A stretch of 47,726 nt of DNA from Escherichia phage HC6. Position 1 is the first letter of the stretch. Each line of letters opens with the position of its first letter. The stretch lies in sequence record OL362274.1; one strand, given 5' to 3'. Positions 1 through 47,726 of the stretch are shown piece after piece. Position numbers and translations under genes: made by a program. The notes under the pieces were generated by a model. The model was given only the letters and a program-made list of their open reading frames with translations. It ran no database searches and was not told where the DNA came from.

Positions 1-23
1 CGCCTTTAACCGAGGATTCAATA

Positions 24-536
24 ATGCGACCCTTAAAAGAAGAAAAACTCACGCAAGACAGGCTGAAAGAGTTGCTGCATTATAACCATGATACTGGTAT
101 TTTCACATGGGTTCAGCGCGCCTCAAAAAGCGTAAGAGTTGGTAATTCAGCTGGCAGTAAGAATAAGTCAGGCTATATAGATATACGCATCGATAAGTCT
201 TTACACAAAGCTCATCGGCTTGCGTGGCTTTACATTTATGGTGTGTGGCCCAATGGGAAAATAGATCACATCAATAACGTGAAGACAGATAACAGAATCT
301 GCAACCTGAGAGAAGCAAGCAATAATGAAAACGGATGGAATGCTGGTAAACCATCGACAAATACGTCAGGAGTAAAAGGTGTGAGTTGGGATGCAGAGAA
401 AAATAAATGGAAGGCGCATTGCAGGGTTTTTGGGAAAAAATATACAGTAGGTAGGTTTTCATCAAAAGAATATGCTGAGAGAGCCGTGGCGGAGTTCAGA
501 GAGAAACATCACGGGGAGTTTTTTAATCATGGCTAG
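24..536 (+). CDS. HNH homing endonuclease with AP2-like DNA-binding domain
   Basis: 170 aa; HRLAWLYIYG...IDHIN...DNRICNLR HNH signature then GVKGVSW...KW.A AP2-like motif; clear paralog of 37495..38121; stop overlaps terminase ATG. Confidence 0.8.
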   Translation: MRPLKEEKLTQDRLKELLHYNHDTGIFTWVQRASKSVRVGNSAGSKNKSGYIDIRIDKSLHKAHRLAWLYIYGVWPNGKIDHINNVKTDNRICNLREASNNENGWNAGKPSTNTSGVKGVSWDAEKNKWKAHCRVFGKKYTVGRFSSKEYAERAVAEFREKHHGEFFNHG

Positions 537-1953
537 AAAAAGACTCTCAAGTGTGGCAATCGAAAAACTTGAACAGGCGGTTGGAAACTCAACTTCAAAG
601 CCTGAGTCTGCTGTATTTGGCATTGTTAACAAACTGCTTGCCGATGGTACGCCTAATGTTATAAAGCGCCTAAAAATGACATCAACAGGCGTATCTGAAA
701 CAAACGAAGAACCAACAATCCTCATTCCCGAGAGAATGGAATTACTGCTTTATCCTCGCCGTTTCAAAGTGTTCTATGGAGGTAGGGGCAGCGGAAAGAC
801 GGCTAACGTTGTTTCTTACCTTATAGAAAAGGCAAGATTTCGCAACAGCCGCGTCGGATGTTTCCGTGAGATACAGAACTCAATCAAAGAATCAAGCTAT
901 GCCGAACTGGTTGATGAGATAAACAGAAAAGGCCACGCTCAGGAATACCGTTGCGTGGATGGTGAGATAACACACCACTCAACGAGGTCAAAGTTTGTTT
1001 TCCGTGGCCTTTGGCGAAACATAACCGCAATCAAGGGCATGGCTGGCCTTACAGATGTATTCTGTGAAGAATCAGAAAATATCAGCCAGGTTTCATGGGA
1101 TACGCTAATCCCAACAGTCCGCGCCGCTGGCTCTGAAATTATTATTGTTTTTAACCCAAACAAAGAGACGGACCCGACATGGACTAACTTTGTTGCGCCT
1201 TATATTGACAAGATGGTTGACGGCATATATCAGGATGATGACATCGTTGTTGTTAATGTTAATTACATCCACAACCCGTGGTTCACGGAAGAACTTAAGC
1301 AGCACATGAACCAGATGAAAGCTGTGGATTATGATCGCTACCTTTGGGTGTATGAAGGCTTATTCAACAAGCGGTCTGACGAAGCTGTTCTCGGGGGGAA
1401 ATGGCAAACACTCGACTTTGAACCATCTCCTGAGTGGGGTGGGCCTTACTACGGCATTGACTTTGGTTTTTCTCAGGATGCAACAGCAGCAACTGAATCA
1501 TATGTAGAAGATTTGGGTGATGGACGAAGAAACCTGTATATCTATCGTGACTTTGCAAAGGTTGGCCTTGAGATAACTGACACGCCGGAAGCGATGCGCT
1601 CAGCATTCCCAAATTCAGAGAAGTACAGATGGTATGGGGATTGCGCAAGACCTGAAACAATAAGCCATATACGACGCTCTGGATTCGATATTCATCCGTG
1701 CGCAAAATGGCCGGGGAGCATTGAGGACGGTATTACGTGGCTGCGTGGGTGTGACAGGATTTACGTGCACTCAAGATGCAGGCACGTCATTGAAGAGATG
1801 ACAATGTACAGCTATAAGGTGGACAAATTAACAGGTAACATACTCCCTGATATAGTTGATAAATACAATCACGCGATTGATAGTTTACGCTATGGACTTG
1901 GAGATCACATCGTTCAACGCGGTAGCGGGATGCTAATCCGGCGCAGGCGATAA
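529..1953 (+). CDS. terminase large subunit
   Basis: Walker A YGGRGSGKT about 100 aa in; 475 aa; sits before portal; ATG at 529 in same frame as track ORF 472; roughly 80-aa N-terminal extension makes start uncertain. Confidence 0.85.
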   Translation: MARKRLSSVAIEKLEQAVGNSTSKPESAVFGIVNKLLADGTPNVIKRLKMTSTGVSETNEEPTILIPERMELLLYPRRFKVFYGGRGSGKTANVVSYLIEKARFRNSRVGCFREIQNSIKESSYAELVDEINRKGHAQEYRCVDGEITHHSTRSKFVFRGLWRNITAIKGMAGLTDVFCEESENISQVSWDTLIPTVRAAGSEIIIVFNPNKETDPTWTNFVAPYIDKMVDGIYQDDDIVVVNVNYIHNPWFTEELKQHMNQMKAVDYDRYLWVYEGLFNKRSDEAVLGGKWQTLDFEPSPEWGGPYYGIDFGFSQDATAATESYVEDLGDGRRNLYIYRDFAKVGLEITDTPEAMRSAFPNSEKYRWYGDCARPETISHIRRSGFDIHPCAKWPGSIEDGITWLRGCDRIYVHSRCRHVIEEMTMYSYKVDKLTGNILPDIVDKYNHAIDSLRYGLGDHIVQRGSGMLIRRRR

Positions 1954-1969
1954 ATCCGCATCACCACAC

Positions 1970-2001
1970 TTGACCAATCTACACCGAGCGCATAGTATAA
2001 T
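1970..2001 (+). promoter_or_regulatory. sigma70-like promoter (TTGACC - 17 nt - TAGTAT) overlapping AATCTACAcc motif
   Basis: hexamers read directly; 30 nt upstream of ATG 2030. Confidence 0.4.
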
Positions 2002-2029
2002 CTACATCAGGCTTATCGGAGATATCACT

Positions 2030-2236
2030 ATGCGCAGCTATGCAGGGTTCACACAGGAGGAGAAAGAGCAGGTTTATTCACTGGCTCGGGCTGGTGTGCC
2101 AGATGAGGTGATTTGCCGTCGGTATGACATCGACGAGGATTTCCTGCTGCGCGTTATTGATGATGTCTTCGTTAACCTGCAAGAGAAGCGCGGATATAAA
2201 GGTATCTGCTGCAAGAATGATTTTTTGAGAGGGTGA
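2030..2236 (+). CDS. hypothetical small protein
   Basis: 68 aa from ATG 2030 (MRSYAGFTQEEKEQ...), GGAGA RBS about 8 nt upstream; in frame with track ORF 1970. Confidence 0.45.
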   Translation: MRSYAGFTQEEKEQVYSLARAGVPDEVICRRYDIDEDFLLRVIDDVFVNLQEKRGYKGICCKNDFLRG

Positions 2237-2240
2237 TGTG

Positions 2241-2435
2241 ATGATTAAGATGAGCAAGATGAGCAACAGAAGCAAGGTTTGCAGGATTGCTTTATTGCCA
2301 ATCTTCCTGCCTGTGTGGTTGTTATGGGTTTTATTTTCTGGGGCGAGAAATCTATTTGAGTATCTTGAATTTTGTCAGGCAAAGGTTATACGAAAATTCC
2401 ATGATGTCATTGATAAGTGGTTTCCGCTTGGTTGA
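2241..2435 (+). CDS. small membrane protein
   Basis: 64 aa, hydrophobic LLPIFLPVWLLWVLF; preceded by GAGGGTGATGTG-ATG junction. Confidence 0.5.
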   Translation: MIKMSKMSNRSKVCRIALLPIFLPVWLLWVLFSGARNLFEYLEFCQAKVIRKFHDVIDKWFPLG

Positions 2436-2444
2436 GGTGATGTG

Positions 2445-2612
2445 ATGAAAATTGAAGAAACAGTTAACTGCATGGCGATTAATGTGTTCACGGATTGCGA
2501 TACCATTTGCGTGCAGGATTTCACTGGCGATTATGTCAGGATTGACAAACACCAAGCCGCGCAGCTAATCGAAGTCCTGCAACGCTGGGTTAATGGTGAG
2601 GAAATTGAGTGA
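2445..2612 (+). CDS. hypothetical small protein
   Basis: 55 aa (MKIEETVNCMAINVF...), below track cutoff; GAGGTGATGTG-ATG junction; stop TGA overlaps next ATG. Confidence 0.45.
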   Translation: MKIEETVNCMAINVFTDCDTICVQDFTGDYVRIDKHQAAQLIEVLQRWVNGEEIE

Positions 2613-2797
2613 TGAGTGTTTATTTCATTCATGCTGAAGTGCTTGATGGTGGTGATGTTGTTACCAAGGTTTGCGCGACATCTACGGCATCAAACGCCAG
2701 TGAAGCGTTTGATTGGTTTTTGGGTTGCGAATTGGTTGTAAAGTACGAAATAAAAGGCTACGACGTCATCATTGATAAACTGGAAAAGGTGGAGTGA
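2612..2797 (+). CDS. hypothetical small protein
   Basis: 61 aa; ATG 2612 overlaps upstream TGA; ends ...KVE* within GGTGGAGTGATG junction. Confidence 0.5.
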   Translation: MSVYFIHAEVLDGGDVVTKVCATSTASNASEAFDWFLGCELVVKYEIKGYDVIIDKLEKVE

Positions 2798-3015
2798 TGA
2801 AAGCTGTCAAAACAATCCTGTTCTGCATCATCAACCCGCACCTGATTGTGATGCTAATCTGCGGCGCCATGCTTATTGGCGCGAGAAAGTCGCTTTATTA
2901 TCTTTCCGATAAGCTGGATGACGCGGCGCGTTACATTCAGAAGATTGATCATAAACTCGGGTCGAAGTCATACCCCGCATGGTTCAGATCGCTTGTTGAT
3001 GATGAGGTGGAGTGA
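2797..3015 (+). CDS. small membrane protein
   Basis: 72 aa; TM-like ILFCIINPHLIVMLICGAMLIGA; TGATG overlap at both ends. Confidence 0.5.
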   Translation: MKAVKTILFCIINPHLIVMLICGAMLIGARKSLYYLSDKLDDAARYIQKIDHKLGSKSYPAWFRSLVDDEVE

Positions 3016-3176
3016 TGGCGCTATTCTGGTCGTTCTGGATTCCACTTAATTTTATGTTCTGGTGGTTTATAGCAGCCGGAGTGCAAGAGTCAAGCAAGAT
3101 ACATTTCATGATTAGTTCATTTTTCGCTGTGATGACTGGTGTTGTGCCATGCTTGTTGTATCAATATTTCAAATAG
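3015..3176 (+). CDS. small membrane protein
   Basis: 53 aa (MALFWSFWIPLNFMFWWFIAAG...), below track cutoff; start overlaps upstream stop. Confidence 0.45.
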   Translation: MALFWSFWIPLNFMFWWFIAAGVQESSKIHFMISSFFAVMTGVVPCLLYQYFK

Positions 3177-3186
3177 AGGTGGAGTG

Positions 3187-3384
3187 ATGCATTTCAAATC
3201 ACTAAATACCATAAGGAACGAGATGGTTGGTGGCAAATATAAAAACCACAGAGACGAAGTAGTAACCGTTGTTAATGTTGTTGGCGCTGGCGGTGGTTAT
3301 CAGGTCCATTTTAATTACGGCATGCCATACAATGTGGTTTGCGGACTTGGCAAGTTCAGGCAGCGATACCCGCATAAGGTTTAG
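3187..3384 (+). CDS. hypothetical small protein
   Basis: 65 aa from ATG 3187 after GAGGTGGAGTG; in frame with track ORF 3139. Confidence 0.5.
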   Translation: MHFKSLNTIRNEMVGGKYKNHRDEVVTVVNVVGAGGGYQVHFNYGMPYNVVCGLGKFRQRYPHKV

Positions 3385-3404
3385 CCATATACCATCCATG
3401 CTAT

Positions 3405-3435
3405 AATCCCATCCAACGTGATGGGATTTTTTATT
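3405..3435 (+). terminator. rho-independent terminator
   Basis: ATCCCAT / ATGGGAT 7-bp stem, 8-nt loop, then TTTTTTATT. Confidence 0.6.
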
Positions 3436-3443
3436 GGTGACAT

Positions 3444-4856
3444 ATGTCAAAAATTGATGCACTAAACGCTTATATACGCGACCGCGTAGCGAACAATAAC
3501 CGGGCGATCCAGCAGCAACGGCTTTGCGCTGGCGGGAAGAATCTGGACCAGAAGCGAGAGTTCATGTGGAAGGAACTTGGCTACCCGCAGGAAATCACCG
3601 CCGAGATGTTCCGCTATGCCTATGAGCGACACCCAGCCGCCGCCGCTGGAATTAACCGCATTATTAATAAATGTTGGCAGAAATACCCTGAAGTTGTCGA
3701 AGATGGCGAGGATGACAAGAACTCAACGACATGGGAGCTGTCCATCAACGACATGATGAAGCGCGCCTACCCGTTCATCAAGGAGGCTGATAAGCGCAAC
3801 GCCATCAACCGCTATTCCGCTGTTATCCTGCAAATCCGTGACGGCAAACAGTGGAGTGAGCCTGTAGACATTACAAAAACCCGCCGCATTAAAGATAAAT
3901 CCATCGCTCGCTTTATTCCGGTATGGGAAGAGCAGCTACGCGTTAGCGCATGGAATAACGACGAAACCAGCGAAGACTACGGAATGCCTGAGATGTACGA
4001 ATATCAGGAAAGCGCCGTGGAGGACTTCGATAGCGATGGCAAGCCTGAGCGTTCCGTGCAGATTCACCCTGACCGCATCATCATTCTGGCTGAGGGTAGT
4101 TTTGACGGCAGTATGTTCAGTGGCATCCCGATGTTGCGTGCTGGCTACAATAGCCTTATCGACATGGCTAAGGTTTCAGGTAGTTCAGCAGAAGGATTCC
4201 TGAAGAATGCCAGCCGTCAACTGGCTGTTAACTACACGAAGGACAACGTAACGCCAGCAAGCCTTGCGCAGTCTATGGGTGTCGATATTGAAGAACTCAC
4301 TGACATCATGAATGAGAACATCGAAGCGCTAAACTCAGGCATCGACGCAGCTATGTTCACAATGGGGGCGGATGCAAAGGTGCTTGCCGTAACGCCAGCC
4401 GACCCGAAACCAACATGGGAAGTGGCTGCCAACCAGTTCGCTGCATCAATGGCGCTTCCGTTCACCGTCATTTTTGGTCAGCAAACCGGACGCCTTGCGA
4501 GTGATGAGGACAAGATGCAGGAGGCGATGACAGCCAAGCAGCGCCGCGAAACGTGGGTTGATTATGTCATCTCAATGTTCGTTGAGCGCATGATTCAGTT
4601 CGGCATTGTCGATAAAGCACCGGCAAATGGCTACAAGGTTAAGTGGGATGATCTGCTTGCCCCATCAGAGCTGGATAAAGCTGAATTGCTGTCCAAGCTC
4701 GCCACTGCGAACAAGTCCTTCTTTGATGCTGGTCAATCTGCACTGCTGACCGTCGATGAAGCTCGCGGCATGGTTGGCATGGAGCCAATTGAACTTGACG
4801 AAAGCTATCGCGAAGACACACCGCCGGAAGATGAAAATGAAGATACTCCGGTTTAA
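3444..4856 (+). CDS. portal protein
   Basis: 470 aa; between terminase and Mu F-like gene; acidic C-terminus ([11 protein letters not shown]); assignment by size, position and composition. Confidence 0.7.
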
Positions 4857-5787
4857 CGCCAGACTTCCGCAACCCCGCATATCACAGAGCCTGACAGACC
4901 CGTTAGGCGCTGCAACTCGCCTGTCAAAGATGGACAAGGTGATAACGCGCAAATACAAACAACTCAGGACTCGTTCGCTTGAGTTGTTTCGCACCATTCC
5001 GAGCAGTCAGACCAACGCAGAATCAAGTGGTCTGTATTTCTACGATTTCAGTAGTGCGCGTGCCGCTACGTTCATGGATGAGTTACAGGAGCTGGTTGAC
5101 GAGATTCTGCTGGAAGGTGATGATTTTAGTCATGGCAGGATGTGGGCCAATGTGTTCATTGGTGATGCGTATCAGGCGGGGACGCAGAAGGCTAACTCTG
5201 AGCTGTCAAGTCTTTCTCCGGTTTATGCTGAGCAGAGGCCGATTGCCACGATACTCTACAGTGAGCCTTATCTTAATCGACTGCAACTGGCGCACACAGC
5301 AGGATACTCAGACTGGCGCGGGTTGAGTGATTATTCCCGCCAGCAACTGGCATCTGTCATCATGGAAGGCATTGCGCGTGGTGCCAATCCTCGTGATGTT
5401 GAGGATGATATCGTCAAGCGTGTCGATGTATCTCACAGCTACGCAAAACAGATTGCGCAGACTGAAATAACCGGAACGCTGCGGCAGGCAAACAGACGGG
5501 AGGTTATTGAGGCGCGCGAAGAATTAGGTATTGAAACGGTTATGCTGTGGCAATCAGCATTAATGCGCACAACCCGCCAGACGCACGCGGCGAGACACGG
5601 ACTGTTTTACACGCCAGAAGAGATTGACACATTTTATAGCGAGAATGGCAATAGATATAATTGCCACTGCGCCCAGGTACCAACACTGTTAATGGATGGC
5701 AAGCCAGTCATTCTTGAGTCGTCACAGGAAAGGTTAGACAAGCAACGAGATGCGTGGCAATCGGCAAACAAAAAGCCCTCTAAGTGA
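4831..5787 (+). CDS. head morphogenesis protein (Mu F-like minor capsid protein)
   Basis: about 319 aa, resembles Mu F-like head morphogenesis proteins by recollection; start could be ATG 4831, 4837 (GGAAG RBS 6 nt upstream) or 4930; overlaps portal end. Confidence 0.75.
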
Positions 5788-5799
5788 GGGCTTGGTTTT
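5771..5799. terminator. bidirectional hairpin terminator
   Basis: GCCCTC / GAGGGC stem enclosing the head-morphogenesis stop codon; T-run on minus strand, weaker on plus. Confidence 0.45.
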
Positions 5800-5870
5800 A
5801 TCTTATCAGCATGCACAGAACAAATACTATTATCGCATAGCACAATATCTCTACGACGCTGAATATTGTT

Positions 5871-6521
5871 TTAATCATCAAGTTTCACGCCGGGAATTTT
5901 GCCTGCTGCGATGGCTTCATAAATTAGCTTGGCCCCATCCTCGCGCTTGTAATCTTGCGCCACCATTTCTAATACCGCACAGATAGATTCAAGTACGGCC
6001 TCATGTTTCCTTTCTGCTTCTGTGCGTAGTGGTTTTAGGCTTTCCGGTACGAAGCAGCATGACCGACCAGCACCACCTTCATCCCAATAGCAAACAGCAA
6101 CATCGTTTCCGTCCGTTGTTGTCTTGTGCGCCACAACTTCCATTTCAGTGCCGGCATCAGGAATCCAGGCATTGCGGTATCCTAACTTTGGATTGATGAA
6201 GAATTCTACTTTTGCACCAACTGGAGGTAGGCCTTCGCCGCTCCATGTTGGCTTTTGTGATGCTGCGAGTGCGGATTCGTATTGGCTTCTAGTTACCATT
6301 GCCTTCGTACTGTCGCATGATAAAACAACATCATTATCAACTCGCCAGTATCCAACTAAACCCTTTCCTGTTCTGTGTCTCCAGCCAAATCCATTGTATC
6401 TTGGGTCATCATAACGCCAGCAACAGAAATAGCCGTCGGCATCTTGCGTAACCACCACCCAGTTTTCGTTCCACCCACCACGCTTAGGTAATTCTTGAAC
6501 TAACAGTTCGATAAGTTTCAT
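5871..6521 (-). CDS. hypothetical protein
   Basis: 216 aa; last gene of minus-strand island; no motif recognised. Confidence 0.6.
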   Translation of the reverse strand: MKLIELLVQELPKRGGWNENWVVVTQDADGYFCCWRYDDPRYNGFGWRHRTGKGLVGYWRVDNDVVLSCDSTKAMVTRSQYESALAASQKPTWSGEGLPPVGAKVEFFINPKLGYRNAWIPDAGTEMEVVAHKTTTDGNDVAVCYWDEGGAGRSCCFVPESLKPLRTEAERKHEAVLESICAVLEMVAQDYKREDGAKLIYEAIAAGKIPGVKLDD

Positions 6522-6522
6522 T

Positions 6523-6774
6523 TCATTCTCCTAGCGCTTTGTTGATTGCATCCTGTGCTGATTTAATCACTTCTGGGTATGCGTCATTCCAGTTTTGCTT
6601 ATACGCTTTACTGAGCATTTTCTGCAAAGCCTCCAGAAGCTCAGGTGCTGCAGCGATGACGTTGGCATCATCCTTATTGGTAACATCGCACACGAATTGG
6701 TCGCCATTACTATAGACCCCACCAAGTTCATCATCGTAATGCCACGACCCCGGGATTCCTTTAAATTCTTTCAT
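6523..6774 (-). CDS. hypothetical protein
   Basis: 83 aa from ATG 6774 (MKEFKGIPGSW...), GAGGT RBS; track ORF starts 6786 at GTG. Confidence 0.55.
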   Translation of the reverse strand: MKEFKGIPGSWHYDDELGGVYSNGDQFVCDVTNKDDANVIAAAPELLEALQKMLSKAYKQNWNDAYPEVIKSAQDAINKALGE

Positions 6775-6782
6775 AACCAACC

Positions 6783-6926
6783 TCACTTAATATATTCAAT
6801 GATTTCGCATTCACGCATCTGCACCAGACCAAATGGCGCAACCACTTTACCGCACGGACGAATTTTGATTTGCTCAAGGTTGAACATTCTGCGGCATCCT
6901 GTTTCATTGAATTTGACTATTACCAT
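6783..6926 (-). CDS. hypothetical small protein
   Basis: 47 aa (MVIVKFNETGCRRMF...); AAGGTGA RBS 5 nt before ATG; below track cutoff. Confidence 0.4.
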   Translation of the reverse strand: MVIVKFNETGCRRMFNLEQIKIRPCGKVVAPFGLVQMRECEIIEYIK

Positions 6927-6935
6927 GATTTCACC

Positions 6936-7319
6936 TTAAAAAATAATTAATGTAGGCTGCAATTCTTCTTCATACCAGGTCCAACCAATGCACTGACCTT
7001 CCATTGCGTCAATGTGAGGCTTTACCCAATCCAAAAATGCCTGAATCTCACCGCTATAGTTTTTGATATCGCTACGGCTGAAGATGTATTGCTCTTCGCT
7101 ATAGTCAAATTTTGGGCAACTATTAACTACGGATGGGTGATGGTAAAAGCTACAGCAGTTACCAATAGAATCCCAGCGCGGCAGTGTAAAAAATTCATGG
7201 TCAGGGAGCTTTGCTGGCTTGTCGGCACCAGCAAACATATACCGGATTACATCCATCACTTCCTTTGGCGCATCTCCCTTAATCTGACACTTAAGAACTA
7301 GCTCTGTGTACATTCCCAT
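6936..7319 (-). CDS. hypothetical protein
   Basis: 127 aa; first gene of minus-strand island; no motif recognised. Confidence 0.6.
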   Translation of the reverse strand: MGMYTELVLKCQIKGDAPKEVMDVIRYMFAGADKPAKLPDHEFFTLPRWDSIGNCCSFYHHPSVVNSCPKFDYSEEQYIFSRSDIKNYSGEIQAFLDWVKPHIDAMEGQCIGWTWYEEELQPTLIIF

Positions 7320-7340
7320 CTTTTATTCCTCACTGTTTGG

Positions 7341-7382
7341 TTGATGTAGATAATATGCACCACCACTCAATCTACGTCAACA
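7341..7382. promoter_or_regulatory. divergent promoter region with paired TCTACRYCA motifs
   Basis: TTGATGTAGATAAT (inverted copy) and TCAATCTACGTCAACA between divergent genes 7319 and 7424. Confidence 0.4.
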
Positions 7383-7423
7383 CCATTGTGATAGAATTAA
7401 TTATTATTTGAACAGGAGGCAGA

Positions 7424-7864
7424 ATGAAACTATCGCAACGCGGCAAAGAACTAATCAAGTCGTTCGAGGGTTTTGAGCTTCGTGCTTATCCCGACCCAGC
7501 GACTGGTGGCGCCCCGTGGACCGCTGGTTATGGTCACACTGGTGCAGACGTTAAGCCCGGAATGACAGTGACGCAGGAGATGGCTAATGCATGGCTGGAT
7601 GGTGACGTGAAGAGGTTTGAGGATGGCGTATCGGCGCTGCTAACCGCACCAACCACTCAGTCGCAATTCGATGCAATGGTGTCGTTGGCATACAACATTG
7701 GTCTTGGCAACTTCCGCAAATCAACCCTGCTACGCAAGCATAACGAGAAATGCTACACCTGTGCTGCCAGCCAATTCCTCGTGTGGAATCGCGCCGCTGG
7801 TAAGGTTATGAATGGCCTGACACGGAGGCGTAACGCGGAACGCGCTATGTATATGGGGCAATGA
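7424..7864 (+). CDS. endolysin (GH24 lysozyme)
   Basis: 146 aa; AGGAGG RBS; LRAYPDP, GYGHTG and LAYNIG motifs resemble lambda R / P22 gp19-type lysozymes. Confidence 0.85.
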   Translation: MKLSQRGKELIKSFEGFELRAYPDPATGGAPWTAGYGHTGADVKPGMTVTQEMANAWLDGDVKRFEDGVSALLTAPTTQSQFDAMVSLAYNIGLGNFRKSTLLRKHNEKCYTCAASQFLVWNRAAGKVMNGLTRRRNAERAMYMGQ

Positions 7865-8100
7865 AAAAGCTAAGCAACTGGCTGCTCGGCGCGTGGATTT
7901 CGTTCTGCTCACTGTTGCAGCTGTGGCCTGATGCAATGATGCATGTGTGGGTAATGATGCCTGATGACCTGAAAGCGGCGCTACCGCCAATCGTGGTTAA
8001 AGGTGTAAGCTACTCAATTATGCTTGTCGGCATCCTCGGCAAAATGCACGGCATGAGGAAGGAAAACCGGAGGCTGCGCGATGATGTCGATTCTCGCTAA
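7861..8100 (+). CDS. putative holin
   Basis: 79 aa with two hydrophobic segments and basic C-terminus; ATGA overlap with endolysin stop; function inferred from position. Confidence 0.45.
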   Translation: MKKLSNWLLGAWISFCSLLQLWPDAMMHVWVMMPDDLKAALPPIVVKGVSYSIMLVGILGKMHGMRKENRRLRDDVDSR

Positions 8101-8572
8101 ATACTGGCGACCACTAGTAATTATTATAATTGTTGCTGCTGGCGCGTTGTGGGTAGCAAATAAAGTATCCAGCTATGGCGAGCAGCAATATGCCGCTGGA
8201 TATGCAAAAGCAATCGCAGACCAGAAGGCCGCAGACAAACAAGAGGAGCAACGACGCAATGCAGAACTGCAAAAGATTCAGGCCGACGCACAGCAAAGGA
8301 TTGATGCTGCGCGTAATGATGCTGTTAATGCTGCTGCTAAGTCTGGCAGGTTGCAGCAACAACTCACCAGTATCCGCAAGCAGCTCGTCGGATATTCCAC
8401 CGCTGAGTCCATTGGCAACCCAGCCGCAGATACCGGAGTTTTGCTTGCCGATGTGCTCAGCAAATCTATCGAAAGAAATCGACAACTGGCAGATTATGCT
8501 GACAGGGCAAGAGAAGCGGGATTAGCGTGTGAGGCGCAGTATAATTCGCTGCGCAATAAAAAAGCCCCGTGA
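8081..8572 (+). CDS. i-spanin (Rz-like)
   Basis: 163 aa; N-terminal TM (WRPLVIIIIVAAGALWVA), then Q/A/R-rich coiled-coil-like region; directly after lysin and holin. Confidence 0.7.
   Translation: MMSILAKYWRPLVIIIIVAAGALWVANKVSSYGEQQYAAGYAKAIADQKAADKQEEQRRNAELQKIQADAQQRIDAARNDAVNAAAKSGRLQQQLTSIRKQLVGYSTAESIGNPAADTGVLLADVLSKSIERNRQLADYADRAREAGLACEAQYNSLRNKKAP
8316..8525 (+). CDS. o-spanin (Rz1-like lipoprotein) embedded in i-spanin gene
   Basis: +1 frame inside 8081..8572; MMLLMLLLSLAG-C lipobox; Pro-rich mature part; 69 aa. Confidence 0.65.
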   Translation: MMLLMLLLSLAGCSNNSPVSASSSSDIPPLSPLATQPQIPEFCLPMCSANLSKEIDNWQIMLTGQEKRD

Positions 8573-8590
8573 TGGGGCTTGTGTTTAATT
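8557..8590. terminator. bidirectional rho-independent terminator
   Basis: AAAAAA-GCCCC-gtgat-GGGGC-TTGTGTTT; T-run on both strands; between convergent gene blocks. Confidence 0.6.
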
Positions 8591-8740
8591 GGTTTGCTCA
8601 GACTCTTCTCTCTGCTTCCACATCTGCTTCAGCTGAAAATAAGCATACGCCTCATCTCCATCTTTCGCATTGCGTTCCATTTTCTCACACCATGCCGATG
8701 GTTTTGGCGGCTCATTCTGCTGGCAGTGTTGTTGGCTCAT
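8585..8740 (-). CDS. hypothetical small protein
   Basis: 51 aa from ATG 8740; track ORF extends to 8803; overlapped by plus-strand ORF 8569..8790, so uncertain. Confidence 0.3.
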   Translation of the reverse strand: MSQQHCQQNEPPKPSAWCEKMERNAKDGDEAYAYFQLKQMWKQREESEQTN

Positions 8741-8786
8741 TAACAGATTCCTCGGCCATAGCTTCAACGATGCGTACCAGTGAACA

Positions 8787-9020
8787 CTAAAGATTAGGTG
8801 CATTGTAATTACCCGCCAAAAACAGGACGCTACCCGTGCTAATCAGCACCTGTTTCGCGTTTGCCTGTGACAGATTCTGCACGATGAATTGCGCTGTTTC
8901 TGTGCCGATTTTCAGCACTGCGCTGCCGTCGCTATTCAGTGATACCAGCTGTGCGGACGTGTCAGCAATGTTGGTAAAGTTCGCGTTTCGTTGCGCGATG
9001 GTGATATCGCAGAATGACAT
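8787..9020 (-). CDS. hypothetical protein
   Basis: 77 aa track ORF in minus-strand block. Confidence 0.5.
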   Translation of the reverse strand: MSFCDITIAQRNANFTNIADTSAQLVSLNSDGSAVLKIGTETAQFIVQNLSQANAKQVLISTGSVLFLAGNYNAPNL

Positions 9021-9022
9021 TT

Positions 9023-9235
9023 TTATGCTCCTGTGTTGAAGTGAATTTTGCCGTTTTCGCCATGTGTTGCCGGTTCGATTGTCACTGTGATTGTAGGCTC
9101 TCCAAAAGAAGGGATGTTGAACTGGAAGTCAATTACGCCAGCAACCATGCGTCCATCCTGATCGACAATCATACTTCTGCCATTAACTTGCTCAACATGG
9201 AGATACACTGGCTCGTCATATTTAGGTAGCGACAT
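9023..9235 (-). CDS. hypothetical protein
   Basis: 70 aa track ORF, tightly packed. Confidence 0.5.
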   Translation of the reverse strand: MSLPKYDEPVYLHVEQVNGRSMIVDQDGRMVAGVIDFQFNIPSFGEPTITVTIEPATHGENGKIHFNTGA

Positions 9236-9714
9236 TATTTAATCTCTCCATTCAGCTCATTAACAATTAACGTTGCATAGCCAGCAATATCTTTCCAGCT
9301 GTCATCATAGGTCGGGTCGCCATTCAGAATGCGCCCAATCTTGTGCTGAATCATGTCGAGCGCCTCGCGTTGACTTGGTGTGAGATTGTGCCAGCCATCA
9401 ACTTCGCGCATCACACCTTTCAACTCCTGCATAATTTCAGCGCCGTCCTTGAATTTGCCGTATCGGCTACCGCGTTCGGTGATGAGGGCTTCTGTTGGGG
9501 ATGTAAACCACATTTCCGCGCCGACCTCCGTAACATTCACTGGCTCACGATGGGCGATAACAATATCGCCAGCCTTTTCGATATCCTTCTCTCGCCCCGC
9601 ATAATCCGCGCTGAGGTAGTATATTTTGCCACTGGTTGCTGATTTCACAACAAGAACAGCATCTTCATGACCATTAAAATAATCAGCACTCCCCTTCAGG
9701 TATTTGTATTTCAT
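9235..9714 (-). CDS. hypothetical protein with conserved-looking C-terminal domain
   Basis: 159 aa; C-terminal SRYGKF...LTPSQREALDMIQHKIGRILNGDPTYDDSWKDIAGYA looks like a conserved phage domain I cannot name. Confidence 0.6.
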   Translation of the reverse strand: MKYKYLKGSADYFNGHEDAVLVVKSATSGKIYYLSADYAGREKDIEKAGDIVIAHREPVNVTEVGAEMWFTSPTEALITERGSRYGKFKDGAEIMQELKGVMREVDGWHNLTPSQREALDMIQHKIGRILNGDPTYDDSWKDIAGYATLIVNELNGEIK

Positions 9715-9896
9715 CTCACCACCTCAAATTTAATTTTCACCACCTCATCAGTTGATGCGCCATTCTCAACAACCCATTTATAGGCATCAAACCGGTCTTC
9801 AAAGACAATCATTCTTGACGGGGTGTCATCACCATCCCCATTAACATAAGAGACCGGTGCACCTCTGTCGTTTATTACTGTCCATCTTTCCATCAC
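9711..9896 (-). CDS. hypothetical small protein
   Basis: 61 aa; overlaps neighbours by 4 nt. Confidence 0.45.
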   Translation of the reverse strand: MMERWTVINDRGAPVSYVNGDGDDTPSRMIVFEDRFDAYKWVVENGASTDEVVKIKFEVVR

Positions 9897-10093
9897 TCGC
9901 CTCTCAATGTAACCTTGTTGCTTTCGTCAACATTAAAATTAGCCCGAATCAAATCATACATCTCATCCTTTGGCATATCAGCCAGTGCCACATAGCAACG
10001 GGCAAAGTAGCGAACATCACGGAGTGTCAGTGGCTGACGCTTCTCCACAATGCTGGTGATAATGTCCATCGGCTCGCGTCGTGGTCTTGGCAT
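9893..10093 (-). CDS. hypothetical small protein
   Basis: 66 aa; first gene after divergent promoter region. Confidence 0.5.
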   Translation of the reverse strand: MPRPRREPMDIITSIVEKRQPLTLRDVRYFARCYVALADMPKDEMYDLIRANFNVDESNKVTLRGE

Positions 10094-10120
10094 ATTTACT
10101 ACTCCTTCTCGAAAAACATC

Positions 10121-10165
10121 TTGACGTTTCTACATCACTTAGTCAATACTTATTGACGTAGATTG
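10121..10165. promoter_or_regulatory. divergent promoter region with paired TCTACRYCA motifs
   Basis: TTGACGTTTCTACATCAC and inverted TTGACGTAGATTG between divergent genes 10093 and 10193. Confidence 0.4.
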
Positions 10166-10192
10166 TACCACAACGGAAAAGGTGATGTGGAA

Positions 10193-10390
10193 ATGCGATA
10201 CAAAGAAATAGCAGCGAGATATCAGAAGGAAGTTCGCGAGGTTATGGAAATCCTTAACGTTCGCGAGGATACCATTAAGTTTGTGGAAACTGCCATGTGC
10301 TCACTGGCGCTTGAAGCGGAGGTTGCAGGTCGTGAAAAGGCTGACGAACTTATATCTGCGGTGGTTTATAGTTCAACCAGTAACGGTTGA
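10193..10390 (+). CDS. hypothetical small protein
   Basis: 65 aa from ATG 10193 (MRYKEIAARYQ...); in frame with track ORF 10163. Confidence 0.5.
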   Translation: MRYKEIAARYQKEVREVMEILNVREDTIKFVETAMCSLALEAEVAGREKADELISAVVYSSTSNG

Positions 10391-10450
10391 AGATGAAGGT
10401 TATCTGTGCGTTGAGCACGTTGTTATCAAATTCTACTGGAGAAATTATAA

Positions 10451-10645
10451 ATGGCGCATGACGAGATGTACGAAAAGTCGTTAATCCAGCGACTGAATGA
10501 AGTTGAACGCACTCGCGAATGGCTGGAGTGCGAGTTGCGAGAGGTGCGAAACCGACTGCAACGCAAGCGCAGTCAGCAGAAAGACGTTATCGACTGGTCC
10601 GGTGATGCACCTAAATTTAACAACATTGGAGAATGGTTGAAATGA
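10451..10645 (+). CDS. hypothetical protein
   Basis: 64 aa, charged, helical-looking. Confidence 0.5.
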   Translation: MAHDEMYEKSLIQRLNEVERTREWLECELREVRNRLQRKRSQQKDVIDWSGDAPKFNNIGEWLK

Positions 10646-10893
10646 GCGCACCACACATGCCAGTGATGAATGAGAACGGATTGCTTGAGTGCCCATGCTG
10701 CGCGTCCAGTGAAATTTATCTGGTTAAAACAGTAGGTGGCTGGAGTTATGTTGAGTGCGACTCATGTTTGCTAAAAACAGAGCATGGTAAGTCACCGGAA
10801 TTGGCAATAAAGACATGGAATCGTCGCAACGGGCACCTCTACACCGCAGAAGACTTCAACCAGGCAGCAGAGGACCGTGATTATGGACTATAA
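10633..10893 (+). CDS. Lar-family restriction alleviation protein-like
   Basis: CPCC...SSEIY...CDSC...AIKTWNRR matches my recollection of the Lar zinc-ribbon pattern; start 10633 or 10642. Confidence 0.55.
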   Translation: MVEMSAPHMPVMNENGLLECPCCASSEIYLVKTVGGWSYVECDSCLLKTEHGKSPELAIKTWNRRNGHLYTAEDFNQAAEDRDYGL

Positions 10894-11371
10894 ATCACAA
10901 ATCATGCGCGTGATTATCAATCATCCTGGTGCAACGCGCGCATACATTGAAAAGCATTGCGGAGGGAAGCATTCAAGCACCACGACGCATCGTCTGCATG
11001 AGATGCTTGCGCTTGGCTTCATTCGTCGCGAGAAGTCAGTGATTCGTGGCGGCAAATGGCAATATAAATATTTCATCTCTGATGATGCGGCTGGTATTGA
11101 TGATGCGATTAAGTGCCATTTACTTGATAACTCTGGCGCAGAGGTGAAAGAAATTAGCGCAGCCACTGGCATTGATTACCGAATCGTGAAAAGCCGCATC
11201 CGCATTATGTTTCATAACGGTGATGTGACGCGAAGCTATGACCACCACAAGAAGCTATGGCGCTATTCATGGCGTGAGCAGGAAGTTAACGTCAGCAACC
11301 TGTTCAATTCACTTCTTCGCAACGCAAGAGGTCAGCATGGGAAAAGCAAAACGCAAGAAGCAAGAGTATGA
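10883..11371 (+). CDS. putative DNA-binding protein (tandem winged-helix-like)
   Basis: 162 aa from ATG 10883; two HTH-like segments; inference only. Confidence 0.5.
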   Translation: MDYKSQIMRVIINHPGATRAYIEKHCGGKHSSTTTHRLHEMLALGFIRREKSVIRGGKWQYKYFISDDAAGIDDAIKCHLLDNSGAEVKEISAATGIDYRIVKSRIRIMFHNGDVTRSYDHHKKLWRYSWREQEVNVSNLFNSLLRNARGQHGKSKTQEARV

Positions 11372-11495
11372 ACCATTACCGCCATGCGAAATGTCGGGAA
11401 TTCCGCAGCAGGAGGATGTATTCTCACCGAATCTGAGTGGCGCAAGGTGGCAAGGGTACAAATTATGTTCCGCAAACTCGCTGAGGACGTACTAA
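11337..11495 (+). CDS. hypothetical small protein
   Basis: 52 aa (MGKAKRKKQEYEPLPPCEMS...) between neighbours; weak. Confidence 0.3.
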   Translation: MGKAKRKKQEYEPLPPCEMSGIPQQEDVFSPNLSGARWQGYKLCSANSLRTY

Positions 11496-11855
11496 ATGAG
11501 ATGGGCTATTAAGCATAAATCTGGCAGGACTCTATTTGTAACATCAGATGAATTTATTGCCAATAACCGTGGAAAGATGGGCTGGATAGTGGAGGAAGTG
11601 AAGATGACGAGCAGAGAGCAGTTTAATAAATGGTTTTATGAATACACCGGGTGCGACCCAAAGGATAGCAGATATGTGAATATGGTCGAGATGTATTGGA
11701 TGGCGTGGCAGGCATCGCGCGCAGCAATTGAAGTTGCAACGCCGTGGCTATGCGGAGATGGTGATAACGATAACGAATGGACTGAAGGCTATAACGATGG
11801 CGTCATGGCGACAGAGAAAGCAATTATCAGTGCAGGCTTAAAGGTGAAAAAATGA
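11496..11855 (+). CDS. hypothetical protein
   Basis: 119 aa track ORF. Confidence 0.55.
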   Translation: MRWAIKHKSGRTLFVTSDEFIANNRGKMGWIVEEVKMTSREQFNKWFYEYTGCDPKDSRYVNMVEMYWMAWQASRAAIEVATPWLCGDGDNDNEWTEGYNDGVMATEKAIISAGLKVKK

Positions 11856-12181
11856 TTATCCAACTAAACGACATTATGAAAGCAGACATCATTCAGCTTG
11901 AAGATTATGACGTGCAACTGGCATTTGAAATTGAAACCGTTGAGCGTCAACTGCAATATGCAGATAAGAAGAGTGATCGTATCTGGCACGAGAAAGCACT
12001 TAAGGCACGCGACCACATGAAACGCACACGAGCACTCATTAAAACCCGACTGGATAAGTTGTATTTTGGCGAAGAAAGAATGATTCACGGGGCGATACTG
12101 GCGCAAATCCGTAAGGAAATGCCAATTGGCAAGTTTATGTCATACGTCCACTGGGCGAAGCAGGAGGCTGGATTGGTATGA
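11852..12181 (+). CDS. hypothetical protein
   Basis: 109 aa track ORF; ATGA overlap with upstream gene. Confidence 0.55.
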   Translation: MIIQLNDIMKADIIQLEDYDVQLAFEIETVERQLQYADKKSDRIWHEKALKARDHMKRTRALIKTRLDKLYFGEERMIHGAILAQIRKEMPIGKFMSYVHWAKQEAGLV

Positions 12182-12363
12182 TGCGCATGTATCAGTGCTA
12201 CAGGTGTGGTGAGTCAAAGGATTGGTATAGATTTAATCCTGGTCAAAAATATTGGACCAGAAAGTGTATTCGTTGTGAGCAATCACCAGTTGGTTCAATG
12301 CCGATTAGGGAAGATTCATCTCACGTGTTTCATAGTCGAAAGATAATGAGGGTATGCAAATGA
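12178..12363 (+). CDS. small zinc-ribbon protein
   Basis: 61 aa with CYRCG...CIRCE two CxxC pairs. Confidence 0.5.
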   Translation: MMRMYQCYRCGESKDWYRFNPGQKYWTRKCIRCEQSPVGSMPIREDSSHVFHSRKIMRVCK

Positions 12364-12506
12364 TTCCATTGCTGTGGATATTATCAGCCTACGCATTCGC
12401 GAGAGTATTTGAGGCTGACACTCTGTACCAGATGATTTGCTATGGCTCTCTGTTCTGTCTTTCAGGTGCTGCACTTGCATTTATGGATGATGTGATTTCA
12501 GACTAA
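12360..12506 (+). CDS. small membrane protein
   Basis: 48 aa hydrophobic; ATGA overlap with upstream stop; below track cutoff. Confidence 0.35.
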   Translation: MIPLLWILSAYAFARVFEADTLYQMICYGSLFCLSGAALAFMDDVISD

Positions 12507-12561
12507 CTCCGTATATCTTTTGTTCATCATGGGTTGCTATCATTTAATCAGGAGGTAGCCC

Positions 12562-12684
12562 ATGAACATAATCCCTATCACTTACTTTCTCACGCTATAC
12601 GCGCTCACCAATTCGCCATTGTTTGCACTGGCTACCGCCTCATGGTGGTATATCTCCCTGTGTTATAATTCGACCACAAACTAA
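12562..12684 (+). CDS. small hydrophobic peptide
   Basis: 40 aa; strong AGGAGGT RBS 5 nt upstream of ATG. Confidence 0.3.
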   Translation: MNIIPITYFLTLYALTNSPLFALATASWWYISLCYNSTTN

Positions 12685-12700
12685 CCGTGGAGAGTTAACC

Positions 12701-14583
<1,883 letters not shown>

Positions 14584-14585
14584 TA

Positions 14586-15656
14586 ATGGAAAAGATTATC
14601 TTTACCAAAGATTTGGTAGCCAACTCCGCAGTAGTGGCTGACCAGTGGAAACATCTCACCATCGACCGCAAGGTGTTCTGCAATGCAGAAGCTGAGCTGG
14701 CGAAAACTTACGGTGTTAACGCCACCGCACTGGTAACAAAAGATTACTGGCGCGACGTGGACAACGTCACCACCCGTGTTTTCCGCAACGAAGCTGGTCA
14801 GGACATGATGGCTGACCTGATGGGTATCGCGGCAAACATCAATATCGGTAAGACCGTGGCAATCAGCCGCATTGCTTCCGATGCTGGTAAGGTCGTCCGC
14901 ACTCTGTCTGGTCAGGAGCCGGAGGATTTGGATAAAACTCGCTACGATTACACTGGCGATGTGATTCCAATCTTCAAGACTGGCTACAGCCGCGAATGGC
15001 GCGAACTGCTGGGTATGCAGTCTGAAGGTTTTGACCCACTGCTGGACGATCAGGCTAACGTTACCTTCAACCTGCGTTCCGACATGGCGCAGTACCTGCT
15101 GACTGGCGACCAGACTCTGAACGTGAATGGCGTTTACACTGGCTACGGTATCACCAACCACCCGAACACTGTTCAGGTTAACCTGAAAGCTTCCGGCGGC
15201 CTGAATATCGACCTGCAAACCGCAACGCCAGACGAAATCGTGACCTTCTTTAATCAGGATTTCCAGGCCATTCTGGATGCGCAGAACGTATTTGAGCAGG
15301 TGACTCTGTGGGTTTCCCCGGCAGTACGTCGCAGCTTCATGCGTCCGTATTCTAATGCAGCAGGCTTCAAAGGCGGCACGGTTGAGCAGTACATCACGCA
15401 GTTCGGCAACGGTCGCATCGGCAAGATTGGTACCAACTTCCTGCTGACTGGCAACCATTTCGTTGGCTACGTTCGCAACGACATGTACATCCGTCCGCGT
15501 GTTGCTCAGCCTGTCTCCACCTATGCGGCGGCACGTGTCAACCCGCACGATAACTTCAACTTCCTCGTGTGGTCGGCTTTTGGTCTGCAAATTCGCAAGG
15601 ATGCCACTGGTAAATCCAGAGTATTCAACGGCTACGGCACGCAAACTCCGGTGTAA
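14586..15656 (+). CDS. major capsid protein
   Basis: 356 aa; GGAGAG RBS; strong terminator downstream; highly-expressed-gene codon choice; position in head module. Confidence 0.8.
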   Translation: MEKIIFTKDLVANSAVVADQWKHLTIDRKVFCNAEAELAKTYGVNATALVTKDYWRDVDNVTTRVFRNEAGQDMMADLMGIAANINIGKTVAISRIASDAGKVVRTLSGQEPEDLDKTRYDYTGDVIPIFKTGYSREWRELLGMQSEGFDPLLDDQANVTFNLRSDMAQYLLTGDQTLNVNGVYTGYGITNHPNTVQVNLKASGGLNIDLQTATPDEIVTFFNQDFQAILDAQNVFEQVTLWVSPAVRRSFMRPYSNAAGFKGGTVEQYITQFGNGRIGKIGTNFLLTGNHFVGYVRNDMYIRPRVAQPVSTYAAARVNPHDNFNFLVWSAFGLQIRKDATGKSRVFNGYGTQTPV

Positions 15657-15657
15657 T

Positions 15658-15686
15658 AAAAAGGGGCGAAAGCCCCTTTGTGAATT
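15658..15686 (+). terminator. rho-independent terminator
   Basis: AGGGGC-gaaa-GCCCCT then TTGTGAATTT. Confidence 0.6.
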
Positions 15687-15697
15687 TGAGTTGAATA

Positions 15698-15895
15698 ATG
15701 GCTAAGTACGAAGTGATCGCTCGCGGAATCTTTGTAAAAGAGAAAGGCAAGATTCGTGAATTGCAGCTTGGTGAGGTGATTACCGAACCAGACGAGCATC
15801 TACTGCCAAAACTGCGCATCATGCCAGAGCTGGAAAAGTCTTTCGAAGTCGCAACCCCACAACAAAAGACGACAAAGAAAAAGAAAGCAGAGTAA
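15698..15895 (+). CDS. hypothetical small protein
   Basis: 65 aa with Lys-rich C-terminus. Confidence 0.5.
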   Translation: MAKYEVIARGIFVKEKGKIRELQLGEVITEPDEHLLPKLRIMPELEKSFEVATPQQKTTKKKKAE

Positions 15896-15900
15896 ACTGA

Positions 15901-15926
15901 ACCCGCATAATGCGGGTTTTTTATTG
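15901..15926 (+). terminator. rho-independent terminator
   Basis: ACCCGCA-taa-TGCGGGT then TTTTTTATT. Confidence 0.6.
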
Positions 15927-15936
15927 GGGGGTTATC

Positions 15937-16755
15937 ATGGCTGTCAGGTACGAAATAAACACAACTCCGGATGACGGGGAGGTTTTGCTTAGCGAAACCA
16001 TGTCAGCAGACTGGACTGCATTGCAGGTACAGATTGTGCCATTAAACTCTTCCGGCGGTTACGAGCCATTAACAAGCGGCTCTGTTTCCGTAATGGTATC
16101 TCCGTTCGCGTCTGGTGATTTCTGGATTGACGTCAACAATAATAATTATTATGGCGTGGCGCTGCGACTGAAAGTGATCAAGTCCCAAATGCCTGTTGGC
16201 ATTGCATCTCTGAAAGTCCTGGTATGGCGAGCTGCTACATCAGTGCCATCAAGTCAGGTTGTGGCGCAGTCCTACGCCGAACTTGCCAACAAGCAAGGTA
16301 AGTTATTCACCGCATCGCGTCGCGTGACTGGCGTTGCTGGCGGGGCTAACCTTGACAGCATTTTTATTACCGGTTCAAAGCAGGTCGTGTTTAATCAACG
16401 CATCATCGGATACACTGGCAAAGGTGTTGTAGCGTCAATCTACCGTGGGGCTGTGGTCACTGGAGGCACTGCCGCGGAGATTAATAATCCCAACGACATA
16501 ACGCCTCAGGCAGCTACGGCGCAGTTACTTACTGGTGCTACCGTGACAAACATTGGACAGCTGACGGTGGCAGCAACATACAGTGAGGGTAACGCATCGA
16601 ATCAGGGTCAGGGTAACTCGCAGGCGAAACTCGGCGAGCAGATTATCATGGCACCAAATACGACGTATTTGCTTCGCATAACATCACTGGACACTGCGGT
16701 GCAAAATATCAATGCATATGTGTCATGGTTTGAGGATGATACTTATCTGGCGTGA
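15937..16755 (+). CDS. putative virion structural protein
   Basis: 272 aa from ATG 15937; Gly/Thr/Val-rich beta-like composition; track start 15910 lies inside terminator. Confidence 0.45.
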   Translation: MAVRYEINTTPDDGEVLLSETMSADWTALQVQIVPLNSSGGYEPLTSGSVSVMVSPFASGDFWIDVNNNNYYGVALRLKVIKSQMPVGIASLKVLVWRAATSVPSSQVVAQSYAELANKQGKLFTASRRVTGVAGGANLDSIFITGSKQVVFNQRIIGYTGKGVVASIYRGAVVTGGTAAEINNPNDITPQAATAQLLTGATVTNIGQLTVAATYSEGNASNQGQGNSQAKLGEQIIMAPNTTYLLRITSLDTAVQNINAYVSWFEDDTYLA

Positions 16756-16761
16756 TAAAAC

Positions 16762-16784
16762 AAAGCCCCGTGAAGGGGCTTTGA
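16762..16784. terminator. bidirectional rho-independent terminator
   Basis: AAAGCCCC-gtgaa-GGGGCTTT between convergent genes. Confidence 0.6.
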
Positions 16785-16787
16785 TTG

Positions 16788-17327
16788 CTACAGACGCATA
16801 GGCATAACAACAATCTTCGCAGTCTCGCCAGATGGCGCACTAAGACAGCAAACTGCGGCATTTGTATTTCCATTCAGTTCAAATTTGACACAACAGAATT
16901 TAGGATTAAACAGCTTCGCCACTTTCTCAATATCAACAAGGTATCCAGCATTGAAGCCTATTTCCTCTGCTGCTTTCGTTTCCCTTGGTATAACGTGATC
17001 AATATCAGGGAATCGACCATCAATCTCTTCGCAGATACCAGCACCAACCATTGTGTCCATATGGCCGAAATGATAAGTAACGATTCCAGATTTTGTATCG
17101 ATGATCGCATGGTTATATTTCTTTTTCGGAGACTTGCTCACCTTTACAATCACACTTTCTGTCAGCTTATTGTCATGGCTGCCGCCAATAAATGCGCGAC
17201 GACCGTCAGTTGAGGCAATACGACCATCAGGCATGAAGCAGATGCCATTCAGGTAATACCGCACATCATTGCGAGCCTGAAATATTAATGCTGATTCAAG
17301 TAATAGTTTGCTTATTTTTAGTTTCAT
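16788..17327 (-). CDS. truncated DNA polymerase III beta sliding clamp (DnaN)-like protein
   Basis: 179 aa; DVRYYLNG, STDGRRA, DGRFPD, EIGFN and C-terminal VVMPMRL match E. coli DnaN domains II-III as I recall them; no domain I. Confidence 0.7.
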   Translation of the reverse strand: MKLKISKLLLESALIFQARNDVRYYLNGICFMPDGRIASTDGRRAFIGGSHDNKLTESVIVKVSKSPKKKYNHAIIDTKSGIVTYHFGHMDTMVGAGICEEIDGRFPDIDHVIPRETKAAEEIGFNAGYLVDIEKVAKLFNPKFCCVKFELNGNTNAAVCCLSAPSGETAKIVVMPMRL

Positions 17328-17500
17328 TTGATCACCTCAAATTTATATTTAGGCTCAGGCCATGTCGCGGTTCCGTCTTCCCATCGGACATATACTGGTT
17401 GAATTTTGTCCTCAATATCTACCTTCTCAACTACGCAAGGTAGCGGGTCATATTCTGGAATGATTATCTTATCTCCAACTTTTAAATCAGTTAATTCCAT
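17324..17500 (-). CDS. hypothetical small protein
   Basis: 58 aa (MELTDLKVGDKIIIPEYDPL...); ATGA overlaps at both ends; below track cutoff. Confidence 0.4.
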   Translation of the reverse strand: MELTDLKVGDKIIIPEYDPLPCVVEKVDIEDKIQPVYVRWEDGTATWPEPKYKFEVIK

Positions 17501-17673
17501 CACTTCACCTTAATCATGTGTTGTTTTGCAACCTTCAGGCATTCTTCAAAAATGCCGCCATTCTTAGCGCTCTGATTGCGCTTGTAATACTGAATTGCCA
17601 CATCAATTGCCATCTGGTCGATGTCAGGCAACTTGGTGCGAAGTTGTTTTTCAATGAATTGTTCTGGTGTCAT
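17500..17673 (-). CDS. hypothetical small protein
   Basis: 57 aa (MTPEQFIEKQLRTKLPDIDQ...); TAATG overlap with methyltransferase stop. Confidence 0.4.
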   Translation of the reverse strand: MTPEQFIEKQLRTKLPDIDQMAIDVAIQYYKRNQSAKNGGIFEECLKVAKQHMIKVK

Positions 17674-18473
17674 TAAACGGACCTCATGAATGCTTTAATG
17701 AATTCTTCTGCGACTTGTGGAACTATGGCATTACCATAACCGCGCAATCGTCCCACTCTTGCGGATACCCCATGAGTTGCCTCGCAAAATCCGCCTGGTA
17801 TGACTCTAGTTTCCTTATCTGCTCCATGGTTGGGTTTCCATGAATCCCATAAACATGAAGCCACATCTGGCGATAAAGAGTATCGTTCCTGAATTTCCCG
17901 TCCTTTCTGTAAAATGACTTGCTGAGATTCCCGTAATCCTTCCATCCTCGCGCCGTTGGTGTCGCCCATCCTCGCGCCAAAGATGATTCTTTTCCTTTCC
18001 TGTGGAGAGCCGACGCTGCAAGCTGGCAATACTGACGCCCCGCAGGCGTAGCCTTTGTCTTCCAGGTTAAGGAATACAAAATCGAGCCAGTGCTTCCCAA
18101 TTGCTGCTGCAACCTGCTCTCCAAACAGCAATTCAGGCTTGCACTCTCTGATGAGCCTGAGAAATGCTGGGGCAAGGTGTCGATCGTCGTCAAATCCGAG
18201 AGACTTACCGGCAACGCTAAACGGCTGGCAAGGTGGTGATCCTGTCCAGAGTCGAGTGCTTTCTGGTATTCCTGCCAGCTGGAGTGCAAGGGGCCACCCT
18301 CCGATTCCGGCAAAGAAGTGACACTGTGTAAATCCTTCCAGGTCTGAAGGGGTGACTTCGGTGATTGATCGTTCATCGACATATCCGTAAGGAATTAGTT
18401 TATTGTTAATTAATTCACGCAGCCATGCCGCTGCGCCCTTGTCCCACTCATTGTAATAGTGGACCATCATCAC
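17673..18473 (-). CDS. DNA (cytosine-5)-methyltransferase, compact
   Basis: 266 aa; FFAGIGG (motif I), PPCQPFS (motif IV), GEQV (motif VI), QERKR (motif VIII), GNAIV (motif X); little room for a target-recognition domain. Confidence 0.75.
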   Translation of the reverse strand: MMMVHYYNEWDKGAAAWLRELINNKLIPYGYVDERSITEVTPSDLEGFTQCHFFAGIGGWPLALQLAGIPESTRLWTGSPPCQPFSVAGKSLGFDDDRHLAPAFLRLIRECKPELLFGEQVAAAIGKHWLDFVFLNLEDKGYACGASVLPACSVGSPQERKRIIFGARMGDTNGARMEGLRESQQVILQKGREIQERYSLSPDVASCLWDSWKPNHGADKETRVIPGGFCEATHGVSARVGRLRGYGNAIVPQVAEEFIKAFMRSV

Positions 18474-19279
18474 ATCTTCTCCAGAATTGCCATCACCTCG
18501 TGAATATCAGCAACAGGAATCTTGATAAACTCCTCATTCTCTGCCACTACATGACCAGCAAGAAGAATAACGTGGTCAGCTGGCTTCAGTAACTCAATCA
18601 GTCGGTCTACTGGCTTAATCTTTTTCGACTTAAGCACCTTCGCCGTTACCTTATCCTTGCCTTGCGCCTTCGCTTCTTCGACTGCCTCGTCGATAACTTT
18701 AACCGCATCATCGCCATGTTCGCGAGTTACTGCTACGGCATTTGCATAGCTGATTTGCCCTGCACTGATTCGCGCTTTTACTTCGGCTGGCACATCACCC
18801 AGTGACAGGTGCATCTGCACGTCAGATACTGAACGGCCGACCTTTTTGGCGATTTCCTCATTGGTCCAGCCAAAGCCTTTCAGTCGCGTGTAAGCCTTTG
18901 CGCGCTCAAATGGGTCAAGCTGCTTACCCTGACTGGATGACACCATGAAGGCAATTTTATCGGCCTCATCGCCAGTGAAATCCTTACACTCAATACGAAC
19001 GATTGGTGCGCCGCGCTCAATGGCACGCAATGCGCCTAGATAGCGATGCTGACCATCAAGAATGCGGATTCCCTTCTCATCAGGAATAACTGTTAATGCT
19101 GGTAATGGCTGACCTGATTCCCAGCACTGCGCGAAATACTCCACATGCTGCTCGTCTGCTTCGCGGATGTTGTATCCCGGCTCCAGATAGATTTGCTCCA
19201 CTGGCACGAGATAGGTTTTGTTAACAGCGATTCCGTTGCGCGTTTCTTTGTCTGAATAGATTTTGCTAAGTGTTTTCAT
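18470..19279 (-). CDS. ParB-like nuclease domain protein
   Basis: 269 aa from ATG 19279; ILDGQHRY ParB/sulfiredoxin-type motif plus HTH-like EIAKKVGRSVSDV. Confidence 0.7.
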   Translation of the reverse strand: MKTLSKIYSDKETRNGIAVNKTYLVPVEQIYLEPGYNIREADEQHVEYFAQCWESGQPLPALTVIPDEKGIRILDGQHRYLGALRAIERGAPIVRIECKDFTGDEADKIAFMVSSSQGKQLDPFERAKAYTRLKGFGWTNEEIAKKVGRSVSDVQMHLSLGDVPAEVKARISAGQISYANAVAVTREHGDDAVKVIDEAVEEAKAQGKDKVTAKVLKSKKIKPVDRLIELLKPADHVILLAGHVVAENEEFIKIPVADIHEVMAILEKM

Positions 19280-19280
19280 A

Positions 19281-19472
19281 TCATTCACCACTTTCTTCCA
19301 ATAATTGCTCGTAATATGCGACGTACTCATTAGCAAGATGGTACAGGCGCTCAGCAGACTTGCGTTCTGCATTACTTAAGTCACCAATAGACTCAATGTT
19401 GCCAATTGCATCAACACAATCATTGAAGTCTTGCTCTGTATTACGAAATCGACAGTAGGACATGTTTGCCAT
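19281..19472 (-). CDS. hypothetical small protein
   Basis: 63 aa, acidic. Confidence 0.5.
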   Translation of the reverse strand: MANMSYCRFRNTEQDFNDCVDAIGNIESIGDLSNAERKSAERLYHLANEYVAYYEQLLEESGE

Positions 19473-19474
19473 GA

Positions 19475-20104
19475 TTAATCCTCATCACCAGAATTAGCAA
19501 TATCGTAAAACTGACCGTAGGTTATCTGCTTAAAGTTATCAGGTATCGTTACCTGTCCGTGACCTTCATCTTTTGTATTTGGCACAGCAAAAATCAAACA
19601 ATCATCCTTTTTCGGGTGTTTGCCTCCATAAGTAGAAAGCATTGCAAAACCAAATCCGCGACCAGATTGCTCACCAATGCCGGTACGTGCGATGCCATAA
19701 TGGTTAACAATGTAGTCCTTCCATTCTGGCAATAACTTTAATTTCTCGTTTGCCTCGCGCATCACTGCGTCCAGCTTTTTGTTGTATTCACGACCATCCT
19801 TTGTGTTTCCTTTCCCACGAACAATAACCACGCGCTGACCTTCCCAAAAATCTTCACGTTTTATTGTTACAGGGCATGGAAATTCAAATTTATTGCTCCA
19901 CGCAAAACTCTCAAGCAGGCCACCGCCAACAGCGCCCCAACTGCGCGTTGTGGTAAATGCGACAGCTCCAACCTTTTTCATTGCGTCACCGAGAATTTCA
20001 TTGCGGCGATTCTTGATGTCATCGTATGCGTCGATTAGTTTCTTAACATCATCACCTTCAACCATGTAATAATCATAATGTTTTGCGTTACTACTCATCT
20101 TCAT
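19475..20104 (-). CDS. hypothetical protein
   Basis: about 209 aa; first gene of minus-strand operon; start ATG 20104 or 20098 after GAGGTG; no motif recognised. Confidence 0.55.
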   Translation of the reverse strand: MKMSSNAKHYDYYMVEGDDVKKLIDAYDDIKNRRNEILGDAMKKVGAVAFTTTRSWGAVGGGLLESFAWSNKFEFPCPVTIKREDFWEGQRVVIVRGKGNTKDGREYNKKLDAVMREANEKLKLLPEWKDYIVNHYGIARTGIGEQSGRGFGFAMLSTYGGKHPKKDDCLIFAVPNTKDEGHGQVTIPDNFKQITYGQFYDIANSGDED

Positions 20105-20125
20105 CACCTCTAACATTTATTGTTG

Positions 20126-20185
20126 TTTCTACGTCACTAACTATAAACGCCACATCAATCTACGTCAACAGGAATATGCTAAAAT
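20126..20185. promoter_or_regulatory. divergent promoter region with paired TCTACGTCA motifs
   Basis: TTTCTACGTCAC and TCAATCTACGTCAACA followed by TAAAAT -10-like hexamer; between divergent genes 20104 and 20216. Confidence 0.45.
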
Positions 20186-20215
20186 CATGCTAATCAAACA
20201 ACAGGAGATTTAAAC

Positions 20216-20335
20216 ATGGGTTCAACCAACTCACCATCTCGTTCGCGCGCTACTGGCAACACAAAAACTGGCGGCAAAACTGGCGTGGTGAAGCCAAACG
20301 GCTCTACCCGTTCACCATCGCGCGGTAAAAAATAA
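20216..20335 (+). CDS. small basic peptide
   Basis: 39 aa (MGSTNSPSRSRATGNTKTGGKTGVVKPNGSTRSPSRGKK); AGGAG RBS; stop overlaps next ATG. Confidence 0.35.
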   Translation: MGSTNSPSRSRATGNTKTGGKTGVVKPNGSTRSPSRGKK

Positions 20336-20775
20336 TGTTCGGCGCAGATGTTGCCATCATGATCATGTATGTGCTTGGATTTGCCTGCACGGGCATGGTT
20401 GCGTTTCTGGTGTTCATTCCGGCAATGGTGATGTCTGTGTATCTTGGATGGGTGCTTGTTGATTCATTTCCCGCCGAATATCTGTATTACCTTGCGCAGT
20501 GTATGGTCTGGTTGTTTCCGGCTATTGCGCTGCGTAAAAGTACAAAGATGGCGCTCTGCGTGCTGACGATGAGCCTTTACGAATGGCTGGTTGCGATAGA
20601 GTCATTCGTATGGGAATTTATCACGCCTGTAGAAACGCCGCTTCATGCGCAGTACGCATTTATTATTATCGGCATCCATCTGTTCATCCTTTCCATCACT
20701 TTTAAATGGGGCGGCGAAATTGGACATTATTCTTGGCGTGGTTGCCATCGTTTTTTCGCTGATTCAAATCTATAA
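20335..20775 (+). CDS. polytopic membrane protein
   Basis: 146 aa with several hydrophobic segments. Confidence 0.55.
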   Translation: MFGADVAIMIMYVLGFACTGMVAFLVFIPAMVMSVYLGWVLVDSFPAEYLYYLAQCMVWLFPAIALRKSTKMALCVLTMSLYEWLVAIESFVWEFITPVETPLHAQYAFIIIGIHLFILSITFKWGGEIGHYSWRGCHRFFADSNL

Positions 20776-20807
20776 GTGCTGGAAACATATTATCAGCGAG
20801 ACTCGCA

Positions 20808-21092
20808 ATGAACGAAACACTAAGACAGGCCGCAGAGCAAGTTATAAGCGGGACGACGGGGCAGGTGATTGACAAGGCTGGATATGCCTCCATTGGTACT
20901 GGTATTGGACTGAAAGTTGCAGAGCAAACGCCTGTCACGCAGTCTTATTTTGAGGCTATGATTCCACACAGTCTGACAGAGTGGGCGGCAGTAGCGTCAA
21001 TCCTCGGCGCCCTGTCTCTGGTAATAAAGAACCTCTTTGAAATGTGGTGGAAGGTACGGGAGTCAAAAAAAAATGGCAGCACCAACACCTGA
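20808..21092 (+). CDS. hypothetical protein with C-terminal TM segment
   Basis: 94 aa; hydrophobic WAAVASILGALSLVI; ends in A9 tract. Confidence 0.5.
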   Translation: MNETLRQAAEQVISGTTGQVIDKAGYASIGTGIGLKVAEQTPVTQSYFEAMIPHSLTEWAAVASILGALSLVIKNLFEMWWKVRESKKNGSTNT

Positions 21093-21465
21093 AGAATTAG
21101 TAAGCCAGATGGCATCACGTGGAATGACTATCACCACAACGGATGCGTCTGGTATTCTGTGTCTTGTGGCATCAATCAGTGAATGCCTTGAGCTGAACTA
21201 CCCCAATGATGAATGCCGGCAAAATGCGATCATGCTGTGGGCTTCCATCCTGATTAGCGCAAATACCGCAGGGCGCTACGTCACCAGTCAGAGCGCACCA
21301 TCTGGCGCATCGCAATCATTCGCTTATGGCAGCAAGCCGTGGGTGGCGCTATACAATCAGATGAAACTACTGGATACAGCAGGATGCACTGGCGATTTAG
21401 TGGAAGACCCGGACGGCGGCGGCAAGCCGTGGTTTGCGGTTGTGCGTGGGAGTAAATGCAAATGA
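21073..21465 (+). CDS. putative head-tail connector / adaptor protein
   Basis: 130 aa from ATG 21073; function by position only. Confidence 0.4.
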   Translation: MAAPTPEELVSQMASRGMTITTTDASGILCLVASISECLELNYPNDECRQNAIMLWASILISANTAGRYVTSQSAPSGASQSFAYGSKPWVALYNQMKLLDTAGCTGDLVEDPDGGGKPWFAVVRGSKCK

Positions 21466-21803
21466 CTTCACTGGCTAACTGGAGCTACACGCAACCATGC
21501 ACCATCTGGCACAAAAGAGGCACTGACAAGTACGGCAAGCCAACTTTTGACGCGCCAGTGAGCATCATGTGCGATTATGGCTTTAACGATGATGTATCGA
21601 CCGATGCGAAAGGCAATGAGATTGTGCAGAAAAATACATTCTGGACAGAATACACTGACGCTAATGTTGGTGATTACATCATGATTGGCACGGTGACAGA
21701 AGCTGACCCGCTGGCGGCTGGCGCAAATCAGATTCTGAATGTGATTAACTATGGCTCAACTTTCAACAGGTCAGAGCCACCTGACTTTGCACTGGTGACA
21801 TAA
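21456..21803 (+). CDS. putative head-tail joining protein
   Basis: 115 aa; positional. Confidence 0.4.
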   Translation: MQMTSLANWSYTQPCTIWHKRGTDKYGKPTFDAPVSIMCDYGFNDDVSTDAKGNEIVQKNTFWTEYTDANVGDYIMIGTVTEADPLAAGANQILNVINYGSTFNRSEPPDFALVT

Positions 21804-22201
21804 TGCCAGCGAAATTAAGAGGCGTCCGACAGGCCGTAGAGAGAACATCGCAGATTGTGGATGAGATAATCGCCACGAAAGCTGTGCGTGCAATTAAGTC
21901 AGCGACATACATCATCCGCACCGAATCAGCCACGCTAACGCCAATTGATACATCAACGCTAATTAACAGTCAGTTTGATACCGTGGAAGTTAGCGGAACG
22001 CGAATCACTGGCAAGGTTGGCTACTCTGCAAAATATGCACTGTACGTCCACAATGCCAGCGGTAAACTTGCAGGGAAACCGCGCAGCAACGGCAACGGCA
22101 CGTATTGGTCGCCGGGTGGTGAACCACAATTCCTGACCAAAGCAGCGCAACGCACAAAAGACCTTGTTGATAGCGTGATTAAGAAGGAGATGACACTCTA
22201 A
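21803..22201 (+). CDS. tail completion protein (HK97 gp10-like)
   Basis: 132 aa; TLTPIDTSTL resembles the P(V/I)DTG-L motif of HK97 gp10-family proteins. Confidence 0.5.
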   Translation: MPAKLRGVRQAVERTSQIVDEIIATKAVRAIKSATYIIRTESATLTPIDTSTLINSQFDTVEVSGTRITGKVGYSAKYALYVHNASGKLAGKPRSNGNGTYWSPGGEPQFLTKAAQRTKDLVDSVIKKEMTL

Positions 22202-22575
22202 TGAATATGCTTGAACTGGTTGATGCATATCTTCAGGATGCAGGATTGTACGATGGCTGGACTTCGCAGCTGCAGTTCTGGAATGACACCGGAGATGGAA
22301 GTGAGCAATTTATTGTTCTGCAATCCAACGGTGGCACTCAGGTTATGGATGGCCTCGGCGGTGACTTCTATTTTTCGCTGTATGTTGTTGGCAAACAAGG
22401 CCAATACAATGTTGCTGATGTTGATTCGAAGGCCAATGAGATTATCGAATACATCAAAACACACCCGATTGATTCATGCGTTAACTACATCCAGTTGCAA
22501 GCGCCACTTGGCAGGGCAATGCTGACGGAAGAAAAAAGACCAGTGCATGAACTGCTATTGCGTGTTGTGAAATAA
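22201..22575 (+). CDS. putative tail terminator protein
   Basis: 124 aa; positional, before major tail gene. Confidence 0.4.
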   Translation: MNMLELVDAYLQDAGLYDGWTSQLQFWNDTGDGSEQFIVLQSNGGTQVMDGLGGDFYFSLYVVGKQGQYNVADVDSKANEIIEYIKTHPIDSCVNYIQLQAPLGRAMLTEEKRPVHELLLRVVK

Positions 22576-22577
22576 AT

Positions 22578-22602
22578 AAAGCCGCATGAAGCGGCTTTTA
22601 AT
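22578..22602 (+). terminator. rho-independent terminator
   Basis: AAGCCGC-atga-AGCGGCTT then TTAATTT. Confidence 0.55.
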
Positions 22603-22603
22603 T

Positions 22604-22680
22604 TGGTGGACACGGACGGATTTGAACCTTCAATCAGCCGATTATTAGTCGGTTGCTTTAACCAATTAAGCTACGCGTCC
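22604..22680 (-). tRNA. tRNA, anticodon AAT (Ile-like) by hand fold
   Basis: 77 nt cloverleaf on minus strand: 7-bp acceptor stem, GCTT/AAGC D-stem, GGTTCAAATCC T-arm, encoded CCA; anticodon and isotype need tRNAscan-SE. Confidence 0.6.
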
Positions 22681-22682
22681 AT

Positions 22683-23180
22683 AAGTGCTGGTTTAAGCAT
22701 TGCCAGCGTGCTTTCTTAACATCCAGCCCCGTAACCCATACGTACCCCTACATATGATTGCGATAATGCTGGATATTAAGTGTTGTGGTGGCCGGTGCTG
22801 ATCTCCGGCATAAGGCGCTTATTCGGCGGCGTCGAGCTTGCTTATTCGCTTGAGCCATCCTCGTGAGTCAGCCACGTCCCACTGCGCATCAGCCTGCGCA
22901 TTCACCACAACGGAAAGAGCACTGATGCGCTCACTTGGGACTCCTTAGCCATAACCCACGGGCTTCTGGTACACCAATGCTCTTACCTGTTGTGTTCCCT
23001 GACTTATTAATCACACCTCAGGGACGCAGTGCGCCGAATTTGTTTACAAGGAATCGGAAGACCTTGCTGACTTACAGGCTATTACGCCGCCATCAGAACA
23101 ACATCATCGTTTGCATTTATCTTTGTGGTCAGTTTCTAAAAAGTCCGCAAAGTCGCTCACGAAAACTATCTGAAATACAA
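22683..23180. other. ORF-free structured region, candidate ncRNA or cis element
   Basis: about 500 bp with no convincing ORF; long imperfect hairpin 22876..22941 and hairpin TCCCTGA...TCAGGGA near 22993..23021. Confidence 0.3.
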
Positions 23181-23222
23181 TCTACACCACAAAATAATCG
23201 CTGTCAACACCTGTGATATAAT
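23181..23222 (+). promoter_or_regulatory. promoter with extended -10 (TGaTATAAT) and upstream AATCTACACC / TGTCAACAC elements
   Basis: nearly same architecture as 24554..24603; 37 nt upstream of major tail gene. Confidence 0.45.
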
Positions 23223-23258
23223 CACCACGTTAGCAGCTAACACAATTCGGAGATCGAA

Positions 23259-23975
23259 ATGGCTATTTGTGCAAATGATAAAGGCGTTCTGGTCGGTCGC
23301 ATGACCCGACTGTTCCTTGCTGAAGGGTGCGGCGACGCAGTTCCGGATGCAGGCGACTGGAAGTATTTAGGCTCAACCACCAGTAAAGGCGTTGACTACT
23401 CGCCGCAGACCACTACGTCGGAAGCGGATACCGCTGGCGGCTTTGTTTCTACTCTCGTTACCAGCTCTGATATGACCATCAGTGCAGAGGTAGAAATCCG
23501 CAAGAATGACCCGAGCGATGAGTTTGGTTTTCATCGTCTGGTTGAGATTTACGCCACCGAACTGAAAGCGCGTCGTCAGCCTTCTTTGTGGGTACGTGAG
23601 GTAACTGGTGCAACTATCGTTACCGCGTACTGCAACATCACCAGCATCAGTTATGAAGGCGGCACCAACGACATCGTAACTGGCGGCCTTGAGTTCAAGG
23701 TTTACGATTCTGACAGCGTTACCGTCGAAAGCCTTGAGCCACTGAAGTTCACCACCGACCTGCAATCAACTGGCAGCACTGGCAGCCCGTTAACTGTTGC
23801 TGTTGAAGGTGGCGTCGCTCCTTACACCTACGTGTGGCGCAAAGATGGCGCGGTTGTTGGCGGCGAATCTGGCGCATCACTGGCAAGCCCAACTGCTGGC
23901 GTGTATACCGTTACGGTAACTGATTCATCTACTGACCCGGAAATTATTATCAGCACGGCGTGCACCGTATCCTGA
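23259..23975 (+). CDS. major tail tube protein with C-terminal Ig-like domain
   Basis: 238 aa; own promoter and terminator; Ser/Thr/Gly-rich C-terminal domain like lambda gpV Ig-like extension. Confidence 0.7.
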   Translation: MAICANDKGVLVGRMTRLFLAEGCGDAVPDAGDWKYLGSTTSKGVDYSPQTTTSEADTAGGFVSTLVTSSDMTISAEVEIRKNDPSDEFGFHRLVEIYATELKARRQPSLWVREVTGATIVTAYCNITSISYEGGTNDIVTGGLEFKVYDSDSVTVESLEPLKFTTDLQSTGSTGSPLTVAVEGGVAPYTYVWRKDGAVVGGESGASLASPTAGVYTVTVTDSSTDPEIIISTACTVS

Positions 23976-23980
23976 TAAAG

Positions 23981-24010
23981 AAAAAGCCCCGAAAGGGGCT
24001 TTGTTTTATT
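23981..24010. terminator. bidirectional rho-independent terminator
   Basis: AAAAAGCCCC-gaaa-GGGGCTTTGTTTTATT. Confidence 0.6.
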
Positions 24011-24188
24011 CTAGTGGCGGATCTGGTAACGGCATCCAGTGGGTCACGCACTCAACAAGCACGTTATCGCAGTAGAAATCCCAATATCTGTCGTAAGCCC
24101 CAGACCAAATCTCTCCATACTCATTGAATACCAGAATGGCTTTAAATTGCTCCGGCATCCGCTCACTACACTTAATCCACTGGCTCAT
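24006..24188 (-). CDS. DUF551-like protein
   Basis: 60 aa; W.KCSERMPE ... VTHWMPLPDPP matches DUF551 signature as recalled. Confidence 0.55.
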   Translation of the reverse strand: MSQWIKCSERMPEQFKAILVFNEYGEIWSGAYDRYWDFYCDNVLVECVTHWMPLPDPPLE

Positions 24189-24328
24189 ATCACCTTGTCC
24201 TCATCAAAAATCACGCCAATAACGCGAAGTAAGTCTTTCGCCATGCGTTCCGCTTCCTCGTAGTCGTAACCTGCATCAACATACAAATCAGTGTAGAAAA
24301 TCAGGTCAGCTTTTGTTTGTTCGTTCAT
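24185..24328 (-). CDS. hypothetical small protein
   Basis: 47 aa (MNEQTKADLIFYTDLYVDAGYDYEEAER...); ATGA overlap with DUF551 gene. Confidence 0.35.
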   Translation of the reverse strand: MNEQTKADLIFYTDLYVDAGYDYEEAERMAKDLLRVIGVIFDEDKVI

Positions 24329-24519
24329 TTCTTGTCGCCACTGTTAACTAATGCCCAAACAAGTGCCGCAACCCATCCAATAAAGCTCCACCCGACAAGA
24401 ATATTCAGTACACAGATTGCTGTCGTGTTTGTGTGCTTGCGTTGCAAAGCCACAAATGATGGAAGAAGATAAACAAATATAACCAATCCAGCAAAAAGCA
24501 ACAAAATAACAACATCCAT
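24325..24519 (-). CDS. superinfection immunity (Imm-like) membrane protein
   Basis: 64 aa; YLLPSFVALQRKHTNTTAICVLNILVGWSFIGWVAALVWAL fits Imm-family pattern as recalled. Confidence 0.65.
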   Translation of the reverse strand: MDVVILLLFAGLVIFVYLLPSFVALQRKHTNTTAICVLNILVGWSFIGWVAALVWALVNSGDKK

Positions 24520-24553
24520 AACTCACCTCATTCATATCTCGTTTCGATGATTT

Positions 24554-24603
24554 GAATCTACATCACCACCTCGCAGGTGTCAACACTACTGAGATGATAT
24601 AAT
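24554..24603 (+). promoter_or_regulatory. promoter with extended -10 (TGaTATAAT) and upstream AATCTACATC / TGTCAACAC elements
   Basis: shares element order with 23181..23222; upstream of tail chaperone and tape-measure genes. Confidence 0.45.
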
Positions 24604-24623
24604 CAACATCAGTCAAATTCAGG

Positions 24624-25370
24624 ATGCAAAACATGAGCAATCGCACGCCACTAACAGAAATCGGGGAGATGCGCATCTCGCTTTCTGACAGGAGTTTTTT
24701 CTTTAAGCCATCATTCCGTGCCATGAATGAAATTGGCACGCCAAAAGAAATCGTCGAGGTATACGCTAAGCTCAATGGCATTGATTATATTGCGCCGTTG
24801 CAGCACGTCGAATACCTGCCATTTGGCGCGCAGATGCAGGTTATGAAGACCATCAGCAAACCTGTGTATGGTCGCCATGTACTGAGCGCAGCCTATATCG
24901 TCATGCAATCATGCTGTGAAGATGATATTTCTGTGCTGATTGGTGGATGGAAGCCAACACCGCGCGGTGTGCGATACGTGCCGGGAGTAATGCCAATTGG
25001 CGGCACTGGACATTTGCCAGGTGGAACAGGTGGAATTATTGAGATTGCCCGCTCATTAATGGAGCACGGCATTATTGGCAAATCACCACTCAAAGTGCCT
25101 GAGCGTCTGGAAGAGCAGGGTAAGAAAACCACAAATGAGTTTCATGCGTCGCAATACATCATCTCAGCGCGCACGCATTTCGACATGACGCGTGATGAGG
25201 CCGAAAACCTGTCCATGACAGAGTTTCAGATGATGATTAAAAATAAATATCCAGAGCCGAAAGGGTTAACGAAAGAAGAGCGCGCGGCAGAGTACGATCA
25301 GGCTAAAGCAGACCGTGAGCGCATGAAGGCACTGGCTGAACGCAAAGCGAAAAAAGCGAGGAATACATAA
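24624..25370 (+). CDS. putative tail assembly chaperone
   Basis: about 246 aa directly upstream of tape measure; alternative start ATG 24633; single ORF, no frameshift site evident. Confidence 0.4.
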   Translation: MQNMSNRTPLTEIGEMRISLSDRSFFFKPSFRAMNEIGTPKEIVEVYAKLNGIDYIAPLQHVEYLPFGAQMQVMKTISKPVYGRHVLSAAYIVMQSCCEDDISVLIGGWKPTPRGVRYVPGVMPIGGTGHLPGGTGGIIEIARSLMEHGIIGKSPLKVPERLEEQGKKTTNEFHASQYIISARTHFDMTRDEAENLSMTEFQMMIKNKYPEPKGLTKEERAAEYDQAKADRERMKALAERKAKKARNT

Positions 25371-27744
25371 TGGCTGAAGAAGTCGGCGGAATTGTCTATG
25401 AAGTCGGGATGGATGTTAAAGGCCTGAAGGCTGGCGCGACAACAGCCAATAAGACTTTAGATGACCTTGAATCATCAACCAACAAAACCACAAGCGCCCT
25501 TGGCAAGCTGGATAAAAACGCCAGAAATGCTGGCAGCGGAATGAAAAATGCTGGCGGCGCAGCTTCAGGGCTAAAAACGCGGATGACGGCTCTTGCTGGC
25601 GCAATATCCGTGTCACTGATTATCGAATGGGGAAAGCGATTCCTTGATGTTGCCGATAACATGACACAACTTCAGGCAAGGATTGCTCGCTTGTCAACTG
25701 ATGCGAAAACCGCGAACGAAACATTCAGTACACTGGCAAATATCGCCTCGACCACTGGCGCAAGTCTCAGCGACACCACGAAGCTGTGGGAAACATTGAC
25801 GTCATCACTGAAAGAGGCTGGCGCGACAAATGCGCAGGTTCTTAACCTTACTGACACTCTGCAAAAGATAGGACGAATCGGCGGGTCATCAACAGAAGAA
25901 ATGGCGAACGCCCTGCGTCAGTTCGGTCAGTCAATTGCTTCTGGCACAATCCGCGCCGAAGAATTTAACTCCATCCTTGAACAGATGCCTGAACTTGCGC
26001 GCCAGATTGCAGCTGGACTTGGCATTTCAATGGGCGAACTTCGCGCCAGAATGCTTGACGGAAAGCTGACGGCAGAAGATGCACTGAATGCCATTCAGGA
26101 CAGGACAAGCATCGTCAATGCTGAGTTTGAAAAACTTCCTCGCACAATGGATCAGGCCGTTGGTTCTCTTGAAGTTTCATTCTCCAAACTTGTGGTTGCC
26201 GTTAACGATGCCACTGGCGCATCAAAAACAGCAGTAGAGATTATCGACCAGCTGGCAAAATACATTGATTTCCTCGGCGACAAATCAACCAGCACGAGCG
26301 ACAAGATTCTATCTCTCGCCACGGTTATCTCGAAGCTAAACCCAGGCGCATGGGCACAAATGGGGGTTGATGCGCTTTTCGGTGATGATGATATTGAGAA
26401 GCAAAAACAATATAACGATCAAGTCGAGCGATTCGTTAAGGCTTCAAAAGAAGGTTACGAGCAGACAAAGAAACAGGCTGAAGCAACAAAACACCTGAAG
26501 ATTGCACAAGCACCAACCAAAGACAAGAAAGGCAAAGGAAAGGGCAAAAGCGCCGAAGAACGGCAAGCTGAGTCAGTTGCTGAAAAGCTGGAGAAATTAC
26601 GCCAGCAAACCATGCTTAATGCCACATCTACCAGCGAACTCTCCCGCGAACAAGCTATTCTCAACGCGCAGCAATCGCTTGGCAAAGCTGCCACTCAGGA
26701 GCAAATAAAGCTGGCTGGTGAGTACGCTGCGAAAATTTGGGACCAGAAGAATGCACTGAAGGAGCAGGCAGAAGCGGAGAAGGAAAAGCAGCGCATAGAA
26801 AAATCATATCAGGGGTTGCGCGCTATTGCGTCGCCAACGACTGGCATTGACAGTGAATACCAGCAACGTATGGCTGACCTTGACGCATACGCCGCAGCAT
26901 ATCCACAAAAAATCAAGGAGATTGAGCAGACTCGCGCAGCAATTGAAGCACAATACCGCCAGCAGCGAATGGACGCCATGTGGGCAGAGTGGCAGCAGCA
27001 AAGCCTCGGGGCGCAATTGTTCGGTACGGCGCTTGATTCTGCAATGAGCACGGCATCAAATAGCATCACCGGATTGCTGACAGGAACAATGAGCGTTCAG
27101 GATGCCATGCGCAGTCTCGGCTCTACGGTACTCAACTCTCTGGTAAATAGTTTCGTCGAAATGGGTGTGCAGTGGGTTAAATCTGCTGTTATGGGACAGA
27201 CTGCGCAGGTTGCGGCAACAGCAACCACAACGGCGGCGCAAACAGCAGGGCTGGCAACCACAACAGCAGCATCCACGGCGGCAGCAGCCACTACCACGGC
27301 AGCATGGACTCCTGCAGCAATCGTAGCATCAATCGGCTCATTCGGCGGGGCAGCTGCAATTGGGGTAGGTGCCGTTCTCGGAGCTCTGGCGATGGGCATT
27401 GCTGGCAAGCGTAAAAATGGTGGCCCTGTTAGTGCCGGAAGTATGTACGAAGTGGGCGAAAATGGCTTGCCTGAAATATTCCAGGCGTCCAACGGTCGCC
27501 AGTATATGATTCCCGGTAACGATGGCTCAGTTATCAGCAACAAAGATATTACCGGAAGTGGCAGTGGCGTTGTGGTTTATAATAACGTGATAAATAACAG
27601 CTCAGCGCAGGTTAGCAGCAGCGCCAGAGATAACGGTGATGGCAGTGTGACGATTGAGACTATCGTTAGTGATATTTCGGAAAATGGCCCGATAGGGCAG
27701 GCCATCTCTAGAAACTACAACACCAACAGGAGAGCAACCGAATA

Positions 27745-27745
<1 letters not shown>
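25370..27745 (+). CDS. tail tape measure protein
   Basis: 791 aa, Ala/Gln-rich helical repeats, Gly/Ala/Thr-rich hydrophobic stretch near C-terminus. Confidence 0.9.
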
Positions 27746-31549
<3,804 letters not shown>

Positions 31550-31588
31550 TACAATATACATCAAATTCACAAAGGAGCATTTATTATA

Positions 31589-34168
31589 ATGGCTACCGTA
31601 CCAACAAATAATCCAATCCCAAGCGAAGACCCGCGCGATCTGAAATTTAATGCCGGTAAGATCGACGAGGTAGTGACATCTGATGCACATTACTATACCG
31701 ATCGCTTCGGTGTACGCCGCTGGACAATTGCTGGATTCCAATACACCGCAGAAGAAGCAATCCGTAACTACGGTTACATAACAATGGACAGCTTCGAAGA
31801 TGGCGCGACACTGACGCTTCCCAATCAGACACTGCGTTATGAAGCGAACGGAGAATATTACCGTTGGGATGGGGAGTTTCCAAAAGTAGTGCCCGCTGGT
31901 TCAACTCCAGACAGCACGGGTGAGGTTAAATTAGGAGCGTGGGTTAGTGTTGGTGATGCGTCATTGCGCGCCGATATTGCAAAACCAACCGGAACAAATT
32001 TAATTGGCGCAAAAAACGGGGAAACACTGTCTACAGTCCTGGGTAGTCGTTGGGCTAATTCGGGCGCAGATAAAAAAGAAATTCGTTTTGACCTGCCATT
32101 ACTATTCCCAGATTACGATGCGATTCTGGCGGCACACCCTGACTGGACGTTTATTTATCCAGGGTCATTCTGTATCGGGGATGATGGCAAAATCTATATT
32201 GCATACGGCCCAAGTAATAACGCAGCGACGGAACGTTTCGTTGTAGTTTACTCAGGGGAAGGTGAATACTTAGGGTATCTCCAGACTAATAATGGAGGCA
32301 CCGGGGTAAATGGTTCTGCGGTATCCGAGGGGATTATCGTAACCAATTACTATGGTTCACTTAAGTTATTCCTGGGATCCTACGATGGTAACTTAGCTGA
32401 GTTTGATATCTCAGCGGTGACCTACGGCACCACGATTAGCTATACAGCCTTGCATCAGGTAGGTCTGTATAACCAGTTCTCCTTCCACAATGGAATGTGG
32501 GCAGTTGAACAGGCCATCCCAGCGTTGGGCATTAACCGCCAACGTAATGCTATTGCGTACTTCAACTCCGCATTTGCATTAACTGGCTTCACGGAATTTT
32601 CTCCGTATGACGCTGGATACATCACGGAAACTACTACTGATTATGGGTCACTTCAAACTAAGCGACAAGCAATCTGTTTAGCTCCTGGTGTTTTGATTAT
32701 GGCATTCGGTGGTGTGTACATTACAGGAACAACTGTAGAAGCGCCTACTAATTATCAGGGGGTAAAAGCGTTCAGCACCGATGGGCACAAAATGGTAGAG
32801 GCAGTAATTCCTCCTACTGGTTTTATTAGTGTCCTGGATGCTAAAGGCTTAACGACTTCTCGTATAGAGAATGAGGGCATCTGCTATTCAAATGGTGAAG
32901 TGTTCACCTTATGGATCTATAACGACCGAACCACATCGAATGCGTATACGCATGGAATCCTAATTACCAAAGAGTATTCCAATTTCCCGGACTTGGATTT
33001 TTCTGCGGTGACAACGGTATCCCCAGGTTACGATACCATTCGGATGGCTTCTGGGGTTTATCCACGAATTCTCGCAGGCGACGTACTCTATAACCCTCTG
33101 ACCGGTATTGCCATGACTTCGTTGTCAGCAGTATTGGACTTTATGCGATTGTCCGGGCAGAAGGCAGTTACTATCTATACATCAAGCACCGGTCTTACAG
33201 ACCTGGCTGGAGTTGCCTACCCAATCGGGATAGAGCTTCATATTAGCAACCTGAATAACCAGAGCTTCTCTATAGATCAGACCGGGCCAACTACCCGTAA
33301 AACTGTTCGTGTTACTTATGACACCTCCGGTTACACAGTAGTTACTGCGGCTACTGGTTTGGAGACTTACCGTTTAACTTTAAACAATACTGACTCTGGG
33401 TCTTTAACTCAGGGGCGTATCGCTGCCAGAGCTTTCGGTAACACAACTTTAACCGAAGCAGAACAGATTCTTGTCCTCGATCAACAAAGTTCCGCATCTG
33501 CACATTCTCTTATTTTAGGTGGCGGCTCTTCATTATTTAAGAGTGCTACGACTATTAGTTTTGCTACTAATCCGTCGCCCGCAACCCTAGGTGGCACTAT
33601 TCGATGGCGTTTAGATGATACATCTCTACGTCCATACACAGATAATGCTTACAATTTAGGTAATCCATCATTACGTGTGGCTCAAGTATTCGCGGCAATT
33701 GGTACTATTAATACGTCTGATTCCCGTGAAAAAACTGATCCTTCTGAAATATCGGATGATATCCTTGATGCCTGGGGCGATGTACAGGTGATCACTTATA
33801 AGTGGTTAGCTTCTATCGCATCTAAAGGGGAGGACTCTGCTCGTTGGCATTTTGGGGTAATTGCCCAACAGGTTCGTGACACGTTCATCAAGCATGGATT
33901 GGATGGTACTGCCTTTGGCCTGCTTTGTTACGACGAGTGGGAAGATGAATATGAACCTGAGTTCGTTGATGAGATTGTTACTGTTAATATTGATGGTGTC
34001 GATACCGAAGTTACCCGTCAAGTGGAAACCGGTAATACCCTACTTACTAGAGCTGCCGGTAATCGCTGGGGCATTCGTCCCGATCAGTGTTTCTGGTTGG
34101 AGGCCGCTTATCAGCGACGCCGCTGTGATCGTATTGAAGAGCGATTAAAAAAACTGGAGGCTAAGTAA
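31589..34168 (+). CDS. tail fibre / tailspike with C-terminal intramolecular chaperone (peptidase S74-like)
   Basis: 859 aa; AAGGAG RBS; C-terminal region (DSREKTDP...RWHFGVIAQQV...WGIRPDQC) resembles endosialidase-type self-cleaving chaperone. Confidence 0.75.
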   Translation: MATVPTNNPIPSEDPRDLKFNAGKIDEVVTSDAHYYTDRFGVRRWTIAGFQYTAEEAIRNYGYITMDSFEDGATLTLPNQTLRYEANGEYYRWDGEFPKVVPAGSTPDSTGEVKLGAWVSVGDASLRADIAKPTGTNLIGAKNGETLSTVLGSRWANSGADKKEIRFDLPLLFPDYDAILAAHPDWTFIYPGSFCIGDDGKIYIAYGPSNNAATERFVVVYSGEGEYLGYLQTNNGGTGVNGSAVSEGIIVTNYYGSLKLFLGSYDGNLAEFDISAVTYGTTISYTALHQVGLYNQFSFHNGMWAVEQAIPALGINRQRNAIAYFNSAFALTGFTEFSPYDAGYITETTTDYGSLQTKRQAICLAPGVLIMAFGGVYITGTTVEAPTNYQGVKAFSTDGHKMVEAVIPPTGFISVLDAKGLTTSRIENEGICYSNGEVFTLWIYNDRTTSNAYTHGILITKEYSNFPDLDFSAVTTVSPGYDTIRMASGVYPRILAGDVLYNPLTGIAMTSLSAVLDFMRLSGQKAVTIYTSSTGLTDLAGVAYPIGIELHISNLNNQSFSIDQTGPTTRKTVRVTYDTSGYTVVTAATGLETYRLTLNNTDSGSLTQGRIAARAFGNTTLTEAEQILVLDQQSSASAHSLILGGGSSLFKSATTISFATNPSPATLGGTIRWRLDDTSLRPYTDNAYNLGNPSLRVAQVFAAIGTINTSDSREKTDPSEISDDILDAWGDVQVITYKWLASIASKGEDSARWHFGVIAQQVRDTFIKHGLDGTAFGLLCYDEWEDEYEPEFVDEIVTVNIDGVDTEVTRQVETGNTLLTRAAGNRWGIRPDQCFWLEAAYQRRRCDRIEERLKKLEAK

Positions 34169-34395
34169 TGCATGATTTTCCCCATTATTACATGCGGGGG
34201 CCGCTGTCATTATCCAAAGCGGAATTGGCATTGTGTTAGGTATGTGGGGTGCAGGAGGCGCGCCAATATACCTTGGTGGGGTGGATTCGACTGGCGAGCA
34301 TGGGACTTACCTAGTCTATTGGATTAGTTAGTACCAGTGTTAGCATATACTGTAGTTTGGGTTATTACGGCTTATATTTCCTAACAATAATCACT

Positions 34396-34425
34396 AAACC
34401 CCGCTTCAGCGGGGTTAGTTTTATC
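34396..34425. terminator. bidirectional hairpin terminator
   Basis: AACCCCGC-ttca-GCGGGGTT between convergent tail fibre and SSB genes. Confidence 0.5.
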
Positions 34426-34426
34426 A

Positions 34427-34918
34427 TCAGAAGGGAATGTCATCATCGAAGTCCATCGGAGTCTCATTGCCTCCTTGTTGGCTTTGTTGTTTTGGTTGCT
34501 GCTGTTGTTGTCGTTGCGGTTGTTGGCCTGATTGCTGGCGTGGTTGTTGTTGCCCTGCATCATCCCGCTTTCCACCAAGCATCTGCATAACACCGCCCAT
34601 CTGTGGAATTACAATCTCCGTTGTATATCGGTCAACTCCATTGCTGTCAGTCCACTTACGAGTGCGAAGTTGTCCTTCGATATAAACCTGCGAGCCTTTG
34701 CGAAGGTATTCTCCTGCAACTTCTGCAAGTTTTCCGAAGATGACCACGCGATGCCATTCAGTCTGCTCTTTCTTTTCTCCTGTCTGCTTATCTTTCCACT
34801 GCTCAGATGTTGCAACAGAAAGATTGGCAATTGCAGAGCCTGATGCTGAATATTTAACTTCAGGGTCGTTACCAACTCGACCAAGGATTATGCACTTATT
34901 AATACCAATCGAAGACAT
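34427..34918 (-). CDS. ssb: single-stranded DNA-binding protein
   Basis: 163 aa; OB-fold-like N-terminus, Gln/Gly-rich linker, canonical acidic tail DFDDDIPF. Confidence 0.95.
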
Positions 34919-35436
34919 TACTTGAATCTCCCGTTTTTATCTCTTAATCTGCCATTATGATTCTCTGTGGCGTGTAATGATGCGTGCTCTGACTTCGTCA
35001 TAAGCATTAGGTTACTTGGATGGTTGTTTGTTTTATCATGGTCTATATGATGAACGCATTCATTGTGAAACAACCTCCTCCCAATAATGCCTTCCATAAC
35101 TACGACATGTTCTCCTCTTCCTTTGTTTTCACCCATAGTTATCTCGACATAACCATTCGGTTTTACAGAGCGACCCTTGCCAACTCCTTTCTTTGATTTT
35201 GATATATTTTGCTTCCATTCTTCAGTAAACTTTCGTTTTTTACCCCTAAGTCCTGAACCAAGTCTTCCCTCTGCGGCAGCAATTCTTATTGCATCTCCTC
35301 TGCTTCTCAATATTCCGGCTTTCTTAAATCTAAACCTCAATGTTGACATGGCTATTCCTGTTTCATTGGAGATTTGAGGGATGCTCATGCCAGACAAATA
35401 CATATCAAACTCATTCATATGCACCTCCTTGTGCAA
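34918..35436 (-). CDS. HNH endonuclease
   Basis: [30 protein letters not shown] motif; N-terminal HTH-like region; start 35436 or 35418. Confidence 0.8.
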
Positions 35437-35498
35437 TATAGTAATTTACAACCATTAAGTCAACTTTTAATTACTTTATTTACGCCGCGTGCCATTTA

Positions 35499-36545
35499 TT
35501 AAAATCCTTCAATTGGAGTTGGTTTATGTTCTTGTTTTTCTTCCTGCGGTTCTGGCTGCTGTGGTTGCGGTTTAGCCAGTTTGGCAGGGTTGAAATTATC
35601 CTGAGGAGTGATTACCACAGGGGGTAATTGCTCATCATTGATAAAAGACTCAATGCGATCATATTCAGCAGCAGAAGCAGCGAGAGAAGGCCATATTGCA
35701 CGAATCTTATCTTTCAGGTTATCAGGTATTGATTTCGCCTCTTCCTTCAGTCCTTCCATTCCTTTTGCTGCTGAAAGCTGAAGTCGTGAGCGCCATGATT
35801 CAAACTCTTCGTCAACTTTAACACCAGAGTCCACCCATTTGATGAGTCCTCGACCATGAGCCTCTCCAATATAGCCATGACGAACGCTTTCACGACCAGA
35901 CTCAAAGAAGATGGGGCGTAGCTCTTCTGGTAATTTGGTGAACTCCTGAATTTTTCCTCCATCGTGCATCATCATGCTCACGGTCATCTCGAACATGAAA
36001 TCTTTCTCGCACACTGGCTGTAACCCAAGTGATACAGGTTCCTTCGGGTTTGCGAAGTCAGTTTTCTGGCGAGCGCGAAGACAGACAATGATATGCATAT
36101 TGCTTTGTAGCATGGCATTCATGAACTTCTTGTGTTCAGCTTTGGCGCGCTTCCAGTCAGCCATCTTTTTACCGTTAAGCAGCGGCTTTTCAGCAATCTC
36201 CGTGCAACTGCCTTCACCTTCCCATTCATGCGAACCTGAATCAATAACAAGAACCTTAACGCCGGCAGCCTGAAACTCTTCAATGGCCTGACGGTAACGG
36301 GCCGGGCTGAATGGAGCATACATATCAGCGTGCAGGAATTTGCCATCAAGGATGTTTGAGTACAGGCGACCGCGACCATTTTCAGTATCAAGGAATCCGA
36401 TTTCTTCTGGTGAGTCAACCATCCCGCGAGCCAGCTTAAGTGCGCTGTATGTTTTTCCGCTACCAGACTGGCCTGAAATACCGATGACTACACGAGAACC
36501 TGAACGCTCTGCTGGTTTAATATTGAGAATACCCATTTTCATCAC
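35499..36545 (-). CDS. Sak4-like RecA-fold ATPase
   Basis: Walker A GQSGSGKT near N-terminus; about 346 aa; next to SSB and exonuclease. Confidence 0.65.
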   Translation of the reverse strand: MMKMGILNIKPAERSGSRVVIGISGQSGSGKTYSALKLARGMVDSPEEIGFLDTENGRGRLYSNILDGKFLHADMYAPFSPARYRQAIEEFQAAGVKVLVIDSGSHEWEGEGSCTEIAEKPLLNGKKMADWKRAKAEHKKFMNAMLQSNMHIIVCLRARQKTDFANPKEPVSLGLQPVCEKDFMFEMTVSMMMHDGGKIQEFTKLPEELRPIFFESGRESVRHGYIGEAHGRGLIKWVDSGVKVDEEFESWRSRLQLSAAKGMEGLKEEAKSIPDNLKDKIRAIWPSLAASAAEYDRIESFINDEQLPPVVITPQDNFNPAKLAKPQPQQPEPQEEKQEHKPTPIEGF

Positions 36546-36553
36546 CTCACTAA

Positions 36554-37498
36554 TTATAAATTAAACTGTTTTTTGAACCATTCAGGCGTTTCCATTTCTA
36601 TGACAGGATTACCCATTGAATAACCGGGCCACGAATTGGCTTTTTTGCACGCCTTGTAAATTTCCATAGCGCCATGCAACTGAATTCGACCGATGCGTAA
36701 TTGCTCTTCAGTCAAGCGAATTAACGCAGGAATAAATGGTGCTTTCTTTTCCTGAACGAGAAGATTAACAGAGCGTGGCGCATGACCATATGCCGCAACA
36801 AACATGTCGTGCTGCATCGCCATTTTCATAAAGTACCCAAGTCTCGCAGCATGACGGAAAAACTCTTCTGGCTTGGCGCTCACCGCTGTTTTGTAGTCGA
36901 TGATGTCGCCACCTTTGGTAAGGCAGTCAAAGCGAACTTTTGCCTTCTCTCCGTTAAGTTCACCTAGAATTGACACTTCAGCATAAGCACCAGCGAGAAG
37001 ACTGCTGTAATAGCTGTTTGCGTGGATTACAGCACGCATTTGCTGAATAGCGTCATAATCACCACCTTCCAGCATTTGCTTTCCTACAGCAGCTTTTTCA
37101 GCCTCTTCACGGATGACATCGTAAATTTTCACTGGCTCGCCAGTCGCCTGGATGATTTTGATCACCTCAGCTTTCGACTTTCCTGAAAGTCCTTTGATGC
37201 CTCGTTCTTTTGCCCATGAGTTCATATCACTTACAGTAACAAGCAGGTCATCACCAAAATCTTCTTTGGTTGGCATTCGTGCATATTCAGCATCAAAACG
37301 CTCTGGTTCAAGCAACGCAGTATGGCTACCTGTACCGAATATAAGAGCTTTTGATTGCTCATCCTCTTCGTCTTTGTATCGCCATGCTGCCGGGCATCTG
37401 TCAAGTATATTCCATAATCCAGAACCATTAATGTGCTCTGTGTCAGCATGATAATCCTGATTGCTTAATTCATTGTTGAAATAAACTCTCATCATCAC
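36554..37498 (-). CDS. PD-(D/E)xK family exonuclease
   Basis: 314 aa; D...IIDYKT resembles PD-(D/E)xK core; context with Sak4-like and SSB. Confidence 0.6.
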   Translation of the reverse strand: MMMRVYFNNELSNQDYHADTEHINGSGLWNILDRCPAAWRYKDEEDEQSKALIFGTGSHTALLEPERFDAEYARMPTKEDFGDDLLVTVSDMNSWAKERGIKGLSGKSKAEVIKIIQATGEPVKIYDVIREEAEKAAVGKQMLEGGDYDAIQQMRAVIHANSYYSSLLAGAYAEVSILGELNGEKAKVRFDCLTKGGDIIDYKTAVSAKPEEFFRHAARLGYFMKMAMQHDMFVAAYGHAPRSVNLLVQEKKAPFIPALIRLTEEQLRIGRIQLHGAMEIYKACKKANSWPGYSMGNPVIEMETPEWFKKQFNL

Positions 37499-38121
37499 TC
37501 TCCGTGGTTACAGAATTCTTTATGCATCTTTTCTCTGAATTTCATCACAGACAACCTCGCTCTCTCAATATCATTGAATAACCCAAGATGGTATCTTTTC
37601 CCGTTAACATCACAGTAAGCATGCCACTTTTTAACCTGTTTTTGCCAATACACACCTTTAACTCCTGATGTGTTATTTTTTGGTTTTTTAGCGTTATACT
37701 GGTTCTGCATATTTGTTGCGATTCTTAAGTTGCAAATCCTGTTATCGTCACGCACACCGTTAATGTAATCAATTTGACCTTCAGGCCAGAAACCATAATA
37801 AATCAACCATGCCAAGCGATGCGCGTAGTATCTTTTATTATTTATGCTTATCTCTATGTATCCGTTATGTTTTTTCCTGCCAGCGACAATACCCTTTCTT
37901 ACACCTCCACCCGTCTTATTTCTAATGAAAACCCCTGTTTCATGGTTGTAATTTAAGCTATCCAAAACAACATAACGTGGTATTCTTTTTCTTCTTCCTA
38001 TGGTGTTTGACTCTGCACTTCCCTGAGCAAAATCTTGCTTTTGCAGTTCCGATAAACTCATTTCCACAAACCTCGCACTTCTTAACGGTGATAGCCATTT
38101 CTTACCCTCTATTGTAATCAT
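37495..38121 (-). CDS. HNH homing endonuclease with AP2-like domain
   Basis: AHRLAWLIYYG...IDYIN...DNRICNLR and GVKGVYW...KW.A motifs; paralog of 24..536. Confidence 0.8.
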   Translation of the reverse strand: MITIEGKKWLSPLRSARFVEMSLSELQKQDFAQGSAESNTIGRRKRIPRYVVLDSLNYNHETGVFIRNKTGGGVRKGIVAGRKKHNGYIEISINNKRYYAHRLAWLIYYGFWPEGQIDYINGVRDDNRICNLRIATNMQNQYNAKKPKNNTSGVKGVYWQKQVKKWHAYCDVNGKRYHLGLFNDIERARLSVMKFREKMHKEFCNHGE

Positions 38122-38166
38122 TTTCCGTTACATTGCAAGTAACTTTTATTTGTTACTAACGATACA

Positions 38167-38592
38167 TTAATCTACGTCATCCAGCAAGCCAAAATAGAAA
38201 AGCGTGGCTTTTTTTAATTCATCAAGCCCATAAGCTATGGCAGCATAATGACCAAGCCTGCACATCTCTGTTAGCACTGCTGATTGATCCTTGCTCACCC
38301 TGCTTTTGCTTTTATCGCGGCGCTTTGCTTCAATCATCCCACAACTGTGATTTACCCCCGGAGTCATTATCACATTGTCGCCTATACCAGCCTTAACCCC
38401 CATCTTCTGGCGCTTCAGCACAAACTGCACCCTGCTTGATGTGCCAGTTTCGTTGGGTACATGAAACCACAGAACATCAGGGAAGCGGTGTTGCATCCAT
38501 GTTCCGTAACCCATCTGGTCAGTCTCCTCTTTAGGACACTCACCACGATAACCGCTATCAAATACCCATATGCCGCTATCAAGCTGCTTCAC
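38167..38592 (-). CDS. VRR-NUC domain nuclease
   Basis: 141 aa; GIGDNVIMTPG...IEAKRR...SKDQ fits VRR-NUC pattern as recalled. Confidence 0.6.
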   Translation of the reverse strand: MKQLDSGIWVFDSGYRGECPKEETDQMGYGTWMQHRFPDVLWFHVPNETGTSSRVQFVLKRQKMGVKAGIGDNVIMTPGVNHSCGMIEAKRRDKSKSRVSKDQSAVLTEMCRLGHYAAIAYGLDELKKATLFYFGLLDDVD

Positions 38593-40507
38593 TTTGTTCT
38601 CCTTTAAATTCTTTGCGGTGGATTATGTCTCTGCCTTTATCATTAATTCGATGCGTTATGCGTTTTGGCGCTTTAATTAATCCCGCATACATCATGAATT
38701 GCTTGGCGTTCTGGCATTTCAGTATTTTCCCAGCCATTGACTTATCATCAAGGTGAGGAAAAACCGCCTTTGCCTTGAACATGTTTTTCATGTGAGTTGC
38801 GCCGCCATAAGGGTAGAAAACTTCATTAGCCCAGCCTTCTTTGCCATCACAACGGTTAATCCAGTAGCGATATAAAATCCCCTCTCCGTCCTTCGTTAGT
38901 TGAACCTTGAAATCCATAACATCAGCCCACTCGTTATCTGTATAAGCACGCTCATTCAGTGCCGAATTAGGGTCGCGCAACACGTGATCGCAATGTCTGC
39001 AATAGCGCGCAGTGGGGTCGTTTTTAGTGCCGCAACCATCATCAAAAATCCGGATTCCGTGCTTATCAAAACCGCAACGGATGTAACTGAAAAATTCTTC
39101 GCAGCGACCATCTGGAGATAGCGGGTCTTTCCCTATGCATCGACGCGCATATGGGCTGTTCATTGTTCCACATGTATGACACGGAACTTGTTCGCCACTG
39201 CGTTTTGAACGTTGCGCTTCAGCCTCTTCCAGAATCGGGTCTTCATACAGCTGACCAAGCTCAAACATCGTGCCAGAGAAATCAAGAACCAGATGGTCTT
39301 CTTTATGATACCCGGCATCAATTTGCTCTTTCTTCAGTAGGCGCATTCCGCGACCAAGAAGCTGGACAAGGAGAGTTAGCGACATTATTTTTCGCAATAT
39401 GCAGCTCGTATCCCATAACGGTATATTTACGCCAGTGGTAAGGGCGGCTATCTGGAATGTGAATTTTTTACGCCCGGTGTATGCATCTTTTAGAGCATTC
39501 CTTCTGGCTTTTGACCCCATATCTTCTGTAACTATTGAATAACTTCCTTCGGGTAGGTATTTTGCCGCCTCCTGACAATGTTTTTTACCAGCACATGTAA
39601 TCAGTACGCCGTTTCTGTTTTTAGTCAACTCCATAACCTTGAGCATGATTTTCTGCGTCAACGTACCTTGCTCAAGAATTTCTTTCTGCATCTGCTTGAG
39701 CTGCTCGGCGGTAAAGTCCTGAGTACCATCAACATCTGAACCATGAAAATCCGAAAGGTCATAATGCAGACTATCAACATCATGAAGACCAAAAATTGTT
39801 GGAACAAGAAAACCGTTTTCAACCATGTACTTGGTGTCTATGTTGATAATCTCTTTCTTCCAGAAAGCGCCTTTTATTGATGTAGTTCCGCGAAACGGTG
39901 AGCCTGTATAACCTATTATTCTCAACTCATGGCCATGCTTATCTTTACACCTTTTCATTAGCTCATTAATTATCACTGCATACTGCGTATCACCATTATT
40001 AACAACATCAATGTCATTAACCATATGATTTTCATCGATCAGCAGGAATCTTGGGCAAAAGTCAGAGAGCGCACCTTTTGCAATAACATTCCCATGCTCA
40101 TCTTTTTTATCAAACAAAGCATTTACAACAGTACCCTCAGAACCACAGATTATTGGGTACGTAGAACTTTTCCTACCCAACGAAGCACTGAATAGCGAGT
40201 TTCTAACACCAAGCAACCATAGCTCTTCCGCATCTTGCTCCACTATTTCGCCCTGTCTTGATAAAATCATCCCTGAATAGCCCATCTCCTGAAAACGCTT
40301 TGCTATCATGGCAATCATCAGTGACTTTCCGCTACCGACACTTGCTGTTACATAGCTTGGGCCAACATAATGACGAATCACATCGCCAGTTAACTTATAT
40401 ATCAACCACTGATAGGGTCTTGGCTCGATATCACCAGTATCCAGATAAGATTTCAGCAGATTAATATCAATCTCTGAAATCATTTTGTCGATTTTATGCA
40501 TTACCAA
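38579..40507 (-). CDS. SF2 DNA helicase with C-terminal zinc-ribbon extension
   Basis: Walker A SVGSGKS, motif II LIDENH, motif III TGSP; C-terminal about 200 aa with several Cys pairs. Confidence 0.8.
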   Translation of the reverse strand: MVMHKIDKMISEIDINLLKSYLDTGDIEPRPYQWLIYKLTGDVIRHYVGPSYVTASVGSGKSLMIAMIAKRFQEMGYSGMILSRQGEIVEQDAEELWLLGVRNSLFSASLGRKSSTYPIICGSEGTVVNALFDKKDEHGNVIAKGALSDFCPRFLLIDENHMVNDIDVVNNGDTQYAVIINELMKRCKDKHGHELRIIGYTGSPFRGTTSIKGAFWKKEIINIDTKYMVENGFLVPTIFGLHDVDSLHYDLSDFHGSDVDGTQDFTAEQLKQMQKEILEQGTLTQKIMLKVMELTKNRNGVLITCAGKKHCQEAAKYLPEGSYSIVTEDMGSKARRNALKDAYTGRKKFTFQIAALTTGVNIPLWDTSCILRKIMSLTLLVQLLGRGMRLLKKEQIDAGYHKEDHLVLDFSGTMFELGQLYEDPILEEAEAQRSKRSGEQVPCHTCGTMNSPYARRCIGKDPLSPDGRCEEFFSYIRCGFDKHGIRIFDDGCGTKNDPTARYCRHCDHVLRDPNSALNERAYTDNEWADVMDFKVQLTKDGEGILYRYWINRCDGKEGWANEVFYPYGGATHMKNMFKAKAVFPHLDDKSMAGKILKCQNAKQFMMYAGLIKAPKRITHRINDKGRDIIHRKEFKGEQSEAA

Positions 40508-40764
40508 ATCCTCGCACCAAGACGTTCAATTGTTTGTTTCTTTGTTTCATCATCTATTCCGCTATAAAAATACATATAACTAAGATTCCATAGATAATCT
40601 TCTGGTCGCTCATCGGCAAACAAATCATCCCACTCAAAAATCCATTCTCCAGTTCTCTGTCTTCTGTATATGGTTAGCCATGTATTGCTTCGTGGCGGGT
40701 ATCCGAAGGCAACAGGGATTGGCTTGCCATGAAAAATCCTCTTAAAAATGCTATCAAGGAACAC
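40501..40764 (-). CDS. hypothetical protein
   Basis: 87 aa, Trp/Tyr-rich. Confidence 0.5.
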   Translation of the reverse strand: MFLDSIFKRIFHGKPIPVAFGYPPRSNTWLTIYRRQRTGEWIFEWDDLFADERPEDYLWNLSYMYFYSGIDDETKKQTIERLGARIW

Positions 40765-40786
40765 TGCTATATCCTTTTATTGATGT

Positions 40787-40824
40787 TTCTACGTCAGTTA
40801 GCTTATACTCAATCTACACCAACA
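40787..40824. promoter_or_regulatory. divergent promoter region with paired TCTACRYCA motifs
   Basis: TTTCTACGTCAG and TCAATCTACACCAACA between divergent genes 40764 and 40840. Confidence 0.4.
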
Positions 40825-40839
40825 ATCAAGGGTAAATTT

Positions 40840-41793
40840 ATGAGATACGACTGGAAAGACATTGAGCCAAAAATGATCGGAAATTGGCAAGCTGCCATCA
40901 TGTCTATCGTCAATGTGGATAGCAGAGTTTTCAATGGCAAGCACCAGCCATGCCCGTCATGCTCAGGAAAAGACAGGTATCGCTTTGATGACAACTTCGA
41001 AACAAAAGGCGATGGCGGCGCAATCTGCAATCAGTGCGGTTCCGGCAGCGGCATGAATTGGCTGATGAAACTCTCCGGAATGAGCTTTCCTGAAGCGCTG
41101 GAGGCACTTGGTGGATTCCTGAATATGCACCCGCGTGAAAAGCTGGAGGCAATCAGGAAAGAGCTACCGAAGATAAATCACAGCGATGACTTCATCACCG
41201 AGCAGGAAGTCGCAGCAATCATGGCTAAAACGACTCGTGTCGCGATGAATGAGTGGACTTTGATAAATGGTATTGGTTGCGACGTTAACGTCACCAGAGG
41301 CAAATCTGGAGAACTTATTGCGGTTGAGATGATGCGAGCTGACACAATGAAACTGTGCAACGTGGCATTCATTGGCATGGATGGTGATTCAATCAGAACG
41401 TTTTTCCGCGCAGGATACAACAAGGACTCAGCCATCAACGGCAAACTCACGCGCGGCGCGATAAGCCCAATCGGAGAAGACAACGGGAAGTTCATTTACC
41501 TGGTATCTGATTATGCCGATGCGTGGAAATGCCACTACTTCACTGGCGCTCATGCCTGGTGCTGCTGGTCGCCGGAAAACATGTGGGAGGTTGTGCGCTC
41601 GGTTAGCGATGAAACGAAGGCGAGATTGCGCTGCATAGTTAATTATAAATTCGACGAACTTTGCGCTGCGGAAAATGCAGGGCTTCCGGTGATGCTTCCT
41701 GATGATGCTGAAACAATAAGGATGGCAAAGAGAATCAGGAGAAAGATTTATGACGCTGGCGAGCTGATAGAGAAAATGCCAGTAAGCAGATAA
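40840..41793 (+). CDS. DNA primase (zinc-binding plus Toprim-like)
   Basis: 317 aa from ATG 40840; CPSCSGKDRYRFDD...CNQCGSGSG zinc-binding motif typical of phage primases. Confidence 0.65.
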   Translation: MRYDWKDIEPKMIGNWQAAIMSIVNVDSRVFNGKHQPCPSCSGKDRYRFDDNFETKGDGGAICNQCGSGSGMNWLMKLSGMSFPEALEALGGFLNMHPREKLEAIRKELPKINHSDDFITEQEVAAIMAKTTRVAMNEWTLINGIGCDVNVTRGKSGELIAVEMMRADTMKLCNVAFIGMDGDSIRTFFRAGYNKDSAINGKLTRGAISPIGEDNGKFIYLVSDYADAWKCHYFTGAHAWCCWSPENMWEVVRSVSDETKARLRCIVNYKFDELCAAENAGLPVMLPDDAETIRMAKRIRRKIYDAGELIEKMPVSR

Positions 41794-41797
41794 AATA

Positions 41798-41822
41798 AAC
41801 CCTCCGACTGGAGGGTTTTTGT
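41798..41822. terminator. bidirectional rho-independent terminator
   Basis: AACCCTCC-gact-GGAGGGTTTTTGTT. Confidence 0.6.
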
Positions 41823-42127
41823 TATGCTTTGATGTTAACTTTTATTGCGAACACTTCCACCGGGTCAGGACCGAAGTGTGGGTGGGTGATGGTCTTAACC
41901 GTCCATCCATCGTATGGGATATCAATACGCCTGGATTTATCGTCCTTCTTTGGATATCCTTTTGTGATAATTAACCTTTCGTACTTCCTTCCAATCTGTC
42001 CGCTGTCTTTAAAGTTAATAAGGCGCTTCTTCCAGTAGTCATTAAAAAGGCGATACTCTTCCGTTTTCTCTCCGCGAATCATGGCATCGAAGTATTCACC
42101 TTTGACAGCAAGTTGCAGGTTAGCCAT
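41822..42127 (-). CDS. ASCH domain protein
   Basis: about 101 aa from ATG 42127; GEKTEEYR resembles ASCH pattern. Confidence 0.5.
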   Translation of the reverse strand: MANLQLAVKGEYFDAMIRGEKTEEYRLFNDYWKKRLINFKDSGQIGRKYERLIITKGYPKKDDKSRRIDIPYDGWTVKTITHPHFGPDPVEVFAIKVNIKA

Positions 42128-42384
42128 TACCGCGCCTCCAGTCTCCATACCGCCTGACCAATCCGGCTGGCATAGGTGTCTTTGGATACCGCTCCGTCTT
42201 TAGCCAGCTCCATAAGAATTTTTCGCAAATCTGCCGAACGCCATTCTTCATCAGGAAATTCCTTCTCCATTGCCAACCGCAAATTCCATGTTGCTATCCT
42301 GAATGGATATTCCCCGCCGAGAGCTTTCTCTTGCAGGGCAGCCCGGGAACGCATCACCTGCAAAACCTTCTCTTTTACATCCAT
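42127..42384 (-). CDS. hypothetical protein
   Basis: 85 aa track ORF. Confidence 0.5.
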   Translation of the reverse strand: MDVKEKVLQVMRSRAALQEKALGGEYPFRIATWNLRLAMEKEFPDEEWRSADLRKILMELAKDGAVSKDTYASRIGQAVWRLEAR

Positions 42385-42394
42385 TTCCTTACCC

Positions 42395-42586
42395 TCACTT
42401 AATCATCAATTTTGAAATGTCAACATAACCAACAGAAAATCTGCGCCAGTAATCATCAAGTACGTGGTAATTAGATCGAATCCATACTTTGTTAATCCCA
42501 GACCAGAAAAACCACGTCGAATAACCATACGGTCTGAAATTCCATGAGCCTTCTGAGCGGCAAAGTTCGCCTGATATTGTTATCAT
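42395..42586 (-). CDS. hypothetical small protein
   Basis: 63 aa track ORF. Confidence 0.4.
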   Translation of the reverse strand: MITISGELCRSEGSWNFRPYGYSTWFFWSGINKVWIRSNYHVLDDYWRRFSVGYVDISKLMIK

Positions 42587-44139
42587 TTCAACCTCGGATT
42601 TATGTGAACAGTGTTTCCGATAAATACGCAGTAACCATCCTCTTCAAGTGATGGCAATACACTTGATCTGAGTCGGTCATAAATTTTAGGTATCCCTTTG
42701 AATGGTCGCACGTTTTTAAGTGAATCATAAAGCCACTTCACCGTTACGCTATTTTTCCCTTTCTGAGCGGCGGAGCGTAGTTTTTCGGCAACAACATCAA
42801 ACTCAGATCGTTCACCAGCATACCCATTTGATTCAACAGCATCAGTGAACGTTTTTGTCAGTGCGTCATAAACACTGATGGCGCGACTAATTTCATTTTC
42901 ACCGATAATCTTTGAACGCTTTCCTCCATCGCACCAGTTTTCAGCAGCGTGAAATATTGCTGCCAGACGTATTATTTGCTTATCAGCTTTACCCATCGCG
43001 CCACGAAGAAGAACGTGGTCCCACTTACCGCCGGGAAGGAAGTTTTTCTCCCACTGATTTCGTAACAGGCCGATCATTCTTGCTGAGTCATTGTGAAGCG
43101 TCAGTTTTGTTTTTTCTGCTGACACAACATTATGTATAAATCTTGCATATTCCGACCTCAAGCTGTCTGGCATTGGCTTGCTTACAGGGCAATCATTAAC
43201 CATGTCCCAGTGTTCGCGATAGCCAAGCATTGATTGCTCTCGCAACATCAGGAAACGTTCAGAAAGACCGTTCCCCCTGTCGCCAGCGGCAAGAATGGCA
43301 TCAATACTTTCATCCTGCGCAATCACACTTATGTTTCCAAGCACGTAACCAGATGAAACGCCACGACCAACACGAGCAGAGCCAATGAATCCGCCATCCC
43401 ATCCCTTCAGGATTACTTCGGCGTTTGCCTTTCCACCTTCTTTTCCGTAAGAAAGGCCAAGGCATGTGTTAAGAACGCTTGCCTCGTCACTTATCAGATT
43501 AAAAAAACCACCTTCATGAATGGCCTGATGCTGAACAGCCTCCGGAGTTGCGTCCGTCAGTGGATATGTGATCGTATAAAGCTCCTCCAGCTTCTCCTTT
43601 TCGCGAGCAATATCATCTCCGATTAGTGCCTTTGCATTCTGATTACTGGCCTCTTTGTATGCCTTCATCAGTTCTTCGATGCGAAGATTTATTTTTATGA
43701 TTTGCTTTTCCATCTTTTTAGAAAGGTTGTCATATTCAATCTTCACCGGATTCATGTGCATTGAGTTGATGGCTGTTTTCCCTGCTGATGGAGGCTGAGA
43801 AGTCACCACGTAAAGAGAGACTGGAAGTTCTGAATGGTAATACTCAACGCTAAAGTTTCTCGTCATTGCGCTGGCAACGCACCCAAGTAAATGCATGAAC
43901 GATGTATTTATTGGGAACTGAACTGCGCGAGCTGCAGCGATTGCATAACGAGACAGCAAATCAGTCCGGTGCTCACTGGTCAGTTCTGTTTCTGAGTACG
44001 TTACATCGCGCTCCTTTCCTTCCTTGATGTCAAGCCACATGTTAGAACTTGGTGTCATGCCATGATGGAAGGCAACGCGAGCCGGAGATACTTTTAACTC
44101 CCTTGCTTCGTTGAAGATGTCTTGCGCTGTGATCATCAT
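42583..44139 (-). CDS. putative replication-associated ATPase (DUF3987-like)
   Basis: 518 aa; P-loop-like SQPPSAGKT and DEAS-like LISDEAS; beside candidate origin. Confidence 0.45.
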   Translation of the reverse strand: MMITAQDIFNEARELKVSPARVAFHHGMTPSSNMWLDIKEGKERDVTYSETELTSEHRTDLLSRYAIAAARAVQFPINTSFMHLLGCVASAMTRNFSVEYYHSELPVSLYVVTSQPPSAGKTAINSMHMNPVKIEYDNLSKKMEKQIIKINLRIEELMKAYKEASNQNAKALIGDDIAREKEKLEELYTITYPLTDATPEAVQHQAIHEGGFFNLISDEASVLNTCLGLSYGKEGGKANAEVILKGWDGGFIGSARVGRGVSSGYVLGNISVIAQDESIDAILAAGDRGNGLSERFLMLREQSMLGYREHWDMVNDCPVSKPMPDSLRSEYARFIHNVVSAEKTKLTLHNDSARMIGLLRNQWEKNFLPGGKWDHVLLRGAMGKADKQIIRLAAIFHAAENWCDGGKRSKIIGENEISRAISVYDALTKTFTDAVESNGYAGERSEFDVVAEKLRSAAQKGKNSVTVKWLYDSLKNVRPFKGIPKIYDRLRSSVLPSLEEDGYCVFIGNTVHINPRLK

Positions 44140-44375
44140 GAAATCCTTTTTACGTAAACCATGTCTTTGTCAGGATACCCAACCTTTGTTGAGAATTTCA
44201 TGCCTTCATTCCTGCGCATGAAGTAGTTTAATGCGTTCCTCAGGTTTGCAATGCCTCCAAACCTCTTCGAATTAATCATCACAGTCTCACCTACTGAAAC
44301 CGCCGACAACCCAGAAAGAGCTGCATTCTTTTTGCCGTACTTATCAAGTTTCACAAAAGCCTCCAACAGCAACAA
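44136..44375 (-). CDS. hypothetical protein
   Basis: 79 aa; first gene downstream of candidate origin on minus strand. Confidence 0.45.
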   Translation of the reverse strand: MLLLEAFVKLDKYGKKNAALSGLSAVSVGETVMINSKRFGGIANLRNALNYFMRRNEGMKFSTKVGYPDKDMVYVKRIS

Positions 44376-44430
44376 ATTATGATTGAATCATATCATAAGT
44401 ATTGATTCATGCAACATCAAATACGACTCG

Positions 44431-44730
44431 CGTGGGTAACGTGGGGCAGCCGTGGGGAACATCACCTTCCCCACGAACTTTTACTCTAAGTATATGTAAT
44501 ATAATAAAATTATTATTATTTGGGGTAATGGGTAATATTATTATTCATATTATAGATAGTAATTAACATAATATTAACAAATGGATTATTTGAATATATT
44601 TATAAGGGGATGGGTATGAAATCTGCCCCACTTACCCAAACATGTTAAAAGCCGCATGGCGCAAGGGTTTCCCGTGGGGCATACCACCTTCCCCACGACC
44701 TGCCCCACGGGCAAAAATTTACCCCACGAG
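44431..44730. repeat. iteron cluster flanking AT-rich stretch (candidate replication origin)
   Basis: seven exact CCCCACG/CGTGGGG copies plus two one-mismatch copies, both orientations, flanking about 140 bp of AT-rich DNA. Confidence 0.5.
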
Positions 44731-44750
44731 CACGTTTTTAACGCATTTAT

Positions 44751-44781
44751 GTTGACGTAGAATCATCATTGATGTAGATTG
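44751..44781. promoter_or_regulatory. promoter region with paired inverted TCTACRYCA motifs
   Basis: GTTGACGTAGAATC and TTGATGTAGATTG 30 nt upstream of ATG 44811. Confidence 0.4.
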
Positions 44782-44810
44782 AACTCATCGGAACAAACGA
44801 GAGTGAAGAG

Positions 44811-44957
44811 ATGAAAATCAAAGACCGTGAAGAATTTGAAGATGCACAGGCAATGGCACGCATTGCAGTTGAGCGCACAAACAAAAGCATTCCTGCAGAA
44901 GCATTCTGGAACGCAGCAATGCAGGCTTTAATCTCAGCGTATGGGTTAAGCAAATGA
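44811..44957 (+). CDS. hypothetical small protein
   Basis: 48 aa (MKIKDREEFEDAQAMARIAVERTNK...); first gene after candidate origin. Confidence 0.4.
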   Translation: MKIKDREEFEDAQAMARIAVERTNKSIPAEAFWNAAMQALISAYGLSK

Positions 44958-45137
44958 CAGGCGCAGCATTCGAACTTATTGCCAGTCTTGTTACCGTGGC
45001 ATTCATCATTATCGCAGTGGCAGTTTCCAAATCAGGGTATAAGGAGTAATAAGATGAGCAACTGGCATAACGAACACATCATGCAGCTGTATCGCCGTCG
45101 CATTAAGTCAATCATTAACTCTTGCGAGGTGCAATAA

Positions 45138-45320
45138 ATGGCAAAGACTATCTATCGTCGCGAGAAACTGGAGCAGGAACTCGGTCACGTTGGCGCGCAG
45201 AACTTCATGAGCAAGCAGGCACGCAATGCAATGGAATCTATCCGCGTAAATCGCGTTGTGCGCGTGTTTAATGGTGAAGGAAAGCGAAGAGTAATGGATG
45301 AGCTGATTGTCGTGTTCTGA
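45138..45320 (+). CDS. hypothetical small protein
   Basis: 60 aa track ORF, basic. Confidence 0.4.
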   Translation: MAKTIYRREKLEQELGHVGAQNFMSKQARNAMESIRVNRVVRVFNGEGKRRVMDELIVVF

Positions 45321-45356
45321 CATCGATTCAGCGCTTTTATTTTTAATGGTGATGAC

Positions 45357-45590
45357 ATGGCAAAAGTGAAAACATACGAGTTCTGGTTTGTGCAGAACAA
45401 AATGTATGCGAGCAGGGCAATCAGGCGAGTCCACTGGTGGAATAAGTGGCTAATCCTGTCAGGCTGCATCGTGCTGGCAAAGTGCAAATTCAAAGCAATT
45501 GACATCACAGATGAGGATGCGCTCAAAATCGCAAAGATTGAGTTTGAAGAAGATGGTTATTACGAAGAAATAATGGGGGTTAGGGTATGA
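45357..45590 (+). CDS. hypothetical protein
   Basis: 77 aa track ORF. Confidence 0.5.
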   Translation: MAKVKTYEFWFVQNKMYASRAIRRVHWWNKWLILSGCIVLAKCKFKAIDITDEDALKIAKIEFEEDGYYEEIMGVRV

Positions 45591-45868
45591 GTGAGGTTAA
45601 AACATACGCAGTAAACTGCAACGACGCGTGGCTCAACACAGATGGCGATGACATCTCTGACTCATATGTTAAGTATGCTGATTACGCAGCTCTTCAAACT
45701 AAATGCGATGAGCTACTTAAAGAAATTAAAAACATGCAGGACCAAGCCATTGATGATGGATGCCGAATTGCAGAGCTTGAAGAAGCCTTGCGAGATAAGC
45801 AGGCACTAATTCCTGATGAGCACGACACCACCAACCAGCAATTCGAAAGCCTGGCTAAAAGTGAATAG
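45587..45868 (+). CDS. hypothetical protein
   Basis: 93 aa, acidic; ATGA overlap with upstream gene. Confidence 0.5.
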   Translation: MSEVKTYAVNCNDAWLNTDGDDISDSYVKYADYAALQTKCDELLKEIKNMQDQAIDDGCRIAELEEALRDKQALIPDEHDTTNQQFESLAKSE

Positions 45869-45931
45869 CTACCCGTTCATATTAATTATCAGTGCGCTCT
45901 ATGTTGCGCACGCTTTAGTGGAGATGTATGG

Positions 45932-46153
45932 ATGACAACAAGAAGCGAATATCTTCGTGATATTTCTTATAAACTCGCAGAATGGTCTTCTGTTGTTAAT
46001 GACCGAGAGGCGCTTAGCAGAAAAACCCCAATTGAGCTTGAAAATCTTCTTGATGAAGCATCAAAGGTTATGATGGAGGAGTCTCATCTTCACAAGAGAA
46101 AAGAGATTTCCATTAGGCAGAAGTTTGCATTATGGCTTCTTAAACACAGCTAA
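45932..46153 (+). CDS. hypothetical protein
   Basis: 73 aa track ORF. Confidence 0.5.
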   Translation: MTTRSEYLRDISYKLAEWSSVVNDREALSRKTPIELENLLDEASKVMMEESHLHKRKEISIRQKFALWLLKHS

Positions 46154-46165
46154 CAGGAGATTCTT

Positions 46166-46273
46166 ATGACCAGACACCAACGACGTCGCTACACCGTTGG
46201 CGCTAAAATCTTCCTTGCTGTTTATGCGCTGGCATTGGTAGCAGCTATTGCGGGAGTTTTGCATTATGTTTAA
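46166..46273 (+). CDS. small membrane peptide
   Basis: 35 aa; AGGAG RBS 7 nt upstream. Confidence 0.3.
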   Translation: MTRHQRRRYTVGAKIFLAVYALALVAAIAGVLHYV

Positions 46274-46445
46274 CGATATCAGCGACGCAATGCAGAACAT
46301 GTGGGAACGCTACTGGAACAGCATGAAGACATGTCACTACATGATGGTACAGATAGGTAGTTACATTGAGGTTGTTCCTGACAATGGTGTGCACGACATT
46401 AAGTACATGTGCTCAACGAGGGATTATGCTAATGCAAACCACTAA
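46266..46445 (+). CDS. hypothetical small protein
   Basis: 59 aa from ATG 46266; in frame with track ORF 46248. Confidence 0.45.
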   Translation: MFNDISDAMQNMWERYWNSMKTCHYMMVQIGSYIEVVPDNGVHDIKYMCSTRDYANANH

Positions 46446-46599
46446 ACAGAAAGTCTGGCAACTCGCAAAGCAGCACGAATTAGACGATTTCATCGAGAAG
46501 GTTGCAAAGACATTCCCTGACGCGCTTGAAGTCGTTCATGTGCAGACGCGAAATGAAAATGCATGGTGCTACACAAAAAATCATACAAATGGTAGATGA
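46429..46599 (+). CDS. hypothetical small protein
   Basis: 56 aa; in frame with track ORF 46366. Confidence 0.4.
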   Translation, partial: LMQTTKQKVWQLAKQHELDDFIEKVAKTFPDALEVVHVQTRNENAWCYTKNHTNGR

Positions 46600-47026
46600 A
46601 ATGAAGCTAACAAAAAAACAACGCGAAGAGCTACGCATGAAGTTCGGTGGTCGCTGTGCTTATTGTGGGTGTGAGCTACCCGAGAAAGGTTGGCATGCAG
46701 ACCATGTTGAACCAGTGCTACGTAAATCTGAGCAGTGCATGAAGGCAGCGGCGAAAGGGATTTTCAAGCTGAAGGCAACCGGTGAGCTATATCGACCAGA
46801 AGCCGAGCGACTGGAAAACCTTTACCCTGCGTGCGCCCCCTGCAATCTGATGAAAACTTCCTATTCCCTGGAAATGTTCAGGAAGCAGGTATCTCTTCAG
46901 GTTGCTCGTGGGCGCAAAAGCAGCATGAATTTCCGCACTGCAGAGCGTTTCGGTCTTATCGCCGTGGTGGAGAGGCCAGTTGTTTTCTGGTTTGAGAAAT
47001 ACCAGGAAGAGAACGAAAAAAAATAA
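46589..47026 (+). CDS. HNH endonuclease
   Basis: CAYCG...HADHVEP...NLYPACAPCN HNH motif; about 145 aa from ATG 46589. Confidence 0.8.
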   Translation: MVDEMKLTKKQREELRMKFGGRCAYCGCELPEKGWHADHVEPVLRKSEQCMKAAAKGIFKLKATGELYRPEAERLENLYPACAPCNLMKTSYSLEMFRKQVSLQVARGRKSSMNFRTAERFGLIAVVERPVVFWFEKYQEENEKK

Positions 47027-47122
47027 ATGTGTTTATGATGCTCTGTTGGCAAGCGCGATAATGATGGTGTACAATAAACGCATAACCACCATTGCTTTCA
47101 CTTATATCATCACCCAACCTTT

Positions 47123-47149
47123 AACCCGCCTTGTGCGGGTTCTTTTTTA
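47123..47149 (+). terminator. rho-independent terminator
   Basis: CCCGC-cttgtg-GCGGG then TTCTTTTTT. Confidence 0.6.
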
Positions 47150-47206
47150 TCTACGTCTATGTGTTAAAATTAGCGTATGTGAGTTACTCAAAGAACACAA
47201 AAAGAC

Positions 47207-47647
47207 ATGGCGAATCCAAATCCAAAACACAAGTTTTCCTCTACAAATCAACCGCCTCCGCGCGGTAAGAGTTATCGCACAGTGCTGCTTGAGGCGCTTC
47301 GTGCTGCAAATACACCGATGAATGAGATTGAATTCGTCACGTATTACATCAATAGGGCCATGACATGCGAAGACGCTCAGGCAACTGGTATGCTTCGAGA
47401 GATATTCCTGCGGCTCAACCCAATTCCTAAGCCTGTAGCTCCTCCTGTGGAGTTTGACTTCCCTGCTGACGGAACTCCGGTTCAGAAAATGGATGCAATC
47501 ATCAAGGGTGTCTCCACTGGCGTCGTGCCTGCTGACATCGGCAAGATGATGGCTGACATTATCAAGTCTGGCCTTGATATTCAGGAAATCACCGAACTCG
47601 CAGCGCGACTTGAGCGACTGGAGAAATTGCTGGAACAGCAACAGTAA
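47207..47647 (+). CDS. putative terminase small subunit
   Basis: 146 aa, basic N-terminus, C-terminal coiled-coil-like LAARLERLEKLLEQQQ; would sit upstream of HNH and TerL if genome is circularly joined; weak. Confidence 0.35.
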   Translation: MANPNPKHKFSSTNQPPPRGKSYRTVLLEALRAANTPMNEIEFVTYYINRAMTCEDAQATGMLREIFLRLNPIPKPVAPPVEFDFPADGTPVQKMDAIIKGVSTGVVPADIGKMMADIIKSGLDIQEITELAARLERLEKLLEQQQ

Positions 47648-47663
47648 CTGATTTATAATAATT

Positions 47664-47713
47664 AATGCGGCAAAGGGTAGCTCCCTGCCCGGATTGGTCT
47701 CCGGGCTGCCGCA
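47664..47713 (+). other. nested hairpin structure at window edge
   Basis: TGCGGCA ... TGCCGCA outer stem enclosing AGGG-tagct-CCCT and CCCGGA-ttggtc-TCCGGG; may be cut by window end. Confidence 0.3.
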
Positions 47714-47726
47714 TCCATCCAGTGAC

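Follow-up and report, generated by a model that had tools for sequence, protein, structure and literature searches.

The 47,726-nucleotide stretch of Escherichia phage HC6 analysed here (sequence record OL362274.1; hereafter the window) carries four HNH nuclease genes, labeled HNH_A to HNH_D, which I interpret, with a probability of about 0.8, as free-standing cassettes of the homing-endonuclease type, that is, putative selfish elements that have settled beside or within conserved genes of the phage. It does not appear that any of them belongs to the recombination or packaging machinery. The window would thereby add a well-documented example of mosaicism shaped by homing-type nuclease genes in the Guernseyvirinae-like phages, which serve in phage work on K1 E. 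coli and Salmonella.

Identity of the four HNH genes

A sequence-only reading of the window had counted four HNH genes, and all four ORFs are indeed present (Table 1). Pfam searches identified an HNH_3 domain in HNH_A (24..536, + strand, E=1e-13), in HNH_B (34918..35436, - strand, E=6e-10) and in HNH_C (37495..38121, - strand, E=4e-15), with an additional sub-threshold AP2 match in HNH_A and HNH_C. HNH_D belongs to a different family, HNH PF01844, with a score of 25.4 bits against a cut-off of 21.4 bits, obtained on the longer ORF 46502..47026; it also corresponds to PHROG 2118 (E=2e-58), and possesses no recognisable DNA-binding domain. The same reading had described HNH_C as a paralogue of HNH_A, in agreement with their alignment (54% identity over 153 amino acids, E=4e-56). 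Both are predicted to consist of an I-HmuI-like HNH domain joined to an AP2 DNA-binding domain, and a separate, sequence-reading domain of this kind is a defining feature of I-HmuI-like homing endonucleases. The catalytic motifs are intact in HNH_A (IDHIN) and HNH_B (HHIDHD and NN..NL), both of which score above the Pfam HNH_3 threshold, and D81 and H82 are invariant across a 48-sequence alignment of the HNH family. PDB sequence searches with HNH_B, HNH_C and HNH_D returned marginal matches only.

Table 1. Features of the window discussed in the text, with their positions.
Feature	Position	Strand	Remarks
HNH_A	24..536	+	Free-standing HNH_3 + AP2 nuclease gene, between terS-like gene and terL
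terL 5' end, codons 3-9 recoded	529..560	+	Predicted cleavage-resistant version of the HNH_A target
ssb	34427..34918	-	Pfam SSB PF00436, E=2e-38; host gene of the HNH_B insertion
Rebuilt, diverged ssb 5' end	34868..34918	-	17 residues replacing MARGVNKVIIVGTLGN
HNH_B	34918..35418	-	HNH_3 nuclease gene within ssb 5' end
Sigma-70-like promoter in HNH_B cassette	35435..35463	-	TTGACT-17-TATATT, 10/12 matches, consensus match only; then RBS AAGGAGG
Original ssb start remnant	35460..35495	-	28 nt, ATGGCACGCGGCGTAAATAAAGTAATTA; now 11-residue dead-end ORF MARGVNKVIKS-stop
Sak4-like ATPase	35499..36545	-	Pfam AAA_24, E=4e-12; PHROG 124; left flank of HNH_B
PD-(D/E)xK exonuclease	36554..37498	-	Pfam DUF3799; PHROG 412 'exonuclease VIII'; flank of HNH_C
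HNH_C	37495..38061	-	HNH_3 + AP2 nuclease gene in VRR-NUC/exonuclease gap; open frame reaches 38121
TAC (Tyr) at catalytic His position	37765..37767	-	IDYIN instead of IDHIN in HNH_C
Unannotated 46-codon zinc-ribbon ORF	37957..38097	-	MAITVKKCEVCGNEFIGTAKARFCSGKCRVKHHRKKKKNTTLCCFG; RBS AGAGGG; HNH_C body in its +1 frame
Sigma-70-like promoter of HNH_C cassette	38111..38138	-	TTGCAA-16-TACAAT, consensus match only
VRR-NUC-like gene	38167..38592	-	Profile of 8 homologues matches PDB 4qbl, E=9e-6; flank of HNH_C
DUF7334 gene	46432..46599	+	Pfam DUF7334, E=8e-33; last codons replaced by HNH_D insertion (empty-site alignment)
HNH_D	46589..47026	+	PF01844-type HNH gene in DUF7334 gene 3' end
Displaced remnant of original DUF7334 3' end	47027..47077	+	Alignment with empty-site relatives
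terS-like gene	47207..47647	+	PHROG 9747, E=1e-47, no annotated function; left flank of HNH_A site

Empty and occupied alleles at terL, ssb and DUF7334

Comparison with relatives lacking the insertions revealed presence/absence variation at all four sites. Such variation at one locus among otherwise collinear genomes is characteristic of homing endonucleases, as are co-conversion of the flanks and an altered target in the cassette-bearing allele, both of which are indicated here by comparison.

At the HNH_A site, 21 relatives with TerL proteins 82-96% identical include eight empty alleles, seven of the HNH_A type and six other alleles. In the empty-site genomes the terS-like gene, whose position suggests a small terminase subunit, lies directly 5' of terL. 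The stop codon of HNH_A overlaps the terL ATG (AATCATGGCTAG). The start of terL reads ATGGCTAGAAAAAGACTCTCAAGTGTGGCA (MARKRLSSV) in 13/13 occupied genomes and ATGGCTCGTAAACGCCTNTCNGCNCTGGCA (MARKRLSAL) in 8/8 empty ones; recoding of codons 3-9 is therefore found in 13/13 against 0/8, across three HNH alleles and different downstream terL variants, an association that does not represent 21 independent events because the compared genomes are related. Part of the recoding is also forced by the overlapping HNH stop, as the AG of AGA comes from TAG. A hairpin located 5' of HNH_A lacks significance (z = -1.9; 10 of 200 shuffled sequences fold equally well).

HNH_D is absent from the DUF7334 site in all 21 IMG/VR relatives. 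Only eight phage records contain a copy that is at least 99% identical; in Drexlerviridae and P22-like phages the identity is 82-84%, and relatives of HNH_D are scattered in the early accessory regions of unrelated phages. It can be regarded as a different, small HNH protein moving among the early accessory regions of many phages, for which homing is uncertain.

The sequence-only reading had also proposed that the terminase-adjacent HNH_A may assist packaging. HNH_A would then be a co-factor similar to HK97 gp74, as its placement between the terS-like gene and terL might suggest; or else HNH_D would have that role, since it belongs to the Pfam family of terminase-associated HNH proteins, shows weak likeness to 4h9d (E=0.61, its only PDB match) and lies ∼180 bp upstream of the terS-like gene. 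However, neither is conserved next to the terminase, with the HNH_A site empty in 8/21 close relatives and HNH_D missing from every one of the 21. In addition, HNH_A is of the I-HmuI/AP2 type and not of the PF01844 type, a terminator-like hairpin lies between HNH_D and the terS-like gene, and K1G/K1H-like phages have a TerL that groups with those of headful packagers (PMC5582158). A packaging role for either gene is very unlikely, and was rejected on the grounds of conservation in the 21 relatives.

HNH_B had been placed between SSB and the Sak4-like ATPase. The gene is indeed an insertion, but it sits inside the 5' end of ssb, and most likely starts at ATG 35418 and not at 35436: the TTG at 35436, which opens the longer frame, falls in the -10 box of a promoter-like site that belongs to the inserted DNA, as judged by alignment with empty-site ssb genes. 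The TAA stop of HNH_B overlaps the new ssb ATG (TAATG), and the original start survives upstream of the cassette as a remnant that aligns with empty-site ssb genes. The insertion duplicates the first ∼9 codons of ssb, which therefore stays intact. HNH_B is absent from all 24 informative IMG/VR relatives, as well as from ST1UNAM, Bas78 and ST46. Homologues with 49-53% identity occupy the same ssb position in Hafnia phage yong1 and Pasteurella phage Pmp11, where the HNH gene forms an in-frame fusion with the equivalent ssb remnant. This HNH_B lineage would appear to be dedicated to the first ∼9 codons of ssb.

A counterpart of HNH_B, 99.4% identical, is found in Klebsiella phage BUCT541, which also retains the ssb remnant. 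The cassettes share ∼99% nucleotide identity, against 75-79% for the other aligned stretches, and this identity falls stepwise into ssb. Klebsiella relatives of BUCT541 lack the cassette, and BUCT541 itself contains an E. coli-type patch of ∼0.8 kb, which begins with a Sak4 tail grafted onto its ERF gene, continues through the ssb remnant and the HNH gene, and includes ssb codons 1 to ∼37; the last ∼90 nt of the Sak4-like ATPase gene moved together with HNH_B. The E. coli-type phage and BUCT541 constitute a natural donor and recipient pair, which shows that coding sequence flanking such a cassette can be taken along from one host genus to another, and that chimeric recombination proteins can be created in this way.

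A mechanism for these patterns can be proposed. In a mixed infection, the nuclease would cut the cassette-less allele at the start of terL, ssb or the exonuclease gene, these candidate target sites being deduced from comparison of the alleles. The break would be repaired by recombination with the cassette-bearing genome, a process that would copy the cassette and some flanking sequence (co-conversion), and the cassette-bearing allele would be spared because its target is interrupted or recoded.

Presence/absence variation alone cannot separate gain from loss, and the cassettes could in principle be old, vertically inherited genes that were repeatedly lost in relatives and not gained by homing; the decay seen in HNH_C (see below) is in line with this. 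However, the empty alleles are seamless, with gene ends that are intact and differently coded, whereas the cassette alleles keep leftovers of the original ends, namely the ssb 5' remnant and the DUF7334 3' remnant, and, when E. coli and Klebsiella phages are compared, the HNH_B cassette is far more alike than the sequence around it. I therefore consider repeated loss highly improbable.

HNH_C and its zinc-ribbon leader

The remaining cassette lies between the exonuclease gene and a gene that the sequence-only reading had labeled VRR-NUC. This label is borne out by the profile match to the VRR-NUC structure 4qbl, with D72, E88 and K90 invariant among the eight homologues, even though the gene product taken singly does not reach the Pfam cut-off (E=0.058). 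The further proposal that two HNH genes interrupt the recombination module also holds, as ST46 possesses the order SSB, Sak4, Exo, VRR-NUC without either HNH gene, and ST1UNAM likewise lacks both. The annotated start of HNH_C is ATG 38061, and the ATG at 38121 lies within the promoter-like site (38138..38111). A promoter-like site of this type is found at the same position in other leaders, with variant hexamers (for example TTGACA-17-TAATAT in relative L018).

The same cassette is present in Bas78 and in relative L020. Between HNH_C and its L020 copy identity is 94-99%, and only 77-86% in the exonuclease gene past ∼100 nt; the first ∼14 codons of the exonuclease differ between HNH-occupied and unoccupied genomes. 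The VRR-NUC/exonuclease gap spans 34-672 bp among relatives (34-49 bp in eight of them), and contains a different HNH gene in two (L027 and L028) and other fillers elsewhere. As most of the at least seven different fillers are not nucleases, this gap is a general variable spot.

This last observation would agree with the HNH genes being accessory 'morons', brought in at variable spots by ordinary illegitimate or homologous recombination, with no cutting of empty alleles, and serving some other use such as attack on host or competitor DNA or counter-defence. The relatives of HNH_D, found in Drexlerviridae and P22-like phages amid small early accessory genes, also fit this, and recent papers tie phage homing endonucleases to immune evasion. 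However, three of the four sites are located right where essential or conserved genes begin, the overlaps are precise, target codons are duplicated and recoded, sites are reused by different HNH alleles, and the patch in BUCT541 is shaped like a conversion tract with the HNH gene at its centre. Acquisition as morons is accordingly unlikely, and homing remains the preferred reading.

HNH_C of this genome carries a Tyr at the position of the catalytic His. A His is found there in 13/13 aligned relatives, including Bas78 and L020, and the corresponding column of a separate family alignment of 48 sequences, to which HNH_C does not belong, contains His without exception. HNH_C has therefore probably lost catalysis and is probably dead, as such elements are expected to be at a late stage of their life, and this likely dead copy beside live-looking relatives provides a built-in control. 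The active spread of homing endonucleases put forward in the sequence-only reading thus needs qualification: variable presence, the recoded target, the identity gradient and the BUCT541 donor patch favor homing, but not every copy is 'active', and the case for HNH_D is less clear.

The unannotated zinc-ribbon ORF that precedes the HNH_C body shows variation concentrated on third codon positions (entropy 13.0/12.5/28.5 over 32 unique copies), and was found with tblastn in 54 phage records. In phages, this leader precedes at least ten different nuclease bodies, including several HNH_3/AP2 types, an Endo VII-like type, PHROG 953 and PHROG 20046, always in the +1 frame. The +1 arrangement is seen in all of ∼45 zinc-ribbon-led cassettes, and each has an internal start codon accompanied by a Shine-Dalgarno-like motif. 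A distant zinc-ribbon ORF (L109), with no nuclease downstream, was set aside.

These cassettes might form a modular family sharing a mobile 5' leader made up of a promoter, a conserved treble-clef zinc-ribbon ORF of 45-51 codons and an A-rich tract of Lys codons. They could then constitute a two-product system, with the short zinc-ribbon protein acting alone (for example as an autoregulator), and with its fusion to the nuclease brought about, within the A-rich tract, by a programmed +1 shift or by transcriptional slippage. The IS1/IS3-type transposase genes offer a precedent in layout only: there, a DNA-binding ORF is followed by an A-rich shift site and then, in another frame, by the catalytic ORF. 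Unlike these, the HNH_C cassette needs a +1 and not a -1 shift, and possesses no canonical slippery heptamer. In-frame zinc-ribbon-nuclease fusions were not found, and a made-up fusion protein had no full-length match among 247 matches. The zinc peptide alone, searched against 5.8 billion sequences, retrieved only three clusters, of stand-alone 45-50 amino acid proteins, and RNAalifold analysis of 32 leaders gave no conserved RNA structure (-4 kcal/mol, no compensatory pairs). Since an internal start is always present, two separate overlapping genes are the simpler interpretation, and the two-product system is doubtful. A milder version, for which the chances are about even, is that the ORF is an undescribed small zinc-ribbon partner or regulator gene, which would overlap the nuclease ORF and limit its translation. 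A literature search on frameshifted or zinc-ribbon-led homing endonuclease genes gave nothing specific, which, the coverage being incomplete, is weak evidence of novelty. A conserved ORF common to many nuclease cassettes may nonetheless reveal how such toxic genes are expressed or restrained.

Relation to known systems

The main finding is an ordinary one: elements of this kind are known, and the novelty lies, modestly, in the details. Variable nuclease genes lying next to other genes, of the HNH-AP2 and further types, are a pattern already established for phages (PMC10055350, PMC12724721), and homing endonucleases have been noted in Jerseyvirus (PMC8425127). The four predicted target sites, namely the terL start, ssb codons 1-17, the exonuclease start and the DUF7334 3' end, are directly testable.

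As to terminase-associated HNH proteins of the HK97 gp74 type, a class expected in phages with cohesive (cos) ends, the likeness is to HNH_D, which shares PF01844 and a location upstream of the terS-like gene, but is not conserved among relatives and is followed by the terminator-like site, in phages predicted to be of the headful type; HNH_A is of another HNH type (HNH_3/AP2). For the HNH_3-AP2 class, the closest systems include the 'IPA-HNH' of Vibrio phage ICP1 and the I-HmuI-like HNH endonucleases of Skunavirus. I-HmuI itself, the HNH homing endonuclease of Bacillus phage SPO1 (PDB 1u3e), is intron-encoded, whereas the putative nuclease genes described here are free-standing. Two of them depart further from this class: HNH_C by the Tyr at its catalytic His, and HNH_B by an N-terminus that looks, by eye, helix-turn-helix-like and not AP2.

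The free-standing homing endonucleases of T4 (mobE, SegB, SegG and others) are similar in their intergenic or gene-end position, in the presumed cutting of a neighboring gene in cassette-less genomes, and in the co-conversion of flanks (PMC2790892, PMC2330249, PMC2988022). They differ in that the lineage considered here is a Guernseyvirinae-like siphovirus, and in that HNH_B lies inside the coding start of ssb, which it rebuilds by duplication.

Occurrence of the four HNH genes among relatives

The four HNH genes that the sequence-only reading had described (HNH_A to HNH_D) are all present as ORFs and all score as HNH nucleases, and HNH_A and HNH_C are indeed paralogues (54% identity, E=4e-56). 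The neighbours it had named, SSB, an AAA_24/Sak4-like ATPase and a PD-(D/E)xK exonuclease, were matched as well. The gene called VRR-NUC does not pass Pfam as a single sequence (E=0.058); a profile of eight homologues matches the VRR-NUC structure 4qbl (E=9e-6), and the D...E-x-K residues are invariant. Because the longer ORF starts lie within promoter-like sites, the likely starts of HNH_B and HNH_C are 35418 and 38061, respectively. Some of these HNH genes are already annotated as 'homing endonuclease' in the records of relatives.

HNH genes of the window and other features discussed
Feature	Position	Strand	Identification
HNH_A	24..536		HNH_3, E=1e-13; AP2 match sub-threshold
HNH_B	34918..35436		HNH_3, E=6e-10
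HNH_C	37495..38121		HNH_3, E=4e-15; AP2 match sub-threshold
HNH_D	46589..47026		PF01844, 25.4 bits (cut-off 21.4)
Zinc-ribbon ORF (MAITVKKCEVCGNEFIGTAKARFCSGKCRVKHHRKKKK...)	38097..37957	minus	46 codons, good ribosome-binding site
Helicase gene	38579..40507		uninterrupted
GenBank 'DNA polymerase III beta subunit'	16788..17327	minus	no Pfam match at E<=0.001
tRNA-Ile	22604..22680	minus	anticodon AAT (ARAGORN)
GenBank CDS overlapping start of terS-like ORF	47061..47321	plus
Terminator-like hairpin	47123..47141
terS-like ORF	47207..47647	plus	146 aa

In a megablast search, the segment 33500..39500 matched Escherichia phage 6947 (ON637251.1, 47,726 bp) at 100%, with phage HC8A nearly equal, and the nearest relatives were K1-specific E. 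coli siphoviruses and Jersey-like Salmonella phages, a group named Guernseyvirinae in the literature (PMC5582158). The window corresponds to the entire 6947 genome with a rotation of 23 bases. I compared 29 IMG/VR loci for the Sak4-like gene region and 21 close IMG/VR loci for the terL region, together with annotated stretches of ZCEC08, ST1UNAM, Bas78 and ST46.

The HNH genes vary in presence and absence at their sites, and thus do not hold fixed ancestral positions. ST46 possesses the SSB/Sak4/Exo/VRR-NUC order without any HNH, and ST1UNAM has neither HNH_B nor HNH_C; in the recombination module, ZCEC08 carries only HNH_B, and Bas78 only HNH_C. HNH_B is missing from all 24 IMG/VR loci spanning the Sak4/ssb junction. 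The gap between VRR-NUC and exo (window 37499..38166; equivalents in L002-L028) is 34-672 bp long and contains HNH_C (L020), a 37%-identical HNH (L027, L028) or unrelated small genes. At the terS-like/terL site, 8 of the 21 loci are empty, 7 hold an A-type gene (92% identical) and 6 hold other alleles (44-54%). HNH_D is missing from every one of the 21 loci in this terL set, and at 99% identity or more was found in eight GenBank phages only. Upstream of the helicase gene, and also downstream of terL, relatives possess nuclease sites that are empty in the window.

The VRR-NUC/exonuclease gap is a general variable spot, with at least seven different fillers, the majority being small genes without a known function. 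Immediately upstream of the helicase gene (window 40501..40764 / 40507), HNH or Endo VII-like cassettes are found in 13/26 spanning relatives. In one IMG/VR relative (L008, 1076..4156), the helicase gene itself is broken at the DExH motif by an intein-like insert (...MDEC/LTGDALI... to ...VAHN/CHQ) with a LAGLIDADG-like ORF; within the contig, this insert is divided among three frames. The window has a single tRNA gene, whose anticodon is unusual for Ile, as the usual bacterial anticodon for Ile codons is GAT.

HNH_A, HNH_D and the terminase genes

The stop codon of HNH_A overlaps the terL start (AATCATGGCTAG). This start reads ATGGCTAGAAAAAGACTCTCAAGTGTGGCA in 13/13 genomes occupied by a nuclease cassette, versus ATGGCTCGTAAACGCCTNTCNGCNCTGGCA in 8/8 empty ones, without exception, and the split is constant across three HNH alleles and different downstream terL variants. 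The recoded start has the form expected of a cleavage-resistant allele beside a gene for a homing nuclease. One of its changes is forced by the overlapping HNH_A stop codon.

It had also been proposed that the terminase-adjacent HNH_A may assist packaging. This is not supported, since the site is empty in 8/21 relatives with TerL 82-96% identical, HNH_A is not of the PF01844 type, and the TerL of K1G/K1H-like phages clusters with headful packagers (PMC5582158).

HNH_D is of the PF01844 type, and the terS-like gene follows it at a distance of ~180 bp. A packaging role is not supported for HNH_D either, as it is missing in nearly all relatives and is separated from the terS-like gene by the terminator-like hairpin. 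HNH_D has taken the place of the final codons in a DUF7334 gene (E=8e-33), with the old 3' end left downstream as a remnant, and its 82-84% relatives are found among small early genes of one Drexlerviridae phage and one P22-like phage. HNH_D is mobile, but without a tie to the terminase. A different HNH_3 gene is present inside or beside the same small DUF7334 gene in two relatives (L039 1924..2813, L049 2195..2825), and in L039 codons 28-49 of the DUF7334 gene are partly duplicated. The GenBank annotation around 47061..47647 looks doubtful: the CDS there crosses the hairpin and overlaps the start of the terS-like ORF, which is annotated only from 47318.

HNH_B within ssb and its apparent transfer to BUCT541

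The Sak4 stop is followed directly by the ssb start in empty genomes (MARGVNKVIIVGTLGN...). HNH_B of the window lies inside ssb; the order on the minus strand is a 28-nt ssb remnant, a promoter-like site (TTGACT-17-TATATT), a ribosome-binding site, HNH_B and a rebuilt ssb start. The remnant, corresponding to the first 28 nt of the original ssb, persists as an 11-residue dead end, and the rebuilt start overlaps the HNH_B stop (TAATG).

By tblastn, HNH_B homologues were found in few other phages only, each time directly upstream of ssb: Klebsiella phages BUCT541 and KlebP_265 (99% identity), Hafnia phage yong1 (53%) and Pasteurella phage Pmp11 (49%). The HNH protein of Pmp11 opens with MAGVNKVII... 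and that of yong1 with MASRGV..., each a duplicate of the ssb start; the lineage thus uses a single insertion point, after ssb codon ~6-9, in unrelated phages.

Between 6947 and BUCT541, the HNH_B cassette is ~99% identical, with a stepwise fall into ssb, and other aligned stretches are at 75-79%. Klebsiella relatives of BUCT541 possess ERF/ssb without HNH. Compared to KpV2811, one of these relatives, BUCT541 has the Klebsiella ERF sequence as far as ...FNPAKL, followed by an E. coli-type patch that encompasses the Sak4 C-terminal tail, the ssb remnant, HNH_B and ssb codons to ~37, after which the sequence is again of Klebsiella type. No other trace of homing-type conversion in the data is as clear as this donor patch, which spans ~0.8 kb with HNH_B at its centre. 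The BUCT541 ERF recombinase (L077 3320..4125, versus L120) ends in an E. coli-type Sak4 C-terminal tail (AKPQPQQPEPQEE..HKPTPIEGF). Apparently, the tail came in with the HNH_B cassette, so that both the recombinase and the SSB of BUCT541 are chimeric.

HNH_C and its zinc-ribbon leader

Exo codons 10-14, flanking HNH_C, differ between occupied and unoccupied genomes. The cassette is 94-99% identical to that of L020, and identity is 77-86% from about 100 nt into exo. The motif Asp-His is invariant in the HNH family alignment, and this His is the general base of HNH nucleases. The motif reads IDHIN in all 13 aligned relatives, Bas78 and L020 among them, versus IDYIN in the window (TAC at 37765..37767). 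As Tyr replaces the general base, the HNH_C copy of the window is probably inactive, a decaying rather than an active element. The proposal of active homing spread is supported by the comparison as to homing, but not as to the activity of this copy.

HNH_C is preceded by a leader, consisting of a promoter-like site, an RBS, a zinc-ribbon ORF and an A-rich tract of Lys codons, at about 37975..37990 in the window. The zinc-ribbon ORF, which is unannotated in ON637251, has a CxxC...CxxxC pattern (Pfam DUF2116 'treble clef', E=0.004, below cut-off). Relative to this ORF, the HNH_C body lies in the +1 frame, and the overlap of the two amounts to ~105 nt. The leader was found in 54 phage records, and across ~45 distinct cassettes it stands ahead of at least 10 different nuclease bodies, all in the +1 frame. 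Among these bodies are further HNH_3/AP2 types and an Endo VII-like type, as well as PHROG 953 and PHROG 20046 in Vibrio phages. Leader-bearing nuclease cassettes are found in enterobacterial and Vibrio phages.

Among 32 unique leaders, entropy by zinc-ribbon codon position is 13.0/12.5/28.5, and 9.5/10.7/19.3 within the frame overlap. Because variation is concentrated on third positions, it is the zinc-ribbon frame that is under selection in the overlap, with the +1 frame taking over past the A-rich tract.

It is possible that the leader yields a +1 frameshift or slippage product. No in-frame zinc-ribbon/nuclease fusion and no conserved RNA structure in the leader were found, and stand-alone zinc-ribbon proteins form only three clusters (45-50 aa) among 5.8 billion proteins. 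The zinc-ribbon ORF always contains a start codon of the +1 frame, ATG or GTG, accompanied by a Shine-Dalgarno-like motif; this start takes one of two positions, and the motif moves with it. The simpler reading has two overlapping genes, one for a short zinc-ribbon protein and the other for the nuclease, translated from an internal start. Should it serve in regulation or frameshifting, the leader would be of greater interest.

Overall, these genomic comparisons make the interpretation of the HNH genes as homing elements well supported. Elements of this kind are well known; the details that appear new are an insertion specific to ssb that comes with a rebuilt start of the gene, a donor patch that crosses genera, the recoding at the start of terL, and the zinc-ribbon leader.

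Follow-up and report, generated by a model that had tools for sequence, protein, structure and literature searches.

An iteron-flanked AT-rich element beside an MCM-like helicase gene is a probable replication origin in Escherichia phage HC6

The DNA analyzed here (hereafter the window, 47,726 bp, Escherichia phage HC6, OL362274.1), which judging by its sequence is a whole phage genome, carries at 44431-44730 an AT-rich core flanked on both sides by short repeats. Based on the comparisons presented below, this element is probably a bidirectional replication origin that would be recognized by the adjacent helicase and would resemble, in its way of functioning, the origins of the SaPI Rep proteins. 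An earlier note on this DNA had proposed an origin from the layout and from its location between a minus-strand operon and plus-strand small genes. The location was confirmed, the operon being composed of a 72-aa open reading frame (ORF) and a DUF3987 helicase, and the origin reading gained comparative support from the stability of the core, the presence of arrays at homologous MCM-like helicases and their joint exchange with the helicase. In the comparisons, the name of Escherichia phage 6947 (ON637251) is used, to which the window is 100% identical over a 2-kb query. The features are listed in Table 1.

Table 1. Features of the element and of its neighborhood (positions in the window)
Feature	Position	Strand	Remarks
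DnaG/P4-alpha-type primase, 354 aa	40729-41793	+	Pfam Zn_Ribbon_Prim (PF08273), E = 4.5e-12
DUF3987 helicase, 518 aa, MCM-like AAA+	42583-44139	-	Pfam DUF3987, E = 1.3e-34
Small ORF, 72 aa	44136-44354	-	GTG start after GGAGG; overlaps helicase start
P_L, predicted sigma-70-like promoter	44392-44420	-	TTGATG-17-TATGAT; consensus scan, 9/12 matches
Left outer iterons L1 (CGTGGGTAAC) and L2 (CGTGGGGCAG)	44431-44449		G-rich strand on top
Left 25-bp palindrome, CGTGGGGAA-N7-TTCCCCACG	44451-44475		Two inverted iterons
Conserved box ACTCTAAGTATATGTAAT	44483-44500		Left core edge; invariant in 10 relatives
Inner-left degenerate iteron pair TGGGGTAATGGGTAA	44521-44535		After (TTA)n run
Proposed DNA unwinding element	44536-44604		Most AT-rich, least stable segment
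Inner-right motifs AGGGGATGGGTA and CTGCCCCACTTACCCAAAC	44605-44641		CTGCCCCACTTACCCAAAC at 44623-44641
Variable spacer	44642-44672		Two unrelated versions among close relatives; identity down to 61%
Right 25-bp palindrome, CGTGGGGCA-N7-TTCCCCACG	44673-44697		
Right outer iterons R3 (CTGCCCCACGG) and R4 (TTACCCCACGA)	44700-44729		C-rich strand on top
P_R, predicted sigma-70-like promoter	44752-44780	+	TTGACG-17-TAGATT; consensus scan
First rightward early gene, 48 aa, phrog_2180	44811-44957	+	Flanks element, outside it

The repeats are concentrated in the element as had been described. Seven of the eight exact copies of CCCCACG or its complement in the 47,726-bp window lie within 44440-44728, the sole copy beyond the array being found at 16444. 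Dinucleotide-preserving shuffles yielded 2.69 +/- 1.62 exact copies per window and none of the 100 shuffles reached eight, while the Poisson probability of at least seven copies in a given 300 bp is ~8e-17. The two reported one-mismatch copies were also recovered (ACCCACG at 44431-44437, minus strand; CCCCACT at 44626-44632, plus strand). Given that one-mismatch copies are not enriched genome-wide (67 versus 78 expected), these two carry little weight by themselves. Their positions match the pattern of the array. The longer unit CACCTTCCCCACGA is indeed present twice (44463-44476 and 44685-44698), both copies belonging to a direct repeat of 30 nt with 87% identity.

The CCCCACG motif stands as the heart of the repeat, but not its assumed length of 7 nt: judging from the alignments, the real unit is an iteron of 9-10 bp, arranged in part as two 25-bp palindromes. 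Its consensus, ~yTkCCCCACGr, was derived from the 9-bp palindrome arms, because these covary between relatives (GGGGAA/TTCCCC versus GGGGCA/TGCCCC). The iterons are ordered - - - + to the left of the core and - + + + to its right, so that the repeats do occur in both orientations on either side, four per side, as mirror images around a dyad center near 44580. Each side includes one palindrome (CGTGGGG-N11-CCCCACG), with two single iterons beyond it (at 44431 and 44440 on the left, at 44703 and 44722 on the right). The left outer pair is kept in the relatives carrying the 72-aa ORF allele, and the left palindrome can fold as a 9-bp hairpin when the DNA is single-stranded.

The AT-rich center of about 140 bp was likewise borne out (44480-44620, 141 bp, with 81% A+T versus 53% in the genome). 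With windows of 60, 100 or 140 nt alike, it represents the least stable duplex of the genome. The least stable 60-nt window (44539-44599) has 87% A+T, and the 100-nt window at 44491-44591 lies 5.6 SD below the mean stability of the genome, compared with 2.8 SD for the next-least-stable window. Between the inner degenerate iterons, ~85 bp are nearly pure A+T; in the inverted-repeat analysis, CTGCCCCACTTACCCAAAC was identified as the inverted partner of the inner-left pair, and the metagenomic contig L017 has TGGGGTGGTGGGGTAAT as the counterpart of this pair and CCACCCCAGTTACCCCAA as that of the inner-right motifs. The box at the left core edge is also present in Skatevirus vB_CECAV_048 despite its other repeats, and TAAGTA-like copies are found in the contigs L017, L021 and L022. 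In nine relatives, identity to 6947 amounts to 91-98% over the core (44483-44632), compared with 88-97% over the helicase coding sequence and 37-89% over other neighboring DNA. Of the unwinding element proposed in the earlier note, the AT-rich core is thus retained, but AT-richness of composition alone does not describe it, since the sequence is nearly invariant. This near-invariance exceeds what a plain compositional unwinding element requires, a point against the origin reading. A screen of 44376-44810 for host-factor sites detected no DnaA boxes, IHF consensus or GATC. The cumulative GC-skew, which had been suggested as a check, does inflect here, with its global minimum at 44727. Because the coding strand switches at the same place, the minimum is non-discriminating, speaking neither for nor against an origin.

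The comparison with Skatevirus 048 indicates which of the neighboring genes the repeats accompany. The two phages share the primase (94% identical), an 87-aa neighbor (95%), the ResIII helicase (83%), P_R and the early genes, including a homologue of the 48-aa early gene at the same position. In the slot from the primase to P_R, Skatevirus 048 encodes a non-homologous 495-aa helicase-like protein and has an AT-rich segment of its own that is surrounded by another repeat (GGATAA...), and homology to 6947 resumes just upstream of the P_R -35 hexamer. As both the repeats and the helicase are swapped between conserved flanks, they are exchanged as one cassette. Of the genes in the swapped segment, the helicase alone is shared by every phage with CCCCAC arrays, the presence of the small accessory genes being variable, and the helicase protein is 98-100% identical in all phages carrying CCCCACG arrays. 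The other candidates do not follow the arrays. Small-terminase (TerS)-position proteins are 97% identical between STGO-35-1 and Skatevirus 048, whose repeats differ, and only 56% identical between 6947 and STGO-35-1, whose arrays are alike, while Akira combines an unrelated TerS (31-34% identity) with CCCCACG arrays as in 6947. DS8, IME207, Vi II-E1 and Akira have, in place of the 72-aa ORF, a non-homologous AP2-domain ORF of 90 aa, with the palindromes unchanged. By these sequence comparisons, the repeats are independent of the small terminase, the primase, the 72-aa ORF and the early genes. The 72-aa ORF was excluded as the array binder, given that two unrelated alleles share identical palindromes; its AlphaFold2 model (pLDDT 83) gave no significant fold match and its homologue search returned close relatives only. 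The primase is presumed to be the partner of the helicase and not array-specific, because of its 94% identity in a phage with different repeats. A covariation between the sequences of the winged helix (see below) and the iterons is only suggestive.

The helicase gene starts 292 bp from the array. Its AlphaFold2 model (pLDDT 90.7) predicts a C-terminal winged helix at residues 443-513 (topology H-b-H-H-b-b), and the best fold matches among solved structures are MCM subunits; the 50 Foldseek matches listed are all entries of replication complexes, nearly all of them MCM subunits, with SaPI Rep absent among these 50. At the sequence level, the search against solved structures at E <= 1 returned only an unrelated 109-residue chain and no SaPI Rep, and the plasmid collection contained no informative relative of the helicase. 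The Walker A lysine K121 and the Walker B glutamate E219 are invariant in 52 homologues. Kazlauskas et al. (PMC4889955) place the DUF3987 proteins among the MCM-related replicative helicases of SF6 and describe a C-terminal wHTH in them. One DUF3987 protein was experimentally demonstrated to be a helicase that unwinds 5' to 3', origin binding not being reported for that protein (PMC11724360).

The close relatives of the phage are siphoviruses of Salmonella, Escherichia, Shigella and Klebsiella, belonging to the genera Macdonaldcampvirus (Vi II-E1), Caminolopintovirus (STGO-35-1), Deseoctovirus (C1, DS8), Shuimuvirus (IME207) and Akiravirus; the whole cluster is treated as Skatevirus and relatives in the BASEL paper. 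Repeats in both orientations flanking an AT-rich segment recur beside helicases that are 26-86% identical to that of 6947. Over this range, the motif drifts from CCCCACG to ACCCCA and ACCCCCA and further to GATGACACG. It reads CCCCA in VLCpiS13a (helicase 86% identical), where the flanking CG is mostly gone, ACCCCA in L017 and its fellow metagenomic contig L022 (62%), TTCCCCACGG in the Pectobacterium phage Ymer (49%), ACCCCA in L020 (42%), CCCCR in L021 (39%), ACCCCCA in Vibrio phage D71 (39%) and GATGACACG in Vibrio phage 1.256.O (26%). In every relative, the motif density is 16-37/kb inside the region versus 0-2.3/kb outside, an enrichment of at least 10-fold. The linkage to the helicase is kept throughout, although the side changes and the distance ranges between 0 and 1.7 kb. 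The 6947 element is located in the divergent region upstream of the helicase, that of L020 immediately downstream of the helicase between co-directional genes, that of L021 0.9 kb downstream and that of Ymer 1.7 kb upstream, beside terS. Such variation in position would be expected of a cis element linked to the helicase rather than to a single promoter pair. L021 was also considered as a PICI-like satellite, which was ruled out as its flanking gene encodes a ResIII helicase and not an integrase. A scan of IMG/VR for the palindromes returned mostly single, chance-like matches among the loci listed. Among the 120 loci listed, three have arrays in DNA of 43-46% G+C, all three with the helicase (98-99.8% identity), and two more many-copy loci are found in DNA of 71-73% G+C.

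The cores of L017 and L022, which come from two independent samples, align with that of 6947 in the same orientation though the flanking genes are mirrored (local alignment score of 49 forward and 25 reverse, compared with 21.9 +/- 3.8 in shuffles), and therefore the core is read as inverted relative to its flanks. The inversion likely arose through recombination between the inverted arrays. The function seems to have been kept after it, which would suit an orientation-independent, bidirectional element.

From the anatomy, statistics, stability, conservation and co-inheritance of the element, we infer helicase binding, melting and initiation at this site. In the proposed mechanism, the DUF3987 helicase would be the initiator, its C-terminal winged helix binding the iterons and each array receiving one helicase oligomer. 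Between the inner iterons, the AT-rich DNA would then melt and the helicase would load itself in opposite directions, after which the loaded helicase would recruit the separately encoded P4-alpha-type primase. Transcription from P_L and P_R, just outside the arrays, would probably aid the opening, and the bound helicase may in turn modulate these promoters.

Among known systems, the closest parallel is offered by the origins of the SaPI Rep proteins, in which 6-12 short iterons are distributed over the two sides of an AT-rich center, pointing in opposite directions, and where Rep, a self-loading helicase, binds the iterons with its C-terminal winged helix and melts the origin without ATP (PMC9371898). 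The present element shares with the SaPI/PICI Rep origins the AT-rich center flanked by at least two oppositely directed iterons per side, the adjacent gene of a helicase with a C-terminal winged helix (predicted in our case), a primase that is either separate or fused, and the lack of DnaA boxes. It differs from them in that the helicase is a DUF3987 protein with MCM subunits as best fold matches, the iterons have 9-10 bp and are partly arranged as 25-bp palindromes, and the element, which belongs to a lytic siphovirus, precedes the helicase operon and has divergent promoters on its two sides. Because no homology of the helicase to SaPI Rep could be demonstrated, the element was classified as working like a SaPI Rep origin and not as a member of that family.

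In phage P4, the octamer iterons of ori and crr, present in both orientations, are read by the C-terminal winged helix of the alpha protein, a primase-helicase. The primase encoded near the present element has the zinc ribbon of the P4-alpha type (PF08273), but primase and helicase are separate genes and the helicase family differs; no second, crr-like site was found in the 6947 genome. In SV40 and the papillomaviruses, short G/C-rich sites in inverted orientation lie on both sides of the AT-rich region that melts, where AAA+ helicases assemble as two opposed hexamers, and in archaeal origins, inverted G-rich ORB elements surround the unwinding element where MCM loads. The layout of the phage element, including the divergent transcription units, appears analogous to these, although the helicase is not homologous to large T antigen, E1 or Orc1/Cdc6, and its self-loading is a property that we infer. 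As in the iteron plasmids (pSC101, F, P1, R6K) and in the lambda ori, repeated putative initiator sites lie beside an AT-rich region. Unlike in those systems, there are no tandem direct repeats of 17-22 bp (no long tandem direct repeats of the kind defining Rep_3/RepA-type iteron origins were found), and no DnaA boxes, IHF consensus or GATC cluster; an initiator of the Rep_3 or lambda O type is likewise absent, and the element lies outside the initiator gene.

Of the other explanations, the one that survives best, even if we consider it unlikely, is a region for transcription control only, in which a phage protein would switch P_L and P_R by way of the repeats, as its operator or activator sites, and the core would serve as promoter or UP-element DNA. 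P_L, 10 bp outside the left array, faces the leftward operon of the 72-aa ORF and the helicase, and P_R faces the run of small rightward early genes. The arrays stop 10-25 bp short of the -35 hexamers of sigma-70-like promoters, the classic place for transcription-factor sites, and palindromic sites would suit dimeric regulators. Promoter-like matches are also more numerous here than in shuffles (6 versus 2.3), and the array of Ymer is likewise found just upstream of a promoter (TTGACT-17-TAGATT). However, P_R is kept in Skatevirus 048 as well as in L017, L022 and Ymer, and in Skatevirus 048 it presumably works with entirely different upstream repeats. [quoted passage not shown] Moreover, the sole protein tracking the arrays is a replicative helicase; in the swapped module, no regulator, of the HTH type or otherwise, is shared by all the phages with arrays so as to be the co-inherited regulator of an operator array, and the 72-aa ORF can be replaced and matches no DNA-binding fold. 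The extreme instability of the core would also be left unexplained. An origin that is at the same time a regulatory site is a different case. Since the arrays lie immediately upstream of two divergent promoters, it is plausible that the bound helicase, like many initiators, would also regulate P_L and P_R.

We regard it as very improbable that the core encodes a small RNA or a micro-ORF, with the repeats as incidental hairpins or terminators. The core is nearly invariant and contains, on the minus strand, a 10/12 promoter match (TTAATA-17-TATAAT), but its -10 match is not kept in L022, and the search of 44100-45100 against Rfam 15 (E <= 10) returned nothing beyond chance level, the best score being 18.7 bits against a gathering threshold of 47 (E = 2.3). 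The SD-like AAGGGG followed by an ATG at 44617 would open a micro-ORF of 10 codons, compared with 46 in Bas79, and the ATG is lost in AB4P2, VLCpiS13a and IME207. A terminator-like feature was called at the left palindrome, but a proper T-tract in the direction needed is missing from the palindromes. In addition, the covariation of the repeats with the helicase would remain without explanation.

Still less probable is a pac site, where the small terminase would bind both clusters and cut the DNA between them, as at P1 pac. The layout is indeed similar, as repeat clusters flank a central region at the pac sites of P1 and SPP1. In Ymer, the terminase gene directly follows the element, and the records of Ymer and Akira are linearized inside the element (in Akira, between the two palindromes). 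This reading was rejected because the repeat sequence does not covary with the small terminase in the comparisons of STGO-35-1, Skatevirus 048, Akira and 6947 described above; in 6947, furthermore, the element is 2.5 kb upstream of terS. Finally, a functionless cluster due to chance or composition, to which the lack of genome-wide enrichment of one-mismatch copies would lend itself, can practically be discounted, with a probability of ~1e-16 for the exact-copy cluster and a feature conserved in dozens of phages that recurs at 26-86% helicase identity.

The element is most likely, on sequence grounds, a known general type of origin that was previously undescribed for this phage group. Both 25-bp palindromes are annotated as repeat_region, with no function assigned, in Vi II-E1 (NC_010495) and Akira (NC_054647). 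No description of the element was found in the searchable literature, a scope that leaves aside the Vi II-E1 genome paper; the Skatevirus genome-reduction study covers genes only and not this intergenic region, and the BASEL paper is silent on the element. For T1-like phages with homologous helicases (35-39% identical to that of 6947), the authors state that no origin was found (PMC7718038, PMC11447400). In the T1-like phages Rtp and Sushi, no array was detected beside the helicase gene itself, which counts against the origin reading. With the ends of the Rtp record joined, two TTCCGCGGAA palindromes are found ~208 bp apart in the equivalent divergent early region, flanking an AT-rich segment that is the second least stable of the Rtp genome. 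Because of these palindromes around a segment of low stability, the design may extend to the T1 group.

More tentatively, and with all of its parts taken jointly, the element and the helicase could form an exchangeable origin-plus-helicase cassette, in which an MCM-like (SF6) DUF3987 helicase would act as its own origin-recognition protein via the winged helix and would load itself at mirror-image G-tract iterons. The design would be common to phages from the Skatevirus-like coliphages to the Vibrio phages, and probably to the T1-like Drexlerviridae, with a core that could be flipped without functional loss. If this reading is true, the long-missing origin of the T1 group would be defined, and the exchange of replication modules between phages would be explained as that of an origin-helicase cassette. 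The phage group to which the window belongs is a large set of lytic siphoviruses, with many Salmonella, E. coli and Klebsiella phages that have been put forward for therapeutic and biocontrol use, and a defined origin would give a handle for engineering and rebooting such phages. Together with a candidate self-loading MCM-like initiator, it would also give a simple bacterial model of origin melting of the MCM type.

The orientation of the AT-rich core was compared between 6947 and two independent metagenomic relatives, contigs L017 and L022, whose helicase is 62% identical to that of 6947 (coordinates in the table below). In both, the core lies in the same orientation as in 6947 although the flanking genes are mirrored. 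The DNA enclosed by the inverted iteron arrays has therefore turned over with respect to its surroundings in the course of evolution. In L017, one strand of the left array (GGGTGTGTGGGGTGGGGGTTGGGG) conforms to the canonical G-quadruplex pattern, and the opposite strand of the right array does so in part; the arrays of 6947 do not match this pattern, as their loops are too long. Only one exact CCCCACG was found in the window outside the element, an isolated single copy within coding sequence, and no second cluster, such as the crr site of phage P4, occurs in the window beyond the element.

Several database records place short "hypothetical protein" genes over the iteron arrays or the core. Since their length varies and the start codon is lost between close relatives, these are probably not genes. 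Two unrelated alleles occur for the ORF overlapping the helicase start, one encoding a 72-aa protein and the other a 90-aa AP2-domain protein. The former ends in ...KFSTK..YVKRIS, and a comparison by eye alone places the motif KFxxK...YVKR(I/V) at the C terminus both of this allele and of the same-position ORFs of Vibrio phage 1.256.O and Skatevirus 048. In the close relative Vi II-E1, the copy of this ORF is recorded as a pseudogene and reads intact in one frame.

Coordinates of the features in the window and at the loci of relatives (L numbers)
Feature	Coordinates	Remark
Core orientation comparison	window 44420-44760; L017:250-600; L022:1300-1650
G-quadruplex-type left array	L017:269-305
Single CCCCACG	window 16444-16450 (-)
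"Hypothetical protein" annotations over arrays/core	L019:1-153; L005:2403-2510, 2611-2751; L004:2611-2769; L007:2671-2805; L002:7311-7400	L019: Pectobacterium phage Ymer, CDS0001
ORF overlapping helicase start	window 44136-44354 (-); L007:2138-2410; L008:2138-2410; L001:4638-4940; L016:223-495
Skatevirus 048 slot	L014:3150-3440	vB_CECAV_048
Stp-like ORF	window 44979-45137 (+)
HNH endonuclease ORF	window 46502-47026 (+)
Small-terminase-position gene	window 47207-47647	STGO-35-1 protein annotated DUF5681
Rtp site	45750-46219 + 1-546	NC_007603, joined record ends

Outside the element, one of the small early ORFs has a match in PHROG, to the family "activator of host PrrC lysyl-tRNA endonuclease" (Stp-like), and the early region of phage Rtp also carries such a gene. 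An ORF for an HNH endonuclease separates the early genes from the gene at the small-terminase position; in relatives, HNH genes are found elsewhere in the replication module, in Vi II-E1 for instance between the helicase and primase genes. The 47.7 kb of the window contain just 52 GATC sites (about one per 920 bp), none of them in 44376-44810, a scarcity suggestive of Dam-site or restriction-site avoidance.

In Salmonella phage vB_CECAV_048 (Skatevirus 048), the slot is filled by GGATAA-type repeats around an AT-rich segment of its own, and the box TTTTACTaCTAAGTATATGTA, found at the core edge of 6947, is kept. The adjoining 495-aa protein matches PHROG "DNA primase" families in their C-terminal (helicase-like) part only. 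In the T1-like phage Rtp, an AT-rich stretch (GTAATTATTATTATTATATATATTAC...) is flanked by two palindromes of sequence TTCCGCGGAA, spaced about 208 bp from each other; among the 100-nt windows of the Rtp genome, only one is less stable than this stretch. The site belongs to the divergent early region, lies 2.4 kb upstream of the Rtp DUF3987 helicase, and may be the T1-group counterpart of the 6947 element.
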